Positions 1-64,000 of a stretch of DNA of 64,000 nucleotides are shown here, piece after piece (position 1 is the stretch's first letter; each line of letters begins with the position of its first letter). Source of the stretch: an uncultured Acidobacteriota bacterium (GTDB lineage: Bacteria > Acidobacteriota > Terriglobia > Bryobacterales > UBA6623); contig CAWDWB010000007.1 of the NCBI GenBank assembly GCA_963805925.1, positions 485,261-549,260 of the forward strand, in the 5' to 3' direction. The notes beneath the pieces were generated by a model. That model saw only the letters and a list, made by a program, of their open reading frames with translations, did not search any database and was not told the origin of the DNA. The translations under genes were made by a program, and so were the position numbers.

Positions 1-29
1 GGTGACGCGGAACCAGCTGCTCCACAAGA

Positions 30-1022
30 TTGACCGCTGGTTTCTCCGTGTACGATTCTGCGCTCTTCTTCTGCCCTCGCTGTCAGGGCGCTCTCGCGCT
101 GAACTCTGAGAAGTGGGCCTGCGTCCACTGCGGATCGGACTATCCGCTGCGGCATGGCTTCCCTGATTTTCGGACCGGTGTTGCCGTCGACGTTGACTAC
201 GAAAATGACGGGGAACTTGCCGAACTCCTGGCAGTGCGCGAACCGAATTGCACTTTCTCCGAATTGCGGGCTTACTATTACAGCCTCCATCCTGAAGCTT
301 CAACCGAACTGCACGAAGTGCACGAGGCGCACTTTCGGACAGAGGAGATGCGGGCTGCTCGCGCGGTCCCCCAACTCGGCGACGGTCCGCTCTTGGATCT
401 TGGCTGCGGCGCAGGGCAGTATCTTTTAGCCGCCGCACGCGCCGGCATTGCGGCCGTCGGCGTCGATGCCTCGCTCTGCCAACTCATACTGGCGAGAAGA
501 TTGCTGGCTGATGAGGGGTTCACCGCTCGGTTCGCTCTCGCCAATGTTGAACAGCTCCCGTTTCCGTCAGAAACGTTTCGCTCCGCAGTGGCAACGGACA
601 TCATCGAACATCTCGACAACCCTGACCGCCTGCTCGACGAGACTGCCCGCATCCTTAGGCCGCAAGGCGTCCTCCGGCTAACGACCCCCAATCGATTCAG
701 TCTCACGCGCGAACCCCACGTCGGCCTGTGGGGCGTAGGCTGGCTGCCACACGGTTTGGCCGTCAGCTACGTCCGCGCCCGCACGAGCATCGACTACCGC
801 TCGATCCACTTGCTTTCGTTGCGTGTGCTTCGCCGAATCCTGGAGCGCTCCTTCCCCAGCATCGAGATCCGCCTGCCGGCTCTAACCGCCTCCGAGACAC
901 GCGCCTTTCCGCCGCTCAAGCGTATCCTCGCCCGCGCCTACAGCATGGTCTCCCGAATCGGCCCTCTGCGTCCCGCATTGCTCCGCGTTACGCCCTACTT
1001 CGAGGTGACCTGCCGCAAATAG
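30..1022 (+). CDS. Class I SAM-dependent methyltransferase with N-terminal Trm112-like Cys-rich segment
   Basis: CPRC...CVHC N-terminus; motif I LLDLGCGAG; post-II DIIEHL; TTG start. Confidence 0.8.
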   Translation: MTAGFSVYDSALFFCPRCQGALALNSEKWACVHCGSDYPLRHGFPDFRTGVAVDVDYENDGELAELLAVREPNCTFSELRAYYYSLHPEASTELHEVHEAHFRTEEMRAARAVPQLGDGPLLDLGCGAGQYLLAAARAGIAAVGVDASLCQLILARRLLADEGFTARFALANVEQLPFPSETFRSAVATDIIEHLDNPDRLLDETARILRPQGVLRLTTPNRFSLTREPHVGLWGVGWLPHGLAVSYVRARTSIDYRSIHLLSLRVLRRILERSFPSIEIRLPALTASETRAFPPLKRILARAYSMVSRIGPLRPALLRVTPYFEVTCRK

Positions 1023-1094
1023 GGGCCCATCTCAACAACCGCTTCCCCCGAAGGGCAACACCCGGCAAAGGCCGGCCCGGCGCCGCATAAGCGG

Positions 1095-2518
1095 CTAGCG
1101 GGTGCGGGTGTCGCCGCGCAGTTGGTTGTAGGCGTCGAGGGCCGCCTTGCGCGCTTCGGCGTGGTCGACCATCGGATACGGATAGTCCTTGCCCAACTCC
1201 ACGCCCGCTCGTTTCAGCACGGCGTCGGTGGCATTCCAGGGCTCATGAATGTCTTTCGCCGAGAGCGACTCCAACTCCGGAACCCAACGCCGAACGTATT
1301 TGCCTTTGGGGTCGAACTTCTGTCCCTGGCTCATTGGGTTAAAGATGCGGAAAAACGGCGCCGCGTCCGCGCCGCAACCGGCAGTCCACTGCCAGCCCAG
1401 TGTGTTGTTCGCTAGATCGGCGTCGACCAGCGTATCCCAGAACCAGCGCGCCCCCTCTTGCCAGGGAATCATCAGGTCTTTCACCAAGAACGAAGCGACA
1501 ATCATGCGCACCCGGTTGTGCATCCATCCGGTCTGCCAAAGCTGCCGCATGCCCGCATCCACAATGGGATAGCCCGTCTGACCCTGCTGCCAGAGCCTGC
1601 AACGCCTCCGGGTCATCCTTCCACGGGAAACGTGCGAACTCCGCTCGCAACGGCTCATCGGCGGTCTCGGGAAAGTGGAACAGCAAGTGCCGCCCGAACT
1701 CCCGCCACACCAGTTGCCTCTTCCACGCTTCGCCGCCTGAATTCGCCCGTGGCAACCCACGCCTGCCGAGGGCTGAGCTCGCCGAAACACAGATGCGGCG
1801 ATACTTGCGCGGTGCCCCGTACGCTTGGCACGTCGCGATCTCGCGAATATTTGCCCAACCCGCCGCGCACGAACTGTCTCAGGGTGTCCCGTGCCGATTC
1901 TTCACCCGGAGTCCACTCCTGCCGAAGTCCGCTGGTCCAATCGCGCTGCGGTTCCAAGTCCAGTTCTCTCAGCGGCTCCGAATCAGGCCACGACTCCGGC
2001 GCCGGCAGCTCGCTCGGTCTCAACAGCGGCTCGCCGTCTAGGCCCGCTTGTAGACAAGCGTTATAGAACGGCGTAAACACCTTGTAGGGCGTGCCCGCTT
2101 GCGTCGCAATCTCCCACGGCTCCCACAGCACGGAACCCTTCGTGCTCGTGGCTTCGAGGCCGTCTTCCGTGAGCGCTAGCTTGACTTGCTCGTCTCGTTC
2201 GACCGCTGCCGGCTCGTAGCGCCGGTTCCAAAAGACCGCTCCGGCGCCCGTCTGTCTGGCCAACTTCTGCAACGCAGGCAGCGCCCGGCCGCTGCGCAGC
2301 ACCAAGCGCGATCCCATCCTCTCCAGGTCTGCCGCAAGGGCTTTCAGCGACTCATGCAGCCACCATTGCGAGGCGCCGCCGGGGGCCCAGTCCTGCTCTT
2401 CCTGAGGAGACCAAATATAAACGGGAATAATCGGTTCGCCGCGATCCACGGCGGCCTGCAACGCCGGGTTGTCCGCGAGCCTTAGGTCTTGCCGGAACCA
2501 GACGAGAGAGGGGCCCAT
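1095..2518 (-). CDS. phrB: Deoxyribodipyrimidine (CPD class I/III) photolyase, split by two frameshifts (about 1740 and 1595)
   Basis: N-terminal [14 protein letters not shown] (ORF 1655..2518); middle RQLVWREF (ORF 1339..1755); C-terminal [30 protein letters not shown]...[11 protein letters not shown] (ORF 1095..1790). Confidence 0.9.
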
Positions 2519-2526
2519 GTCTGCGC

Positions 2527-2880
2527 CTAGTCGCTCTTAGCCGCAGGCTTGGAGTCGGTGGACTTGCTCTCGGTTTTCGACTCCGATTTCGCTTCGGACT
2601 TCGTTTCGGACTTCGATTCCGATTTCGACTCGGATTTCGATTCCGAGGACTCCGATTTGGCGGTCGACTTCGGCTTCTCGCCGCCCTTACCGTAGTCGTT
2701 GACGTACCAGCCCGCGCCCTTGAACTGAATCGCCGGCGCCGATAGGATCTTCTTCGATTCGCCGGCACACTCGGGATGCTCATCGCATTCCGGACAGCGC
2801 TTCACCGGCTCATCGGAGAACTTCTGGATCACCTCGAACCGTTTCCCGGTTCGGGGGCACTCGTATTCGTACAGCGGCAT
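2527..2880 (-). CDS. FmdB family zinc-ribbon protein with low-complexity Lys/Ser/Glu tail
   Basis: MPLYEYEC...FEVIQKFSDEP..CPEC...FKGAGWYVNDY is typical of FmdB; the ATG at 2880 is preferred as start. Confidence 0.85.
   Translation of the reverse strand: MPLYEYECPRTGKRFEVIQKFSDEPVKRCPECDEHPECAGESKKILSAPAIQFKGAGWYVNDYGKGGEKPKSTAKSESSESKSESKSESKSETKSEAKSESKTESKSTDSKPAAKSD
2560..2660 (-). repeat. Degenerate 12-bp coding tandem repeat (KSES/KSET/KSEA units)
   Basis: Translation KSESSESKSESKSESKSETKSEAKSESKTESKS. Confidence 0.7.
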
Positions 2881-3017
2881 GGATGGGTAAGGGACCGAAA
2901 ACAGCCGGGAAGTACTTCCCAGCGTCAAGTTAATTGTATCATTTGGCCATAAGCCGCAGGCCCAGCCTTTGCGCCGCCCGCATCCGGCTCCACTGCGGCT
3001 GATCGCGCCAGTTTTCC

Positions 3018-3830
3018 ATGACGGATCAACAACTTGACGATCTAGTAGCGCGCATCGGCGACGAACTGTTGACCCGTCTCGGAATCTCCGAGCTGCCGGC
3101 GTCGCCCGCCCACGCCTGCGCCTGCGCTGTGGAGCCCTCGGCGCCGCCCGCTCCGGCGCCTGCTCCCAGTTGGATTCCAGCCAGGATCGGCCTGAACTGC
3201 CGCGACTCCAGCAGCACCTCCGCCGAGATTGGCGCTCGATGCCTCCAGGCGCGTACCCTGGAGTTGGGCGGAGTCAGTGTTTTCCCGAGTCACGTCGTTG
3301 CCGCTGGGCGCATCTTGCGACGGACCGGCGTGATCGTCGTTGCCGCCGTCGGCTGGCCGTATGGAGCGACCTCCACCGCCTCTAAAGCGCTCGAAGCGGA
3401 ACTGGCCTTGGGGCAGGGCGCCGATGAGATCGAAGTCGTGGTTCCTTCGGGCGCGCTGCTCGCCGGCGAAGATGACTTGGTGTTTGGTGAGTTGAAGTTC
3501 ATCGCTGAAATGACGCATCGTGCAGCCAAGACCGTGACCGCCGTCATCGAGACGCCGGGTCTGGACCAGGACCGCCTCATCGCCGCATGCGCCCTGAGCC
3601 GGCTCGCCGGCGCCGACGCTGTCTGTGCCGCCGCCGGTCTCGCCGCCCATGGCGCCGCAAGCGCCGAAGCCGTGCATTTGTTCCGCAAGGTGGTAGGTCA
3701 AGACATGCACGTCCATGCCATGGGCGGAGTCGCTTCGGAGGCCGCCGCACTCACCTTGGCCGCCGCCGGCGCGGACCGCGTCACCATTGAGTTTCTTCCT
3801 GGCGCACGGCGCGGAGCGGGGCGCTTCTAA
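3018..3830 (+). CDS. DeoC (deoxyribose-phosphate aldolase)-like TIM barrel, catalytically degenerate, with N-terminal amphipathic extension
   Basis: VGWPYGA, GADEIEVV, IETP, AGADAV and MGGV match the DeoC scaffold, but the Schiff-base Lys motif reads VCAAAG instead of VKTSTG. Confidence 0.8.
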   Translation: MTDQQLDDLVARIGDELLTRLGISELPASPAHACACAVEPSAPPAPAPAPSWIPARIGLNCRDSSSTSAEIGARCLQARTLELGGVSVFPSHVVAAGRILRRTGVIVVAAVGWPYGATSTASKALEAELALGQGADEIEVVVPSGALLAGEDDLVFGELKFIAEMTHRAAKTVTAVIETPGLDQDRLIAACALSRLAGADAVCAAAGLAAHGAASAEAVHLFRKVVGQDMHVHAMGGVASEAAALTLAAAGADRVTIEFLPGARRGAGRF

Positions 3831-5569
3831 TGGATCCCTTAAGCTCGACCGCGCGCCCGCGCGCTGATCCGTTTCAGATCCTCGCCGAGGCGTCCGACGT
3901 CGCCGCCAATCACGCCCTCGATCTCGAGGACCTGTTGCGCGCTCTCGAAGGCCTCATACGCAAGGTGGTTCCCTATCAACTCTTCGCCATCCTGTTGGCG
4001 GACGAAGACGGCGTGCTCACGATTCGCCACTCCATCGGCTATCGCGCCGAATTGGCCGGCAGACTCCGGGTCAAGCCAGGCGAAGGGATCACGGGCTCCG
4101 CCGCGCAGACTCGAACCACCGTCGTGGTTAACGACGTGACCCAAGATCCCCGCTACCTGATGGCGATTGACGCTGTGCGCTCCGAAATATCGGTCCCGCT
4201 GATCGCCCGCGGCAAACTCGTCGGCGTCATCGATCTGCAGTCCTCCGTCACTGGGGCCTTTGGAGATCAAGAGCGTAACCTGCTCGAACTCATCGGCTCC
4301 CGCTTTTCGCTGGCCATCGACGCCGCCGGTCTTTACGAAGAGATGGTGCGCAAGAACGAAACGCTCACCACGCTCGCCAAGATCGCCCGCGAGTTTTCGT
4401 CGATTCTCAACCTTGAGGAGTTGCTCAAGAAGATCGCTGAACTTGTCCGTGGCCTCGTGCCGTTCGACGCGCTGGCCATTTACCTCATCGATCAGGGGAT
4501 TCTGCGCCACTATTTCGGGGTTCGTTTCAACGCTCGCGTCGCCTGGCAGAATATGCCCATCGGCTACGGTGTGGTCGGTCACGCGGCCGCCGACCGCGAG
4601 CCCATCCTCGTGAGCAACACGGCCAAGGACCCGCGCTACGTCCCTCTGGTCGAAGGCATCCGCTCTGAAGTGGCCGTACCGCTGATCCTCAAAGACTCCG
4701 TCATCGGCGTCCTCGATCTCGAGTCCAGCACGGTCGCCGCATTCGACGAAGACCTGGTCCAGACCCTGACTCTGCTCGCGCCGCAAATCGCCGCCGCCAT
4801 CGAGAACGCTCGCCTCTACGAACAAGTGGCCGACAACCAGGCGCGCCTCCAAAAAGACCTGCGCGCCGCGCGCCAACTGCAGCAAAGCCTGCTGCCTTTC
4901 TGCTGCCCCACCTTCGGCGGAGTTCAGATCGCCGCGCGCAATCTGCCCGCCAGCGAAGTCTCCGGCGATTACTACGACTTCATCACGAACGGCGAAGAGA
5001 GCATCGGCATCTGGAGCGGCGACGTCAGCGGCAAGGGCGCCGCCGCGGCCCTCTATGCTGCCGTATCCAGCGGGCTGCTGCGCACGCTCACCGTCGACAG
5101 CCCTGACCCCCGTCAGCTGTTGACCGACTTCAACAACGCTCTGCTCGCGCGTCAGTTGGAAACTCGCTACGTCGCAGGCATCTATGCTGAGTGGCGGCCG
5201 GCCACCCATACGCTCACTGTCGCTTCCGCCGGACAACCTCGTCCACTGCTGCGCCGTGGCGATACGGTCGAGACCCTCGACATCGGCGGCATACCGCTCG
5301 GCCTGCTCGAAGAGAGCAACTACGACCGCATCGAGCTTCAACTCGAAAAGGGCGACCTCTTCGTCACCGCTTCCGACGGTATTCACGAAGCCCGCGACTC
5401 CCAGGGCAACGACTACGGAGACACCCGCCTTCGCGAATTCGTCCAGTCTCTGCCCGCCGACTCCAGCGCAGAACGCGTCGTGTCTGCCATCCTGGAAGAC
5501 GTCGCCCGCTTCAGCGGACGCGAGACGCCATCCGACGACCGCACCGTCATCGTGCTGCGGGCCGTGTAG
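3830..5569 (+). CDS. GAF-GAF-SpoIIE (PP2C, RsbU-like) Ser/Thr phosphatase
   Basis: Two GAF repeats (RSEISVPL, RSEVAVPL); PP2C motifs SGDYYD, GDVSGKG, SDGIHE, SDDRT; TAATG overlap with upstream gene. Confidence 0.9.
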   Translation: MDPLSSTARPRADPFQILAEASDVAANHALDLEDLLRALEGLIRKVVPYQLFAILLADEDGVLTIRHSIGYRAELAGRLRVKPGEGITGSAAQTRTTVVVNDVTQDPRYLMAIDAVRSEISVPLIARGKLVGVIDLQSSVTGAFGDQERNLLELIGSRFSLAIDAAGLYEEMVRKNETLTTLAKIAREFSSILNLEELLKKIAELVRGLVPFDALAIYLIDQGILRHYFGVRFNARVAWQNMPIGYGVVGHAAADREPILVSNTAKDPRYVPLVEGIRSEVAVPLILKDSVIGVLDLESSTVAAFDEDLVQTLTLLAPQIAAAIENARLYEQVADNQARLQKDLRAARQLQQSLLPFCCPTFGGVQIAARNLPASEVSGDYYDFITNGEESIGIWSGDVSGKGAAAALYAAVSSGLLRTLTVDSPDPRQLLTDFNNALLARQLETRYVAGIYAEWRPATHTLTVASAGQPRPLLRRGDTVETLDIGGIPLGLLEESNYDRIELQLEKGDLFVTASDGIHEARDSQGNDYGDTRLREFVQSLPADSSAERVVSAILEDVARFSGRETPSDDRTVIVLRAV

Positions 5570-5598
5570 GGCAAATACAACTCGGGAAGGGAATGGGA

Positions 5599-6849
5599 AT
5601 GCCGCTGTCGGGCTTCGAACGTCGCCAGGGAGAACTTTACTGTGAAGGCGCGTCTTTGTCCGCCATCGCCGAGAAAGCCGGTACGCCCACTTACGTCTAT
5701 TCCGGGACGACGATTCGCGACAACTACCGCAGCTACGCCGCCGCGCTCGCCGGCCTGCCGCACGAGATCCACTACGCCGTCAAAGCCAACTCGTCTCTCG
5801 GCGTCCTCGCGCTGTTAGCTCGCGAAGGGGCCGGTTTCGACATCGTCTCCGGCGGAGAACTCTTCCGCGTCCTGCAAGCGGGAGGCGATCCTGCCCGTGT
5901 CGTGTTCTCCGGCGTCGGCAAGACGCGGCAAGAGATGGTCTATGCCTTGGAGCAGGGAACCGGCTGGTTTAACTGCGAGTCCGAAGCCGAACTTCGCCTG
6001 CTCGCCGAACTCGCCTCCGATGCCGGCGCCGCGCCTTCGGTCGCCCTGCGCGTCAACCCGAACGTCGACGCGGAGACCCACCCATACATCGCCACCGGCC
6101 TCAGCGCTCACAAGTTTGGCATCGACATCGTCGCAGCCGAACGCATCTACCGCCGCGCCGACGAATTCGCGCCGCTGCGCCTGGAAGGCGTGAGTTGCCA
6201 CATCGGCTCACAGATCTTCAACACACAAGCGTTCTTTGACGCCCTCGATCTCGTGCTCGCCCTGATCGAACGCCTCCGCGAAGACGGTGTAGCGATCACC
6301 CAACTCGATCTCGGCGGCGGTCTCGGCGTCGCTTACAAGCCGGCCGATACGACCCCAGTTATCGCCGACTACGCCTCGCGCCTTGCCGCCAATCTCCAAG
6401 GCTGCGGCTTGAAACTCACTCTTGAACCGGGCCGCTCCATCGTCGGCCAAGCAGGCGTGCTGCTCACGCGCGTGCTCTACCGCAAGCCCACCTCTTCCAA
6501 GACGTTTATCGTCGTCGATGCGGCGATGAACGACCTCATCCGTCCCGCACTCTACCAAGCGCATCACGAGATCGTGCCGGTCGTCGACCGCCAGCGCCCC
6601 AGCCTGCGCGCCGACGTCGTCGGCCCGGTGTGTGAAAGCGGAGACTTCCTGGCCAAAGACCGCGACATGCCCGACGTCGAGCCCGGCGAACTGCTGGTCG
6701 CCGCCACCGCCGGAGCGTATGGCTTCGTTCTAGCGTCCAACTACAACGCGCGCCCACGAGCCGCCGAAGTTCTCGTTGAGGGAGACCGCTGGCGCATCAT
6801 CCGCGATCGCGAGTCTTTAGATGATTTGATTCGCGGCGAACGCGTCTAA
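5599..6849 (+). CDS. lysA: Diaminopimelate decarboxylase
   Basis: YAVKAN PLP lysine, HIGSQI, EPGR, GPVCESGD, GAYG..ASNYNARPR. Confidence 0.95.
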   Translation: MPLSGFERRQGELYCEGASLSAIAEKAGTPTYVYSGTTIRDNYRSYAAALAGLPHEIHYAVKANSSLGVLALLAREGAGFDIVSGGELFRVLQAGGDPARVVFSGVGKTRQEMVYALEQGTGWFNCESEAELRLLAELASDAGAAPSVALRVNPNVDAETHPYIATGLSAHKFGIDIVAAERIYRRADEFAPLRLEGVSCHIGSQIFNTQAFFDALDLVLALIERLREDGVAITQLDLGGGLGVAYKPADTTPVIADYASRLAANLQGCGLKLTLEPGRSIVGQAGVLLTRVLYRKPTSSKTFIVVDAAMNDLIRPALYQAHHEIVPVVDRQRPSLRADVVGPVCESGDFLAKDRDMPDVEPGELLVAATAGAYGFVLASNYNARPRAAEVLVEGDRWRIIRDRESLDDLIRGERV

Positions 6850-7679
6850 CCGGCCGCGACCGAGCGGACGGGCAGCAGCGACTTGATCCCTGCCATCACC
6901 GCCAGGACAATGCCAAAGGTGCAGACAATCGCCGGTCCCGTCGGCAGGTCCAACTGCAGCGACGCGTACATGCCCAGGGCCGAAACCAGCGCGCCCATGG
7001 CCCAGCCGACCAGCAAGCGTTTACCGATCGTGTGCGCGAACATCATGCCGCCCACCGATGGCACGATCAGGTAACAAAAAACCAACAGCACGCCGGCGAT
7101 CGACACCGAAGACGTCACCACGATGCCGAATGAACCGTAGAACAGCAAATCCCAGAACTTCACCGACAATCCCGGGACGGAGTCCGCATCGTGGTTCGTC
7201 GAGATGGCCAGGAACTGCTTGCGAAAGATGTAGTGGAAGATGCCGACCAACGAGTATAAGACAGCCGTCTCGCCAACTTGCTGCCAGGTTACGAACAACA
7301 GGTTGCCGACCAACATGTCCTGCAAATGCTGGATCTCGCCCTGCGCTTTGCTCATCGCCAGAATCGTCGCGGCCGAAGCCACCGCATAGCAGATGCCGAT
7401 AATCGCTTCTTGCGGAATGCGAAATCGCTTGCCTCTCACGCTGGCGAAGATCGCGGCGCCGGCTAAAGTGAATCCTACGCTGATCCAGTACGTGCTTCTC
7501 GAATGCGCATCGAAGCCGTTCAGAATGGCCACCGACGCGCCCAGCGCCGCAATTTGAGCCAACGATAAATCGACGAAGATCACTCCCCGTTCAACAACAT
7601 GAACGCCCAAATAGGCGTGAATGCCGACAAGAATCAAGCTCGCCGCGAACGGCGCCGCAAGAAAAACCCATGCGTCCAT
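6846..7679 (-). CDS. Metal (Zn/Mn) ABC-3 type permease
   Basis: Multi-TM; HAYLGVHVVERGVIFVDLSLAQ; GVLLVFCYLIVP; DLPTGPAIV. Confidence 0.85.
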   Translation of the reverse strand: MDAWVFLAAPFAASLILVGIHAYLGVHVVERGVIFVDLSLAQIAALGASVAILNGFDAHSRSTYWISVGFTLAGAAIFASVRGKRFRIPQEAIIGICYAVASAATILAMSKAQGEIQHLQDMLVGNLLFVTWQQVGETAVLYSLVGIFHYIFRKQFLAISTNHDADSVPGLSVKFWDLLFYGSFGIVVTSSVSIAGVLLVFCYLIVPSVGGMMFAHTIGKRLLVGWAMGALVSALGMYASLQLDLPTGPAIVCTFGIVLAVMAGIKSLLPVRSVAAG

Positions 7680-7703
7680 GAATTAGGCCCCTATCACCGG
7701 CGC

Positions 7704-8645
7704 TTACTTGGCCCCCTGGCCCAGTCGCGCAAAAGATGCAGCGACCAAATCGGTGTCGTAGTCGAAAAGCTGTAGATAAGTTTTTACTTGCTCAACGCCG
7801 CCCACCGAGGGCAGCAGCACGATCGCTTCCCCTCCGACAGCATTCGCAATGGCCTTGGGCGTCTTGGAGTCGAAGTAAGGCTCGTACCAGACTTGCTTGA
7901 TGCCCTTCTGCTTCATCAGGTTGATCAATTGAAACGTGTGACTCGGCGAGGGCGGGATGCCTGGTCTCGGCTCCACGTAACCCTGCACGTCAAGACCGAA
8001 CCTCTTGGCGAAATTAGGCCAAGATTGGTGATAAGTAATTACCGATTTCCCTTTGTAAGGGGCCATCTTCGCTTCCCAGCCTTTTTCGGCCGCCGTTAGC
8101 CTCGCGCCGAAATCATCGAAGCGCTGCTGAAAGTAGGCGGCGTCGTCTGGAGACAGTTGAGCCAGCTTCATCTGGATCGAGTGCGCCATAATGCGGCCAT
8201 TTTCCGGATCCAGCCAGTAGTGCGGATTCCCCAGCGGATGCACGTCGCCCATCGCCCGGCTCACCTGTCCCACCGGCTTCAGCAAAATATCCACGCCGGT
8301 TGAAGCGTCCAAGTAACCCGGGGAGCCCGGCTGAATCTTGCTGTTGCGGCTTTGCGTGATCAGCGGCGGCAACCAAGCGATCTCCAACTGCAGGCCTACG
8401 GAAATCAGCAGGTCTGCCCGGTTCAGCTTCACGATGAAGCTCGGCTTGGGCTCGACGAAATGCGGGTCTTGGTAGCCGCGGGCGATGCTCTCTACGTCCA
8501 CGCGATCGCCGCCGACCTCGCGCGTCAGCGCAGCCAAGTCTTCCGTCGCCGTCATCACCCGCAACGAACCCTTCGCCGCCGCCCGGGAAGCGCTCATCGC
8601 TCCGGCAACGGAAGCGGCAAAGAAAGCGCGTCTACTGATGGCCAT
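7704..8645 (-). CDS. Cluster A-I metal-binding protein (ZnuA/TroA family), Tat signal
   Basis: MAISRRAFF Tat motif; QDPHF, GDVHPLGNPHYWLDP, YHQSW, VEPRPGIPPSP. Confidence 0.9.
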   Translation of the reverse strand: MAISRRAFFAASVAGAMSASRAAAKGSLRVMTATEDLAALTREVGGDRVDVESIARGYQDPHFVEPKPSFIVKLNRADLLISVGLQLEIAWLPPLITQSRNSKIQPGSPGYLDASTGVDILLKPVGQVSRAMGDVHPLGNPHYWLDPENGRIMAHSIQMKLAQLSPDDAAYFQQRFDDFGARLTAAEKGWEAKMAPYKGKSVITYHQSWPNFAKRFGLDVQGYVEPRPGIPPSPSHTFQLINLMKQKGIKQVWYEPYFDSKTPKAIANAVGGEAIVLLPSVGGVEQVKTYLQLFDYDTDLVAASFARLGQGAK

Positions 8646-8673
8646 CTGAATCTTTTGCTCCTCTCGATTTCCG

Positions 8674-9915
8674 CTAGAACGGATGCGCTCCATGTGCTCC
8701 GATGGCAAACTGCAATTGCAGCAACAGTTCGTTCGCCCTGATCTGCTCCGCATAGTCCGTCAGCCGGTACTGCGCCCGTATCTGAGCAAACTCGCTGGGC
8801 CAGAAGGTCGCGACCGCCGAGGCGCCCGAATCGTGTCCTTCCCTGTCTAGCCGTTCCGAATAGTCATAGCGCCCGCCGAAGTACCATCGCCGCGCCGTTT
8901 GATAATCCCCCGAGAAATAGTAACCGAAAGCGCCGTTCCGGCCGCTGGGGTCAAATCGCTGTCCCCAGATCATCTCCGACCGCGCGGTAAAGGAATGGTA
9001 GATCGATCGCCGCAGCGGCTTCCAACGGTAGGTGGCGTCGACGCCATACAGCCGGCTGATCGGCGAACCGTCGACCGGTGCATGGCCTCGTGCAAACGAG
9101 ACGCCAAGATCTAAGTTCGAGTCGTCCGTCAGGTCGCTATAACCTCTCAGATGGCCCACGGCGGACAAGTCGCTGCGTCTGGTCGACGCGAAGATATTTT
9201 CCGAATCGCCCCGGAATACCGACCCCGAAGCCTCAAGGAAAATGCTGCCCGGCGACGGCAACAGCCGGCTCACAGTGACTCCGGCGTCGCTCAAGCCTTC
9301 TTCGCCGCCCAGCAAGTTCCCGATCACTAACGGCCGGTCGACCCACGGCAGCACGTGTCGGTGCATCGTGTTCACCTTGCCGAAGGCCGCCCGTTGCTTG
9401 CCGGCCTTGACCAAAAGGTTTCCTGGCAATGCCGGGAAGGTGACGAACGCTTCCTCGACGCCGACTCCCGTCTCTCCGAACGACAGATAGACGTCGGCGC
9501 GTGCATACGGATCAATCGCCGCGCTGAAAGCGACTTCGCTCTCAGCCATCTCAAGCGCGGGAACTGCGTCTACGGCATTCTCTCCGGCGGCGCCGAGCAA
9601 GCTGCCGATCACGCTTACCGCCGGATTCATCAACCGCTGCGACGCCGTCGGATCCGCCGAAACTTGCGCCATCGGCTGCGGCGCCGCTTGCATGGGAGCA
9701 GGAGCGGCTGCCGGTTCGGCGGAGGCCGTCGCCGCGAGCGCGGCCTGTAGTGTGGCGACCTCGGCTTCGAGAGCTTCTAGTCTTTGAGTCAGCGCTTGAA
9801 TCTGGGCGCTTTGATCCGGGGCTTGGCCGAAGGCTGAACAGACAGCCAAAAGTAACAACGCAAAGGCTCGCACGGCCGAGCGGGCTCGAGGATCGGGGTC
9901 GTCGTCACGCGGCAC
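8674..9915 (-). CDS. Putative outer-membrane beta-barrel (porin-like) linked to metal uptake
   Basis: Signal peptide, coiled coil, NPAVSVIG, alternating beta-strands, C-terminal QFAIGAHGAHPF; first gene of the operon with the SBP and permease. Confidence 0.7.
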   Translation of the reverse strand: MPRDDDPDPRARSAVRAFALLLLAVCSAFGQAPDQSAQIQALTQRLEALEAEVATLQAALAATASAEPAAAPAPMQAAPQPMAQVSADPTASQRLMNPAVSVIGSLLGAAGENAVDAVPALEMAESEVAFSAAIDPYARADVYLSFGETGVGVEEAFVTFPALPGNLLVKAGKQRAAFGKVNTMHRHVLPWVDRPLVIGNLLGGEEGLSDAGVTVSRLLPSPGSIFLEASGSVFRGDSENIFASTRRSDLSAVGHLRGYSDLTDDSNLDLGVSFARGHAPVDGSPISRLYGVDATYRWKPLRRSIYHSFTARSEMIWGQRFDPSGRNGAFGYYFSGDYQTARRWYFGGRYDYSERLDREGHDSGASAVATFWPSEFAQIRAQYRLTDYAEQIRANELLLQLQFAIGAHGAHPF

Positions 9916-10153
9916 ATTCTCAGCCTAGCGCATAATTCGGCGACATGATCCTAGCGAACCTACGAGTTCGGACGGTGTGTCTTTCCTAGTACCCGTGCCG
10001 TTGCATACTGGCCGCACTATCTGTGCCGATATCGGTGCAGCCGATCCGATCCGCCAAACTTAAGTCGGCGGAGTGCCGCGGTAGCGTCCGTGGCGCCTAA
10101 CCCGCTTCGCCTTTGTTCGCCGCCCGACACAAACGCGGTAACTCGCCTTAATA

Positions 10154-10178
10154 TTTCCCATCAATAGGTGATGGGAAA
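10154..10178. promoter_or_regulatory. Perfect inverted repeat TTTCCCATCA-N5-TGATGGGAAA overlapping the PadR start; probable autoregulatory operator
   Basis: 10-bp arms read directly from the sequence. Confidence 0.6.
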
Positions 10179-10514
10179 GAAAGGTCGACCTCGAAGTCCC
10201 GAGATGTTACAGGGCACGCTCGACATGCTACTGCTCAAGGCGCTCGGTGCCGGCCCGCTTCACGGTTATGGCATTGTGCGGCGTCTCAAAGAGACCTCCG
10301 GCGACGTGCTGCAGGTGGGCGAGAGCGCCCCATATCCCGCACTCCAGCGGCTTCTATTGAACGGAGATGTCGAAGCCGAATGGGGCGCTTCCGAGCACAA
10401 CCGGCGCGCCCGGTTCTACACGCTCACGAAAGTGGGTCGCAAGCGACTGGCGGCGGAGCGCAGGAGTTCGATCTGTTGATCGGAGCGATTCAACGAGTCA
10501 TGGGGACCGCCTGA
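10168..10514 (+). CDS. PadR family transcriptional regulator (acidobacterial type), frameshift near the C-terminus
   Basis: LQGTLDMLLLKAL..GPLHGYGI, EWGASEHNRRARFY; the C-terminal helix EFDLLIGAIQRVMGTA* continues in another frame to TGA 10514. Confidence 0.85.
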
Positions 10515-10526
10515 GGAGGCCGCCGC

Positions 10527-10821
10527 ATGCATGGACTTCTACGCCATTTCAGGCATTGGCTTCGGCGCGGGCAGATGGCTGACGAACTCGGTGAGGAGAT
10601 GGATTTCCATCGCACGCTAAAGCAAAGAGAACTCGAAGAAGACGGACTCAGCCGGCAAGAAGCCCGCTATCAGAGCTCTTTTACACGGAGTGAGCGAGCT
10701 GTACCCAGCCACGTTCCTGCTGATGCCCGCCGTTCTCGTAGTTGTCGTACTCGTTGCATCGCTTGCTCCTGCCCTTCGTGTGCTACGCGTTGATCCAATG
10801 ACTGCCTCGCGCGAAGAATAG
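10527..10821 (+). pseudogene. Internally deleted ADOP-type ABC permease remnant
   Basis: N-terminus MHGLLRHFRHWLRRGQMADELGEEMDFH..GLSRQEARY joined out of frame to C-terminus ALLHGVS..PATF..VASLAPALRVLRVDPMTASREE*. Confidence 0.85.
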
Positions 10822-10871
10822 CCGTGCGTCCCAATGCGCTTACATGCCAACCCCGTGCCCAGCGGCGAACG

Positions 10872-12068
10872 CTACTCGGCCAACGAGGCCGCCATCGAAA
10901 TGGTCTGCGCTCCGCTCCTGTCCGTCACCGTGATGACGCCGTCAGCGACGGAGACGTCGCTGACTCCCTCGAATCCTTCGGGAGTCTGAACCAGGAACAT
11001 CATGTAGTCGACCGAGAATTTCGACTTGGCCGGCAGCCACTGGTAGAGCGGCGTATCGAACAGCTTGCCGTCGGAGACGACTGTGCGGCGCGGGAGATCG
11101 AATGGCTGGGTGCCGAACTCCATGCCGCGGGCGAGCATGCCTTCCTTGGGGTAGTTCTCCCAGGTCTGCATCCAGGGGAACTGCGTGGTGTTGTAGATGT
11201 AGCCAAGCAACAGTCGTTTGCCGGGATGGTCGGCGGTGACCCAGGCTTTCGGGCCCCCGACGTTCATGAGGTGTCCGGTGTGATCGCCGGAGCCGAGTTC
11301 GACGGGCGCGGCGCGCAGGTCGACTTTTCCGCCTTCGACGGTGGGGGCCATGGGCCAAACAAACTCTTCGCCGGAAGTGATGCGATGGCGCCGTTCGGGG
11401 CTGCCGGGGTCTTTATAGGGCCGGGTCAAGGCGCGATTGGCCGACATGTCGACGACAGTGACGCCGGGCTCTAAGAAAGGTGAGCCGATGGTGGCGTGCT
11501 CGGCCCAATTGATGGGCCGGTCGAAGCCCAGGTGGCTGGTCAGATCCGAGTTGACGTAGACGACGTTCTCGCCGTCGACCATACGCACGGTACGCTGTAA
11601 CGTCTCCTCGACGATGGGCAGATCGACGGACTGCACGAGCGTCGTTGTTGAACCGTCTTTAGCTTCAGAGACAGTCGTCCAGGGGAGGCGATGGGCCTCG
11701 CCGTGGTTCTGCAATCCTGCAGCTTGTTCCTCTTCCGATACGCCGCCAAAGCCGTCGACGCAGACAAAGTGCCCGACCGAGGAGCCGAATTGCGGCTCCT
11801 GGCCCGCTTCTTTGGCCGCGCGCAGCGGCGCCCACAATGGACTCAGCTTGTCGGGGTCCGCCTTGAGGACGAAGTCGACGAAGGGTCCGCCGGTGGGCAG
11901 AATCTTCAGTTCGAGGACGCCGTTCTCCAGCAGAATCGCCGGCAGCCCGAGGTATTCAGAATTGGCCTCGGCGGCGGTTTCCGTGGGCGTCTCCATCGGC
12001 GCGTTCGAACAACCGATGAGGAACAGTGCGGTCAACAGGCAGACGTGGCGGGCGATCAACATGGGCAC
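10872..12068 (-). CDS. Hypothetical lipoprotein, probable galactose-mutarotase-like beta-sandwich
   Basis: Lipobox LIGC; NHGEAH, WAEHATIG, ARGMEFG resemble DUF4432/aldose-epimerase-like proteins. Confidence 0.5.
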   Translation of the reverse strand: MPMLIARHVCLLTALFLIGCSNAPMETPTETAAEANSEYLGLPAILLENGVLELKILPTGGPFVDFVLKADPDKLSPLWAPLRAAKEAGQEPQFGSSVGHFVCVDGFGGVSEEEQAAGLQNHGEAHRLPWTTVSEAKDGSTTTLVQSVDLPIVEETLQRTVRMVDGENVVYVNSDLTSHLGFDRPINWAEHATIGSPFLEPGVTVVDMSANRALTRPYKDPGSPERRHRITSGEEFVWPMAPTVEGGKVDLRAAPVELGSGDHTGHLMNVGGPKAWVTADHPGKRLLLGYIYNTTQFPWMQTWENYPKEGMLARGMEFGTQPFDLPRRTVVSDGKLFDTPLYQWLPAKSKFSVDYMMFLVQTPEGFEGVSDVSVADGVITVTDRSGAQTISMAASLAE

Positions 12069-12159
12069 ATTGTACAGATCCTGCGCCGGTTTGGAACGTG
12101 CGACCGAATGCTATTTGTCTGCATCTCATAGAATGGAAAATTCAGCTGAAGGAGACTGC

Positions 12160-13080
12160 ATGCGTAAGGTTGTGATCATCGGCTCGGGCTGCGCGGGAAA
12201 TACCGCCGCCATTTACACCGCCCGGGCGAATCTCGCCCCATTAGTTATCGAGGGCCTCGAAGCGGGCGGACAACTGACTCTGACCACCGAAGTAGAGAAC
12301 TTTCCGGGTTTCCCGGAAGGCATCATGGGTCCCGAGCTGGTCGAGAACATGAAGAAGCAGGCTCAGCGCTTCGGCGCCGAGTACAAGGCGGGCAACGTCG
12401 ATAAGGCGGACTTGTCGCAGCGCCCGTTTAAGCTGTGGGTCGGCGAAGAGCTGATTGAGGCCGAGGCGCTGATTATCGCTTCGGGCGCCTCGGCGCGCTG
12501 GCTGGGAATCGACTCGGAGCAGAAGTTGATCGGCCACGGCGTCAGTTCTTGTGCAACCTGCGACGGCTTCTTCTTCCGCGATCAGCCGGTGACGGTGGTC
12601 GGCGGCGGCGACTCAGCGATGGAAGAAGCGACGTTCCTCACCAAGTTCGCCTCGGAGGTGGCCCTTGTGCATCGCCGGGACGAATTCCGCGCTTCGAAGA
12701 TCATGCTCGAGCGCGCTGAGAAGAACGACAAGATCAAGAAGCTCACGCCGATGGTCATTGACGAAGTGCTGGGAGTAGAAGAGGGTGAAGTGAAGGGTGT
12801 TCGCCTTCGCAACATCGAGACCGGCGAGACGATGGTGCATGATACGGCCGCTCTATTTTTGGCGATCGGCCACATCCCCAACACGACGATCTTCAAGGGC
12901 CAGTTAGATCTTGATCCCGAAGGCTACATCGTGGGCAAGGGAGGCGCACGCACGAGCATCGATGGCGTCTTCCACGCCGGAGACGTCGAAGACCGCATTT
13001 ACCGGCAAGCCATTACGGCCGCTGGCGCAGGCTGCAAGGCGGCGATTGAGGCGGAGCGCTTCTTAGCGGACCACGAATAA
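12160..13080 (+). CDS. trxB: Thioredoxin-disulfide reductase
   Basis: IIGSGCAG, CATCDG, GGGDSAMEEA, GDVEDRIYRQAITAAG; GGAG RBS. Confidence 0.95.
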   Translation: MRKVVIIGSGCAGNTAAIYTARANLAPLVIEGLEAGGQLTLTTEVENFPGFPEGIMGPELVENMKKQAQRFGAEYKAGNVDKADLSQRPFKLWVGEELIEAEALIIASGASARWLGIDSEQKLIGHGVSSCATCDGFFFRDQPVTVVGGGDSAMEEATFLTKFASEVALVHRRDEFRASKIMLERAEKNDKIKKLTPMVIDEVLGVEEGEVKGVRLRNIETGETMVHDTAALFLAIGHIPNTTIFKGQLDLDPEGYIVGKGGARTSIDGVFHAGDVEDRIYRQAITAAGAGCKAAIEAERFLADHE

Positions 13081-13626
13081 TTAGTGTTCGTCGAGAAGTC
13101 TGGCCATCTCGACGGCGCTGGTACGATTGCCGACGCCGTCGCTGATTTTGGCGAAGAAGACCTTGCCGTCCTCATCAATTAAGAACGTCGAGGGGTACGC
13201 GGTCTGTTGCCCCTCGTTCCATCTGACGCCGTAAAGGCTCGTAAACCTGAACTTCGGGTCGAGCAGCATGGTGAAGTGCGAGGGGAAAGTCTTGTCTGCG
13301 ACGAACTCCTCGGCGCGCGACTGCAGATCGTCTGAGGGGCCGGGGTAGACGAAGAGAACGCGTGCACCCGCTTCTCTAAAAGCGTCTGCGTTGGCGATGA
13401 AGTCATGCACTTGGCGGCTACAGACGGGGCACTGGTAACCGGGGTAGCCGCGCAGAACGACCAGTGCGACGGGGCCTTCGGCGTAGACGTCAGAGAGCTG
13501 GATGTTGCCGCCGGCCAGCGAGCGCAGCGTGAAGTTCGGGGCCGTATCGCCCACAGCAGGCGAGGCAGCTGCGAGCGTGAGGGTGCTGAATGCTGCGATG
13601 AGAACCAAGTGAACAATGGCGCGCAT
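13081..13626 (-). CDS. Secreted peroxiredoxin-like (AhpC/TSA) thioredoxin-fold protein
   Basis: Signal peptide; GDTAPNFTL, RGYPGYQCPVC, AYPSTFLID. Confidence 0.75.
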   Translation of the reverse strand: MRAIVHLVLIAAFSTLTLAAASPAVGDTAPNFTLRSLAGGNIQLSDVYAEGPVALVVLRGYPGYQCPVCSRQVHDFIANADAFREAGARVLFVYPGPSDDLQSRAEEFVADKTFPSHFTMLLDPKFRFTSLYGVRWNEGQQTAYPSTFLIDEDGKVFFAKISDGVGNRTSAVEMARLLDEH

Positions 13627-13697
13627 GAATACTCCTAGACCCTTGCTAAGACGCCGCAGGGTCGCTAGCGTTACATTCGTGCGGGACAGTCGCAAAG

Positions 13698-14393
13698 TTA
13701 CGCCTGCGGCAGTTGGCCTGCGGGCAGCAGATCGCCTTTCTCTAGGTGCCGGGCAACGTGGGCGTACTTGGCTGCCTGCGGATCGTGAGTGACCATCACA
13801 ACCGTCTTGCCGTGGTCGCGGTTGAGCACGGTGAGAATCTCCAAGATATCTTTGGCGGAGGCCGCGTCGAGGTCGCCGGTGGGCTCGTCGGCGAGCAGGA
13901 TCTTGGGGTCCGTGACCAAGGCTCGGGCGATGGCGACGCGTTGCTCTTGGCCGCCGGAAAGTTGACGCGGGTAGTGGTCGAGGCGATCGCTGAGGCCGAC
14001 GATTTCGAGCGCAGTCGAGGCGTGCTTGCGGCGGGCTGCTTTCGATAACCCGGTGAGCAGCAGCGGCAGTTCGACGTTCTCAAGCGCCGTCAGCACGGGG
14101 ATCAAGTTAAACGTCTGGAAGATGTAGCCGACGTTCTCGCCGCGCCACGCTGCGAGTTGCTTGTCACTGAACTTGGCGACGTCGTCGCCCATGACCAGGA
14201 TCTGTCCCGAGGTGGGTTTGTCGATGCCGGCGGCCAGGTGCAGCAGCGTCGATTTGCCAGACCCGGAAGGCCCCATGAGGCAAAAGAATTCGCCTTGTTC
14301 GATCGAGAGGTCGACTTGGTTGAGCGCCGTCACGGCGAAGCTGTCGCGGCGGTATTCCTTGGTGAGGTTGAGCAGTTGAATGGCGGCAGGCAT
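13698..14393 (-). CDS. ABC transporter ATP-binding protein (MacB/LolD type)
   Basis: [31 protein letters not shown]. Confidence 0.95.
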
Positions 14394-14400
14394 GGTTGTC

Positions 14401-15765
14401 CTAGGAAGCGCGCAGACGGACGGCCGCGCCGTCGGCTAACTCCGCTGGAGGAGCCGTGATGACGTCTTCGCCGCCCGAGAGGCCGGAGAGAATCTCGATT
14501 TGGTCGGCGCGACGCTCGCCGACTTCGACGGCGCGGGCGACGGCTTTGTCGTTGACGTAAAGGAAGACTTGGCCGTCGCGAACGGCCGAAGCGGGAATGC
14601 GCATTGTCGGCCTGGCGCGTTGGCTGGCGACCGCTTCTTTCGACGTGGTGAACGAGACGTTGGCGTTCATCTCGGGACGCAGCAGGTCGTCGGGATTGAG
14701 GATCTGCACCTTGACCTGGACGGTGGCCTTCTGTCGATCGGCTTCCGGCGAAATCTCGACGATCTCGCCGTCGTAGGGTTGGTCGCGGTAGGCATCCGCG
14801 CGGACGACGGCCCGTTGGCCCATCGCCAGCTTGGCGAAATCGTTCTGGCTGATGTCGAGTTCCACTTGCAGGTCGTTGAGGTCGGCGAGCGAGACCACAT
14901 AACCCTTGGCGCCGCGTTCGCCGACGAAGCTGGTGGTCACGAATTCGCCGATCTCGACGTTGCGTTCGAGGATGGTGCCGGTAACAGGGGCGCGGATGAT
15001 GGTGCCGTCGAGTTGGGTGCGGGCGAAATCGAGCTGTCCTGCGGCCTCTTGGACTTGTCCTCGAACGGCGTCAGTTGCCTCTTTTCTGGGGCCGAGTTGG
15101 GCGAGCTCGTAGGCGTGCTGCAGGGCCTCGACGCGGGCGACTTGAGCGTTGTACTGCTCGCGAGCACGGTCGAACTCCTGCACGGCGACAACGCCGGCGT
15201 CGGTCAAGGCTTTGACGCGATCGACATCGAGCTTGAGACGCTCGCTATCGGCCCGGGCCTCTTCGAGGTTGGCCTTGGCGCGCTCGATCTCTTCGGGGCG
15301 CGAGCCTGCTTCAAACTCCGCCAGGCGCGCCTTGAGAGCGGCGAGGTTGCCTTCGGCTTGACGGACGCGGGCGCGAAACTCGTCGTCTTCGAGATGGACC
15401 AGAGCTTGACCCTTTTGAACTTTGTCGCCTTTCTCGACGGAGATCGATGCGACGCGTCCGACGACCTTGGAGGCAACTTCGATCTTGTGATGGGCGACAA
15501 TGTAGCCGGCCGCATCGAGCGCGACTTCGTTGGCGAGGGAGTCCGCGGTAGGGGCGGAAACGCGCACGATGGAGACTTCGGGCGCTGCGCCGCCGGAGAA
15601 TGCGAAACGCCAGACTCCGAAGCCGACGAAGAGTAAAACGCCGAGGACGATCCACCACTTGGTCCAGCCCTTGTTTGCAGGCTCGCGCTGCGAGCGGTCG
15701 ATCTTGAGGCTAGAGAGTTCGGCTCCGAATTTTGGCGCTTCCGACATATGGTTACTAGGATCCAC
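14401..15765 (-). CDS. Periplasmic adaptor (HlyD/MacA family)
   Basis: N-terminal TM, lipoyl halves around a long coiled coil, [21 protein letters not shown]. Confidence 0.9.
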
Positions 15766-16930
15766 GCAGCGAATTCAAGATGGTCTTGCCGGCAGCGAGG
15801 CGGGCGGGCAAGAGTCCGCCGATCATACCCATGACGGCGGCAAAGATGAGCCCTGCAGCAATGCTCTCGGGCGTGATTTGAAACGAGAAGGTCGTTTCGC
15901 TGAAGGTGAGCTGATTGCCGAGGCGGCTCTCGATGCCGTTCAACGGCAGCACCAACAGTACTCCGGCGATGCCGCCCAACAGAGACAGCACGATCGACTC
16001 GAAGACGAAACTGCCGATGATGCTCCAGCGCGAAAAACCCAATAAGCGCAACGTGCCGACTTCGCGGGCGCGGCGAGCGACGGCGGTGTACATGGTATTC
16101 ATCGCGGCAAAACAGCTGCCGATGGCCATGATGATGGCCACGAAGATTCCTAGGCCCTGGATGGGCGCGGCGCTAGACATCTGCTCTGCGTAGTAGTCGC
16201 GTTCCAGGCGGCCCTCCAGCAGCAGACGCTGATCTTCTTTAATGCGGTTGGAGATCGCTTGCGCGGCGGCCTCGTCGGTGGCGCGGATGATGGCGGAGCT
16301 GCGCGTTGAGCCGCGGCCAAGGTCGGTAGTGGCCAGGTTGCCGTCGGTCCAGATTTCGCTGTTGTAAGCGGAGCGGCCAGCGTTGAAGATGCCGACGACT
16401 TCCCAGTCCCCGCGACCGAAGGGAATCTTGTCGCCGATGTCGGTGCCGGCGCGAATGCCGTGCACGCCTTCGCCGACGACGACCTCGCGCTTGCCGCTCT
16501 CAAACCACCGGCCCTCGACCAGTTCCAACCCGTCGCGCATCCTCAGGCCCATCGGCGAGAGACCGCGAATGTTGACGTTGCCCATATTCCCTTCGTCTTC
16601 GGTCGTTCCGCGCAGCCGCAGCGAGACGATGGAGACCACTTCATGCGAGGCCATCGGTTCGCCGTCAAGCTGTTCGATACCGTCGAGGAACTTGATGGTG
16701 TTGAACTGCTCTTGGGTGACCACGCTGACGAGTTCCGCTGTCGAACCCTGCCGCAGGGCGAGGACTTGTCGAGGGTTGCCGGTGACTTCGAGCGATGTGC
16801 GTAGGCCGTTGACCAGGGCCAGGATGCCGAGCAGTACGGCGACCGTCAAGCCGATGCCGAGCGCGGTCATGATGGTCGTCGTGTAGCGCACCTTCAGATT
16901 GCGCAGGTTGTAGCTAAGCGGGATCGCCAT
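15755..16930 (-). CDS. MacB/FtsX-type ABC permease
   Basis: TM + periplasmic domain + AMNTMYTAVARRAREVGTLRLLGF. Confidence 0.9.
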   Translation of the reverse strand: MAIPLSYNLRNLKVRYTTTIMTALGIGLTVAVLLGILALVNGLRTSLEVTGNPRQVLALRQGSTAELVSVVTQEQFNTIKFLDGIEQLDGEPMASHEVVSIVSLRLRGTTEDEGNMGNVNIRGLSPMGLRMRDGLELVEGRWFESGKREVVVGEGVHGIRAGTDIGDKIPFGRGDWEVVGIFNAGRSAYNSEIWTDGNLATTDLGRGSTRSSAIIRATDEAAAQAISNRIKEDQRLLLEGRLERDYYAEQMSSAAPIQGLGIFVAIIMAIGSCFAAMNTMYTAVARRAREVGTLRLLGFSRWSIIGSFVFESIVLSLLGGIAGVLLVLPLNGIESRLGNQLTFSETTFSFQITPESIAAGLIFAAVMGMIGGLLPARLAAGKTILNSLRGS

Positions 16931-16936
16931 TGCTGT

Positions 16937-18085
16937 TTATCCGTTGTGGCGCAGGGCCTCGGTGATGCGCATATGGGAGGCGGATATGGCTGGTACGAGG
17001 GCGCTGAGGATGCCGATCGCGACCGCAGCGCCCAGGCAAATCGGTACGCCCCATAGCGGCAGACTGAGGGCCATGCCGTAGCTCGCCATCATCGAGCCCG
17101 CGCCTTTCGCCGTGAGCCATGCCGCGCCGACTCCCACTAGTCCGCCGACCGCCGACACCAGGGCGGCTTCGGAAAGAATCAGTCCAAACACAGCGCCTGC
17201 GCGGAAGCCGAGCGTCTTGAGCACGCCGACCTCGCGTATGCGTTCGCGCACGGACATGGCCATGGTATTCGCCGAAACCAACATGATGGTGAAAACGATC
17301 GCCCCGGCGATGCTCATCAGGAAGACTTTGATGTTGCCGATCTGGTTGATGAACGAAAGCAGAAATGCGGCCTCGGTTTCGGTCTTAGTCGGCTCGGGCG
17401 CGTTGCGGAAGTGATCGTCGATCGCCGCGGCAACTTGCGGGACCACTTCGGGGCTGGAGGCCAAGATGCCGAAGAAGCCGACCATGCCGCCCCACTGGGG
17501 AGGAAGACTTTCTTCTAGATACTTCTGATGGAAGAACGTCGCGTCGTCGCTTGGTCCGTGGAAAATGGCGCGAATCGTCACCTCGATATCGAAGGGATAG
17601 ATGTCGCCTTGGATGGTGATGCGCTGACCCAGCTTGAGGCCGATGCGCTCGGCGGTGGTGCTGCCGATGGCCATGCCTTGGCGGTCGTTGATGAACGCTT
17701 GCAGTTGGTCGGGTGGAACTGCGAATTCGGGGTGCAGTTCGAAGATCTTTTCCGGATCGACGGCAAACCGCGAGAAGAAGTGTTCGGGGCGGTTATCGAT
17801 GTAAATGCCTCCGAACCAATTCTGCGGAACGACGATTTCCACCCCGGGGATCGCCTCGATCTGCTCGGTGTAGTACTTGGGCATCGCTTGGGTAAGCGAA
17901 ACCTTGTGGCGCACGATCAGCCGCTGTGCCTGGTCGGTGGAGACGTCCTGAAAATAGAACGAGGCGTAGACGGAGAAGAGAATTCCGAGAAGGAACAGGG
18001 AAACGGCGACGCTCAGGATCGTCAGCAGGGTACGCCGCAGGTTGCGGAAGAGGTTTTTTGCTACGTAAGGCAGCAGCTTGAGCAT
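16937..18085 (-). CDS. MacB/FtsX-type ABC permease
   Basis: KNLFRNLRRTLLT; ANTMAMSVRERIREVGVLKTLGF. Confidence 0.9.
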   Translation of the reverse strand: MLKLLPYVAKNLFRNLRRTLLTILSVAVSLFLLGILFSVYASFYFQDVSTDQAQRLIVRHKVSLTQAMPKYYTEQIEAIPGVEIVVPQNWFGGIYIDNRPEHFFSRFAVDPEKIFELHPEFAVPPDQLQAFINDRQGMAIGSTTAERIGLKLGQRITIQGDIYPFDIEVTIRAIFHGPSDDATFFHQKYLEESLPPQWGGMVGFFGILASSPEVVPQVAAAIDDHFRNAPEPTKTETEAAFLLSFINQIGNIKVFLMSIAGAIVFTIMLVSANTMAMSVRERIREVGVLKTLGFRAGAVFGLILSEAALVSAVGGLVGVGAAWLTAKGAGSMMASYGMALSLPLWGVPICLGAAVAIGILSALVPAISASHMRITEALRHNG

Positions 18086-18137
18086 GAAAATCCTCCCCGC
18101 CTAACCGACAAGGCCATTCTAGCGAAAGGGCGGCCCC

Positions 18138-19493
18138 TCACTTGCCAATGCAGAAAGTCGAAAAGATATTGTTGAGAATGTCATCGACGGTGGTTGCGCC
18201 GGTGACCGCGTCGATGGGTCGCAGGGCGCTGTAGAGATCGAGCAGCAACATTTCATGCGGAACCTGGCTGCCGATGGCGGTCTTCGCGTTTTCCAGCGAT
18301 TCCAACGATTCGCGCAGTAGGCCTTCGTGACGCAAGTTGGTGATGAAGGCTCCTTCTTGTTCGCGACGTGGGGCGGCCTTGTCACGAATCGCCTGGCGCA
18401 AGGCGTCGATTCCTTCGCCGGATGTAGCTGAGACGGGCGTGTAGTCGCGGGCGTCGGCTTGTTGCGGCAAGTCGCACTTGTTGCCGACGGCGATGCCTTG
18501 TCCGCTGGCGTGGGCTTTGTGGAGCAGTTCGCGGTCAGTCTCGTCGAGTGGCTGTGACAAATCGAAGACAGCGAGCACGATATCGGCGTCGGCGAGGGCG
18601 GCCCAACTGCGTTCAACTCCCTCGGCCTCGATGATGTCGGCGGTGGCGCGAATGCCAGCGGTGTCGAGCAGCTTGACCGGGATGCCGTCGATTTCGGCGA
18701 ACTCGCTGACCACGTCGCGCGTCGTGCCGGCAGTTGGGGTGACGATGGAGCGCTCTTGCTGCAACAGCCGGTTGAACAAGCTCGACTTGCCGACATTGGG
18801 CTTGCCCAGGATTGCCAGTGTCAGGCCGCCGCGCACGACCTTGCCATAGCGGAAGCTTTCCGCCAAAGTCTGGATGCCTTTGTGGACGGGAGACAGGCGT
18901 TGTAAGAGTTCGGCGTTCGAGGCGACGTCGATGTCGTCTTCAGCGAAGTCGATGCCCGCTTCGAGAAGGGCGATGAGGTCGAGCAACTGCTTTTTCAGCG
19001 GCGTGATGCGACGGGAGAGCGCCCCGTCTAGCTGTTGCGTGGCGACGCGGGCCTGGTAGACGGTGGTGGCGTCGATGAGATCACGAACCGCTTCTGCTTG
19101 GGCCAAGTCGAGGCGGCCGTTTTTGAAAGCGCGCAGGGTGAATTCGCCGGGCTCCGCCAGGCGTGCGCCGCTCGCTAGGGCGCGCTCGACCGCCAGCCCC
19201 AACACAGGCGGAGAGCCGTGGCAGGAGATCTCGACGACGTCCTCGGCGGTGTAGCTATGCGGCTTGGGGAAGAGCGTTGCGAGCGTCTCGTCGACCTTGT
19301 GGCCTTGGTCGTCGATGAGTTCGGCGAGGGAGGCGCGGCGCGGCTTGAGGCCTTCGTCGCCGAGGCGCAGGATCTGGTTGGCGATGCGACGCGCGTCCTT
19401 GCCCGAGAGACGGACAACGCCGATGCCGCCGCGGCCTGGAGGGGTCGAGACGGCGACGATGGTGTCGTCTTGATGGACGGACTCGGGAATCAT
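18138..19493 (-). CDS. mnmE: tRNA modification GTPase MnmE
   Basis: [44 protein letters not shown]-terminal FCIGK. Confidence 0.97.
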
Positions 19494-19506
19494 CGAAGAG
19501 GGCAGG

Positions 19507-20046
19507 CTACCAGCCCATTCGCTGACGCAGCGCGGTGATGTGCATCACGTGGTGGCGACCGTGCCAAGCGTAGCAGCTCGTATAGGCGCCGATGGTGAGT
19601 TCGCCGATCTCAGGATGAAGCAGTCGGCGGTTGAGGCCGACTTGATCCAAGCTACGCAGCATGCGCACCCAGCGGTTGTGCAGCGCGTCCAGCAGGCTGA
19701 GCGAGACGTCGATGGGAGCGGACTTGCCATCGGCCAGTTCAGCCCACAGAGCTTCGTCGTAAGGCTGTGCGACGGGCATGCCTCCTGTGGCGGTCGCCGC
19801 TTGCTTGAAGCGAATGTAGGCGTTGATGTGGCTGTCGGGCAGGTGGTGGACAACCTGGCGAACGGTCCAGCCGCCTTCGCGATAGGGCGAGTCGAGTTGC
19901 TTATCGTTCAGGCCTTCGACGGCTTCGCGCAGCTCGGCGGGAGCGACCGCGATTTCGTCGATCCAGATGCGGGCTTGGTCGTAGGGGATGTTGTTTTCGG
20001 GCCTCTTCCAGTGCCCGATCGGGTAGCGTTGTGGATCGAGTTCCAT
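19507..20046 (-). CDS. YfiT-like (DinB superfamily) putative bacillithiol S-transferase
   Basis: [32 protein letters not shown]. Confidence 0.85.
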
Positions 20047-20146
20047 AGCTCTATGATCGCGCCTTCAGGATGGACGAGGAGCCAAGGCAACCTCACTGCT
20101 TCTGAGCTGGCGATGATCAATCTCCAATCGTAATAGTCGGCCTAGA

Positions 20147-21043
20147 CTACCGACAGAATTTTTCGAGCTGATCCGCGTAGGCATCATCGGGATGCCGCCT
20201 ATAGTCCAGCTTCTTCGCCAGCGCCATTTGCATCAGCAGCGTCTCGCCGCGTGTTGTGGCCGCATCCGGATCGCTCTCGTAGGCGGGGTCGCTGTGCGCT
20301 TCGGCCAGCGGGATGACCTTAAAATCCAGGTCATCCAGCAACTCGAATAGATCCGGCAGCATTAGCCCGGTGAACGCCCCGATGTGCAGCAGCATCGTAT
20401 GTTTCATGTCGCGGCCGAACAACATGTTCGAGAGTTCTTGGCCGGCATCGAGCGAATCCTCGGCCGCATCCAAGTAGAGAGTCTTGAGTTCTTCGACAGC
20501 CTGCTGGTCGCCCTTCTCCATGCAGCGCGCGTAGGGCGCGTTCCACATGTAATCGCCGAAATCGATGGTGACTTGCGCCGTGCGGTAGCCCTTCTGCTTG
20601 AGATAGTCCCGAATCTCCCGGCGCTTCTCCACAGTGTCGCCCTCACGCAAGTACGGATAGCGGAACCACTTCCAGTCTTGGCCTTCCATCAGTTGCTGGA
20701 GCGGGGCTTCGTTCTGGTCGATGTTGCGTTCGAAGTCCTCGACGCTGTTGCCGTGAAGATCCATGTGCGTAAAGGAATGGCTAGCCAGAGGGAAGCCGGC
20801 TGCGCGCCAAATCTGAAGCACCTCATTCTGGGCTGCGTCGTCCCCTGCGCCTCGGCCGGCGTTGATGAAGCCGTAGAATTCGACTCCGGCAGGTTTGAGA
20901 GCGGCGACAAATGTTCGCGCCACGTCCTCTCGCGCCACCCCGGGCGGCAGGTTGCCGTGGTTGGGCAGATCGTCAAATGTCAGGGCGATTTCCTGTGCTG
21001 ACAGGCTGACGGCGAACAGAGCGAGTAGAAGCAATCGATTCAT
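20147..21043 (-). CDS. Secreted polysaccharide deacetylase (CE4/NodB-like)
   Basis: Signal peptide; IALTFDDLP, HSFTH, WFRYPYL, LLH. Confidence 0.85.
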   Translation of the reverse strand: MNRLLLLALFAVSLSAQEIALTFDDLPNHGNLPPGVAREDVARTFVAALKPAGVEFYGFINAGRGAGDDAAQNEVLQIWRAAGFPLASHSFTHMDLHGNSVEDFERNIDQNEAPLQQLMEGQDWKWFRYPYLREGDTVEKRREIRDYLKQKGYRTAQVTIDFGDYMWNAPYARCMEKGDQQAVEELKTLYLDAAEDSLDAGQELSNMLFGRDMKHTMLLHIGAFTGLMLPDLFELLDDLDFKVIPLAEAHSDPAYESDPDAATTRGETLLMQMALAKKLDYRRHPDDAYADQLEKFCR

Positions 21044-21086
21044 AGCGTTGTGAGGTTCAGTCTAGCTGTTCGCTACACTCCCTTTC

Positions 21087-21443
21087 ATGAGCCAAGCTGA
21101 TCAAGATCGCCGCATAGACTACGTGGAGTTTGAAGCGACGGACATCGAGGCGACCAAGCGCTTCTATTCCGCCGTGTTCGGTTGGGCGTTCATCGACTAC
21201 GGGCCGGACTACACGTCGTTTGGCGATGGCCGGCTCGCCGGCGGCTTTACCAAGGTGAAGAAGGCCCCGCGCAAGGGCGGGCCGCTCGTGGTGATCTACG
21301 CCCTCGATCTCGAAGCGATGCAGGCATCAATTCAGAGCGCTGGCGGCAAGATCAAGAAGAAGATCTTCTCGTTCCCCGGAGGGCGCCGGTTTCAGTTCAA
21401 AGACCCCAACGGGAATGAGTTGGCGGTTTGGTCGGACGTCTAG
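21087..21443 (+). CDS. VOC/glyoxalase family protein
   Basis: IDYVEF, FYSAVFGW, FPGGRRFQFKDPNGNELAVW. Confidence 0.9.
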   Translation: MSQADQDRRIDYVEFEATDIEATKRFYSAVFGWAFIDYGPDYTSFGDGRLAGGFTKVKKAPRKGGPLVVIYALDLEAMQASIQSAGGKIKKKIFSFPGGRRFQFKDPNGNELAVWSDV

Positions 21444-21679
21444 AGTTGCTCCTTCCGGCCACGATGGCAACGCTACTCGACCTTGGGGAACTCCGCATCA
21501 TTCAGCCTGCCTCGCCGAGGCGCAACTGCCGCCGGCGGATAGCGTCTCCCACGCCTTCTCCCATTCGAGCCCAACAAGCGGCAGCGAGAGATTGACTCGC
21601 TTGGCGAGTAGGGGTCCACAGCCGCTCGACCCGCTGGAACCCTCCAATGGCGTACAATTCGGGGTTTACCGGTCGCGCT

Positions 21680-22246
21680 ATGAGCATCAAAGCAGATAAA
21701 TGGATTCGTCGAATGGTCGAGGAGCACGGCATGATCGAGCCGTTCGAACCAGGCCAAATGCGTTACGACGGAGATCGCAAACTCATCTCTTACGGCACGT
21801 CGAGCTACGGCTATGACGGACGTTGTTCGAACGAGTTCAAGATCTTCACCAACATCAATACGACCATCGTCGATCCGAAGGATTTCAATCCTAAGAGCCT
21901 CGTGGATTTCGTCGGCGATGAGTGCATCATTCCGCCGAACTCGTTTGCGCTGACGCGCACGGTCGAGTACTTCCGCATCCCGCGCAATGTACTGACGGTG
22001 TGCTTGGGAAAATCGACCTACGCGCGCTGCGGCATCATCGTCAACGTGACGCCGCTGGAGCCTGAGTGGGAAGGCCACGTGACGTTGGAGCTTTCCAACA
22101 CGACGCCGCTGCCGGCGAAGATCTACGCCAACGAGGGCGTGGCGCAGTTCCTGTTCTTTGAGTCAGACGAAGTCTGCGAAACCTCTTACAAAGACAGGGC
22201 AGGGAAGTACCAAGGCCAGCGCGGCGTCACGCTGCCGAAAACCTAA
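21680..22246 (+). CDS. dcd: dCTP deaminase
   Basis: [39 protein letters not shown]; TACAAT -10-like hexamer at 21653. Confidence 0.95.
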
Positions 22247-23649
22247 CGCGCCTGAATTTGCCGGGAGCCTACGTAGGGATCCCAGTTGGGTCCGCGGCGA
22301 TCTTCGGGAATCTTGTTGAGCGCGGCCTGCAGTTTTGCCCGGGCCGCCTCCGCTTCCGGCGAGCCAGACTCTACGGCTATCGGGTGCTGCTCCAGCACAT
22401 CGGCGGGGACGTCGTACAAGCGACCGTCCTCGTAAAGCTTGAAGCGCTTGTCGCGGGCCCACAGGTCGAGGTGGGTGAACGCTTCCTTCATCGCTCCGGG
22501 CCGCGGATCATGCCAGGAGACGATGACATCTTTGGTGCGGTCGCCCTCGCCGGTCACAACCGGCATCAGGCTGACGCCGTCCACCGGCTGACCCGAAGGC
22601 GGGTGGCCGCCGCCAGCATCGAGGACCGTGGCGTAGAGATCGGTCGAGTCGACCAGGTCATCAACCACTTTCCCCGCGGGGGCGTGCCCGGGCCAGTTCA
22701 GCACCAAGGGAACTCTAGTGCCGGCGTCGGTCGGTGAGCCCTTACCGCCTTTGATCGCCACGTCTCCCATCATCGACGTGGTCGGCAGCGGCGAGCCGTT
22801 GTCGCTGTAATAGATGACCAGCGTGTTCTCGCGCAGACCGAGCTCGTCGAGTTTATCGACGACCCGTCCGACGCAGTAGTCCATGTACTCGACCATGTCG
22901 GGGAAGTACTTAACGTCGTTCTTCAAACGGTCGCCTTTGGCCCAATCGGCGCTGTGCGGCGTCGGATTGAAGGGATCATGGGTGAGCGCCATCGGGTAAT
23001 ACACAAAGAACGGCTCGTCCTTGTTCCGCTCCATGAAGCCGTTGATGTAATCGACGTAGAGGTCCGGCCCGTACTTGCCGTCGGTGTCGGGGACCGGATG
23101 GCCGTTTTCTTCAATAGTCGGGTTGGCGTAGCGCGAACCTTTGTCTTCGGTTTCGGCCGCATGCCACAGGAACCACTCGTCGAAGCCTGCCTGTTCGGGC
23201 TTCATGCCTAAGTCGCGGAACTCCGGCTCGAAGGTCGGCGGATTGTAGCTGTAGAACTGCCACTTGCCGGAAATGCAGGTCTTGTAGCCGGCATCTTTCA
23301 TCTGACGCCCGAAGGTGCGCTCATCCGGCCGCATGATGCCGAATCCTATCCAGTTGCGGTAGTTGTACTCGCCGGTCATCAGCTGCAGCCGGGTCGGCGT
23401 GCAGAGCGGCTGGGCATAGGCTTGGGTAAAGCGCATACCTCCCGCTGCCAATTCGTCAATGCGCGGCGTGGCGTAGGACGTGCCGCCGTAAGCGCCGATC
23501 GCCTCGTAGCCGAGGTCGTCGGACATGATCAGTACGATGTTGGGCTTGCGAGTGGTTGCGGTTGACTCTTCGCTGCTCCCGCAGCCTAGCCAAGAGGCGG
23601 CCAGGCCGGCTGCTGCAGCTTCAACGAATTGGCGGCGCGAGGGACTCAT
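22243..23649 (-). CDS. Formylglycine-dependent sulfatase (Tat lipoprotein)
   Basis: SRRQF Tat motif, WLGC lipobox, [25 protein letters not shown]. Confidence 0.9.
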
Positions 23650-23660
23650 GGCCCCCGATT

Positions 23661-25367
23661 CTAGCTCAGTTTCCGAGGGGGTGCTGTGCGGACGCCGGGG
23701 CGATGACGGGTTTCTTCCCTGGCCAGTCCAGCCGCTAGGTTCTGCAACTCGTGCGACTCGGCGTCGCTCAAATTCTCGGATGCGGCGACCGGCCGGGGCG
23801 ACGCGCAGCTGACGAAGGCGTTCACGGCCTCGGGGTCAAACTGGTTTCCAGCATTGGCTTTCAGGATCTCGATAGCCTGGGCGTGTCCGAGTCCCTTGCG
23901 GTAGGGGCGGTCGGTGACCATCGCGTCATAGGCGTCTGCGACATGGACAATCCGGGCGGCTACGGGAATTTCCTCCCCCGCAAGCCCCCAGGGATAGCCG
24001 CTGCCGTCGTGGTTCTCGTGATGCAACTCCACTACAGGGACGTAGTCGCGGAAGGCCTCGACCTTCTCCAGAATGCGTTTGCCAATCGATGGGTGCTGTT
24101 TGACTAGCGCGAACTCCTCACGCGTCAGTGGGCCGCTCTTTTGCAAGACTTCGTCCGGCACGCCGATCTTGCCGACGTCATGCAGCAAGGCGCCGATGCG
24201 AACGATCTCCACATCGCGGCGACTCAGATTCATGACTTTGGCCGTGGCCACCGAGTCGTCGCTGACGCGGCGGCTATGGCCGGCCGTGTAGACGTCTCTG
24301 GCGTCCACAGCGCTTGAAATCGACGCGACAAACTCAGTGTAGGCCTGCTCCAGGCGCGCACGTCCATCCCGTACCGATCCGGAGGCGCGATTGAAAGAGT
24401 GGACGAGCCGGTCGATCTCGTATGTCCCCGATTCCATCATTAGCGTCGGCAGATATCCGTCGTTGGGAGTCGCCTCAATCCGGTCCGTCAAAGAAGTGAG
24501 CGGGCTGACGATGGATTGCGCAGAGGCGCCCGAAACGAATAGGAGGGCGACGAGCGCAAGTGCGGAACAAAGGTAGAAAGCGTAGCGGACAGCCGCTTGC
24601 ACCGGCTCGCCGGCGCGATCCACGGACTGGATGCTGCGCAGGTGATACTGCTCGCCGAGCGAGACGTCGGCGGTCTCCAGGCTCAGCATCGTTTCCCCAC
24701 CCAGCGTGACCTCGCACTCTTTGCCGATTGCGCAGCCAGCCATAGCCTGGTCGACTTGATCGAGCGTGTAGCCCTCAAGACTGGAACTGATGACCTTGCC
24801 GCCGCGGCTGAGAATGATCGGCGCGTTGAACTGCGCCAGGTCAAAGGCCCTGCCCAAGACGAGCGTGCCGATCTGCTCGTAGCCGAACGACACGGGCAAC
24901 TCGGAAACGACGTAGATTGTGTCGCCGATGCTGAATAGACTCTGCGAATCTCTAGTAACGGTATCCGGCGCGATCACTTGGAGCCCGTGTGCGTCGTCGG
25001 CCACTGTCGCCAGCGGAACGCCGCCGGGCGAGTAGGCGCTGAGGAAATCCAACCCTAGCAATTCGCCGTACTCCATCAACTGATCTTCCAACGCTTCTTT
25101 CGCCAGCGGATCCACGGGCTCCTGCTGCATGGCCTCGATGCCTGCGCGGAGCCTCGGATTGCGAGCGACGATACGCAGCAACCGAGCATTCTGGGCCTCG
25201 AAGTCGGCCCGTGATCGGGAAATGAAGTTGTGCGACTCACGCAGCGACGTCCGCAGACCATCGCGGACGCCGTAGGCGACGAATTGTTGCGTCAAGACCA
25301 GTGCGGCGCCCAATAGAATTGCAATGGGGAAGAAGGAGAGTAGGAAGACGCGCGTCGAGAAACGCAT
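23661..25367 (-). CDS. Membrane-bound HD-GYP cyclic-dinucleotide phosphodiesterase
   Basis: Two TM around a periplasmic sensor, HAMP-like linker, HSRRV, LHDVGK, HHENHDGSGYP, RPYR. Confidence 0.9.
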   Translation of the reverse strand: MRFSTRVFLLSFFPIAILLGAALVLTQQFVAYGVRDGLRTSLRESHNFISRSRADFEAQNARLLRIVARNPRLRAGIEAMQQEPVDPLAKEALEDQLMEYGELLGLDFLSAYSPGGVPLATVADDAHGLQVIAPDTVTRDSQSLFSIGDTIYVVSELPVSFGYEQIGTLVLGRAFDLAQFNAPIILSRGGKVISSSLEGYTLDQVDQAMAGCAIGKECEVTLGGETMLSLETADVSLGEQYHLRSIQSVDRAGEPVQAAVRYAFYLCSALALVALLFVSGASAQSIVSPLTSLTDRIEATPNDGYLPTLMMESGTYEIDRLVHSFNRASGSVRDGRARLEQAYTEFVASISSAVDARDVYTAGHSRRVSDDSVATAKVMNLSRRDVEIVRIGALLHDVGKIGVPDEVLQKSGPLTREEFALVKQHPSIGKRILEKVEAFRDYVPVVELHHENHDGSGYPWGLAGEEIPVAARIVHVADAYDAMVTDRPYRKGLGHAQAIEILKANAGNQFDPEAVNAFVSCASPRPVAASENLSDAESHELQNLAAGLAREETRHRPGVRTAPPRKLS

Positions 25368-25472
25368 CCCTATATCCCGCCCTTGCTCTTGAGGATCATT
25401 CGCCCACTACCAGCCTTACGGAAAGAGGATGGATCCTCAGCCGATTTCAGGCTAGTAGCTTAGGCCGAGAAT

Positions 25473-25502
25473 CCCGGCGGCATGTTTACCTACGCCGCCG
25501 GG
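25473..25502. terminator. GC-rich hairpin downstream of ino1
   Basis: CCCGGCGGC-N12-GCCGCCGGG; only a weak U-tract. Confidence 0.4.
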
Positions 25503-25533
25503 TACAGGCGTACTTGAGGAAGGTTCCCAGGGG

Positions 25534-26853
25534 CTAGTCGTAATATTCGAGGCCCAAGTGAGTGATCAGATCCGCGCCCTTCATCCAGCGTAGAGTGTTC
25601 TTCAGCTTCATCAGCTGGATGAATAAGTCGTGCTCGGGATAGAGGCCCTTAGCTGACATCGGCGCCTTGAAGTAGAACGACAGCCACTCTTGGATGCCCG
25701 ACATGTTGGCGCGCTGAGCCAAGTCCATGAACAGGGCCAGGTCGAGAGCCAGTGGCGCAGCCAAGATCGAGTCGCGGCACAGGAAGTTGATTTTCAGCTG
25801 CATGGGGTAACCCAGCCAGCCGAAGATGTCGATGTTGTCCCAGCCTTCTTTGTTGTCGCCGCGCGGCGGGTAATACTCGATGCGGACCTTGTGATAGTAG
25901 TTGCCGTAGAGCTCCGGGTAGTGCTCGGGCTGGAAAATAATGTTCAACGCGGAGAGCTTCGAATCTTCCTTCGTCTTGAAGTTATCCGGCTCGTCGAGCA
26001 CTTCGCCGTCGCGGTTGCCCAGGATGTTGCCCGAGAACCAACCCGAGACGCCCAGCATGCGCGACTTGAGGCCGGGCGCGATCAGCGTCTTCATGAAGGT
26101 CTGGCCCGACTTGTAGTCCTTGCCGGCGATCGGCACGTTGTTCTTTTTGGCGAGTTCCTGGATGGCCTCAATGTCGACGGTCAGGTTCGGTGCGCCGTTG
26201 GCGAAAGGCACGCCGCACTTGAGGGCGGCATAGGCGTAGATCTGGCTGGGGGCGATGTTGGGGTCGCTGTCTTCCAGGCCCGTCTCAAAAGCGGCCAACG
26301 AAGCATGCACTTCGGTCGGCTTGAGGAAGATTTCCGTCGAGGCGCACCAGACCATCACGCAACGGCTCAGGCCGTGCTCTTTCTTGAAACCCTCAATGTC
26401 GGCCATGAGCTGCTTGGCCAGGTCCATCTTGGAGGAGCCGGTCTTCACGTTCGGTCCGTCGATACGCTTGGCGAAGCGCTTCTCGAAGACGGCCTTCATC
26501 GGCTTGATCTTCTCAAGTTCGGGCTTGACCTGGTCCATCAGCGTCGGTTCCAGGACGGCGGCATTGCTGGCCGACTCGTAGCAGTTGTCCTCGTAGATAT
26601 CCCAACCGCCGAAGACGAGGTCTTCCAGCCCGGCCAGGGGCACGAATTCCTTGATCGAGGGGTTGTTGTTATCGGTGCGCTTGCCGAGACGGATATGCCC
26701 CATCTGCGTGAGCGAGCCGATCGGCGCGCTCTTGCCCTTCTTGATCAGCTCAACGCCGGCGATCAAAGTGGTGGCCACCGCGCCGAGGCCGGGCAACAGA
26801 ACGCCGAGTTTCCCCTCGGCAGGCGCAATCGTAGGCGTTTCGCGGACGGACAT
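25534..26853 (-). CDS. ino1: Myo-inositol-1(3)-phosphate synthase
   Basis: GLGAVATT, GWDI, GKDYKSGQT, NILGNRDG, DNKEGWD, RDSILAAPLALDL, SFYFKAP. Confidence 0.92.
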   Translation of the reverse strand: MSVRETPTIAPAEGKLGVLLPGLGAVATTLIAGVELIKKGKSAPIGSLTQMGHIRLGKRTDNNNPSIKEFVPLAGLEDLVFGGWDIYEDNCYESASNAAVLEPTLMDQVKPELEKIKPMKAVFEKRFAKRIDGPNVKTGSSKMDLAKQLMADIEGFKKEHGLSRCVMVWCASTEIFLKPTEVHASLAAFETGLEDSDPNIAPSQIYAYAALKCGVPFANGAPNLTVDIEAIQELAKKNNVPIAGKDYKSGQTFMKTLIAPGLKSRMLGVSGWFSGNILGNRDGEVLDEPDNFKTKEDSKLSALNIIFQPEHYPELYGNYYHKVRIEYYPPRGDNKEGWDNIDIFGWLGYPMQLKINFLCRDSILAAPLALDLALFMDLAQRANMSGIQEWLSFYFKAPMSAKGLYPEHDLFIQLMKLKNTLRWMKGADLITHLGLEYYD

Positions 26854-26924
26854 GTAGATGCTTCTCCTCGTGGAGCTACGGTCTCAATGCTCAGCCATGA
26901 TTCTTGCCGGGCTCCGGCAGTCTG

Positions 26925-28451
26925 TCACAGTCGAATGAGCGTTCGTTCCAGTTCTGATTCGAAATCCGCGACCGCTTTGGCCATCGCAGAAGAGTCCCAT
27001 TGTAACGGACCGGCAACAGTCTCGGCGATGGCTTTGGGCCAATCTGGATCGTAGTCTCCCTCGTAGGCCAGACCGGTCCGGCGCAGCAGAATGTCTCCCA
27101 AGGTCTGGGCCTTCTCTCGCTGCACGGCGTAGAGGACTTCCGCGACCGTTGCCGGCGCTCCTGGGGCGGCGGGCTTCATCATCCGATCCGGGTCCTGCTC
27201 GATCATCACGTCGATTTCCCGGGCGCGGCCGCCGTAGAGCTCCGCCAGCCTATCGTCGGCGGTATAGGAGCGCCCGGGCGCGACCGGCAGCGGACCAGGG
27301 TCGGGTATTCCCAGCTTGGCGACGGCGGCCTTCATCGTCTCGGCGGCGAACGAGCGGGCGGTGGTCAGCTTGCCGCCGACCATCGACAGCAGGCCGGCAA
27401 CGCCGTCTTCGGCTTCGTGGTCATAGACGCCGTGGCCGCGAGACGCCTTGTTCATGTTGCTGGAGTTGGCATGAACGAGCGGGCGCGAACCGGCGTAGGC
27501 GTAACACAGGTCCTCGCGTTTGAGGTTCGTGTGCGGAAAGAGTTGGCCGAACTCAGTCAGCAAGTAGTCAATCTCCGGCTCTGTGGCCAGCACGCGGTCG
27601 GGGTCGCCGTCGTAGGGCGTCTCGGTGGTGCCAATCAAGTAGAGCCGCCGCCAGGGGACGATGAAAAAGGGCCGCTTGTCCGAGCGCGCCTCGTGATAGA
27701 CCGCATTCTGCGGCGCGCCCGGGAAAGGGCGTGCGACGATGTGCGTGCCGTTGAGCCGCGACAGCAATGGGCGCGACGCGTAGTCCGCCGATAATAGGGT
27801 GCGGACTTCGTCGACCCAGGCGCCGGCCGCGTTGACGACCAGCTTGCTGCGGAACTCTTCGTCTCCGCACTTCACTCCGACGACCCGCGAACCCTCGCGC
27901 AGGAATCCAGTGACTCGTGTGTGGTTGCGGATTGTTCCGCCCGCCGTCTCCGCGCGCAGGGCCATCTCGACGCAGAGCTTCTCTGGATAAGTGGCCTGGC
28001 AATCGAAGTAACGGAAGGCAGCCTTCAGGTTCTTTCTGTCCAGTCCCGGCTCAAGATGCTCAACTTCGTCCGCGGAGATGCGCTGGCAAGCCCCAAGTTC
28101 GGCGTCTCGCGAGAGCATCCCGTAGAGCTTGAGTCCCGTGTAGATATACCAGGCCGGACGCGAATCCTCTTTGTAGACAGGGATCACGAACGGCTGCGGA
28201 TCGACGATTCCGGGGAACTCGTCTAGCCAGGCGCGGCGGTCATGAAGGGATTCTTTGACCACCCCGAACTGGAAACTCTCGAGGTAGCGCAGGCCTCCAT
28301 GGATCAGCCGCGTCGAGCGCGAAGTGACGCCGGCGCCGAAATCGTCTTTTTCCAATAGAGCGACACGGAAGCCTTGTTCGGCCGCATGTCGAGCGAGCGA
28401 GCAGCCGTTTATGCCGCCGCCGATGATGATAATGTCGTAGAGGTCACTCAC
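26925..28451 (-). CDS. glpD: FAD-dependent glycerol-3-phosphate dehydrogenase
   Basis: IIGGGING, TSRSTRLIHGGLRYLE, VNAAGAW, GGKLTT, LLRRT; probable GTG start at 28451. Confidence 0.88.
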   Translation of the reverse strand: MSDLYDIIIIGGGINGCSLARHAAEQGFRVALLEKDDFGAGVTSRSTRLIHGGLRYLESFQFGVVKESLHDRRAWLDEFPGIVDPQPFVIPVYKEDSRPAWYIYTGLKLYGMLSRDAELGACQRISADEVEHLEPGLDRKNLKAAFRYFDCQATYPEKLCVEMALRAETAGGTIRNHTRVTGFLREGSRVVGVKCGDEEFRSKLVVNAAGAWVDEVRTLLSADYASRPLLSRLNGTHIVARPFPGAPQNAVYHEARSDKRPFFIVPWRRLYLIGTTETPYDGDPDRVLATEPEIDYLLTEFGQLFPHTNLKREDLCYAYAGSRPLVHANSSNMNKASRGHGVYDHEAEDGVAGLLSMVGGKLTTARSFAAETMKAAVAKLGIPDPGPLPVAPGRSYTADDRLAELYGGRAREIDVMIEQDPDRMMKPAAPGAPATVAEVLYAVQREKAQTLGDILLRRTGLAYEGDYDPDWPKAIAETVAGPLQWDSSAMAKAVADFESELERTLIRL

Positions 28452-28506
28452 AGGTCGCAACTTGGCGGGCAATACCCAGACGTTCCAGCTTACCCGGGCG
28501 GGCGCC

Positions 28507-30030
28507 ATGTTCGCATGGCTGTTTGTTTTCGCCGCATTGTGTCCGTCAGCTTCGGCACAGGCGCCGCGGCTCACGATCTGGATCGTCGCCGACCAATTTC
28601 GCGCCGATTATCTGCAACGCTACGAGCCGGATTTCGGCCCGGACGGCTTGCGCCGTATGCAGGCGGAAGGCAGCGTTTTCCCACGCATGCGCTACGGCTA
28701 TACGGAGACGTTTACCGCCTCCGGGGCGGCGACGCTGGCAACCGGGGCCTATCCCGAAACGCACGGGATCGTAGCGAACTCCTGGTACGACAAGCGTGCG
28801 GGCGAGGTGGTGCAAGCCATCGGCTCGCGCCAATTGCCGACGCCGACCTCGCTGAACGGCTCCAGTCTGGCCGATGAACTCAATCTAGCGACTGCTGGAC
28901 AGTCGCGAATCGTCTCGATCGCGGACGATCCCCGATTGGCGGTCTTGCTCACAGGCCACCGGCCGTTGGCTTGCCTTTGGCGCGGGGAGCGGGGAGAGAT
29001 TCGATCGTCGTCCTACTATGCCCCCTTGCCGCAATGGGCCGCGGACTACGATGCGCGGAGCCCGGTCGACGGCGCCCGCCGCGAGTGGCGCGCCTTGCAC
29101 GCTGCTGACGATGCGCCGCCCCTGAGAGTCCTCGAAGGCGAGCGGTACCTACACCAGTACCTGGCTTCTCCGTTTGCCGCAGAAGACGTGTTTGGCCTGG
29201 CCCGCGCGGCCATTGACGGCGAGCAGATGGGCCAGGACGAGGTTCCCGACCTGCTGATTCTCGGTCTTGGCGCGCCCGGGCTGCTCAGTCTGGAAACCGG
29301 GGCGTACTCGCCGCTAATGCGCGACATGGCGATGAAGATCGACAGCGATATCGCCGCTCTTTTCGCCTGGCTCGATGAACGCTACTTACTGGACGATACG
29401 GCGGTGGTCTTTACGGCAACCCACGGCGTGCCGCCTCAGAGTGCTGACGTGGCCCGCGCCAATCTGCCGGGCGGCTCCGTCGATGGAGAGCGCCTGGCGC
29501 AGGACGTCAACCAGGCATTGGGCGATTTTCCCGGCATTCGCGTCGAGAAGTACGTCTTCCCGTTCCTTTCGTTTAACGCCGCATTTGGCTCGTTATCGAC
29601 GGACCAAAGGGCGGGCATTGTCCGAACTGCCGGCGCAGCGGCGCTGGGATTTCCTGGAGTGGAAGCGTTCTATGCACCCGAGGCCTCTTCGGCGGTCGGG
29701 CAGGAGTTGCGCATGTTGGAGCGCGGTTTTTACGCCGGGCGCTCCGGGGATGTGATGCTCGCTCTGGCGCCTTACTATGTGGAGCACTACGGCGACGGAC
29801 GCGGTACGGCTTCGGGGTCGGGTCACTCCTACGATACGGACGTGCCTTTGCTGCTATTCGGGTCTTGGTTCCGGGCCGGGGTCAACGACCAGATCGTCGA
29901 TGCGGCGTCGTTGGCGCCTACCATGGCGCGACTGCTGGGTACGGCGATGCCCAGCGGAGCGTCTCAGCGCGTGTTGACCGAGTCGCTGGCCGCGCCGAAA
30001 CGAGTGCCTGCCGGACCTCCGGCGCCTTAA
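28507..30030 (+). CDS. PafA-type alkaline phosphatase superfamily protein with degenerate metal site
   Basis: IVADQFRADYL, TFTASGAATLATG..P..HGIVAN.W, YDTDVPLL; signal peptide; exact start uncertain (28462 or 28507). Confidence 0.8.
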   Translation: MFAWLFVFAALCPSASAQAPRLTIWIVADQFRADYLQRYEPDFGPDGLRRMQAEGSVFPRMRYGYTETFTASGAATLATGAYPETHGIVANSWYDKRAGEVVQAIGSRQLPTPTSLNGSSLADELNLATAGQSRIVSIADDPRLAVLLTGHRPLACLWRGERGEIRSSSYYAPLPQWAADYDARSPVDGARREWRALHAADDAPPLRVLEGERYLHQYLASPFAAEDVFGLARAAIDGEQMGQDEVPDLLILGLGAPGLLSLETGAYSPLMRDMAMKIDSDIAALFAWLDERYLLDDTAVVFTATHGVPPQSADVARANLPGGSVDGERLAQDVNQALGDFPGIRVEKYVFPFLSFNAAFGSLSTDQRAGIVRTAGAAALGFPGVEAFYAPEASSAVGQELRMLERGFYAGRSGDVMLALAPYYVEHYGDGRGTASGSGHSYDTDVPLLLFGSWFRAGVNDQIVDAASLAPTMARLLGTAMPSGASQRVLTESLAAPKRVPAGPPAP

Positions 30031-30037
30031 GAAATAA

Positions 30038-30955
30038 GTGGCAGATCTTACGACACCGCTCTGTGGACTCACGCTGAAGAACCCCGTTCTTGCATCGAGC
30101 GGGACGTTTGGGTACGGCCTGGAACTCGACTCGATTCTGGACCTGAACGCCTTAGGCGGGTTCGTCGTGAAGGGCCTTTCGCGAGAGCCGATCGCGGGCA
30201 ACAAGGCGCCGCGGGTCACCGAGACGGCCTCCGGCATGCTCAATTCGATTGGGCTGCAGAATGTTGGCGTCGAGGCCTTTGTCCGCGAAAAGCTGCCGAA
30301 ACTCGCCAAGCTCGACACGGCTGTTTTCGCGAACGTCTTTGGCTACGCACCAGAAGATTACGTGGAAGTGCTGCGCGTGCTCGAAGACGCCGAGGGCCTG
30401 GCCGGCTATGAGCTGAACGTCTCTTGCCCCAATACCAAGCATGGCGGCATGCAGTTCGGGGCCGATCCACAGTTGTTGGGCGAAGTAGTCGGATTGGCCA
30501 GGCGCGCTGTGTCCAAGCGGCCGCTCATCGTCAAACTCTCGCCCAACGTCACTGACATTGCCCAGATGGCCAAAGCCGCCGAAGAAGCCGGGGCCGATGC
30601 GGTCTCGCTCATCAATACGGTGCAGGCCATGGCGGTGGACGCGCGCACCCGCAAGCCCAAGATCGGGGCAGGGATGGGCGGCTTATCGGGCCCGGCGGTG
30701 AAGCCGATCGCTCTGCGCATGGTTTACCAGGCGGTCAAGGCTGTCAGCATTCCGGTGCTCGGCATGGGCGGCGTCGCCACGGGTGAGGATGTCGCCGAGT
30801 TTCTGCTCTGCGGCGCCACAGCGGTGCAGGTTGGCACGGCCTCGTTCTGGGACCCCAAAAGCCCGCAGCGGATTGCCCGCGAGTTGAATCGCTTCTTGGA
30901 TGGCGAGGGTGTGCGTGCATCTGCTGACCTGGTGGGCCGGCTGGAGATGCCCTAG
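30038..30955 (+). CDS. pyrD: Dihydroorotate dehydrogenase, class 1B catalytic subunit
   Basis: SGTFGYG, MLNSIGLQN, ELNVSCPN, VKLSPN, GGLSGPAVKP. Confidence 0.93.
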   Translation: MADLTTPLCGLTLKNPVLASSGTFGYGLELDSILDLNALGGFVVKGLSREPIAGNKAPRVTETASGMLNSIGLQNVGVEAFVREKLPKLAKLDTAVFANVFGYAPEDYVEVLRVLEDAEGLAGYELNVSCPNTKHGGMQFGADPQLLGEVVGLARRAVSKRPLIVKLSPNVTDIAQMAKAAEEAGADAVSLINTVQAMAVDARTRKPKIGAGMGGLSGPAVKPIALRMVYQAVKAVSIPVLGMGGVATGEDVAEFLLCGATAVQVGTASFWDPKSPQRIARELNRFLDGEGVRASADLVGRLEMP

Positions 30956-31731
30956 GCTTCGGCGCCCTGCGTCAGCTGAAGTTGGCTGATGAGCCAGGCG
31001 TAGTACCACTTGATGGCCCAAGGGATCGTCAGTATGGGTACGCAAAACAGCACAAAAACGATGGTCCGCCAAAGCATCTGGTGCCCGGCGCCGACAAATT
31101 GCATCGTTCCGCCGGCGTCTTGGACATGCTCCGCGATCCAGTTGTAGAGCCCGACCGATGCCCAGGCCCAGCCGATGATGGTCAGAACGGAAACGTAGAG
31201 GAGCAGGTACCAGCCGAGGAACCCCCAAATCGATCCATCGAATCGCCACCGGCGGCTGTTCCACTCGAGGTGATTGACCGCCCACTTCAAGAAGCCCCAA
31301 CCGAGGGCGAGAGCTGCCAACTGAAGCAGTACATCCTGCGAAACCGTTGCGATGCTAGGCTGCTCGTCGCCCCGGATGACTCCGAGTGAGATAGATACTC
31401 CAACCAAGAGTACGTACAGAGCTACCAACTTCCAAACAGTACCTGCCGTACCTCGAAACTCAAGAGCCTCGCCGTCGCTGGCGCGCACTTCCCCAGCCAA
31501 CCACTTGGTGAACCAGCAAATGGTCCATGGCGCGGGAATGATGAACGGGAAAGAGAGAATCATCAACAGGTTGCGGCCAAACAACTCCAGCGCGCCCGCC
31601 TCAAGCGTGAACCGTATCGGCGACTCTGCTGTTGCGACCGCTACTGCCGTCCCGCCGCCGATCGGGGCACCACAGTGATGGCAGAAGCCCGCCGCAGCTT
31701 CTACAGCTGCGCCGCAGGTATTACAGTTCAT
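30952..31731 (-). CDS. Zinc-ribbon + DUF898/YjgN-like membrane protein
   Basis: CNTC...FCHHCG followed by three repeats of F.G...TM...PW. Confidence 0.55.
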   Translation of the reverse strand: MNCNTCGAAVEAAAGFCHHCGAPIGGGTAVAVATAESPIRFTLEAGALELFGRNLLMILSFPFIIPAPWTICWFTKWLAGEVRASDGEALEFRGTAGTVWKLVALYVLLVGVSISLGVIRGDEQPSIATVSQDVLLQLAALALGWGFLKWAVNHLEWNSRRWRFDGSIWGFLGWYLLLYVSVLTIIGWAWASVGLYNWIAEHVQDAGGTMQFVGAGHQMLWRTIVFVLFCVPILTIPWAIKWYYAWLISQLQLTQGAEA

Positions 31732-31824
31732 GGCGCCCTCTCAATGTGCGGTTCTCAACTGGCAGAACCATAGCAATAAGCCGGATGCCGATGCCACTCA
31801 AGCCCCAGCGCCTATAATGTCGGG

Positions 31825-32130
31825 TTGATTGACGTAATCGCCTCGATAACAGTTAAGCCCGGCTGCCGTGAGAAGCTGCTGGCGCGGTTCCTTGCCAATG
31901 TCCCTCACGTGCTGGCGGAAGAGGGTTGTATTCACTACTACCCGACGATCGATGCCGACTCGGGGCTGCCTCCGCAGCAGAAGGACGAAAACGTGGTGAC
32001 GGTGATTGAGCAATGGAAGAGCTTGGATCACCTGCACGCGCACATCAAAGCGCCGCACATGCTGACCTACCGCGAGGACGTCAAAGACTGGATCGACGGC
32101 GTGAGCCTGAAAGTGCTGAAGAAAGCCTGA
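31825..32130 (+). CDS. ABM-family putative quinol monooxygenase
   Basis: VKPG, EEGCIHY, IEQWKSLDHLHAHIKAPHM. Confidence 0.85.
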   Translation: MIDVIASITVKPGCREKLLARFLANVPHVLAEEGCIHYYPTIDADSGLPPQQKDENVVTVIEQWKSLDHLHAHIKAPHMLTYREDVKDWIDGVSLKVLKKA

Positions 32131-32141
32131 GGTTCTGACCC

Positions 32142-33200
32142 ATGCAATTCCCCGGACGACGACCGCCGCCTCCTCAGAAGCCGAATCAGTTCGTTTTCGA
32201 TTCCGATATGGGCAATCGAATCGACTCGGCGCTGGCGCTGGCCGTGGTCTTCGGGGCCACGTTGCAAGATGAGGCGGGGTCCGAGGTTGTTGCCGTGGGA
32301 ACCTCCAAGGCGAACGTCAATTCAGCGGCGTTCTTGGACATCGTGAGGCGCTTCTTCGAGCGGCCAGCGTTGCAGGCGGAAGGCGAGCCTGGTGGGCGTC
32401 GCGGGCCGCAGTCGATCACCGCGAACCGTGTCGGTTATCGCATGGGCGGCAACACGCCGGAGTCGACGCCGTTGCTGGATGCCGTTGTCGGCAAGAAGGC
32501 CGCCGATGGACATTACATTTACTCCCGGGAAGTGGAGGAAATTTCGCAGACCGCCGATTCAGTCGCCCTACTGCGCGATACGTTGGACGGCTGGCGCAAG
32601 GAAGACGATAAGCCCGGCCCCGGCGTGTTCATCGGGACCGGTCCGGCGACGAATCTTGCTCGACTTCTGAATCTCTCAAAGATGCCCGAGGGAATTGAAG
32701 AAAAGGCGCGTTTGCTAGTCGTGGCCATGGGACGCTTCCCATCCGACGCCGATCCTGTTCACATTGGGCCTGACGTCGAAGCAGCCAGAAAGTTGTTTGC
32801 CGAGTGGCCCGGTCCGATCGTTGCCTGCGGCGCCGAAGTCGGCGAGAAGCTCCATTTCCCAGGCGCCAGTATCGAGAAGGATTTCAGCTGGACGGCGAAT
32901 CATCCGATCGTCGACGCCTACCGCGCCTATAAGCCGATGCCCTACGACGCCGTGGCGTGGGAGACGGCGGCGGCGCTTTACGCCGTGCAGCCTGATGCCG
33001 GGTTCTTCCATCTTTCGGCCCCTGGCCACATCAGCGTCGGTGAAGATGGGACAGCGAGATTCGCTGAAGCTGCCGACGGCAAGCATCGCTATCTAATTTT
33101 TGACGAGAGCAAGCGCGCCGCGATCATCGAGGCGATGACTCGCTTGGCATCGACCGAACCGACGCCGCCGACCGCGCCTCCTCCTCCCCCGGCAGCCTAA
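32142..33200 (+). CDS. Nucleoside-hydrolase-like protein (degenerate motifs)
   Basis: FDSDMGNRIDSALAL, GPATNLA, DVEAA, HPIVDAY, WETAAAL. Confidence 0.65.
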   Translation: MQFPGRRPPPPQKPNQFVFDSDMGNRIDSALALAVVFGATLQDEAGSEVVAVGTSKANVNSAAFLDIVRRFFERPALQAEGEPGGRRGPQSITANRVGYRMGGNTPESTPLLDAVVGKKAADGHYIYSREVEEISQTADSVALLRDTLDGWRKEDDKPGPGVFIGTGPATNLARLLNLSKMPEGIEEKARLLVVAMGRFPSDADPVHIGPDVEAARKLFAEWPGPIVACGAEVGEKLHFPGASIEKDFSWTANHPIVDAYRAYKPMPYDAVAWETAAALYAVQPDAGFFHLSAPGHISVGEDGTARFAEAADGKHRYLIFDESKRAAIIEAMTRLASTEPTPPTAPPPPPAA

Positions 33201-34334
33201 TGGCCTCTCTGGCACGATTCGAACTACTGCCCGTTCGGGCGACCAGCCGCACGGTTTGGCTGTTCGTCCGTCTGTGGACCGATGACGGACTCAGCGGCCT
33301 CGGCGAGGCGTCGGACGCCTTTGGATTTGCCGGCACTTCTTCAGAACAGATCGAACGGATGCGCGCCGAACTGGCGGGCTTCTTCGAAGTGATGAAGGGC
33401 CGCTCGCCGCTCGATGTGGACTTTTATCGGGCGCAAGCGATGGAGAAGGCGCGGACCAACGGCCTGGTTGCCGCCACGGCGTTTAGTGCGATCGAGCAGG
33501 CACTTTGGGACTTGTCCGGCAAGGTACAGGGAGTCCCGACCTACGAGTTGCTGGGCGGCGGGTTGCGGGATCGTTTGGAGGTCTACGCCAACATCAACCG
33601 CGCCTCGTTGCCGCGCACGCCCGAGGGATTTGCGAACACGGCTAGACGGGCGGCGGCTGAAGGGTTCAAGGCCGTGAAGCTGGCGCCGTTCGACGGTTTC
33701 CCCAAACCGGGATCGCCGACCGGCGAGATTCAGGCGGCGGTCGATCTGGGTATCCGTTCGCTCGCAGCGGTACGAGAAACAGTCGGCAAAGATATCGCCA
33801 TCATGGTCGATTGCCACAGCTTCTTTGATGTCGATCTTGCGGCCAGCGTTGCCAAGCGAGTCGAGCCCTTGGATCTGGCTTGGTACGAAGAGCCCGTGCC
33901 GCCTACGGAAATCGCCAAGACGAAGCAGATCGCCGACAGGATCTTGCAGCCGATTGCGGGCGGAGAACTGCTGTTTGGCGTTGAGGGATTTGCGCCTCTG
34001 TGCCAGTCCGGCGCGGTCGATGTGATCATGCCCGACGTGAAGCACTGTGGCGGGCTGCTCGAACTCGTCCGCATCGCTGAGATGGCCCACGCAAACCGCG
34101 TCGCCGTCGCGCCGCACAACCCCAGCGGCCCGGTATCGACGGCAGCGAGCGTCGCGGTCTCCGCCGCCATCGGCAACTTCAAGCTGCTTGAGGTGCAGTG
34201 GGGCGAAGTCGACTGGCGCCCCGATACGTTAGTCCCGCGAGAGTTGTTCGTGGACGGCTCGATCGGCGTGCCCGAGCACCCCCGGCCTCGGCATCGAACT
34301 CAACGAAGCGATCGTCGCCGCACACCGCGCCTAA
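33200..34334 (+). CDS. Mandelate racemase/enolase superfamily dehydratase (DgoD-like), extra C in a C-run near 34280
   Basis: SAIEQALWDL, KAVKLAP, MVDCH, WYEEP, GGE, MPDVKHCGG, APHNPSGP; the true end PGLGIELNEAIVAAHRA* lies in a shifted frame. Confidence 0.85.
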
Positions 34335-34348
34335 ATCGCGCAACTTTT

Positions 34349-34403
34349 CCTGTGGACAATCCACAGGTCTGTGTGGCACTATTCCTGTGGAATATCTACA
34401 GGA
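34349..34403. promoter_or_regulatory. Two tandem palindromes CCTGTGGA-N3-TCCACAGG and TCCTGTGGA-N3-TCTACAGGA upstream of PadR; probable operators over a promoter
   Basis: Read directly; the first overlaps TGGACA (-35-like) and the second directly follows TGnCACTAT (extended -10-like). Confidence 0.7.
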
Positions 34404-34413
34404 GAGCGAGCCG

Positions 34414-34764
34414 GTGTCTGATCCCAAACTCGATTTGCTGCAAGGCACGCTGGACCTGATGGTCTTGCGCACTCTCGAATCGATGGGCGCCATGCACGGC
34501 TACGGCATCGCGCGGCGCATCGAGCAGCTAAGCAACGATCAGGTTCTGCTCAACCAAGGGACGATCTATCCGTCGCTGGTGCGCCTGCAGAACCGCGGAT
34601 GGATCTCTGCGGCGTGGGGCGTCTCGGACAACAATCGCAAGGCGAAGTTCTACTCGATCACCAAGGACGGCAAGCGCCAGATCAAAGAAGAGCTAGCGAA
34701 CTGGGAAAGGCTATCCGCTGTGATGGTGCGCGTTCTCGCCGCCGGAGAGGGCGGCGCGTCATGA
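34414..34764 (+). CDS. PadR family transcriptional regulator (acidobacterial type)
   Basis: LLQGTLDLMVLRTL, HGYGIARRIEQ, NQGTIYPSL, WGVSDNNRKAKFYSIT; GTG start. Confidence 0.92.
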   Translation: MSDPKLDLLQGTLDLMVLRTLESMGAMHGYGIARRIEQLSNDQVLLNQGTIYPSLVRLQNRGWISAAWGVSDNNRKAKFYSITKDGKRQIKEELANWERLSAVMVRVLAAGEGGAS

Positions 34765-36621
34765 GTTTGCTCCGCGAAGCTTGGGCTCGAGTGCGCTCGT
34801 TCTTTCGCAAGCAAGAGCTGGACCGAGATTTCGACGAAGAACTCAGCTTCGCACATCGACCTAGCGACTGAAGACAACCGTCGGCGCGGCATGACGCACG
34901 CTGAAGCGCGCCGCCAAGCGCTGATCCGGCTCGGCGGCATTGAGCCTGCCAAAGAAGCGCACCGCGAGTGGCGCGGCCTCAGTTGCGCGAGCGGTTCGGC
35001 AAACCGTTAGTCGCCTTGATGGCGCTGACGGCGTTGTTGCTGTTGCTGATGTGTATAAACGTTTCGAGCCTGTTGCTGGCGCGGGCCGTCGGCCGCGAGC
35101 GCGAGATGGCGGTGCGCGTTTCGCTCGGTGCCGGACGCTTGCGCTTGTTGCGTCAGGTGCTGACAGAGTCGCTCGCGCTTTCTTCGTTGGCTTGCGCGGC
35201 AGGTCTGGCGCTGGCATACCTTGGCGCTGGGTTGTTGGTTCGCATTGTAGCTTCGGGACGGCGACGCCGGGGACGCTGCCAATTGAGATTGACTTGCGCT
35301 TGGACGAAAGCGTGCTGTTGTTTTCCCTCGTTGCGCTGCCTTGCTGACTGGCTTGCTCTTTGGCCTCGTCCCGGCCCTGCGGGCGTTACGGATCGCACCG
35401 ATGAATCTGCTGCGCGCCGCCGGAAAGTCCTCCGAGACGCGGCTCGCGCGGTTGTTCGGGAAGGTGTTGGTGGCGACCCAGGTGACGCTGTCCGTAGTGT
35501 TGCTGAGCGCGGCTGCACTGTTCGGCGCGCACTTGTCGAATCTGCGCAATGTCGGCGTCGGGTTTGAGCGCGACAACCTTTTGCTGGTGACGCTCGACCC
35601 TGGCGCAGAATTCAAGGGGAAACGCCGCCACCACCGCCGCTTCTCTACCAGGAGCTACTAGGGAATCTGGAAGCATTGCCCGGCGTACGCTCGGCCTCGC
35701 TTGTCGGCGCTACTCCCATCTCTGGCGCGGCCGCTTCGCTCTCATCACCGCAGAGGGATTTGAAGAGCCACAGCAAGATCGCCGCTACACCGCGATGAAC
35801 GGTGTAGGACCGCGCTACTTTGAAACGCTCAACACCCCTTTGCTCGCAGGGCGAGAGTTTGGGGTTCAAGACTGGCAAGGCCGCGATGTTGCGATCGTGA
35901 ATGAGGCCCTCGCTGAACACTATTTCGCTGATCGTGATCCGATTGGAAAGCATGTCACTTTCGACCGTAGCGGTGAGACCTACGAAATCATCGGCGTCGT
36001 CGGAGACGCCAAATACTACGAACTGCGCGATCCGCCGCCCCGCACTATCTATTTGTCGGCCGTCCGGAACGGACGTGTCCAAGCGCGCAATATTGTTCTG
36101 CGAACGGATGTGGCGCCTGCCTCACTGGAGGGCCGGTCCGGCAATCTTGATTCGGCGATGTCCTTGGCGACATTCCCGTGTTGAAGATAACGACGATGAA
36201 TGCGCAAATGGACGAGGCGATCGTTCCCGAACGGCTTGTGGCGCTGCTGTCTGGGCTGTTTGGCGGCTTGGGTGCGGTGCTGGCGGCGATCGGGCTTTAC
36301 GGATTGCTGGCGTATCTCGTTGCGCGGCGCGTCAACGAAATCGGTATCCGCATGGCGCTAGGGGCGACGCCAAACCGCATCGCCGGCATGGTGCTCCGCG
36401 ATGCACTAGCCATGCTCTGTTCAGGGCTCCTCTTGGGTTCCGTGATCGCTTTCTGGAGCAGGCGCCTTGCTGCAGGCGTCTTCAGCGATGTCGTCCCCGA
36501 CAACGGCGCGACCGTCTTACTCAGTGCAGCGTCGATGCTGGCGATCGCCCTGCTGGCAGGCTACATACCGGGTCGCCGCGCGAGCCGTATTAGCCCCACC
36601 GAGGCTCTTAGGCATGACTGA
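34761..36621 (+). pseudogene. ADOP-type ABC permease, internally deleted and frameshifted
   Basis: ATGA overlap with PadR; N-terminal FRKQELDRDFDEEL...EAHREWRGL jumps straight to LRERFGKPLVALM...REREMAVRVSLGAG; several further frameshifts; end RRASRISPTEALRHD*. Confidence 0.85.
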
Positions 36622-36624
36622 GCG

Positions 36625-39298
36625 ATGATCACGCTTCGTGAAGCATGGGCTCGACTGCGCTCGTTCTTTCGCAAGCAAGAATTGGACCGCGAGTTTGACG
36701 AAGAGTTGGCGGCTCACATCGAGCTGGCCGCCGACGATTTCATCCGCCAAGGACTGAGCCCTGCTGAGGCTCGCCGCCAAGCGCTGATCCGGCTCGGCGG
36801 CATTGAGCCCGCCAAAGAAGCGCACCGCGAGAGGCGCGGCCTGCCTTGGCTCGAAGGCGTGATGCAAGACCTACGCTATGCCGTTCGTTCTTTGCGGCGC
36901 AGCCCGGGCTTCACGATTGTCGCGATAGCGAATGCTGGCGTTGGGCATTGGCATGAATGCGCTGGTTTTCACTGTGACCAACGCCGTGCTTGTTCAAGGG
37001 CTTTCCGCTCGTCAAAGAAAATGGTCGACTGCTCTATGTGACCGAGGGAACGGGTTGTTGCGTCTCTTACCCGAATTTTTTGGATTGGCAGGATCAGGCT
37101 TCCTCCTTCCAGTCGATGGCGTTGGTCCACGGCAAGCAACAGAGCTACACCGACGACGGAAGCGGCTTCCCGGAAACTTTCTACACGACCGAGATCACCG
37201 CCAACACGTTCTCCGTGGTTGGGTTGAAGCCGTTCATCGGCCGCGACTTTACCCACGCCGACGAGGTTCCCGGGGCGTCGCCGGTAGCCATCCTGCGCTA
37301 CGGCTTCTGGGAGCGCCGCTACGGAGAAGATCCGTCGATCCTAGGCAAGACGGTACGCGTAAACGGCGTGCCGACGACCGTGATCGGCGTCATGCCACGC
37401 GGTTTCTCCTTTCCGCAGAATCAAGACCTCTGGGTGCCGTTGGTCCCGACTGCGGAAGTGATGCGCCGCGACAATCGCAATACTTGGTTCGCCGTTGGCC
37501 GGCTGGCTGAAGGCGTCAGCGAAGACGCGGCGCGGGCTGAGATGGCGACGATCTTCGGGCGGCTGCGCGATGCTCACCCGGAAACAAACAACGGCCCGCA
37601 CCAACGCGAGACAGTCTACAGGTTCCACGAGTTCTTCATCGGCTCGAACGCAACAACGATTTATCAAGCCCTGTTCGGAGCCGTCTCTTTTGTGCTGCTT
37701 ATCGCTTGCGCGAACTTGGCCAACCTGCTGCTGGCCCGTTCCATGGGTCGCTCGCGAGAGATCTCGCTGCGCCTTGCGCTCGGCGCCGGACGATGGCGGA
37801 TCATTCGGCAACTGCTTGTTGAGAGCTTGATGATTGCCGCCGTGGGCGGCCTGTTGGGCTACGGGATCGCTTATTGGGGCGCGGGCATCTATGCCGCGGT
37901 GGCCAACGGTGTGGGCGCTTCGGATGCGCTGAACGGCACTTGGTTCGACAACATGTTCGATTACTCGATCGACTATCGAGTCGTTGCATACCTGGCGGCA
38001 ATCTCCGTCGGAACCGGTCTGCTTTTTGGGCTCGCCCCGGCGCTCAAGCTGACGCGAACGAATGTCAACGCATCGTTGCAGGACGGGGGCGCGGCGCGAC
38101 GGGCGGGCAACGAACCAAACGCCTGTCGGGCTTGCTGGTCGTTGTCGAGATTGCCCTGGCCGTCGTTCTTCTTGCAGGCGCGGGCGTCATGGTGCGCAGT
38201 TTCCTCAAGATCTACACGGCGGACTCGGGGTTTGATTCCAAGAACATCATCACTTCCCTGCTGGGTCCTCGAAGAGGCGGCACACGAGACCCAAATCAGT
38301 TCTTTTTGCAGCTGACGACGCGCCTCACAGCGATCCCTGGTGTAGAGTCCGTGGCGGTCACATCATCCAACCCCGGAGCGGGTTCTCGCCAGTTGCCCTA
38401 CGACCTTGACGGCTCGAATTATTGGGATGACGTCGACCGAGAACAGCGCCCTCTGCTCTCGATGGTCCAGGTGAGTCCAAGGTACTTCGAGACGATTGGC
38501 GTCGCCTTGCTTGCCGGACGAGACTTCCGTCCAGACGGGAACTCAGCAACGTCGCCCGTCATCGTCAACCAACGGTTCGCTGAGAATTACTGGCCCCAAG
38601 AAGACCCTATAGGCAAACGTCTTCGGGTTTATCAAGATGGGGCGCCCGGAGAATGGCGGACGGTCGTAGGCGTCGTTGCGAACGTCGCTCAACGCAATCC
38701 TCTGGACCCGGAGTCGAATGCGATCGTCTACGCCCCCTTCGACGAGGCGGAGACGGGTAACCGATGGGTACTCGCGCGAACCGAGATGGCGCTTGGCGAT
38801 TTCACGACCGCTCTGCGGCGAGAGATTTATGCCCTGGATCCGGCGCTTCCTATCGACCTTGGACCGTTTGCGCTCGATCAGATGCGGGCGGAACGTTACC
38901 AGTATCGAGGCGTTACGGGAATGATGTTCCTGCTCTGCGCGGTCATTGCGCTGCTGTTGGCGACGGTCGGCCTCTACGCCGTCATCGCTTATTCCATTGA
39001 GCAGCGGACGCAGGAGATCGGAGTGCGCATGGCCCTAGGCGGCACCGCGGGCGATATTCGCAGCCTCGTTCTAAGGCAGGGCATGGCGCAGGTCGGGGCG
39101 GGGCTGGCGATTGGATTAGCCGCTTCGCTTGCCGTCAATCGCTTGCTTGAGGCTCAACTGGTGCAGGTGTCGCCCGATGACCCGGTTACATTTGCCGTCA
39201 CGGCTGCAGCGTTGGTTGCGGCGGCGCTGGTCGGTTGCTTGGTTCCAGCCAGGCGCGCCACTCGGGTCGACCCGTGGACTGCTCTGCGCCACGACTAG
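36625..39298 (+). CDS. ADOP-type duplicated ABC permease, frameshifted (about 36930, 36990, 38090)
   Basis: QDLRYAVRSLRRSPGF, LLIACANLANLLLAR, REISLRLALGAG, QRTQEIGVRMALG, PARRATRVDPWTALRHD*. Confidence 0.88.
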
Positions 39299-39309
39299 AA
39301 CGGAAGGAG

Positions 39310-39337
39310 GCGGCGTCGACTTTCGTCGACACCGTCT
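39310..39337. terminator. Hairpin between convergent genes
   Basis: GGCGGCGTCGAC-TTTC-GTCGACACCGTC. Confidence 0.4.
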
Positions 39338-39398
39338 TGGCGGTAGGCAGTGGTGTACGGCCTAAGGGGCGTTGCGTCCTATTTGTTCCGACTCGTTG

Positions 39399-40367
39399 TC
39401 ATGGAGTCGTATAGAACTGGTACTTAAGCGTCCATCTATCGGACTCGCCGACGCTTGCCTGGATGCTGATGTAGGGTCGGGGCAGAGCGTCGTGTTGGGC
39501 GACCAGAAGAGCAGACGCGACAGCGGTTTGTCGCCGGTGAGACGAACGCCCGCTTTGACTTTGCGGTTCTCGATGTGAAAGGCGTGGTCCGCGGCGGAGT
39601 CGCCGTAGCCGCTGAGCAAGGCGATGATGTTGTCTCCGGCAGGGATCGGTTGGGTGTAAACGAGTTCCTTGCCGTCGGTCTTGGCCCAGCCTTTGAGATC
39701 GCGGTCGGCGGCGATCGGCGAAGGGGAACTCGACGGAGAAGTCGGGTCCGGTCGGTTGACCGTCGATCACGAAGAAGTTGTGGTTGTAGACGTTGGTCTC
39801 GATTCGCTTATCGCCGAGATTGGTCAACGTGTGGTCGATGACGAGTTCGGCCTTGCCGGGCGTCAGCGTCATGCGCTTCGTCAGCCGGTAGCCGTAGCCG
39901 GACTCGGTGGCGACGAGTTCGTGAGTGAACTCGATCCAGTTCTTGCCTTTCTCGATATACCACTCGCCGTGGTTGGTGACTTCGTAGGTCTTGAAGCGCT
40001 CGAAGGGCTTGTCGTCGGGCTTCTTTAACTCGCCGACGCCGATGCGCACGAAGCTTCCGCCGACAGGAGCTTCGTTGTAGCCGAGTCCTTGGTCGTCGGT
40101 GGTGTATTCCTCGACGGGGCCGGTGATGTGGTCGTGCAGGAAGACGTCGTCGGTCTTTTGCCATTCGCCGAAGTATTCGTGGTCGTGGTAGGTGAGGCTG
40201 TAGACGACCCCTGCCCAATCGAAGCGTGTACCGCGGTAGTAGCCGTTATCGACGTCGGGTACGTAGAACCGCGCCGTGATGACGTTATTGGAAATTTCGG
40301 CGGTGGGATAATCGGCGGCTACAAGCAAGGAAGTAGTGAGAAGGAAAAAAACGAGAGCGGATCTCAT
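39399..40367 (-). CDS. Secreted hypothetical protein, probable mutarotase-like beta-sandwich; compensating frameshifts about 39720 and 39480
   Basis: Signal peptide; YYRGTRFDW, YNHNFF; the alternative frame reads TGDKPLSRLLFWS..TLCP while the ORF frame is garbled there. Confidence 0.6.
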   Translation of the reverse strand: MRSALVFFLLTTSLLVAADYPTAEISNNVITARFYVPDVDNGYYRGTRFDWAGVVYSLTYHDHEYFGEWQKTDDVFLHDHITGPVEEYTTDDQGLGYNEAPVGGSFVRIGVGELKKPDDKPFERFKTYEVTNHGEWYIEKGKNWIEFTHELVATESGYGYRLTKRMTLTPGKAELVIDHTLTNLGDKRIETNVYNHNFFVIDGQPTGPDFSVEFPFADRRRPRSQRLGQDRRQGTRLHPTDPCRRQHHRLAQRLRRLRRGPRLSHREPQSQSGRSSHRRQTAVASALLVAQHDALPRPYISIQASVGESDRWTLKYQFYTTP

Positions 40368-40554
40368 GTAACGGGATCTTACACCCCTGGCGGGGCGCCT
40401 GTCTCGCCTCCGCGAGGTTTCGTCCTGCCGGGGGAGCGAGAGTTGAGGAAGGTTCCTTCAGAGGGGCTGGCGCGCAGCTCTAGCGGGAGCGATGCAAGCG
40501 AGCGCTGTTAAGCAAGCTTTTGAGATTATAAGAAGACTTGATCGCCTGGGGCAG

Positions 40555-43191
40555 ATGCGAGGGGTTCGTACATTCTTATTGGTCTTGAGCCTGGCGGGGT
40601 CACTTGCCGGGCAGACGGGTGTTCCTGCGGCGCCGACGGGGCTGGAGGCGTCGGACGGCGCCTACGCGAATAAGGTCGGCATATCGTGGGACCACGTACG
40701 CGACGCGGTTCTCTATGAAGTCCTGCGGAGCGAGACGAGCAGCTCAGCGCAGGCCGTGACCGTCGGTACGACGGCATCGATTGTTTTCTATGACAGAACG
40801 GCGGTTGCCGGCGAGACCTACACCTATTGGGTGCGGGGCGTCGGTGAAAACGGATCGAGCGGACTGAGCGCACCGGACCAAGGAACGCGAGCCGTCGGAT
40901 TGGAAGACTTCACCAATCGGCTCTTGGCGCCGCTGGAGCCGCCGCCGATTCCCGCAGGCAATCCACAGACCGGAGCCAAGATCTATCTGGGCAAAGCGCT
41001 CTTTTGGGAAGAGCAACTCTCGGCGACGCGAACCGTTGCTTGCGGCACTTGCCACCGTCCGCGCTTTGGCAGTTCGGATCCGCGTTCGGCCAATACGCCT
41101 GAGCTTGCCGCACATCCGGGAGCCGACGGAATTTTCGGTAACGCGGACGATGTCGTCGGCTCGCCGGGTGTTCCGCTGAATTCGGTTGACGGCAAGTACA
41201 GCTGGTCGCCGAGCTTTGGCATACGCCAGCAAGTGACGCGTCGTAAGGCGCAACCCGCGTTCGAGGCTGCGTACCCGGAAATCCTCTTCTGGGACGGACG
41301 CGCCGAGGAGACTCTGATCGATCCCGTCAGCGACGAAGTGGTGATGTCGGGCGGCGCGGCGCTGGAGAACCAGGCGTTGCATCCGCTGATGGACACGACG
41401 GAGATGAGCGCGGTGGGGCGCTCGTGGCCGAACATCTTCGCGCGGATTGCGGCTTCGAAGCCGCTGGGTTTGGCGCCTGCCGTTCCCAACGCGCTAAAGA
41501 CCTGGATTGGTGATCGGGGATACCCCGAGCTGTTTGCGGAGGCTTTCGGGACGCCGGAGATCACGGCGCCGCGGATTGCCATGGCGATTGGGGCCTATGA
41601 GCGGACGCTGAATTCGGACCGTACGCCCTTCAATCAGGCGATCGCCCAGATTCGAACGATGGGTCCGGCGGAGTTACGCGGGCAGAAGGAGTTTGTCGAC
41701 GGGAACTGCCGTCTTTGCCACCAGGGCGGGCTGACGAGCGACCATCGCTTCCGCAATATCGCGCTTCGGCCGAAGGGCGGCGATGAGGGGCGTTTCGCCA
41801 TTACCGGAGATCCGTTTGATCTGGTGGCATTCAAGACGCCGGATCTATTGAATGTGGCGTTTCGCGGACCGTTCATGCACAACGGACGTTTCCAGACTCT
41901 GGAAGACGTCGTGGAATTCTACAACCGGGGCGGCGACTTCCCGGCCGGCAATGTGGAAGTACTGATTCAGCCGCTGGGGATGACTGCTGGCAATAAGGCG
42001 GACCTGATCGCGTTTCTGACGAATGAGCTGACCGATCCGCGGGTGCCGGCCGAAGCAGGGCCGATTTTTGACCGGCCGATGCTCTACACCGAATCGGCGC
42101 GCATACCGGCGCTGACAGGTACGGCAACGCTCGGGACGGGAGCCAAGCCTCCGAAGATGATGGCGATTGAGCCGCCGTTCGCCGGCAATCCCAATTTCAC
42201 GGTGGGGTTGTACGATGCGCGGCCTGGGGCGCAGGCCTTCCTGGTGATCGACGATCAGACGCCGGGGTCGTCGTTGTCTCAGGCGATGGCCAACGCAAGA
42301 CAGGTCGTCGAAGTGAAAGTGGCGCAGCAAGGTTATGCGTCGGCCGTCTTGGCGTTGCCGAATGAGGCGGGGTTGACGCTGTATGGCCGCTGGTATGTGT
42401 CCGATCAGAATGCAGCGGGCGGCACGGCGCTGACCGAGACATTTCGCGCGCAATTATTCGGCGACGGGCAGGTCGAGGCAGGCGCAGCGGCGAGCGTCTC
42501 GGCGGCGAGCTTTGCTCAGGGATTAGTCGCTCCAGAGTCACTTGTGAGTACGTTCGGCGATGCACTGGCGGGGTTTGAGGCGTACGCTTCGTTGCCGCTG
42601 CCGACCGTATTGGGCGGGACCAGCGTCGTGATTCAAGACAGCACGGGCGCGGAGCGTCTAGCGCGATTGCTCTACGCGGGGCCGAAACAGATCAACTATG
42701 AGGTCCCGGCGGGAGTCGCGCCGGGCGAGGCTAAGTTGACGGTTTTGCGCGGAGGCATTGCCATTGCTCAGGGAACGCTGCAGATTGCCGAGGTCGCTCC
42801 GTCGTTGTTCGCGGCGAACTCGAACGGTACGGGACCGGCGGCGGCGTTCGCCGTGCGCGCAGGACTGGGCTGGGTGGGAACCTCGGAGCCGGTCGCGTTA
42901 TACGACGCTGAGGCAGGTGAGTACGTTCTCAATCCGATTGATCTCGGGCCAGAGGAGGGGGAGGTTTACCTGACCCTCTACGGCACGGGAATCCGGGCTG
43001 GAAATGTCGTGGAGGTAACCCTCGGCGGCGTTCCGGTCGAGGTCACCTACAGCGGCGCGCATGGAAGCTTCGTTGGGCTGGACCAGGTGAACGTGAAGCT
43101 GCCCCGCAGCCTCGCAGGCAGGGGCGAAGTCGCCGTAAGGCTGAAGGTGAACGGCGTTGCCGCCAACATCGTCCGCGTGAGTTTCGAATAG
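40555..43191 (+). CDS. Di-heme cytochrome c peroxidase/MauG superfamily protein with N-terminal Fn3-like and C-terminal TIGR03437-like domain
   Basis: CGTCH and CRLCH heme motifs, FWDGRA, FKTPDL.NV...PFMHNG; C-terminal VSAASF..APESLVS.FG, LYAGPKQIN, GLDQVNV. Confidence 0.85.
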   Translation: MRGVRTFLLVLSLAGSLAGQTGVPAAPTGLEASDGAYANKVGISWDHVRDAVLYEVLRSETSSSAQAVTVGTTASIVFYDRTAVAGETYTYWVRGVGENGSSGLSAPDQGTRAVGLEDFTNRLLAPLEPPPIPAGNPQTGAKIYLGKALFWEEQLSATRTVACGTCHRPRFGSSDPRSANTPELAAHPGADGIFGNADDVVGSPGVPLNSVDGKYSWSPSFGIRQQVTRRKAQPAFEAAYPEILFWDGRAEETLIDPVSDEVVMSGGAALENQALHPLMDTTEMSAVGRSWPNIFARIAASKPLGLAPAVPNALKTWIGDRGYPELFAEAFGTPEITAPRIAMAIGAYERTLNSDRTPFNQAIAQIRTMGPAELRGQKEFVDGNCRLCHQGGLTSDHRFRNIALRPKGGDEGRFAITGDPFDLVAFKTPDLLNVAFRGPFMHNGRFQTLEDVVEFYNRGGDFPAGNVEVLIQPLGMTAGNKADLIAFLTNELTDPRVPAEAGPIFDRPMLYTESARIPALTGTATLGTGAKPPKMMAIEPPFAGNPNFTVGLYDARPGAQAFLVIDDQTPGSSLSQAMANARQVVEVKVAQQGYASAVLALPNEAGLTLYGRWYVSDQNAAGGTALTETFRAQLFGDGQVEAGAAASVSAASFAQGLVAPESLVSTFGDALAGFEAYASLPLPTVLGGTSVVIQDSTGAERLARLLYAGPKQINYEVPAGVAPGEAKLTVLRGGIAIAQGTLQIAEVAPSLFAANSNGTGPAAAFAVRAGLGWVGTSEPVALYDAEAGEYVLNPIDLGPEEGEVYLTLYGTGIRAGNVVEVTLGGVPVEVTYSGAHGSFVGLDQVNVKLPRSLAGRGEVAVRLKVNGVAANIVRVSFE

Positions 43192-43193
43192 CC

Positions 43194-43736
43194 GTGAAGT
43201 ATGCTGCCTTGCTGCGGGGTATCAACGTCGGCGGCAAGAACAAGTTGCCGATGAAGGAACTTACCGAATTGTTCGCGGCGGCCGGTTGCAAGAAGGTTGA
43301 GACCTACATTCAGAGCGGCAACCTTGTTTTCGAAGCGCCTGGCGTTCTGGCGAAACGATTGCCGGAGCGCATCAGTGAGGCAATCGCTGATCGATACGGG
43401 TATCAGGTTCCAGTCATCATTAGGAGTGCGGCGGAGCTTGGCGCTTCGGCGGCGGGAAATCCCTACCTACGAAAGAGGGTGCCAACGAAGGAATTGCACC
43501 TCTACTTCCTCGCGGACAAGCCGAGTCTTGGGGCGGTAGAAGCTCTCGATCCTGACCGATCACCGCCGGATGAATACGTCGTCGTTGGTCACGACATCTA
43601 TGTGAGAGCTCCAAACGGGGTGGGCCGCTCGAAGCTGACGAACGTCTACTTCGAGTCGAAGCTGAAGACGATTTGTACCGCCAGAAACTGGGCAACCGTG
43701 TTGCGGCTAGCAGCGATGACCGGTGCTAGCCGATAG
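43194..43736 (+). CDS. DUF1697 family protein
   Basis: YAALLRGINVGGKNKLPM, TYIQSGN, TARNWAT. Confidence 0.9.
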   Translation: MKYAALLRGINVGGKNKLPMKELTELFAAAGCKKVETYIQSGNLVFEAPGVLAKRLPERISEAIADRYGYQVPVIIRSAAELGASAAGNPYLRKRVPTKELHLYFLADKPSLGAVEALDPDRSPPDEYVVVGHDIYVRAPNGVGRSKLTNVYFESKLKTICTARNWATVLRLAAMTGASR

Positions 43737-44379
43737 CCGTTCGGTGGCGATCGACCCAATAACCCGCAGCTACGAGCAGCCACTGGGCGTGGCCGGCCCA
43801 GGCGATGGCTTGGACGCTGGGCGGAGGCGGGCCGAATAGATTGCCGAGGTGGACGGCGACAAGAAACGCCGCGAGCGACCAGAGCCCGATGGTTCCCTTG
43901 CGGTCAATGGCCCGCGTCGTGCGCAGGTAGACGGCTAACCCGACTGCGAAGATTGCGAATTCCAAGAGCACACTCGCGGGCAAGGAGTTCCACAGGCCGA
44001 GTCCGAACACCGGGCTGTCGCCAGGGTAAAGCGGCAGGTCGGGGCGGTGCATCAGCCAGTCCAGGAACCAGTGGCTGACGACGGCGAGGCCGCAGACGAC
44101 CGCCCCGATGCGTGATTTCTTGATCGCCCAGTAGACGCCGCCGAAGAGCAGTCCCCAGACCGCCATCATGAGCAGGCTGTGGGAGATGGGGTAGTCGACG
44201 AAATCGAGGGGCGTAACGGTGGTGATGCCGGGAGCGATCTCGACATGTTCAACCCCGAGGAGCAGGAATGTCGGCCAAAGCAAGTCGACGAATTCAACGG
44301 CCATGAACAGCGTGCCGAGGGAGACGGTGGGCGCAGCGCGTTTGAGACCAAATCCGAGGCCGAAGTGTCCGATGAACAT
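43726..44379 (-). CDS. Membrane-bound metal-dependent hydrolase-like protein
   Basis: MFIGHF, DLLWP, SHSL, SHWFLDWLMH. Confidence 0.75.
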   Translation of the reverse strand: MFIGHFGLGFGLKRAAPTVSLGTLFMAVEFVDLLWPTFLLLGVEHVEIAPGITTVTPLDFVDYPISHSLLMMAVWGLLFGGVYWAIKKSRIGAVVCGLAVVSHWFLDWLMHRPDLPLYPGDSPVFGLGLWNSLPASVLLEFAIFAVGLAVYLRTTRAIDRKGTIGLWSLAAFLVAVHLGNLFGPPPPSVQAIAWAGHAQWLLVAAGYWVDRHRTAIG

Positions 44380-44456
44380 CGCTCGTAAGGGCTTATGTTA
44401 GCGCAGCGCACTTGCGGGACAAGCTGGCGCCCGACTTGCATGTTGGCCTGACAACA

Positions 44457-45269
44457 ATGAGATTATTGCTGTCGGGATTGGTGTTTATTGGGGCCGGCGC
44501 GGCTGCTCACGTTTGGCGGTCCTCGCGATTCGAGCAAAGCATCGGCGAGGCTGCGGGGGAACTTGCGGGGATCGTACCGCAGGATGCGGGAGCTCGAAGG
44601 GACTTGCCGCCTGAGATGGAAGCGTTTGCGCGCAGAGGAACCGCATCCGCCCAACCGGGAACGGTTGTGATGAGACAAGTCGGTCGGATGCGCTTAGCCC
44701 CGGATAAAGCATGGTCGGCGCTGACGGCCGAGCATACGGTCTCAACCATCGTTCCGGGTTTTGTTTGGCAGGCCCGCGTGGAAATGGCTCCTTTCGTAAC
44801 GGCGGTCGTTGTCGATAGTTACGTAGACGGCGCAGGACGGCTTGAGGCGAGGTTGTTTGGGTCAATTGCCGTGGCGTTCGCGAAAGGGCCTGAGATAGAC
44901 CGTGCGGAGTTGATGCGCTACCTGGGGGAGTTGGCTTTTGCGCCGGAAGCGATCCTGTACAACCGGGCTCTGAATTGGCGGCGTCTTAGCGCCACCGAGT
45001 TCGAAGTCTCGGCGGAGTCCTCGGGGGGCTTGGCGGCGGTGGTGCGCCTCAAGCTGAATGATGAGGGCGATATCACCCAGGTGGATGCCGACGATCGGCC
45101 GATGGGGACGGGCAGGGCATCGGTTCCCATGCCCTGGCGCGCGAGGGTCTGGAACTACGCCGATGTAAGGGGATTTCGCATTCCGCGGATGGCGGAGGTC
45201 AGCTGGTTGCTGCCGGAAGGCGACTTCATCTACTGGCGCGGCGAAATCACGGCAGCGCAGCGGAAATGA
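44457..45269 (+). CDS. DUF6544-like protein
   Basis: N-terminal TM; PGFVWQA, ELMRYLGEL, RIP..AEVSW. Confidence 0.6.
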   Translation: MRLLLSGLVFIGAGAAAHVWRSSRFEQSIGEAAGELAGIVPQDAGARRDLPPEMEAFARRGTASAQPGTVVMRQVGRMRLAPDKAWSALTAEHTVSTIVPGFVWQARVEMAPFVTAVVVDSYVDGAGRLEARLFGSIAVAFAKGPEIDRAELMRYLGELAFAPEAILYNRALNWRRLSATEFEVSAESSGGLAAVVRLKLNDEGDITQVDADDRPMGTGRASVPMPWRARVWNYADVRGFRIPRMAEVSWLLPEGDFIYWRGEITAAQRK

Positions 45270-45271
45270 AA

Positions 45272-45298
45272 GGAGAGGGCGCATCAATCGCCCTCTCC
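45272..45298. terminator. Hairpin between convergent genes (possible bidirectional terminator)
   Basis: GGAGAGGGCG-N7-CGCCCTCTCC. Confidence 0.5.
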
Positions 45299-45324
45299 CG
45301 GCTGTCTCTCGGTGTTGAGTCGAG

Positions 45325-47055
45325 CTACTTCACCTCGAACTCGACCTTGCCCAAGGCACCGTAATCGGCGACGTACTTTCCGGGCTCGGCCGGCATGGCG
45401 CCGCCGAGCGAGCCGGAGATGATCAGGTCGCCTTCGCGGATCACGTGGCCTTGATCGAGGATCTGGTTAATCAGCGTCATCAAGTTTTGCCATTGACCGT
45501 TCTTCGTGGCGGCGCCCGTGGTGGTGTGGATCACCTGACCGTTACGGCTCATCGTCACTTGCAACTCGTCGAGCTTGTAGTCGTCCGGGTGGAAGCGCGA
45601 GCCGACGATGATGTTGGCCTTGTTGCCGCAGTTGGCGGCAACGAAGTCGGCCGCCGAGTATTTGCCCTTGACGTGAGCGGCGAATTGGATCGGTGCGTCG
45701 ATGGCAGGTACAACGGCTTGCGAAGCCAACCGCGCTTCTTCCGGGTCGGCGATTTTCGTGGGGATGTCGACGCCCATGATGTAGCCGAGTTCGGTCTCAA
45801 GAACGCTGGCGCCCATGTCGCTGAGATTGATCGTAGGATGGTCAGCGCCCTGTACGATCATCGGTTTGTACATCGTGCAATGCAGCGGGCCGTTGAGTTT
45901 GTATTGCTTCTGGGCGGAAGCAGTGGAGTAGACGCCCTTGTAGCCGCCGACTGCTTGCTTACTGTCGGCGACGATACGCTTTTGGGCCGCGAAGGCCTCA
46001 TTGATGCTCGTCTTGGAGTTCAGGCCGGAGATGAGCGGCATGGTCGAGTTGGAGCTGACCGCCTTCGAAAATACGCCGGGATAGGCGCGTACGGCGGGCG
46101 GATCAAGGAACCCAAGCGATTTCATCCAGGTGAGCGCCAAATTGGGCCACTGCGTCAAGGGCAAGCCGCCGCCGCGGACGCCAAAGCCGTGCGCGCCGTC
46201 TTGGAAGATGTGCAGTTCCGCGGGTACGTTCTTCTTCTTGAGTTCCAACGTCATCATGATGCTGTTGAGAGAAGCGTCGGGGAAGGCGTGCGCGAAGAAC
46301 ATGGGAGGCGTCTTGTCGTCGATCGCTGCTGCGATGTCTTCGCGCATGGTGACCGGCGTACCGCGGAAGCCGCCGCTAGCGAGACCGCCGGGATAGATGT
46401 TGATCATGTAGGTAGGACGTGTGGGCTGATCGTCGGCCGCATCGACTTTGGGGTAGGCCTTCTCATCGAACAGAGAAAGACGCGTGCCGATCTCGCCGCC
46501 GGCGGAGAAGCCGATGGCGCCGAGATCGTTGGGGTCGATGTTCCACTCCGAGGCCCGCGAGCGGATGATGCCCATGGCGCGCTGTGCGTCTTGGAGGCCT
46601 TTCTTCCACCTTGTTTCGCGGCCTTCTCCCGGCACGCGGTACTTGAGCATGAACGCGGCGACGCCGTGGTCGGCGAACCACTTAGCTACTTCGTAGCCTT
46701 CGTGCTCGATGGCCAGGCGAACCAAGCCTCCGCCGGGAATCACCAGGATCGCGGCGCCGGTCGCCTTCGCCTTGTCTGGTAGATACACTTCCAGGGTAGG
46801 CACGCTGACGTTAGCGATCTGGTAGAACGGGCGGCGGCGCTCGACGAGCATGTACTCGTCGCCGCGATCACCGGCCTCGTCCGGAGCCGCGCCGGGCCAA
46901 ATGTTGAACGTTTCGCTCGGAGCAAAGGGCGGAGGGGGTACAGGAGCCTTGGGCTCCGGACGCTCCTGCGACAACGCGGCGCCGGCGGCGAGGGTGAATA
47001 GCAAGGTGAATAGCAGCGAACGGCAAGCGGTCCGGCGTCGTCGTGAAATATTCAT
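45325..47055 (-). CDS. Secreted alpha/beta hydrolase fused to an MhpD/FAA-hydrolase-like domain
   Basis: PGGG, GFSAGG, GAHGFG; C-terminal GGYKG, ETELGY, GDLIISGSLG. Confidence 0.75.
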   Translation of the reverse strand: MNISRRRRTACRSLLFTLLFTLAAGAALSQERPEPKAPVPPPPFAPSETFNIWPGAAPDEAGDRGDEYMLVERRRPFYQIANVSVPTLEVYLPDKAKATGAAILVIPGGGLVRLAIEHEGYEVAKWFADHGVAAFMLKYRVPGEGRETRWKKGLQDAQRAMGIIRSRASEWNIDPNDLGAIGFSAGGEIGTRLSLFDEKAYPKVDAADDQPTRPTYMINIYPGGLASGGFRGTPVTMREDIAAAIDDKTPPMFFAHAFPDASLNSIMMTLELKKKNVPAELHIFQDGAHGFGVRGGGLPLTQWPNLALTWMKSLGFLDPPAVRAYPGVFSKAVSSNSTMPLISGLNSKTSINEAFAAQKRIVADSKQAVGGYKGVYSTASAQKQYKLNGPLHCTMYKPMIVQGADHPTINLSDMGASVLETELGYIMGVDIPTKIADPEEARLASQAVVPAIDAPIQFAAHVKGKYSAADFVAANCGNKANIIVGSRFHPDDYKLDELQVTMSRNGQVIHTTTGAATKNGQWQNLMTLINQILDQGHVIREGDLIISGSLGGAMPAEPGKYVADYGALGKVEFEVK

Positions 47056-47214
47056 TGCGAGAAGAATTCCTCCTGAAAACAGGCAGACTCAACAGTCTAC
47101 CCTCTGCCTCAGGCGAGTGTCATCGATCGGCGGTTACCTATCGCCCGTCGCTTCAGGCCGTCGCGATTGCGATAATGGCCTCGTTCCGATCGTCAAACTG
47201 AGGTAGGCGCCGTC

Positions 47215-47865
47215 ATGAAGTCGTTCTTAGTCAGATGTGTCTTTGTTTTCCTATCTACCTGCCTGTACTCGGGGGCGCAGGAGCCCGGTTTCACGCCCTT
47301 GTTCAACGGCAAGAACCTACAGGGTTGGTTACTGGTCCACACCGCGAACTCGGGGAGGGGATACCTGGTTGAGGACGGCAAGATCGTCTGCCCGCGCGAC
47401 GGCGGCGGCAATCTGCTGACGATGGGAGAGTACGCGAACTTCGTCTTGCGCTTCGAGTTCAAGACGGAGCCGGGCGGCAACAGCGGCGTGGGCATCCGCG
47501 CGCCGCTCGAAGGGGATATCGCCTACACCGGCATGGAGATTCAGATCCTGGACCACAACGATCCGCGTTATGCCGGGCAGCTACAACCTTGGCAGCGGCA
47601 TGGTTCTGTCTATAACATTCACCCTGCTGAAGGTGATGCGCTGAAGCCGGCGGGCGAATGGAACGAGGAAGAGATCAGAGCTGACGGCGATCAGATCACG
47701 GTGACGCTGAACGGCCAAGTAATTACAAATGCAGACCTTAGCGAGGTCACTGACCCTGAGGTCCTGGCCAAGCATCCAGGTGTACGGCGAAAGACGGGGC
47801 GCATCGGATTTCTTGGTCACGGGTCCTTGGTCGAATTCCGCAATATTCGAATTCGAGAACTCTAG
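47215..47865 (+). CDS. DUF1080 (3-keto-disaccharide hydrolase-like) protein
   Basis: [38 protein letters not shown]. Confidence 0.9.
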
Positions 47866-48004
47866 GCCTGGCAAGAGTTCGATGTCGCACACCCGCTGCC
47901 CATAGGCTGGTGCTAGAGTGATGCTGATATGGCCAGCTCTTCGAGGGCTAGCCCCAGGCGAATCGCAAAATTCGGTGGTAACAGGCAACGCCGCGTCTGG
48001 CGAA

Positions 48005-50269
48005 ATGACGCCCTTGGAATTCGACACTACTGCCCGGCCAGGGCCGCGCCCGCCCCACAAGGTCCGTTTTGGTCCTTATGAAGCGGATTTGTCGTCCGGC
48101 GAGCTTCGCAAGGGCGGCGCCAAGCTTAAGATTCAACCCCAACCTTTCAACCTTCTCAGCTATCTGCTGCGCCGACATGGCGAAGCGGTAAGCAGGCAAG
48201 AGTTGCAACAAGCGTTATGGCCTAACGATACTTACGTTGAATTCAACGCCTCGCTGAACGCGGCAATCAAAAAGCTGCGGCGGGTAATCTTGGATGACCC
48301 CCGCAATCCCCGATATATAGAGACTCTTCCCCGGACCGGGTACCGATTTTCTTATCCGATCGAATGGATCGAGGTTCCGGCTCAGGTTCCCGATCGCCAC
48401 ATCGGGCGTTATGGCGAGGCTCAGGGTGATTCGGAACGAATTCCTCAGTTCCAGAAAAACCGAGACTCAATCGTAGAAAGTCGAACAGCGACAGCGCCGC
48501 GATCCAAAGGCCGGCAACTTGTGATTGCGTGGCTGGTCGCCCTCTCACTCGGAGTTGCCCTGCTGGCTACGGCCTACCTCTATCTGACGACGCCGTCGCC
48601 TCACCGGCTCGTCCGGCGCTATGCGTTCTCGCCGGGCGTCTCCTCCAGGAGAGGCGGCGTGATCTCGCCCGACAGTCGGCATGTGCTCTATCCCGTCGAA
48701 ACGGACGGCCGCCGGAGATTAATGCTGCGTTCACTCGCAGTGGAAGAGGCGCGCGAGTTGCTGGGGACGGCTGGAGCCGTCGGCGGGTTTTGGTCGCCGG
48801 ACAGCCAGTCGGTGGGATTCGCTACGGATCACGCCCTGCGGGTGGTCTCTTTGGCTGGCCCGGAAGCGGTGACTTTGTGCGAGCTGCCGGACGCCGACGT
48901 TCCCTTTGGAGGCGGTTCCTGGAGTCCCGACGGTCAGCGAATCGTATTCTCCTCCGGGGCGCTGCTGTACGAAGTTGCCGCCAAAGGAGGCGAGCCCAAG
49001 CTGTTGTTTGAGCGCGGCGATTCTGTCCGACCGAATTTCTACGACCCCTACTTCTTGCCGTCCCGCACCGGGCAGTCGCTGGTCTACACAGCGGCTGTTA
49101 GCCCTTTTGACCAGGTATTGGCGGTCATGGATTTGACAACTGGGGAACGGCGGACGTTGGGGCCCGGATCCGCTCCGGTATACTCGCCGGATGGTCACCT
49201 CGTGTACGGACCAGCTAATCGCGATGACAAGGGGCTGATGGCCATCCCGTTTTCGCTCGCCACGCTGACTCCAACCGGTCCTGCGTTCGCTGTTGACGAA
49301 AGCGGCGTGATGCCGAGCATTTCGGGTGAAGGCACGCTGATTTACTTGGAGCGCCCCAGCGCTCTGGAGCAGATGGTTTGGCGCGACCGGCAGGGGAACG
49401 TGCTGGAAACGATCGGACGACCGCAGGTCGGTTTTCGACAGCCGGCCCACTCCCGAACGTCCCAGCTCATCGCCGTTACGTCGCGGGAGACGGGGAATTC
49501 GGATATCTGGATAGTCGGAACGGAAGGCGCCCGGACGATCCAACTGACGTCTGATCCGGGGATTGACGACGGCGCTGCCTGGTCGCCGGACGGGACGAGA
49601 ATCGCCTTCTCCAGGCAAGGCGGTTCCGGCGAGGGAGGAAGCATCCTCACCAAGGCTGTGAGCGGGGGCGGAGACGCTGTAAGGGTCGTTGGAGCCAGCG
49701 GCCGGATCGCCAACCCTGATTGGTCCCTCGACGGGCGCTACCTGGTTTACTCCGACTACAGCGGCGGACCGCGCAGCGATATCCGCTACCTGGAGTTCGA
49801 CAACGGCGTTCCTTCGGAACCGCGGACATTTCTGGGCTCCAACGCCAACGAATACTCCCCGAAATTCTTCCCTTCAGTCGGCCGTTTCTTGAGTTACGTG
49901 TCTAATCAGACAGGGCGGGACGAAGTCTACATTGCTCGGTTCCCGGAAGCCACCGACGTTCAAAAGGTATCGCTCAATGGCGGCCGGCGGGCAAGATGGC
50001 GGAGCGATGGCGCCGAGCTCTACTACGTGGAAGGGTCCACCCTCGTGGCCGTGCCTGTCTCCGTTACCGGGCAAGAACTGGAATTGGGACGGCCTGAGCG
50101 GCTCTTCGAATCTGCTGATTTGAAGGCGGCCGGATACGCTCCATCCGCCGATGGCCGACGATTCGTTACTGTCTCGCCGGCGGCAGCGTCGCCGGAGCGC
50201 GCGACCACGGCTACCCTCCACGTCGTAGAGGCCTGGTACGAAGAGTTCCGCGGTAAAAAGAGCCGCTAA
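48005..50269 (+). CDS. CadC/ToxR-like winged-helix regulator with TM helix and TolB/PD40 beta-propellers
   Basis: RFGPYEADL, KIQPQPF, LNAAIKKLR, YIETLPRTGYRF; TM; repeated WSPDG motifs; start uncertain (47918 or 48005). Confidence 0.85.
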   Translation: MTPLEFDTTARPGPRPPHKVRFGPYEADLSSGELRKGGAKLKIQPQPFNLLSYLLRRHGEAVSRQELQQALWPNDTYVEFNASLNAAIKKLRRVILDDPRNPRYIETLPRTGYRFSYPIEWIEVPAQVPDRHIGRYGEAQGDSERIPQFQKNRDSIVESRTATAPRSKGRQLVIAWLVALSLGVALLATAYLYLTTPSPHRLVRRYAFSPGVSSRRGGVISPDSRHVLYPVETDGRRRLMLRSLAVEEARELLGTAGAVGGFWSPDSQSVGFATDHALRVVSLAGPEAVTLCELPDADVPFGGGSWSPDGQRIVFSSGALLYEVAAKGGEPKLLFERGDSVRPNFYDPYFLPSRTGQSLVYTAAVSPFDQVLAVMDLTTGERRTLGPGSAPVYSPDGHLVYGPANRDDKGLMAIPFSLATLTPTGPAFAVDESGVMPSISGEGTLIYLERPSALEQMVWRDRQGNVLETIGRPQVGFRQPAHSRTSQLIAVTSRETGNSDIWIVGTEGARTIQLTSDPGIDDGAAWSPDGTRIAFSRQGGSGEGGSILTKAVSGGGDAVRVVGASGRIANPDWSLDGRYLVYSDYSGGPRSDIRYLEFDNGVPSEPRTFLGSNANEYSPKFFPSVGRFLSYVSNQTGRDEVYIARFPEATDVQKVSLNGGRRARWRSDGAELYYVEGSTLVAVPVSVTGQELELGRPERLFESADLKAAGYAPSADGRRFVTVSPAAASPERATTATLHVVEAWYEEFRGKKSR

Positions 50270-50733
50270 CCGCTCTGATGCCGGCTTGCGGGACAGGCAG
50301 CTTTGCAAGCCGCGGCCCGATCAAGACGCCGCGATTACCCCCTTACGCCTGGAGCCGCAGGCAGGTTCTATGCACCGATGTAAACAAGATGGCGGCTGTC
50401 TTGCCATAGTCGGTCTGTTCTCCTTGTAACGGCATTACTTACTAGAACTTACGAGGTCTATCGCGGAACCGTTTTTCGTCACCAACGGATCACTAGCTGG
50501 GCCCCTGGGGTCCCCGTATACTCACGCTGTGAAAGCGCGGGCTTTCGCGTGAGGACCCTGGGGAACCGGGTCTTCAGGGTTGGTCAGCCGCTCGGAGGCG
50601 ACTGAGGGCAAGATCCTCAGGTTCGCGGGGTCGAGTGGCTGGTCTTTGGGGGCGGGGTAGATTCTCAGCGCGGAAAAGTTTCTGGGCCGGAGTTCACCCT
50701 TGTCTAAGAGGTGAGTGAGGTAGGAGATAAAGA

Positions 50734-53700
50734 GTGATTAAAAGTGCATGGTTCACTTTGGTCGCGACTGTGTTGCTGGCCCTGGCGCCGGCATACGCCC
50801 AGAACTTTGGCGAGTTCACAGGCACGGTCGCTGACGCATCCGGCGCAGTGATTGCCGGAGCGAAGGTACGTAGTTACCAACGAAGCCACGGGCGTCGCCC
50901 GCACGGCTGAAACCAACGAGAGCGGCAGCTTCAACGTGCCGTTCGTCAACGCCGGCGTTTACACCCTCACAGCAGAACTGGAAGGCTTCCGTACCGCGCG
51001 GGTCGCTGGCCGCGTTCTGCAAATTGGTGACGTCGCTCAAGTCAACTTTACGCTTGAAATCGGCGTCGTGACCGAGATCGTCGAGGTTCAAGCCGGAGCG
51101 CAGATGCTCCAGACTTCAAATACCTCGGTCGGTACGGTCATCGACAACGAACGCATCGTCGAACTGCCGATCAACGGCCGCAACTACTTGAACTTGGTCA
51201 AGCTCAGCCCGAACGTCTCAGCCGAGATGCAGTCGGGCGGCCAGGCCGACTCCCGCCAAGGCGGCGAACGCGCGAACCAGTCGATCTCGATCGCCGGTCA
51301 GCGTCAGCAGTTCAACCGTTACACGCTGGACGGCGTGGAAAACACCGACCCGAACTTCAACACCTTCATCATTCGGCCTTCGGTCGACGCGTTGCAGGAG
51401 TTCAAGGTTCAGACCGGCGTTTACTCGGCCGAGTACGGCAAGGCCTCTTCGCAAGTCATCGTGACCACCAAGTCGGGAACGAACGAGTTCCACGGCACGG
51501 TTTACGAGTTCTTGCGTAACGACAAGATCCAAGCCAGGAACTGGGGCAAGCACGCCGAGAAGGATCCCTTCCGCCGCAACCAGTTCGGTTTCACCGTCAC
51601 CGGTCCGGTGGTGAAGAACCGCGTGTTCTTCATGGCCAACTACGAAGGTCTGCGCCAGAGTGGTCACCGGCTTCGGTCAGTCGACCGTCGCTCCGGTCTC
51701 GATGCGCAACGGCGATTTCTCCGATTTTCGCGCGGACATCTTCGATCCGACGAGCATGATGGAAGTTTCGGCCGGGCAAGTACACCGGTACGTCAGTTCG
51801 CCAACAACATCATTCCGACGAACCGGATCAGCCCGGTGGCGAAGAAGCTGTTGGAGTTCTATCCTGAGCCGACCCTGCCAACGATCCCGGTTGACGGCGG
51901 CAACAACTTCCAGCGCGACACGGTGACACCGACGACTGGGATCAGTTCACGACTCGCGCGGCGACTTCGCCGAGAACGGCAACTCGCAGTGGTTCTGTCG
52001 CTACAGCTGGGGCGGTGAAGACGGCTCAAGCAAGGCCGGCACGTTCCCGAGTTCCAGGACGAGCGCATCACCACCGACGTGCAGCAGCACATGCTCTCGA
52101 ACACGCGCACCTTCTCGCCGACCTTGGTCAACGAGTTGCGTTTAGGCGTCAGCTTGTTCAACAACGACAAGCTGACCCGCTTCAACGGCGAGCCGTAACA
52201 TCTCGGATGAGCTGGGCATTCCCGGCATGCCGATCCCGGCGCCGCAAGCCACGCGGTACGCCCGCGCGTCGGCATCGGCGGCAACAATGACTTCTCAGCG
52301 GCTGGGGCGAATCACCGAAGGTCCGTTCCTCAACCATAACCGCAACTTCCAGATCGTCAACAACACGAGCTGGATCCGCGGCAACCACACCTTCAAGTTC
52401 GGCATCGACATCTCCGAGGCGCGCTACGCCCAGATCGGCAATCAGTTTGCCCGTGGCGAGTTCAACGTCGAGCAACACGCAGACCGCCGACCCGAACAAC
52501 ACGGCGCACGACCGGCAACGGCGTTCGCCAGCTTCATGACCGGATGGCTGAACGAAGCGACCCGCGCGGCGGTTTGCCGAACGTTCAGTTCCGCCGCAAG
52601 CCGATGATGCTCTACTTCGAAGACACCTGGAAGATCACGCCGAAACTGACCATGAACATCGGCTCTGCGGTATGAGAACACCCCGCCGTGGCACGACAAG
52701 CACTCTGGCTACAACAACGTCGACTTCAAGGTGCTTGGGCATCGACGACACGGGTATCGACGAGAACTGCCCAACGCCGATCTTGGTTCGGCCCGAAGGC
52801 GACAGCGACGATCCATGAAGGTTTGACCTTCCACTTCGCGGACGTGCGTTCCTGAAAGCAGTCAGCGACACGCTAGCTCTACAGCCGCCGCATGGTCCGT
52901 TGGGACACCAACGACTTCGCTCCGCGCCTGGGCCTCTCCTGGGCCCCGGACGCCAAGACGACGGTTCGCGCCGGCTACGGCATGTTCTACGCCCAAGACA
53001 CGGCCAACCCCGTGTTCGATATGGCCGTAACTTCGGCGCTCGCGACACAACCGCGGCACCGAGCGATCCCGACCGTCAACTTCAGCACGGACCTTGGGCA
53101 ACAAAGGCCGGCGCCGGCACCGTCACCTGCTCCGAACTGGGACGGCGCTTGCGTTCAACGGTCTCTACACGTTCGCGAACGATGCCGGTCGCAATGACTC
53201 CGAACATCCAACAGTGGGTGCTCAACATCCAACGCCAGGTCACCGATACCCTCATGATCGAGGCCGGCTACATGGGCAGCATGGGCCACTACCTGCAGAA
53301 GATGCACGGTTGGAACCAGCCGCTGTTGCGCTCTGGACCAGGAGACAACACGACCGAGAACCAACGCCGTCCCTGGGGCGGCGAGGAGTACGGCACGATC
53401 CAGATCGTTTCGAGCTTGGGCAATTCCAACTACCACGCTCTGGGCGTTAAGGTGCTGCAACGCAGCAACAACGGTCTGACCTACTTGTTGGGTTACACCT
53501 GGGCCAAGTCGATCGACGATTCGTCGGCGATCCGCACCAACGGCGGCGACAACCTGTTCCCGATCGAACTTCTACGACTGGAGCAACGAGCGCGGCCTGT
53601 CGCAGTTCCATACGGCTCACCGCCTGACGGCGTCCATCTGTACGATCTGCCGTTGCGTTTCGACAACAAGTCTGCTCGAAGCTCTGGCGGGCGGCTGGCA

Positions 53701-54174
53701 GGCTGGCGCGATCTTCACCTTCTCGACCGGCACTCCCCGTGGCCAAGGCGGTTGCCCGGCAACTACAACTTCGGCGGCAGCGGCGGCGCGGACGCGAACG
53801 GCAGTCAACCCGAACGTAAGGACCGGGGACGGCAGAAGCCTTCTGGAGCAAGGGTGCCGACGGTCTGCAAAACTCCTTCTACTGCGGCGGAAAGATCTCG
53901 GCGAATCTGTCGACCCGGCCTTCCCTTACCGCTACGGCAACTCGAGCCGCAACTCCTTGATCGGACCGGGCTACCGCAACATGGACTTCTCCGCGACGAA
54001 GAGCTTCAAGATCAGCGAGATCGATGGGAGTGGAGTTCCGTTCGAGTCTTCAACGCACCAACCACCCGAACTGGAATCCGCCGAGCACGAGCTTGACCTC
54101 GTCACAGTACGGCAGAATCACCAGCGCGCGTGACATGCGAATGAACCAGTTCGCGTCTGAAGGTTAACTTCTAA
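50734..54174 (+). pseudogene. Oar-like TonB-dependent receptor with carboxypeptidase-regulatory-like N-domain; heavily frameshifted
   Basis: Signal peptide MIKSAWFTL..AYAQ; GTVADASGAVIAGA, LPINGRNYL, SVDALQEFKV, TKSGTNEFHG, FRRNQFG, NDFAPRLGLSW, YTWAKSID; ends LKVNF*. Confidence 0.85.
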
Positions 54175-54222
54175 CTGTTCGAATTGCCCTCACCTCTTGG
54201 TCCCCAAAACCTTGGTTAGGGC

Positions 54223-54253
54223 AGGGGCGTTCCGGTCAGACCGGAACGCCCCT
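54223..54253 (+). terminator. Strong hairpin after the TonB receptor
   Basis: AGGGGCGTTCCGGTC-A-GACCGGAACGCCCCT followed by a weak T-rich tract. Confidence 0.6.
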
Positions 54254-54455
54254 CTCACTTTGTAGAGGGAGTACCGCCGCCCGGCGGGCGAGAAGCCCTT
54301 GCTGGCAGGATGGCTGAGCGCCGTACCCGGCCTGCTTCCCGCTTCCGTGCCAATGACTGCGGCAATGCCAGCTACAGTCTGACGAAACAATCCGATTGGC
54401 GAGGGAGTCTAATAGGTAGGAGTGCTCGTGGCTGCCATGCCATGGGGAGAATACC

Positions 54456-55142
54456 TTGATGCGCATTTTTAGACCTTTCCTCGTTCTGATGATCGCGGCC
54501 GCCGCCGGTTTGCATGCCGCTTCGATGGAAGAGGCGAAACAACTGCTTTCGGAAGGCAAGCTCGATGCTGCGCAGACTATGCTGCAGGAAGTCATTGCCA
54601 ACGAACCGGACTTCGCCCTGGCGCACTATGAATTAGGCGGAATTCTCATTGAACGAAAGGACTTCGCAGGCGCTGAGCGGGAGTTCACCCGGGTAGAGGA
54701 GTTAGGGTCAACAGGTCTCGCGCTGATCGGGCAAGGCCGAGTTCGTTTAGCGCAGGAACGGGCCCCCGAGGCCAAGGAACTGTTCAACCGAGCCCAAGAA
54801 CAGACCCCGACCGCTCAGGAGTTGCTCAATCGGATTGAGACGGCGGATTCGGAGGAGAGCAAGGCAGCCGCGCGCGCAGCAGCGGACAACTTTGCGGACC
54901 TCTACTATAACCGCGGTCTCGCGAACGCTTTGCTGCGCGATTACGCGGCATCTGCGGCCGATTTGGAGACCAGCATCCGGCTGGACCCGACCAACGCCAA
55001 GGCGCATTATTATGCGGGATTGGCGTACAACGCACTCAAACGCCCTGACATGATGGTGTCTCATTTCCAGACTTATCTGACAATGGAACCGGAAGGACCG
55101 GAATCTGCAAGAGTGCGTTCGGTTCTTCGCGGCGTACGCTAG
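54456..55142 (+). CDS. Secreted TPR protein
   Basis: Signal peptide; TPR motifs EPDFALAHYELG, YYNRGLA, DPTNAKAHYYAGLAY. Confidence 0.85.
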   Translation: MMRIFRPFLVLMIAAAAGLHAASMEEAKQLLSEGKLDAAQTMLQEVIANEPDFALAHYELGGILIERKDFAGAEREFTRVEELGSTGLALIGQGRVRLAQERAPEAKELFNRAQEQTPTAQELLNRIETADSEESKAAARAAADNFADLYYNRGLANALLRDYAASAADLETSIRLDPTNAKAHYYAGLAYNALKRPDMMVSHFQTYLTMEPEGPESARVRSVLRGVR

Positions 55143-55157
55143 GAGGTCAATTCGACG

Positions 55158-58100
55158 GTGGGTCAGAGCAAGCGGGCGCGCGTCGCCCTGGCGGTTGGGG
55201 GCGTGCTCGTCGCCCTCGTCGTCCTTCTGCTCGCAGTGGTTCACCTGCCGTTTGTCCGTAGCGCGGTGCTCGAACAGGCACGGCAGTTCGCCAATCGTTC
55301 CGGCTTCCAACTCGACGCATCCGATCTCGACTATAACCTGCTCACAGGGGACGTCTCCTTGCAGGGTATTGTCTTGCGGGCGAAAGGAGCGGCCGACGAT
55401 ACGCCCCTGCTGCAGGCCGATCTTCTTCAGGTCAAACTGAGCCTGCGCGAACTGCTGTCCAAGCGGCTGCACATCGAGCAAGGCCATCTTGTAAAGCCGC
55501 AGTTCGCCGCTATCTATCTAGCCGATGGCGGGTCGAATCTTACTGGACCGGCCGAAGATCAGGCGGTCCCCGCCGAGGCGAACGGTCAGCCCCCCCTCGC
55601 CTGGTCCATTGAGCAGTTTTCTCTACAAGACGGATCGATCCTATTGGAGGATCGAGACCTGCCCCTCACCGTAGAGTTGCCCAACTGGTCCCTAGATTTG
55701 TCCGGGGGCAGCGACGGCCGCACCCAGCTAACCTTTGCTTCTGACGAGCCGGGATCGCTTGACTGGAAAGGGCGGCGGAGCGCGGTGGGGAACTTGGCGA
55801 TCGAGGGCTCGCTGAGCGGTCAGGATTTGGACCTGTCCAACATCCAGATCGCCCTGCCGGCGCTGGGCACATCTGGGCGGGGCTCTGTCTTGTTCGGCGG
55901 CGCTCCCGGCGAACTAACCCTCAATTTCGACCTCACTGCCGATGCTGCTCGTCTGGCGGAGTATCTCGAGTTAGACCAGGACATCGCCGGAGCAACAGCC
56001 GTCAATCTGCGCGGCGGAGGTTCCCTGGATTCTATTTCTTTTTCCGTAGAGGCTCAATCGGAATCCTTCCGCTACCGGACTCTTAACAACATGGCCGTCG
56101 ATGTTGCGGCGGGTTGGACGATGGGCGCCGACATCCTCGATTTGCCTCGCGCGAACTTGCGATCCAGTTTCGGCGAGATCAATGCGAGCGGCCAGATTGC
56201 AATTGATGCCGGCGCGACGAGTTCCCTCTCGGCGACGATTCGCGGCCTGCAGCTAGCGCCAATCACGCGCGAGTTTGGGCCTGGCGTTATCGTCGCCAGC
56301 ACAGCTGCGGGCGACGCGGAGTTGAGTTGGCAAGGCACGGACGCCGAGCAATTTATTCGATCGCTGTCGGGCGCCGCCAACCTGCGGCTTTCGCCGACGC
56401 TGTCTTCGCCCCGGCAGAATACCGTACCGCTGGCGGGTACGGTACGCCTGCGCGCCGCTGACGGCCGCAAGACGCTGGGCTTCACTTCGCTCTCGGCCCT
56501 GGCGACTTCTTCGAGCGGCCAACTGCAAGTAGATGCCCAAGAGCGTCTGAGCGGACAGCTGACGATTGCGTCTGTCGATGCCGGAGCTAGCTACTCCGCG
56601 TTGCAAGCATTTTTAGGTGAGCCGGCGGCTGAAGCTCCCCAGATCGGCGGGCGGCTCAATGCGACGGTGGACCTGAGCGGCACGCTCACGAGGCCCCGAG
56701 CGAGCGCCGTCCTTAACGGCGAGGAGCTTGCGGCCGGCGAGATCCGCGACGCCGCGATCGAGATGCGAGCCGACTATCGGGACGGCCAAATCGTCATCGA
56801 GAGCGGCTCCCTCGGTTGGGCCGATCAACGAGCGACGGTCGCCGGTCGCGTTGATCTTGGCGCTTCCCAGACGCAGTTCGATATGACTTTCGACGCCGAG
56901 AGCCTCGATATCGGCGCGATCCGATCGGCAATCGCGAACGAGACGCCGATCGACGGAACACTCACGGCACACGCTTCGCTGGCGGGTACGACGGATTCCC
57001 CGTCGGTTCAGGCGATCGTGTCGACTAACAGCCTCGTTGCCTATGGCCAGCCATTTGGCTCGATGTCCGCCGAATTATCCCTGACGGACGGAGTCGCTCA
57101 TTTGACGCGCTTGCGCGTCGATCAGTCGAACGTCGACGGACAGCCGGGTGAACTATCCGCATCGGGCGAATATCGTTTGGACGACGGACGTTACTCGCTT
57201 GTTGCCGAGGGGCGAAATCTTAGCCTCGAACAACTCCAAATCACCCCACAAGAACGGCTCGGCGGGATTCTGAATTTCCACGTTTCTGGGCAGGGAACGA
57301 CGGACGCTCCCCAGTTGCAAGGGGATGCCTCCCTAGCCGGCTCCACCTACCAGGGGCGCGCCCTTGGCGACCTGCAACTTGAGCTTTCAACACAAGACAA
57401 CCGCGCCCGCATCACGGCGCAAGCAGCCAAGTTCAATGCTGTGCTGAACGCCCAAGTCGATCTCGCCGCTCCCCATGCGGGAACCTTCGAGATCGAACTC
57501 AACAACACCGATCTCAGCCAACTAAAAATTAGCGGGCCGAAGGGCGAACCAGTCTCCGGCACGGTGGCTGCAACGCTCACGGCCCAGGGCGAGATCGACA
57601 ACTGGCAAGACGCCGCCGCCCGACTGGTCGTGCGCGAGGCGAGTGTCCAGGCCGTGGAACGCCTGCCCCTCAAAACGAACGGCGATATCGTCTTGCGTTA
57701 TGAACACCGCACATTAATCGCGGATCAGGCCGCCGTTGCCGTTGGCCATTCCACTTTTGATATCAGCGGTCGCTTGCCCTTGGAGGAGCCAGTTGCCGGA
57801 GATCAATTCGCGATTGGCGGCATTCTCGATCTGAACGAACTAGCCGCTTTCGTTCCTTCTGAGACCCCAGTAGGGGCCAGCGGCCGCGTCGAACTGGATG
57901 CGACGGTCGGCGGGACCCTGACCACGCCGATTCCGGCAGGCGAGGTTCGGCTGTTGGAGGCGGCGGTATTCAATCAGGCCATCTTTAGTCCGATCACGTC
58001 GATCAACGGCACGGTTCGGCTTACCGGCGACACCGTCGAACTCCAGGGGCTGACGGGGGATTGGGCGGGCGCGAAACTCGATCTAAGCGGTTCGGCTCCG

Positions 58101-61100
58101 ATGGCGCTGTTTGGTATCGGCGAAGCTGCAGCGGAGCCGCGACCGATTCGCGCCGACTGGTCCCTCAACGGTCTGGTGATCGACTCCTTGACGGCTCTTC
58201 CGCGCGGCACGGGCGGGAGGGTTAGCCTTGGTGGGCGCCTGGAAGGATTGAAGCCAGAACTCGCAGCGCTGGAAGGGCTCATCACCGTCAGCGAGTTCGA
58301 TGTTCACTACGACGACATCCGCCTAGGCCAAGCGCAGCCCTCCCGCTTGCGCCTCAGCAACGGCGTGTTGACGGTAGATAGTTTTGAACTGACCGGGCCC
58401 AATCTCGAAGCGACGCTGACAGGAGATGTGCAGTTCTCCCCCGAGACGAAACTCAATCTGGACCTCTCTCTCGACACGGACGCCGCTGTCCTGGCGCGCG
58501 TCGTGGACCGCATTTCCGCCACCGGTCCTGTGCGGCTGCGCATCGCTGCACGCGGAGCGCCGAGCGATCCCCAGTTGACCGGCGAGCTGGCTTGGGATCA
58601 CGGCGAGATCGCCTCTTCCCAAGCTGGCCTGGCCGCCCAGGACTTGAACCTGCAACTCGCAATCAAGCCGGGCACGGTCGAAGTGAAGCGCTTCAACGGA
58701 TCTCTAAACGGAGGCAGTCTGGAGGTCGGCGGCAGCTTCGACTATGCCGGCGCCGAACTGACTCGCGTCGATCTCACCGCCAAGGCGGATGCTGTGTTTT
58801 TGGAGATTCCCAAGGGGTTGAGAACGGTCTCCAATACAGATCTCACCATCCGCAGCCAAGACGACAGCATCGTCATCGGCGGTCGCGTCGATGTGGAAGA
58901 GGGCGTATATCGTGAACCGGTGGAGTTCGACTTGTTGTTGTTGGACCTGCTACGCGGCTCCGGCGGCCCGACCGAGTTCGTTACGGAGCCCAACGCTCTG
59001 TTGGCGCGCACTCGTTTCAATGTTGCCGTCCAATCCGTAAATCCCATCGTCGTCGACAACAACATCGCCAAGCTGGGAGCGACGCTCGATTTGCGCCTGA
59101 CGGGCAGCTATTACCGGCCTGGTCTAGTCGGGCGGATGGAGTTAGAGGAAGGCGGCGAACTCTACATCTCGGAGAACCGTTACTTCGTGGACCATGGCGT
59201 GATCGATTTCTTGAATGAAAGTCGCATTCAGCCCTCCCTGGACATCTTGGCCCGCACGAAGGTCCGGAACCAGTACGACATCGAATTGGCGATTACCGGC
59301 GGCGGCGCTGAGCCGGTCGCCACCCAACTCACCTCATCCTCACATCCTGATTTGGCCGAGCCGGACTTGATCTCCTTGCTGTTGACCGGACGCTTGCGTG
59401 AGGAACTCCGCGGAGAAGAAGTCAACGCAGCCGCGGAGCAGTCCCTCTCTTATTTGACTGGCCGCATTGGCGGACGGCTTTCGCGGGCGGCCCAGGATAC
59501 GTTGGGCTTAAGCGAGGTCCGCATCGAGCCCAACCTAATCGCTGCCGAATCCGATCCCGGCGCACGGCTCACCGTCGGCCAAAACCTCAGTTCCGCTCTG
59601 AGCCTGGTCTATTCCATGAACCTCGCTGACAGCTCCGATCAGATCTGGACCGTTCGCTATGACCTCACTCGGCGGTTTCAAGCTCGCGGCGTTCGTCAGG
59701 CGGACAACACGTACCGCTTCGACTTCCAGCACGACGTGCGATTCGGCGGCGGGCAGAACGCCGGCCGGCCGCGCCGCAGTCTGAGGGCCGAACGGTTGAT
59801 CGGCGCCGTCACGGTGGCCGGCGATAACCCGTTGTCCGAGGACGAGATTCTCTCCAAGCTGAAAATCAAGGCGGGTCGTCCTTACGACTTTTTCACCATC
59901 AGCAAAGGCTCCGACAAGATTGAGCAGATGCTTGAAAAGCAGGGCTATCTCGAAGCGAAAGTTTCTATCAAGCGTGAAATGAATGAGGCGACTGTCGACC
60001 TGGTAGTGACCGTCGAGGCGGGGCCGAAGGTCAATCTCATCTATGAGGGCTGGTCGCCGAGCGGCAAATTGCGGAACAAAGTTCGGCAACTTTGGAGCGA
60101 CGGCGTTTTCGACGCCCAACGACTCGACGACGCTCGCCGAGCGATCCTGGAGGAACTGACGGCTCGCGGTTACCTCGCCGCGGAATTTCGCACGGACGTG
60201 ACCGCGAGAGCGGACGGCGAGAAGCGCGTGCTCTTTGAAATTCATCCGAACACGCGTTTCGAAAAGGTGGACCTAGTCTTCGAAGGGGCGAACGCGTTCG
60301 CCAGCAAGGATCTCCGCAAGCGATTGAAGGCGCAAGGGCTGCTCAGCGGCATCTACATCGACTCGAACGATGCGCTCGACTTCTTGCAGAATCTCTATCG
60401 TACCCAGGGTTATTTGGATATCCGGATCGACGCGCCGCGACAGGAGTTGAACGCCGCCGCCCGCACGGCTCAAGTCGTCGTTCCCATTTCTGAAGGCCCG
60501 CAGTACCGTGTCGGAGAACTCACGTTCAGCGGTAACGAGAAGCTGACGGAGCAGCAGTTGCGGGGTGCGGCGAAGCTCACTGCCGGCGCAATCTACAATC
60601 CCCTCCTCTTGCAGGATCTGTACCTTCGCTTGGAAGAAGAATACTGGCGAGCAGGATTTCAGGACGTGGAGCTTACGTTCCGGATGGAGAAGTTGGAAAG
60701 CGAATCGGCAGTCCGAGTCAACGCTGTGATTCAAGAGAATCGCCAGAGCGTCGTCGAACGAATCCAGGTAGCCGGCGCCAAGGCCACGAGCGAAAAACTA
60801 GCGCTCAGCCAGCTCGGAATCGAACCCGGCAAGCCGCTGAACTTCGAGCAGTCTACCAAGGGGCGGCGCGCCCTCTACGATACGGGGGCCTATACGCTGG
60901 TCGACCTGAGCTACAACCCGATTGACGCGCCTGGCGGGCCGCCGGACCCCGGAGTGAAACCCCTTGAGGCGACCTTGAGGCTTCGCGAGGTGCAGCCGTT
61001 CCAGGTTCGTTACGGCGGTTTCTTTGATAGCGAGCATGGCCCAGGGGGCATACTCGACGTTCGCAACCGCAATACCTTGGGCGCGGCCCGCACGATCGGC

Positions 61101-62018
61101 GGGCGCCTGCGGGCCGACGCGGAGTTTCGAGAGGCGCGCCTCTTCTTCAGTCAACCGTTGTTGCGCCGGTTTCCGCTTTCGACCAATTTCGTGACCTTCG
61201 TGTCCAGGACGAAGCGTCCAGGCGAGTTCTTCGACGAGATTGACCATCGCCGCGGCTTCTCGATTTCGCAAGAGACGCGTTGGAAGAATCACTACATACT
61301 CAACTACGGGTATCGCTTCGAGAAGCTCGTTTCCGAACAAGATCCCCCGGACCCATTCTTCCCCGATCCCATTCGCCTGAATGTAGCGCCGTTTACGGTT
61401 TCTTTCACGCGCGAGACGCGCGACAACATTCTGGATGCCAGCCGCGGAGACTTCCTGTCCAACACCTTCGAATGGGCGCCCGCGCAGTTGGGCGGGGACA
61501 GTTCCTTGCATTTCATTCGCTCCTTCAGCCAATACTTCCGCTACTTCCCGCTCAGTGAGCCGTCCGACGCGCCCTTCCGCGGCAAGGCGCAGCGCTCTCG
61601 GTGGGTCTACGCAACCGGTGCGCGCGTCGGCCTGGCTCGCGGGCTTGGCGGCCAAGTCATACCCGATGCCGAGAAGTTCTTCGCAGGCGGCGGCACAACC
61701 GTGCGAGGCTTTGCGCAGGATCAACTCGGCGGTGCGGACTATTACGGTCCTGTCGGCGGCGACGCGGTCTTCGTGCTGAACAACGAACTACGCTTTCCCC
61801 TCCGGTGGATGTTCGATGGCGTAACATTCCTGGATGTCGGCAACGTCTACGACAAGGTCAGCGATTTCAGTTTCACGGACTTGCGAAAATCCGCTGGTCT
61901 TGGGATCCGCGTCAGAACGCCGTTTTTTTTGATTCGAGCCGACTATGGGTTGAAGCTAGATCGACGCCCCGGCGAATCAGCGGGTCAATTCTTCTTCAGT
62001 ATTGGCCAGGCGTTCTAG
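55158..62018 (+). CDS. Fused AsmA/TamB-like periplasmic bridge + POTRA + Omp85 (TamA/BamA-like) beta-barrel, 2286 aa
   Basis: N-terminal TM anchor, long beta-rich repeats, DUF490-like region (VDNNIAKL..DLRLTGS), POTRA repeats (EGPQYRV), FFAGGGTTVRGF, NNELRFP, C-terminal FFFSIGQAF. Confidence 0.88.
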   Translation: MGQSKRARVALAVGGVLVALVVLLLAVVHLPFVRSAVLEQARQFANRSGFQLDASDLDYNLLTGDVSLQGIVLRAKGAADDTPLLQADLLQVKLSLRELLSKRLHIEQGHLVKPQFAAIYLADGGSNLTGPAEDQAVPAEANGQPPLAWSIEQFSLQDGSILLEDRDLPLTVELPNWSLDLSGGSDGRTQLTFASDEPGSLDWKGRRSAVGNLAIEGSLSGQDLDLSNIQIALPALGTSGRGSVLFGGAPGELTLNFDLTADAARLAEYLELDQDIAGATAVNLRGGGSLDSISFSVEAQSESFRYRTLNNMAVDVAAGWTMGADILDLPRANLRSSFGEINASGQIAIDAGATSSLSATIRGLQLAPITREFGPGVIVASTAAGDAELSWQGTDAEQFIRSLSGAANLRLSPTLSSPRQNTVPLAGTVRLRAADGRKTLGFTSLSALATSSSGQLQVDAQERLSGQLTIASVDAGASYSALQAFLGEPAAEAPQIGGRLNATVDLSGTLTRPRASAVLNGEELAAGEIRDAAIEMRADYRDGQIVIESGSLGWADQRATVAGRVDLGASQTQFDMTFDAESLDIGAIRSAIANETPIDGTLTAHASLAGTTDSPSVQAIVSTNSLVAYGQPFGSMSAELSLTDGVAHLTRLRVDQSNVDGQPGELSASGEYRLDDGRYSLVAEGRNLSLEQLQITPQERLGGILNFHVSGQGTTDAPQLQGDASLAGSTYQGRALGDLQLELSTQDNRARITAQAAKFNAVLNAQVDLAAPHAGTFEIELNNTDLSQLKISGPKGEPVSGTVAATLTAQGEIDNWQDAAARLVVREASVQAVERLPLKTNGDIVLRYEHRTLIADQAAVAVGHSTFDISGRLPLEEPVAGDQFAIGGILDLNELAAFVPSETPVGASGRVELDATVGGTLTTPIPAGEVRLLEAAVFNQAIFSPITSINGTVRLTGDTVELQGLTGDWAGAKLDLSGSAPMALFGIGEAAAEPRPIRADWSLNGLVIDSLTALPRGTGGRVSLGGRLEGLKPELAALEGLITVSEFDVHYDDIRLGQAQPSRLRLSNGVLTVDSFELTGPNLEATLTGDVQFSPETKLNLDLSLDTDAAVLARVVDRISATGPVRLRIAARGAPSDPQLTGELAWDHGEIASSQAGLAAQDLNLQLAIKPGTVEVKRFNGSLNGGSLEVGGSFDYAGAELTRVDLTAKADAVFLEIPKGLRTVSNTDLTIRSQDDSIVIGGRVDVEEGVYREPVEFDLLLLDLLRGSGGPTEFVTEPNALLARTRFNVAVQSVNPIVVDNNIAKLGATLDLRLTGSYYRPGLVGRMELEEGGELYISENRYFVDHGVIDFLNESRIQPSLDILARTKVRNQYDIELAITGGGAEPVATQLTSSSHPDLAEPDLISLLLTGRLREELRGEEVNAAAEQSLSYLTGRIGGRLSRAAQDTLGLSEVRIEPNLIAAESDPGARLTVGQNLSSALSLVYSMNLADSSDQIWTVRYDLTRRFQARGVRQADNTYRFDFQHDVRFGGGQNAGRPRRSLRAERLIGAVTVAGDNPLSEDEILSKLKIKAGRPYDFFTISKGSDKIEQMLEKQGYLEAKVSIKREMNEATVDLVVTVEAGPKVNLIYEGWSPSGKLRNKVRQLWSDGVFDAQRLDDARRAILEELTARGYLAAEFRTDVTARADGEKRVLFEIHPNTRFEKVDLVFEGANAFASKDLRKRLKAQGLLSGIYIDSNDALDFLQNLYRTQGYLDIRIDAPRQELNAAARTAQVVVPISEGPQYRVGELTFSGNEKLTEQQLRGAAKLTAGAIYNPLLLQDLYLRLEEEYWRAGFQDVELTFRMEKLESESAVRVNAVIQENRQSVVERIQVAGAKATSEKLALSQLGIEPGKPLNFEQSTKGRRALYDTGAYTLVDLSYNPIDAPGGPPDPGVKPLEATLRLREVQPFQVRYGGFFDSEHGPGGILDVRNRNTLGAARTIGGRLRADAEFREARLFFSQPLLRRFPLSTNFVTFVSRTKRPGEFFDEIDHRRGFSISQETRWKNHYILNYGYRFEKLVSEQDPPDPFFPDPIRLNVAPFTVSFTRETRDNILDASRGDFLSNTFEWAPAQLGGDSSLHFIRSFSQYFRYFPLSEPSDAPFRGKAQRSRWVYATGARVGLARGLGGQVIPDAEKFFAGGGTTVRGFAQDQLGGADYYGPVGGDAVFVLNNELRFPLRWMFDGVTFLDVGNVYDKVSDFSFTDLRKSAGLGIRVRTPFFLIRADYGLKLDRRPGESAGQFFFSIGQAF

Positions 62019-62216
62019 CGATTCCGACGCCACCATCCGGGTTGGTCGAGCGAGAAATCGTCAACGGCGCAAGTCTGACGCCGTCCGGGGTACGCGATCT
62101 TAGCGTACTGGTACCTATCGACGACCATTTCGGTACAGACGGGCTATGGACGATCTGAGGTACATCGGGTCAACTAGGGCTTAGCCTGTCCGGTTGGGTG
62201 GGTTAGAGGAGGAATA

Positions 62217-62666
62217 GTGAACGGGTCTACCGCCAATTCCTGGCATCAGGTCGCACCGCAGGTTGTACGCGAAGTATTCGATGACGAGGTGATCGTCATC
62301 AATATGGAATCCGGCAATTACTTCAGCCTCAACAACACGGGAGCGTTCGTCTGGACTCTTGTTGAGGCCGGTTACGCGGCAGACGGCATCGCTGGCCGAA
62401 TGCGTGACGAATTCGAAGGCGCCGACGCATCCGCGGTCTCAAGCGTGAATGAGCTCCTCGAGCAATTGCTGAAGGAAGGGCTGATTGAGCTCGGAACCGG
62501 GCCCGCTCCTGCTCCATCCCATGTGGCGAGTCCGGCTGCCAAGGGGCCTTTTGAGAAGCCGACGCTGGCGGTCTACACGGACATGCAAGAATTGCTGCTG
62601 CTTGATCCGATTCACGATGTTGACGAAACGGGATGGCCGCAACGTCAAGATGAACCAAAGGCCTAG
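62217..62666 (+). CDS. PqqD-family RiPP recognition element (RRE) with C-terminal peptide extension
   Basis: DEVIVINMESGNYFSLNNTGAFVW...LEQLLKEGLI; Pro/Ala linker; FEKPTLAVYTDMQELLLLDPIHDVDETGWP; GAGGAGG RBS, GTG start. Confidence 0.85.
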   Translation: MNGSTANSWHQVAPQVVREVFDDEVIVINMESGNYFSLNNTGAFVWTLVEAGYAADGIAGRMRDEFEGADASAVSSVNELLEQLLKEGLIELGTGPAPAPSHVASPAAKGPFEKPTLAVYTDMQELLLLDPIHDVDETGWPQRQDEPKA

Positions 62667-63729
62667 CGTCATGCATGACCAGGCGTCTCACCCGGCACGT
62701 GAGTTCGCCCAACAGGCCCAAGTCGTGTTCGGTAAGGCGGCCCGCCGGGCCGGTATAGTTGAGCGGTTCTACAAGATTGCTGGCCAGAAAATTGCGCTGC
62801 GGTTCGCAGGCGAAGCGCTCATTCCGATACTGACCCCTGCTCTCGATCATCTACGATGCCCGCGTTTCGATGACCCTGATCTCAAAGTGTCTCTGTTTGA
62901 CTCCGAGACGACGCAGGTTGTCATGCCGCCGCCGCCCTGGGGGCAAGATTCGTACGGCCCCAACGGGCAGATCGCCGGTTTCAACACCTACGATATTCAG
63001 ACGGTTTACAACGTCGGTACGAGCATCCTGAACGTCATCGACCACGCTGAGAACTCCGCCCTGTTCTGGGTTCGCCGACCGGGTTCGACGCCCTACTGGG
63101 AAACGGCGGCACCTCTGCGAACGATCCTGCACTGGTCGATGCGCGATCGATCCACCCAACTGGTCCACGGCGCGGCCGTCGGTTATGAGACCGGCGGCGT
63201 CTTGATCGCGGCAAGGGGCGGAAGCGGCAAGTCCACTTCTACGCTGAGTTGCCTGGGATCGGATCTGCTGTTTGCCGGGGACGACTATGTGGCCGTTGAC
63301 GACGCCGAGATTCCGTTCGCGCATAGTCTGTTTCAGACCGCGAAATTGAACAAAGACAATCTCTCTCGCATCAGCCACCTCGGTCTCACTCCGGTGAATT
63401 CGGGCCGGCTAAGCGAGGAAGATAAGGCCGTCTTCTTTCCGGGCTCGGTCTACCCGGACAACATCAGTCGAGGGTTTCCGCTCCGCTGCATTTTGATTCC
63501 CCGCGTAACCGGGCGGCCTGACACGTCGATTCGGCCAACCAAGCAGGCCGAAGCCCTACTCAGTCTTGCCCCAACTACCTTGTGTCAATTGCCCGGTTCG
63601 AGCTCTGACTCATTCGATAAGATGCGCTCTTTGACGCGAAAACTGCCCGCATACAGACTGGAGGCCGGATTGGACGTAACCCAGATCCCGCGCGTCATCG
63701 GCAATTTCCTACGGAGTGAGTTCGCATGA
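62650..63729 (+). CDS. HPr-kinase-like P-loop (serine) kinase
   Basis: VHGAAV, Walker A ARGGSGKST, FAGDDYV; overlaps the RRE stop; alternative start 62671. Confidence 0.8.
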   Translation: MNQRPSVMHDQASHPAREFAQQAQVVFGKAARRAGIVERFYKIAGQKIALRFAGEALIPILTPALDHLRCPRFDDPDLKVSLFDSETTQVVMPPPPWGQDSYGPNGQIAGFNTYDIQTVYNVGTSILNVIDHAENSALFWVRRPGSTPYWETAAPLRTILHWSMRDRSTQLVHGAAVGYETGGVLIAARGGSGKSTSTLSCLGSDLLFAGDDYVAVDDAEIPFAHSLFQTAKLNKDNLSRISHLGLTPVNSGRLSEEDKAVFFPGSVYPDNISRGFPLRCILIPRVTGRPDTSIRPTKQAEALLSLAPTTLCQLPGSSSDSFDKMRSLTRKLPAYRLEAGLDVTQIPRVIGNFLRSEFA

Positions 63730-63815
63730 AACTCGAAGTCACGATCATCCGGCGGGCCGTCAGTACGGAGGCCCAGAACTTGCGTGGCCGATTGAGCCTC
63801 GAGGAGTCGGCATGA
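63726..63815 (+). other. 29-aa micro-ORF MKLEVTIIRRAVSTEAQNLRGRLSLEESA with ATGA overlaps at both ends
   Basis: Its ATG overlaps the kinase TGA; its TGA overlaps the GT2 ATG. Confidence 0.45.
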
Positions 63816-64000
63816 GTGAACCCGCCAATCCTCTAGTCAGCGTAATCCTGCCCGTGCACAACGGCGCACGTTACGTCGCCGAGGCGATCCAGAGCGTACT
63901 CGATCAGGAGTATCAGCCGCTCGAGTGCATTGTGGTCGACGATGGCTCAACCGACGCGAGTGCGGACATTGTTGCGAGATATCCGGTGCAGTATATCCGT
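63812..64000 (+). CDS. GT2 glycosyltransferase (partial, runs off the window)
   Basis: MSEPANPLVSVILPVHNGARYVAEAIQSVLDQ...IVVDDGSTD; GAGGAG RBS. Confidence 0.9.
   Translation, partial: MSEPANPLVSVILPVHNGARYVAEAIQSVLDQEYQPLECIVVDDGSTDASADIVARYPVQYIR

Follow-up and report, generated by a model that had tools for sequence, protein, structure and literature searches.

A gene at positions 3018..3830 (+ strand) of the window, by which we mean the whole stretch of 64,000 nucleotides analysed here, encodes a protein of 270 residues (P0001) that combines the fold of deoxyribose-5-phosphate aldolase (DERA, DeoC), with the residues of catalysis replaced, and an N-terminal helix resembling an encapsulation peptide (EP). 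We refer to it as the pseudo-DERA, and we estimate at about 0.5 the probability that it is still targeted to a bacterial microcompartment (BMC) as a non-catalytic cargo. This is the simplest reading, because the protein would no longer work as a class I aldolase, is kept intact, and retains a tag that is linked to the organelle.

Reading frame and fold

According to both the list of open reading frames and the translation, the frame at 3018-3830 (+) is unbroken over its 270 codons, from an ATG start to a TAA stop at 3828-3830, and the orthologues share a near-invariant N-terminus (MTDQQLDDLV...), which confirms the start codon. The protein scores 121.1 bits against the NCBIfam deoC model TIGR00126, just above the cut-off of 117.3, and 16.6 bits against Pfam PF01791, below the cut-off of 23.8. 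Its closest sequence match in the PDB is the DERA of T. maritima (3r12, E 3e-32). An AF2 model of P0001, built from 15 members of its clade, has a mean pLDDT of 83.8 and displays eight barrel strands, and the top matches of P0001 in a Foldseek search of the PDB are all DERAs (5dbu, 5h91, and 3r12; E ~1e-18, target TM 0.76-0.92). The barrel, as delimited by alignments with E. coli DeoC, active acidobacterial DeoCs, and 3r12, covers residues 55-262 (3180..3803, +). On this confident model, P0001 is a TIM barrel of the DERA/DeoC type, and the intact DeoC-fold reading frame proposed in the initial annotation is borne out by the unbroken frame, the modelled barrel, and the Foldseek matches.

The sequence is also encountered in public metagenome contigs, one of which is identical to the window over 3006-3514 (run X4) and another over 3432-3901 with one letter differing (run X1). 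Run X1 may be the source sample of the window's assembly. No RNA run is found among the public runs listed as carrying the sequence.

Loss of the catalytic residues

In DERA, K167 forms the Schiff base and K201 and D102 constitute the proton relay; exchange of K167 leads to loss of function, no substitute being tolerated, as described in PMC6016325. The corresponding positions of P0001 were identified by alignment with the E. coli DeoC (taken from NC_000913.3), with active acidobacterial DeoCs, and with four members of the dead clade discussed below. The Schiff-base lysine K167 is replaced by C203 (codon 3624-3626, +) in the alignments with both E. coli DeoC and 3r12. The relay residues D102 and K201 correspond to E139 (codon 3432-3434, +) and H233 (codon 3714-3716, +), respectively, K137 to T174 (codon 3537-3539, +), and D16 to G58 (codon 3189-3191, +), while the phosphate positions S238/S239 are occupied by E258/F259 (codons 3789-3794, +). 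Two further residues, T18 and C47, are replaced by N60 and S87, and the glycines G171, G204, and G205 are unchanged in P0001. The six motif changes listed in the initial annotation (IDHT to IGLN, IDMV to IEVV, VKVI to VTAV, VKTSTG to VCAAAG, VKASGG to VHAMGG, and RIGTSS to RVTIEF) are all present, and its description of a DeoC fold devoid of catalytic residues agrees with the E. coli alignment. Judging from these alignments, P0001 lacks the Schiff-base lysine, the proton relay, and part of the phosphate site, and would thus not be workable as a class I aldolase.

It could be argued that the protein has retained aldolase activity, with catalysis taken over by a lysine at another site or by Cys203 together with His233. 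Pseudoenzymes sometimes have migrated catalytic residues, according to PMC10211241, and the TIGR00126 score is still above the cut-off. However, P0001 has four lysines (K124, K161, K171, and K225), and the secondary structure of the model places each of them either within a helix or immediately ahead of strand 5, at the barrel's bottom. A relocated catalytic lysine, which the initial annotation had named among the findings that would speak against it, is therefore unlikely, and none is apparent in the model. In addition, none of D102, K137, K167, and K201 is preserved, and Glu and Phe occupy the S238/S239 positions. Retained aldolase activity is accordingly considered to be extremely improbable.

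Relatives of the pseudo-DERA

A word-indexed protein search with P0001 returned 90 proteins. The dead group consists of P0001-P0032, with 42-85% identity to P0001, from acidobacterial MAGs and metagenomes, and the following 56 proteins (P0033-P0088) are DeoCs of ~290-300 residues in which all motifs are intact. The K167 position is occupied by a residue other than Lys in 32/32 of the former and by Lys in 56/56 of the latter. In the maximum-likelihood tree, the dead group is monophyletic (SH-aLRT 99) and has a stem of 1.43 substitutions/site, nested among acidobacterial DeoCs, and the same clade is recovered in a second tree that omits one long-branch row of the first. The clade is deep, as it extends down to 42% identity.

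An exhaustive profile search yielded 8576 proteins at E ≤1e-3, and the best 150 of these were inspected. Among these best 150 there are eight more helix-bearing clusters with partly degenerate sites (P0093, P0094, P0096, P0099, P0100, P0104, P0125, and P0142), the helix of P0142 being present in degenerate form only. Seven of the eight, all except P0142, join the dead group in the second tree to form a wider clade with a branch support of 99. One of the clusters, P0094, keeps both K167 and K201, suggesting that the degeneration was stepwise.

We have also considered 201 genomes from the class to which the host belongs, in which DeoC N-termini were compared in the 29 best-scoring loci and in 40 loci chosen by shell status alone. 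The dead form occurs in this sample only in the host genome (460 bits; all others ≤178), and the K167 and K201 motifs are kept in 69/69 of the other DeoC loci fetched.

Orthology and gene neighbourhood

P0001 is the only TIGR00126 match in the host genome (G000), which is 96.6% complete. The dead DeoC is likewise the only copy in three of the four other genomes that have it (G201, G202, and G204); the fourth, G203, has a second DeoC elsewhere, which is active and helix-less. The gene is followed by that of a GAF-GAF-PP2C (SpoIIE-type) phosphatase (3830..5569, +; two Pfam GAF matches and one to SpoIIE), the ATG of which overlaps the pseudo-DERA stop by one base (TAATG), and then by lysA, encoding diaminopimelate decarboxylase (5587..6849, +; TIGR01048, 496 bits, residues 144-550). 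The lysA frame is listed from 5191; its true start is probably near 5587, because homology begins at residue 133-144 (a tblastn match to locus L009 starts from residue 133). On the other side lies a divergent gene for an FmdB-family zinc-ribbon protein (2527..2928, −; TIGR02605, 60.5 bits), a conserved upstream neighbour in the dead-form loci with tblastn matches in L009, L010, L051, and L052. Promoter and terminator scans at the locus gave nothing above shuffle expectation.

A PP2C homologue is present 3′ of DeoC in 27/29 of the best-scoring class-sample loci and in every dead-form locus as well as in L054, and lysA comes after the PP2C gene in L009, L010, L052, and L054. The order DeoC, GAF-PP2C, lysA is common to dead and active loci, and the dead gene therefore occupies the ancestral place of an active DeoC. 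Based on gene order and copy number, the pseudo-DERA is a positional orthologue of the active DeoC and no paralogue. The initial annotation had regarded it as a paralogue, which does not hold for a protein that is the sole DeoC homologue in the host and in three of the four other dead-form genomes. The search for an active DeoC that it had recommended returns, with TIGR00126, nothing besides P0001, and its suggestion of a hetero-oligomer with an active DeoC is rejected for the host genome, since there is no second DeoC there to serve as partner.

The close association with the phosphatase gene brings up an alternative role, in which the dead barrel would be a ligand sensor, a substrate, or an anchor of the co-transcribed GAF-GAF-PP2C phosphatase, with the helix either serving that interaction or coupling the signalling to the organelle. 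The one-base overlap, the lack of any terminator-like site found between the two genes, and the recurrence of the pair in the loci listed above are in line with such a partnership. However, the same pairing is found with active DeoCs and in genomes that have neither shell genes nor the helix (L030, L031, L032, and L054), and is therefore older than the loss of catalysis, such that it explains neither the loss nor the helix. The pairing may also be mere inherited gene order. We consider this role to be rather unlikely.

Selection and conservation of the pocket

The dN/dS ratios were calculated by the Nei-Gojobori method on three unsaturated pairs of close orthologues with dS of 0.50-0.82. The ratio is 0.16-0.21 for the whole pseudo-DERA, with 0.12-0.17 for the barrel, 0.28-0.54 for the linker, and 0-0.09 for the helix (residues 1-22), compared to 0.06-0.09 for the PP2C and lysA neighbours in the same pairs. 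The pseudo-DERA is thus under clear purifying selection, which is about half as tight as that on its neighbours and is tightest on the helix. The comparison of orthologues, which the initial annotation had called for, speaks for constraint, and neutral decay is rejected on the basis of the ratio of the whole protein.

The gene might nevertheless be seen as a functionless relic that is decaying and has been retained by chance or through polar effects on the downstream genes. Its rate of evolution, about twice that of the neighbours, and the PF01791 score, which has fallen under the family threshold, would fit this. Against it stand the unbroken frame of 30 full-length dead-clade proteins over the whole range of 42-85% identity to P0001, the dN/dS ratios, which are much smaller than 1 and have their minimum in the helix, and the confident model of the barrel. 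A relic is very unlikely.

In the close subclade P0001-P0029, several of the substituted pocket residues are in turn conserved, namely the CRD motif (C61-R62-D63), T174, and C203, with Cys at the K167 position in 28/29 proteins and Thr at the K137 position in 28/28 of those covering that site. Such conservation could mean that the pocket is a new ligand site and not a mere scaffold. In the corresponding scenario the protein would be a neofunctionalised cargo with a remodelled pocket (E139, T174, C203, H233, and C61-R62-D63) for a new ligand or metal or for new chemistry in the organelle. The low ratio of the barrel is compatible with this, as is the description of the ACI organelle type, to which we return below: conserved Cys and His proteins are noted there, and metal binding is suggested to be important (Sutter 2021, Supplementary Data 2). 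On the other hand, no candidate nucleophile is common to all members of the dead clade. P0030-P0032 have A or G in place of K167 and Q, A, and A at the C61 position, and the H233 position is Lys in 9 dead-clade proteins. In the related degenerate clusters, the residues are different again (GAIAI, DEARV, EDRRV, and EELSK). Taken with these differences, a new function of the pocket is unlikely.

The N-terminal helix and the shell genes of the class

The EP-like helix, MTDQQLDDLVARIGDELLTRLG, comprises residues 1-22 (3018..3083, +), with residues 3-20 predicted to be helical at a block-mean pLDDT of ~80 in the AF2 model. It is delineated by this prediction, by its low dN/dS, and by the homologous helix on active DeoCs. 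A Pro/Ala linker with a CxC motif follows (residues 23-54, 3084..3179, +; C34 and C36, codons 3117-3125, and W52). The model confidence is low in this part, with pLDDT <50 for residues 25-43. Among 15 sequences, C36 is invariant and C34 and W52 are near-invariant, and the CxC, which is part of HACAC, is present in 28/30 full-length dead-clade proteins. The hydrophobic moment of the helix is 0.418, a value matched by 12% of shuffles. Of the N-terminal features described in the initial annotation, the HACAC and the Pro/Ala linker are real and the helix is predicted by the model, while its amphipathicity is modest and unexceptional. Most of the active relatives (P0033-P0088) carry a homologous N-terminal helix, with a consensus of roughly T-x-A-E-L-D-x-L-V-A-Q-I-G-E-E-I-L-A-R, and a Cys-rich stretch comes after it in these proteins.

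Matches to PF00936 are found in 124/201 genomes of the class. This tally and a tally of 141/201 include two unpublished genomes (G075 and G106), of which the other results are independent. The DeoC N-terminal helix is present in 42/45 shell-positive vs 2/24 shell-negative genomes, counts that are not independent because the genomes are kin. The same pattern is seen within single families: in f2 the helix occurs in 16/16 shell-positive and 0/8 shell-negative genomes, and in f7 in 5/5 and 0/8, respectively, plus one partial shell-negative case. The three shell-positive genomes that have no DeoC helix all belong to family f10, and the shell-negative genomes with a helix are G081 and G067, the latter with a partial one. 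These comparisons show that the N-terminal DeoC helix is linked to microcompartment shell genes in this class. A similar relation is described for the SPU microcompartments, where all DERAs have an N-terminal helix extension, DERAs not associated with a BMC have none, and D102, K167, and K201 are conserved (Dwyer, Sutter, Kerfeld 2024, PMC11585597). The EP-like character that the initial annotation had assigned to the N-terminus of P0001 is supported by this behaviour, since the homologous helix on related DeoCs tracks the shell genes as an encapsulation peptide would.

The organelle of the host

The host genome contains two PF00936 and three PF03319 matches, such that both the BMC-H and the BMC-P genes that the initial annotation had proposed to look for are present. 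Contig C9 has the genes for a class II aldolase, a BMC-H, and three BMC-P proteins in a row (L007, 9179-11176), and on contig C3 a BMC-H gene adjoins that of an aldehyde dehydrogenase (AldDh) of 617 residues. The pseudo-DERA gene is located on contig C7, away from both. BMC-H genes are present in 5/5 genomes with the dead form, which is weak evidence because of the background of 124/201 and the kinship of the genomes.

A C-terminal helix motif, VTRQQLVDLVEQAVLAR, closes the class II aldolase encoded next to the shell genes, and the AldDh has a long C-terminal extension in which helix-like stretches and a last portion of ~45 residues can be recognized by eye. This layout resembles that of the ACI type, which is described as having a pfam00596 aldolase with a C-terminal EP, a BMC-H together with a BMC-P triplet, and, on a satellite locus, an AldDh with an EP near its C-terminus followed by a domain of ~50 residues (Sutter 2021, PMC8217296). 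The host, itself an acidobacterium, shares with it the aldolase with the C-terminal helix, the BMC-H and the BMC-P triplet, and the satellite AldDh with a BMC-H. It differs in that the 23 ORFs within 20 kb of the shell genes at the host's main locus include neither the hydroxyacid dehydrogenase nor any of the three unknown proteins of ACI. A further difference is that the passages describing ACI mention no DeoC. As judged from its gene content, the host organelle fits the ACI description and can be called ACI-like.

The SPU type, which formed the context of the initial annotation, has an active DERA and an EP-bearing RPI (pfam02502), in most cases together with a PTAC, and is not what is found here. 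No PduL/PTAC (PF06130) is detected in the host genome (96.6% complete), and no EP-bearing RpiB. The intact RpiB of the host has no extension, and its CGSG motif retains the Cys; another PF02502 match corresponds to a broken fragment of 46 residues. Membership of the host organelle in the SPU type is rejected on the grounds of the dead DERA, the RpiB devoid of an EP, and the lack of PF06130.

The helices of the pseudo-DERA and the aldolase

We have also compared the N-terminal helix of the pseudo-DERA with the C-terminal helix of the class II aldolase. A motif search extracts the latter from 15/20 aldolase relatives; three more can be identified by eye, and two end without one. The pattern T.QQL.DLV, which was defined after both helices had been seen, has 2 matches among the 5.05 million residues of the six-frame translation of the host genome, namely the pseudo-DERA N-terminus and the aldolase C-terminus, with 0.0075 expected. 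Scoring by profiles gives no such connection. An HMM built from the N-terminal helices of 83 DeoCs finds only P0001 (E 1e-8; next 0.26) among the six-frame ORFs of the host, an HMM of 15 aldolase C-terminal helices run against the host genome finds only the aldolase and no DeoC helix, and blastp-short with residues 1-24 of P0001 places the aldolase outside the top 15. Owing to the absence of any cross-match in these searches, the two helices are unlinked by unbiased scoring, and no further EP-bearing cargo is identified. At one helix position, the DeoC and the aldolase helices both have Q in the host, G201, G202, and G204, and both have E in G203; the aldolase has E in 15/15 other genomes. This co-change is suggestive only, because it represents a single evolutionary event.

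Proposed role

In the reading that we favour, the pseudo-DERA would be the orthologue of a microcompartment-targeted active DERA of related Acidobacteria, in which catalysis was lost and the barrel and the EP were kept. The helix would bring it into the lumen of the ACI-like microcompartment of the host, where it would join two other candidate cargo proteins, the class II aldolase with its terminal helix and the AldDh with its helix-like terminal segments. There it may act as a core-packing, balancing, or organising subunit, as has been proposed for the inactive EP-bearing RPI of the SPU type (PMC11585597). We infer the inactivity of the protein as well as its encapsulation and its scaffold role, and the scaffold or ligand-sensor function suggested in the initial annotation is of the same standing. 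Two features of the locus speak against the cargo reading, namely that the gene is unlinked to the shell genes and that its neighbour is the GAF-PP2C phosphatase.

Comparison with known systems

The closest known parallel is the DERA of the SPU microcompartments, which likewise consists of a DERA fold with an N-terminal helix extension; the active relatives P0033-P0088 possess both the extension and intact D102, K167, and K201, as the SPU enzymes do. In P0001, however, the three residues are E, C, and H, respectively, and the extension is one of 54 residues, with a helix and a disordered CxC linker, whereas that of the SPU enzymes is described as having ~70 residues with two strands (PMC11585597). 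The pseudo-DERA gene is, moreover, unlinked to shell genes, and the host genome is without the RPI and PTAC of the SPU type.

The RPI of the SPU type, an EP-bearing homologue of RpiB without the catalytic Cys, shows no activity and binds DERA in a 1:1 complex; the authors propose that it has been retained as a core-packing component and draw parallels to an aldehyde dehydrogenase of the GRM type and to CcmM (PMC11585597). The pseudo-DERA resembles it as an enzyme homologue in which catalytic residues were lost and a helix of the EP kind was kept. It belongs to another fold and family, and while the inactivity of RPI and its complex with DERA have been measured, P0001 is known from sequence; furthermore, P0001 corresponds to the signature enzyme itself. 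In the metabolosomes of GRM1, a second AldDh has no catalytic Cys and has been suggested to be a scaffold or regulator (Axen 2014, PMC4207490). This is also a catalytically defunct homologue of a cargo enzyme, but an active AldDh copy is encoded in the same locus, whereas the dead DeoC is the sole copy in G000, G201, G202, and G204. Finally, pfam01791 proteins with an EP-like N-terminus are encoded in HO genomes away from the HO loci and have been called sugar-processing (Sutter 2021, PMC8217296). They are, like the pseudo-DERA, DeoC-family cargo candidates away from shell genes. The passages on the HO proteins report no loss of catalytic residues, and the EP of the HO AldDh is N-terminal, whereas the extension of the host AldDh is C-terminal.

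BMC-associated DERAs with a targeting helix and EP-bearing dead enzymes acting as packing parts are thus already published. A dead DERA that carries an EP, has lost all catalytic residues, and is maintained by purifying selection as the sole DeoC of its genome was not found in the literature searched.

Implications

The finding that the helix-bearing DeoC tracks the shell genes across the class suggests deoxyribose phosphate as a testable substrate for an organelle type that has no known function in the catalogue. If the pseudo-DERA is encapsulated, it would offer a clean system for studying the role of a cargo in organelle assembly apart from catalysis, and a ready inert carrier for engineering. 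A broader and more tentative possibility, which we regard as doubtful but worth stating, is that the ACI-like microcompartments in this class regularly contain, as an uncatalogued cargo, an EP-tagged DERA encoded apart from the shell genes, maybe their missing aldehyde-generating signature enzyme, and that in one lineage this DERA has become an obligate non-catalytic core organiser, long kept since the organelle cannot otherwise assemble or balance its cargo. If this were true, the lineage would represent a natural experiment in which the packing role of a signature enzyme has been split from its chemistry.

Gene Neighborhood of the Pseudo-DERA

In the window, the pseudo-DERA gene is followed by a gene for a GAF-PP2C (SpoIIE-type) phosphatase and then by lysA (3018-6849). 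The order of DeoC and phosphatase, often continued by lysA, is also found at loci from related genomes, namely the class sample (L012-L040), L051 and L052, which carry the dead form, and L054. It is deeply conserved in this acidobacterial class, being present at 27 of the 29 sampled loci, and it occurs both with and without shell genes. The longest lysA ORF starts within the phosphatase gene, its 5' part lying at 5191-5586 (+). This part is probably untranslated, because homology to lysA begins only about 130 codons downstream of the longest-ORF start.

Upstream of the pseudo-DERA, a photolyase gene on the minus strand (1095-2518) is broken into two frames that overlap, 1655-2518 and 1095-1790. 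At L009, another locus with the dead form, the orthologue is a single ORF of 474 aa, residues 260-307 of which align to neither piece in the window. Inside the frame overlap, a base is missing at 1744 from one metagenome contig (run X1, depth 3.5), so the break may be peculiar to the strain or an error of assembly.

Helices, Cysteines, and Extensions

Several genomes depart from the rule that helix-bearing DeoC tracks PF00936 shell genes across the class. G036, G086, and G139 (family f10) are shell-positive, yet their DeoC has no helix, while G081 (about 96% complete) has a helix-like DeoC N-terminus although no shell genes were found in it. G067, likewise shell-negative, is also an exception, its DeoC helix being partial.

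Within the first 60-100 residues of the helix-bearing active DeoCs (P0033-P0088; loci L012-L040 and L098-L117), a conserved cysteine-rich stretch lies C-terminal to the helix. One type reads EGLN.PD.VCPGC..RC...C....I..GADRVSAS, and a second, shorter type C.C(.H); the dead clade retains CxC only (28/30). The stretch is possibly a metal or redox element, and no discussion of it was found in the passages of the microcompartment literature that were consulted.

The satellite aldehyde dehydrogenase of the genome that the window comes from (617 aa; contig C3, L008 8078-9931, minus strand) still has a Cys in a CSSEQ motif. Its C-terminal extension, about 150 aa long and rich in Pro and Ala, contains helix-like segments and closes with an apparently conserved domain of some 45 aa (FVCEDDVRRA...IITPAARDLA...). 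This domain appears to correspond to the one of about 50 aa that the ACI microcompartment description leaves unexplained (Sutter et al. 2021).

Degenerate DeoC-like Proteins beyond the Dead Clade

Eight proteins (P0093, P0094, P0096, P0099, P0100, P0104, P0125, and P0142) belong to a wider DeoC-like radiation with partly degenerate catalytic sites. P0094 retains K167 (the Schiff-base lysine, E. coli DeoC numbering) and K201 and has lost K137, and P0093 has none of the three. Most of the eight bear the N-terminal helix, that of P0142 being degenerate. In the tree, seven of them join the dead clade, all but P0142, which sits with the active DeoC of G090. Among the best 150 of 8576 proteins from the representative library, several DeoC homologues (e.g., P0160, P0169, P0217, P0223, and P0225) have a non-Lys residue at the K167 position and no N-terminal helix. 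Dead DeoC-like proteins are thus not limited to microcompartment contexts.

Follow-up and report, generated by a model that had tools for sequence, protein, structure and literature searches.

A lasso-B1-type RRE domain fused to its own leader-like sequence, in a recurrent cassette of kinase, nucleotidyltransferase and glycosyltransferase genes

In the usual view, a RiPP recognition element (RRE) is a chaperone whose ligand, the precursor peptide, is a separate molecule. We set out to understand an open reading frame near the end of the window (the whole 64,000-nucleotide stretch of DNA analysed here, from an uncultured Acidobacteriota bacterium) in which an RRE domain is followed, on the same polypeptide, by what resembles its own leader. 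What does such a domain do when its ligand is built in, and is that ligand a substrate? The original prediction described the protein as a PqqD/RRE domain, a Pro/Ala linker and a C-terminal tail. The reading frame, the Pfam match and the letters of the tail all agreed with this description, and the domain is of the lasso-B1 type both by profile search of the PDB and by Foldseek.

The gene (62217..62666, + strand, stop codon included) opens with a GTG start in the ORF list and encodes 149 amino acids; a Shine-Dalgarno sequence, GAGGAGG (62206..62212, +), can be read off the sequence 4 nt 5′ of the start. Residues 9-92 (62241..62492, +) form an RRE/PqqD-like winged-helix domain according to Pfam, PDB profile, Foldseek and AF2. 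Pfam PF05402 (PqqD) matched residues 24-90 (E 1.1e-13; 51.7 bits against a cut-off of 23.4), and AF2 modelled the domain with a pLDDT of 85-96. Its closest solved relative is TbiB1, both in the profile search (5V1U, E 5.6e-19), where PbaB1 (9X90, E 5.2e-13), TfuB1 (6JX3) and LppB (9X8Z, E 1.1e-6) also matched, and in Foldseek (TM 0.90, with lasso B1 proteins at 0.85-0.90, target-normalised). The PqqD structures of PQQ biosynthesis reached only E 0.02-0.03 in the same profile search, against 5.6e-19 for lasso B1, and domain annotation of the locus found no pqqA/B/C/E among its genes.

The protein has 963 homologues, most of them 140-160 aa long with a query coverage of 85-98%, and relatives occur in at least 548 species genomes; the loci that we compared were drawn from about 20 phyla, as named in the sequence records. 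Matches in the ESM Atlas were to ‘PqqD family’ clusters alone, and none of the curated Pfam and NCBIfam models searched covers the tail. A full-protein search showed the gene to be single copy in its own genome, where the tail profile likewise had one match only. Given 963 homologues in which the tail is the best-conserved part, the RRE-linker-tail architecture is confirmed as real, far beyond chance.

The Pro/Ala-rich linker (residues 93-111, G93-P111; 62493..62549, +) has no conserved columns and differs in length between homologues. The tail that follows it, F112-P141 (FEKPTL..YTDMQELLLLDPIHDVDETGWP), comprises a leader-like motif of the (F/Y/W)xxPxL type, F112-E-K-P115-T-L117 (62550..62567, +), assigned from conservation and AF2, and a hyperconserved recognition sequence, Y120-P141 (YTDMQELLLLDPIHDVDETGWP; 62574..62639, +), assigned from conservation, a tail-only profile and a predicted complex. 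A variable stub (residues 142-149, QRQDEPKA; 62640..62663, +), unconserved among 162 sequences, ends the protein. In homologue alignments the conservation of the tail exceeds that of the RRE domain, and the expectation that it would be conserved independently of the linker was borne out, the linker being variable and the tail near-invariant. D122, D130, H133, W140 and P141 are invariant in 112 homologues, of which at least 90% keep P115 and L117. The proposal that FEKPTL is a leader-like motif in cis also fared well: the (F/Y/W)xxPxL motif is present in 150 of 162 scorable sequences, with F (127), Y (16) or W (7) at position 112 and the aromatic missing in 12. It matches the RRE-binding motif of lasso and linear polyphosphorylated peptide (LPP) systems, quoted in the available text of PMC13381572 as [Y/W]xxPx[L/V/I/F/A].

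We counted tail positions in 162 of 192 sequences, leaving out 30 that did not fit the tail regular expression; the 15 of these that were listed are each off at a required position, some being substituted in the LLLL stretch. No Ser or Thr of the tail is universal among the 162. Position 121 is T/S in 146/162, and the 16/162 that miss the hydroxyl have mostly acidic or amide residues (E/D/N/Q/A are seen); position 138 is T/S in 126/162, with the hydroxyl missing in 36/162, and position 120 is Y in 130/162. The stub after GWP is 3-20 aa long (median 8) and its C-terminal residue is unconserved. It holds a Ser or Thr in 90/162 sequences, about what composition predicts and without enrichment, and none in the protein studied here; the stub was therefore rejected as a universal acceptor site. 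The idea that the acidic tail is a phosphorylated or glycosylated core appears weakened by the sequences, as its invariant residues are D, D, H, W and P.

The tail-only profile matched 3,099 protein clusters (50% identity) at E<=1e-3. Among the best 150 of these the match always lies at the protein C-terminus; 102 are at least 136 aa long and 48 are shorter than 136 aa. Some database entries of 46-60 aa carry the tail alone. We inspected 22 entries, 4 of them long and 18 drawn from the 48 short ones. Many of these 18 start within the last RRE helix or the linker, so that these short tail-only entries look like truncated gene calls; as most of the 18 have this look, stand-alone tail peptides appear less likely.

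Where might the tail bind? When the protein was modelled alone with AF2, residues 111-120 had a pLDDT of 91 with a strand at 117-120, and residues 121-140 reached only 57-69. The docking of FEKPTL had been put forward as something that structure prediction could show, and the strand and its confidence are consistent with it; from AF2 confidence and secondary structure, we infer that the leader motif sits in the RRE groove in cis. A complex of RRE plus tail with the product of the adjacent kinase gene was predicted with a score of 0.72 (runs 0.71, 0.76 and 0.72; best control 0.22), a partner pLDDT of at least 81 and at least 92% of contacts common to the runs. Among solved complexes, 58 of 80 attain the mark applied to such scores, and among mismatched pairs 2 of 110 do, a rough calibration in which own alignments were used. 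In the predicted complex, RRE-tail residues 120, 122-123, 126-132, 135-136 and 138-143 contact the kinase, the invariant W140-P141 lies against a PPPPW region of the kinase, and the RRE sheet against the kinase C-terminal helices. The predicted interface on the kinase ends at 182-183, just before the P-loop, and the catalytic residues are not named in it. Together with its controls, the model predicts that the RRE and tail dock as one module on the adjacent kinase. The conserved tail residues look like a docking sequence rather than an acceptor site, since they form the predicted kinase interface and no Ser/Thr of the tail is universal.

The kinase (62671..63729, +, 352 aa) has an HPrK/PEPCK fold and a P-loop, as judged by invariant motifs, PDB profile, AF2 and Foldseek. 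It has the Walker A sequence GxxGxGKS, the DD metal site and the conserved His, and H166, G184, G186, K187, S188, D204 and D205 are invariant in 36 homologues. The match to NCBIfam is weak (HprK_rel_B, E 8.6e-4) and there is none to Pfam; with a score below the threshold of PF07475, its sequence is best classed as a divergent branch of the HPr kinase/phosphorylase superfamily. Searched against the PDB, the family profile found HPrK/P (1KO7, E 3.2e-5, over the P-loop region) and P-loop ATPases, with no entry named as a kinase-RRE complex. The AF2 model (pLDDT 95.3) has its best Foldseek matches in ATP-PEPCK (E 1.8e-11, TMq 0.54). The P-loop is kept in loci L007, L020, L021, L028, L046, L055, L075 and L080, where position 121 is E/D/N/Q/A.

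The RRE-tail and kinase genes had been described as overlapping and as part of a tight operon with a GT2 gene. The first junction is tight, and the overlap (17 nt) is found with an alternative ATG at 62650 that gives a 359-aa kinase, but with the ATG at 62671 the two genes are separated by a 4-nt gap. The kinase/GT2 junction is looser: the first GT2 glycosyltransferase gene (229 aa; PF00535, E 7e-34) begins 82 nt after the kinase stop, at 63812..64000 (+), and continues beyond the window to position 2762 of locus L004, the rest of the contig. There follow a second GT2 gene, an MsbA-like ABC exporter and a PF14907 nucleotidyltransferase (NTase) before the contig ends, and the locus also carries a fatty-acid hydroxylase and a GlcNAc-2-epimerase-like gene. 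Of the downstream genes that the original prediction suggested looking for, GT2, nucleotidyltransferase and exporter were thus present, but cyclase and peptidase were absent. The NTase keeps a DxD motif (IVDVDAM here, MHDVDLL in genome G300). The RRE-tail and NTase genes of this operon leave no room between them for a separate precursor gene, and nothing points to one. Promoter and terminator counts across L004 were not above those in shuffled sequence.

We compared 80 loci and found the kinase in 72, GT2 in 71, the NTase in 58 and the ABC exporter in 33. GT2 usually occurs in two copies, as judged by 111 members in 60 loci. Among the 40 loci with full context, defined as at least 8 kb on both sides, the kinase is present in 37, GT2 in 38 and the PF14907 NTase in 32, with all three in 32; the kinase lies directly downstream of the RRE-tail gene in 32, and an exporter is present in 14. 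The predicted RRE-kinase-GT synteny is thus recurrent. The accessory genes of these loci all have to do with sugars (GT4, epimerases/SDR, AGE-type epimerase, sulfotransferase). In an ORF survey of the same loci, crude and with a 70-aa minimum, no peptidase formed a recurring cluster (at least 3 of 80 loci), nor was there one in the 8 genes of L004, and no Wzx/Wzy-type lipid-carrier, polymerase or flippase genes recurred. A 492-aa open frame in G300 that resembled an RRE-tail/kinase fusion resolved into individual genes, arranged as kinase, NTase, RRE-tail, GT2.

A lasso peptide or other macrocyclic RiPP, with cyclase and peptidase encoded elsewhere in the genome, would suit an RRE whose closest relatives are lasso B1 proteins and a kinase-NTase pair typical of paeninodin-type lasso clusters (available text of PMC6993621 and PMC13381572). 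The genome does encode one Asn-synthetase homologue, on contig C10, its only strong PF00733 match; this is an AsnB-like protein of 643-654 aa, far from the RRE-tail locus, and no Asn-synthetase-like cyclase is among the 8 genes of L004. A tblastn search with the AsnB-like protein, approximate in that cyclases are distant from AsnB, found no match in the 80 loci. The genome, 96.63% complete, has no PF13471 (B2-type) match, and neither cyclase nor peptidase clusters recur in the 80 loci. The stub after GWP, at 3-20 unconserved residues, is too short and variable for a lasso core. With no B2 peptidase in the genome, the cyclase homologue off-locus and neither enzyme recurring, the ‘lasso-type’ label fails; a lasso system is largely refuted, and we consider even the dispersed version hardly credible.

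Architecture, conservation, synteny and the absence of lasso enzymes are direct observations, and the system they describe points to widespread modification of a peptide or protein. Our leading interpretation, a tentative one, is that the RRE, fused to its own ligand-like peptide and docked on the kinase, is itself the modified scaffold. A lasso-B1-type RRE would be joined by a flexible linker to its own (F/Y/W)xxPxL leader, which would fill the RRE groove in cis, and then to a 22-residue near-invariant recognition sequence; this RRE-plus-tail module would dock on the adjacent HPrK/PEPCK-fold kinase, with W140-P141 packing on the PPPPW region. The cassette of kinase, PF14907 NTase, two GT2s and often an MsbA-like exporter would represent a fused, peptidase-less, multi-phylum counterpart of the paeninodin-type and LPP phosphorylation and phospho-glycosylation machinery. 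By analogy with those systems, the kinase would phosphorylate the RRE-tail protein, probably at T121, T138 or another hydroxyl close by where there is one; glycosylation of the phosphorylated protein by the NTase and GT2s would follow, and the product might be kept, or freed by some protease and exported. Both the role of the protein as acceptor and the order of these steps we infer from analogy only. It is atypical of RiPPs for the core to be better conserved than the enzymes, which counts against the scaffold reading, and release of a peptide is left unexplained because no peptidase recurs in the loci. The same reading is also weakened by an exporter in only 14 of the 40 full-context loci, by a predicted kinase interface that ends short of the P-loop, and by neighbouring kinases that retain their P-loop where the position-121 hydroxyl is missing.

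A more specific form of the scaffold reading, in which the near-invariant tail, presented by the RRE, is the very site where kinase, NTase and GT2 build a phospho-glycan, strikes us as unlikely. If true, the tail would resemble the precursors of PQQ and mycofactocin, ribosomal peptides in which the modified part is more conserved than the enzymes. Its phospho-glycan, acting as a signal, cofactor or matrix anchor, would be a protein-primed glycopolymer or a conserved phospho-glycopeptide common to bacteria of about 20 phyla.

The same conservation can be turned the other way. The protein may be a domesticated RiPP module that is no substrate at all. Its tail would then serve solely for docking to the kinase and activating it, and perhaps the NTase or GT2s as well, and the acceptor of the enzymes would be something other than a peptide, for example a sugar, a glycan or a lipid-linked surface-polysaccharide intermediate. 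Leaders fused to RiPP enzymes activate them constitutively, as in engineered lanthipeptide synthetases, which favours this role. So do the invariant D, D, H, W and P, which a Ser/Thr kinase cannot phosphorylate, together with tail hydroxyls that are dispensable and a predicted kinase interface made of conserved tail residues; over both domains, moreover, the kinase fold has its best match in PEP carboxykinase, a kinase of small molecules. The accessory genes, all of them sugar-related, and the lack of a recurring peptidase in 80 loci fit as well, as does the placement of LPP and paeninodin clusters inside capsular polysaccharide loci (available text of PMC13381572). Yet the characterised HprK-like kinases of RRE clusters, as described in the available text of PMC13381572 and PMC6993621, all phosphorylate a precursor peptide, and an RRE whose groove is always occupied by its own leader is not known to serve any purpose beyond presenting a peptide. 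Position 121, still T/S in 90% and otherwise mostly acidic or amide, fits a phospho-site as well as a contact, and Wzx/Wzy-type lipid-carrier, polymerase and flippase genes do not recur in the loci. We therefore hold a pure adaptor to be possible but somewhat unlikely.

It is more doubtful still, and in our view improbable, that the cis tail is a pseudo-substrate that autoinhibits the chaperone until displaced by a separate, unrecognised precursor, the real substrate, encoded elsewhere or too small for gene calling. Discrete precursors that bear this [Y/W]xxPxL motif do occur in LPP and lasso systems (PMC13381572, in the text available), our ORF survey of 80 loci covered genes of 70 aa and more, and a few database entries of 46-60 aa consist of the tail alone. 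But most of the short tail-only entries inspected (18 of 48) look like truncated calls, the genome has a single tail-profile match and a single full-protein match, the operon offers no intergenic room between the RRE and NTase genes, and it would be difficult to dislodge a ligand whose tether gives it a high effective concentration.

An RRE joined in nature to its own leader, in a fusion both ancient and widespread, changes the view of RREs as holders of separate precursors, and implies either single-use, self-presenting substrates or a RiPP recognition module domesticated for enzyme assembly. If the analogy holds, it would extend the phospho-glycosylation chemistry of LPPs and paeninodin from Bacillota to about 20 phyla. 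The RRE-tail system is also the simpler test bed, as there is neither a separate precursor to look for nor a peptidase, and through a relative so conserved and tractable the biological role of LPPs and paeninodins could become testable. Cultured carriers for genetics include Rudanella paleaurantiibacter HX-22-17 (L051), Oscillatoria sp. PCC 10802 (L059) and Abditibacteriota strain IAD-21 (L042).

How does the cassette compare with known systems? HPr-rel-A, likewise an uncharacterised system, has the same pairing, of a PqqD-family chaperone (TIGR04353) with an HprK-related kinase A (TIGR04352); its putative substrate is the amphi-Trp domain. Scores with its NCBIfam models fell far short of the curated thresholds, at 20 bits where 35 are required and 16.7 bits where 200 are. 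The RRE-tail system belongs to a different family. The lasso B1-leader complexes (TbiB1-TbiA, 5V1U/5V1V; TfuB1, 6JX3) are alike in fold, sequence family and YxxPxL-type ligand; there the ligand is a separate peptide, whereas here a linker of about 19 residues ties it to the RRE, and the RRE-tail protein carries 22 further invariant-like residues that lasso B1 proteins lack.

The kinases of paeninodin-type clusters, with which the original prediction drew its analogy, proved an apt comparison. Paeninodin and pseudomycoidin clusters (PadeK/PsmK, PsmN) share with the RRE-tail system an HprK-like kinase with a DD site, a DxD NTase, and a B1-type RRE and ABC exporter that adjoin them (PMC6993621, available text). 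According to the same text, PsmK phosphorylates pseudomycoidin and PsmN is needed for hexose addition to the phosphorylated forms. Those clusters also encode a cyclase, a B2 peptidase and a discrete precursor, none of which the RRE-tail system has, and their acceptor is a C-terminal Ser, whereas the C-terminal residue here is unconserved.

The LPP family is closer still. We found no description of an RRE-leader fusion or of its motif in the literature searched, although the supplements of PMC13381572 may include fused or non-Bacillota RREs, and the closest known system is LPP of Bacillota, described for the lpp cluster of Paenibacillus alginolyticus (Popov et al., Nat Commun 2026; PMC13381572, on whose available text this comparison draws). 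[quoted passage not shown] LPP systems have a discrete RRE and a separate precursor of 35-200 aa, polyphosphorylated at a Ser, whose N-terminal leader is conserved while the core varies, and a SipW-like signal-peptidase-I serves as leader peptidase; they are stated to be Bacillota-restricted, whereas the RRE-tail family spans about 20 phyla. In the LPP leader, the YxxPx(V/L) motif that binds the RRE precedes more conserved residues up to ET (YxxPxVLxHQxIxFETxxS), of which only the YxxPxL part and the later ET are common to both. In the RRE-tail family RRE and leader form one polypeptide from one ORF, the conserved part runs 11 residues longer and is followed by only the 3-20-aa stub, two GT2 genes belong to the core and no peptidase recurs; and its RRE matches TbiB1 (E 5.6e-19) better than LppB (E 1.1e-6).

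The RRE-tail protein is encoded on the forward strand at 62217-62666 by an ORF with a GTG start and GAGGAGG ahead of it, and its 149 aa agree exactly with the description in the original prediction. A PqqD domain (PF05402, aa 24-90, Pfam E 1.1e-13) is followed after L92 by a Pro/Ala-rich linker (G93-P111), a leader-like motif (F112-E-K-P-T-L117, then A-V), a tail stretch (Y120-TDMQELLLLDPIHDVDETGW-P141) and, in the window copy, an 8-residue C-terminal stub, QRQDEPKA. Profile comparison with the PDB identified the RRE as lasso-B1 type, with matches to TbiB1 (E 5.6e-19), PbaB1 (5.2e-13), TfuB1 (3.6e-7) and LppB (1.1e-6); PqqD proper scored just E 0.02-0.03. Consistent with this, the structural match to TbiB1 in Foldseek has a TM of 0.90.

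A word-indexed search returned 963 homologues; of the 120 listed, the majority have lengths of 140-160 aa and cover 85-98% of the query. In alignments of 30 and then 112 sequences the linker was unalignable and most invariant columns lay in the tail, so that tail conservation is, as predicted, independent of the linker. D122, D130, H133, W140 and P141 are invariant in the 112 sequences, and in the RRE only E24 and Y35 are. A tail-only profile (42 positions, made from 79 sequences) matched 3,099 clusters (50% identity) at E<=1e-3 and 1,869 at E<=1e-10. Among the best 150 of the 3,099 matches, the tail is C-terminal in all, and 102 are at least 136 aa long. Of the 48 short matches we inspected 18, together with 4 long ones (22 entries in all); most of the 18 start within the linker or the final RRE helix and so look like truncated gene calls. 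After 30 of 192 sequences off the tail pattern were left out, 150 of the 162 scored carried (F/Y/W)xxPxL (F 127, Y 16, W 7), bearing out the proposed leader in cis. No curated family model for the defining tail occurred among the Pfam and NCBIfam matches. Individual tails vary: in a Nitrospiraceae MAG (L083, 10304-10465) the GWP element is duplicated (…DEKSGWPNVDDKKGWPTRNP…), and in two Bryobacteraceae / Terriglobia MAGs (L021 and L046) the tail, …VYEDMKDLLLLDPIHDVDEQGWP, is missing the hydroxyl at both 121 and 138, despite which the adjoining kinase retains its Walker A motif, DD site and PPPPW motif.

The kinase ORF ends at 63729 on the same strand and has alternative ATG starts, at 62650, which overlaps the RRE-tail gene by 17 nt, or at 62671, 4 nt past its stop. 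Pfam gave no match for it and NCBIfam gave weak HprK-related kinase matches (E about 1e-3). A 36-homologue profile matched HPrK/P structures in the PDB (1KO7, E 3.2e-5), with the sequence likeness limited to the P-loop region. H166, G184, G186, K187, S188, D204 and D205 are invariant in these homologues, and a PPPPW motif is conserved (>=90%) in the N-terminal domain. The best solved match of the AF2 model (pLDDT 95.3) over both domains is ATP-dependent PEP carboxykinase (E 1.8e-11, TMq 0.54). Being HPrK/P-like in sequence over the P-loop and PEPCK-like in fold, the protein is a divergent P-loop kinase.

The first GT2 gene starts at 63812 (+) and extends past the window end into L004, the continuation of the contig, which runs 6.7 kb further and ends at L004 8950. 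On the same strand, L004 holds the rest of this gene, a second GT2, an MsbA-like ABC permease/ATPase, a PF14907 'uncharacterised nucleotidyltransferase' (NTase; E 8.8e-34), a fatty-acid hydroxylase (6524-7441; PF04116, weak OlsE-like match) and, after it, a GlcNAc-2-epimerase/cellobiose-epimerase-like gene (7490-8872). A nucleotidyltransferase and an exporter had both been envisaged downstream and are present; a cyclase and a peptidase, envisaged with them, were not found among the L004 genes. Directly upstream of the operon lies a 2286-aa ORF (55158-62018, +) in which AsmA/DUF748/TamB regions span aa 4-1526, POTRA repeats occupy about 1548-1622 and an Omp85 barrel covers 1972-2286; it joins a TamB-like and a TamA/BamA-like protein in a single polypeptide.

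Scanning a single genome for each species, we found a relative in at least 548 species genomes. By record titles they represent about 20 phyla, including Acidobacteriota, Pseudomonadota, Bacteroidota, Cyanobacteria, Chloroflexota, Nitrospirota, Planctomycetota, Verrucomicrobiota, Gemmatimonadota, Armatimonadota, Abditibacteriota, Bacillota and Actinomycetota. The distribution is patchy, since the tail is reached in 12 of 301 sampled genomes of the window's phylum (its own included), 0 of 2 genomes of its order had any match, and in its class the six matching genomes gave RRE-range matches only. Using tblastn with the operon's proteins (E<=1e-5), we surveyed the gene content of 80 loci, 40 of which had full context (>=8 kb each side). 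The predicted RRE-kinase-GT synteny recurs, with the kinase in 72/80 loci (37/40 with full context) and GT2 in 71/80 (38/40), followed by the NTase (58/80; 32/40), ABC exporter (33/80; 14/40), AGE-type epimerase (8/80; 3/40) and fatty-acid hydroxylase (3/80; 3/40). Kinase, GT2 and NTase occur jointly in 32/40 full-context loci, and the kinase lies directly 3' of the RRE-tail gene on the same strand in 32/40. Clustering of crude ORFs gave GT2 genes at roughly two per locus (111 members across 60 loci); the only other recurring clusters were sugar-related accessories (GT4, SDR/epimerase, TPR-GT2, sulfotransferase) and, in 3 loci, a radical-SAM protein, and no peptidase or cyclase recurred among the clusters of the 80 loci. 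In three full-context loci no kinase was recognised within 10 kb of the RRE-tail gene: at L062 two GT2 genes remain, beside a 357-aa protein of unknown kind, a GT4 and a giant sulfotransferase-TPR-GT2 protein, L039 adjoins an ABC/NMT1 transporter and an AMP-binding-PCP-acyltransferase gene, and L079 neighbours an unknown 389-aa protein.

The AF2 model of the RRE-tail protein (112 sequences) has an overall pLDDT of 82, with residues 111-120 at 91, a strand at 117-120, and residues 121-140 at just 57-69. This is compatible with docking of the leader motif onto the RRE sheet in cis, where we infer the strand partner of residues 117-120, and with a tail that would be unfolded on its own. Modelled with the kinase, the protein gave a complex score of 0.72 (runs 0.71, 0.76, 0.72) against 0.22 for the best control, with both partners at pLDDT >=81 and >=92% of contacts common to the runs. 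The mark for this score is reached by 58/80 solved complexes and 2/110 mismatched pairs, counts that hold only roughly because our own alignments were used. A kinase-profile search of the PDB listed HPrK/P and P-loop ATPases and named no entry as a kinase-RRE complex, so we know of no solved example for the model to recall. In the predicted complex, RRE strands (residues 17-37) and Y120 face kinase 291-322, and tail residues 122-123, 126-132, 135-136 and 138-143 face kinase 84-99, 113-118, 135-139 and 182-183; W140 packs on M85, P87 and P88, beside W90 of PPPPW. The model supports binding of the kinase by the RRE-tail protein rather than demonstrating it.

Weighing what the tail might do, we tentatively lean towards a self-presenting scaffold that is itself modified. 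Less likely, in our view, it is a docking or activating subunit of enzymes whose acceptor would be a glycan or another non-peptide molecule. The substrate reading is favoured by the HprK-like kinases of RRE clusters, which phosphorylate the precursor in all characterised cases, by the single tail in the whole genome, and by position 121, which is T/S in 146/162 sequences, the exceptions being mostly E, D, N or Q. The tightly packed operon also has no other candidate peptide, and a separate hidden precursor seems improbable. Other observations speak against a fixed acceptor: the tail's invariant residues are two D, one H, one W and one P; T or S stands at position 138 in 126/162 and Y at position 120 in 130/162; the stub has Ser/Thr in just 90/162, and QRQDEPKA has neither; the kinase P-loop is intact in loci without a position-121 hydroxyl; and the modelled interface appears to extend to kinase 182-183, not to the catalytic residues. 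The original label of 'lasso' fails: nothing in the 96.6%-complete genome matches PF13471, and the sole strong match to Asn synthetase, an AsnB-like gene, sits on a different contig; its protein as a query matched none of the 80 loci. A lasso system is thus very improbable.

The closest known system comes from Bacillota. In the consulted part of Popov et al. (Nat Commun 2026, PMC13381572), clusters for linear polyphosphorylated peptides (LPPs) of Bacillota encode a discrete RRE (LppB), an HprK-like kinase (LppK), an uncharacterised NTP-transferase (LppN), an MsbA-like pump (LppD), a SipW-like leader peptidase (LppS) and a separate precursor. The precursor has a conserved leader, YxxPxVLxHQxIxFETxxS, is polyphosphorylated on core Ser3 and is cleaved after T-1; these authors confine LPPs and paeninodins to Bacillota, and the fusions in that part of the paper are laboratory constructs only (PMC13381572). 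In pseudomycoidin, the consulted part of the report states, PsmK phosphorylates the C-terminal Ser and hexose addition to phosphorylated forms needs PsmN (PMC6993621). In the literature searched, including the consulted part of the LPP paper, we found no description of the fusion and no occurrence of its motif. The present cassette has the same enzyme logic but unites in a single polypeptide the RRE and leader that LPP systems divide between a discrete RRE and a precursor, its family's conserved stretch is longer and followed by just a 3-20 aa stub, it has no peptidase, and two GT2 genes are part of its core. The RRE-tail system adds a new, fused form with a very wide distribution to the LPP/paeninodin-type phospho-glycosylation systems.
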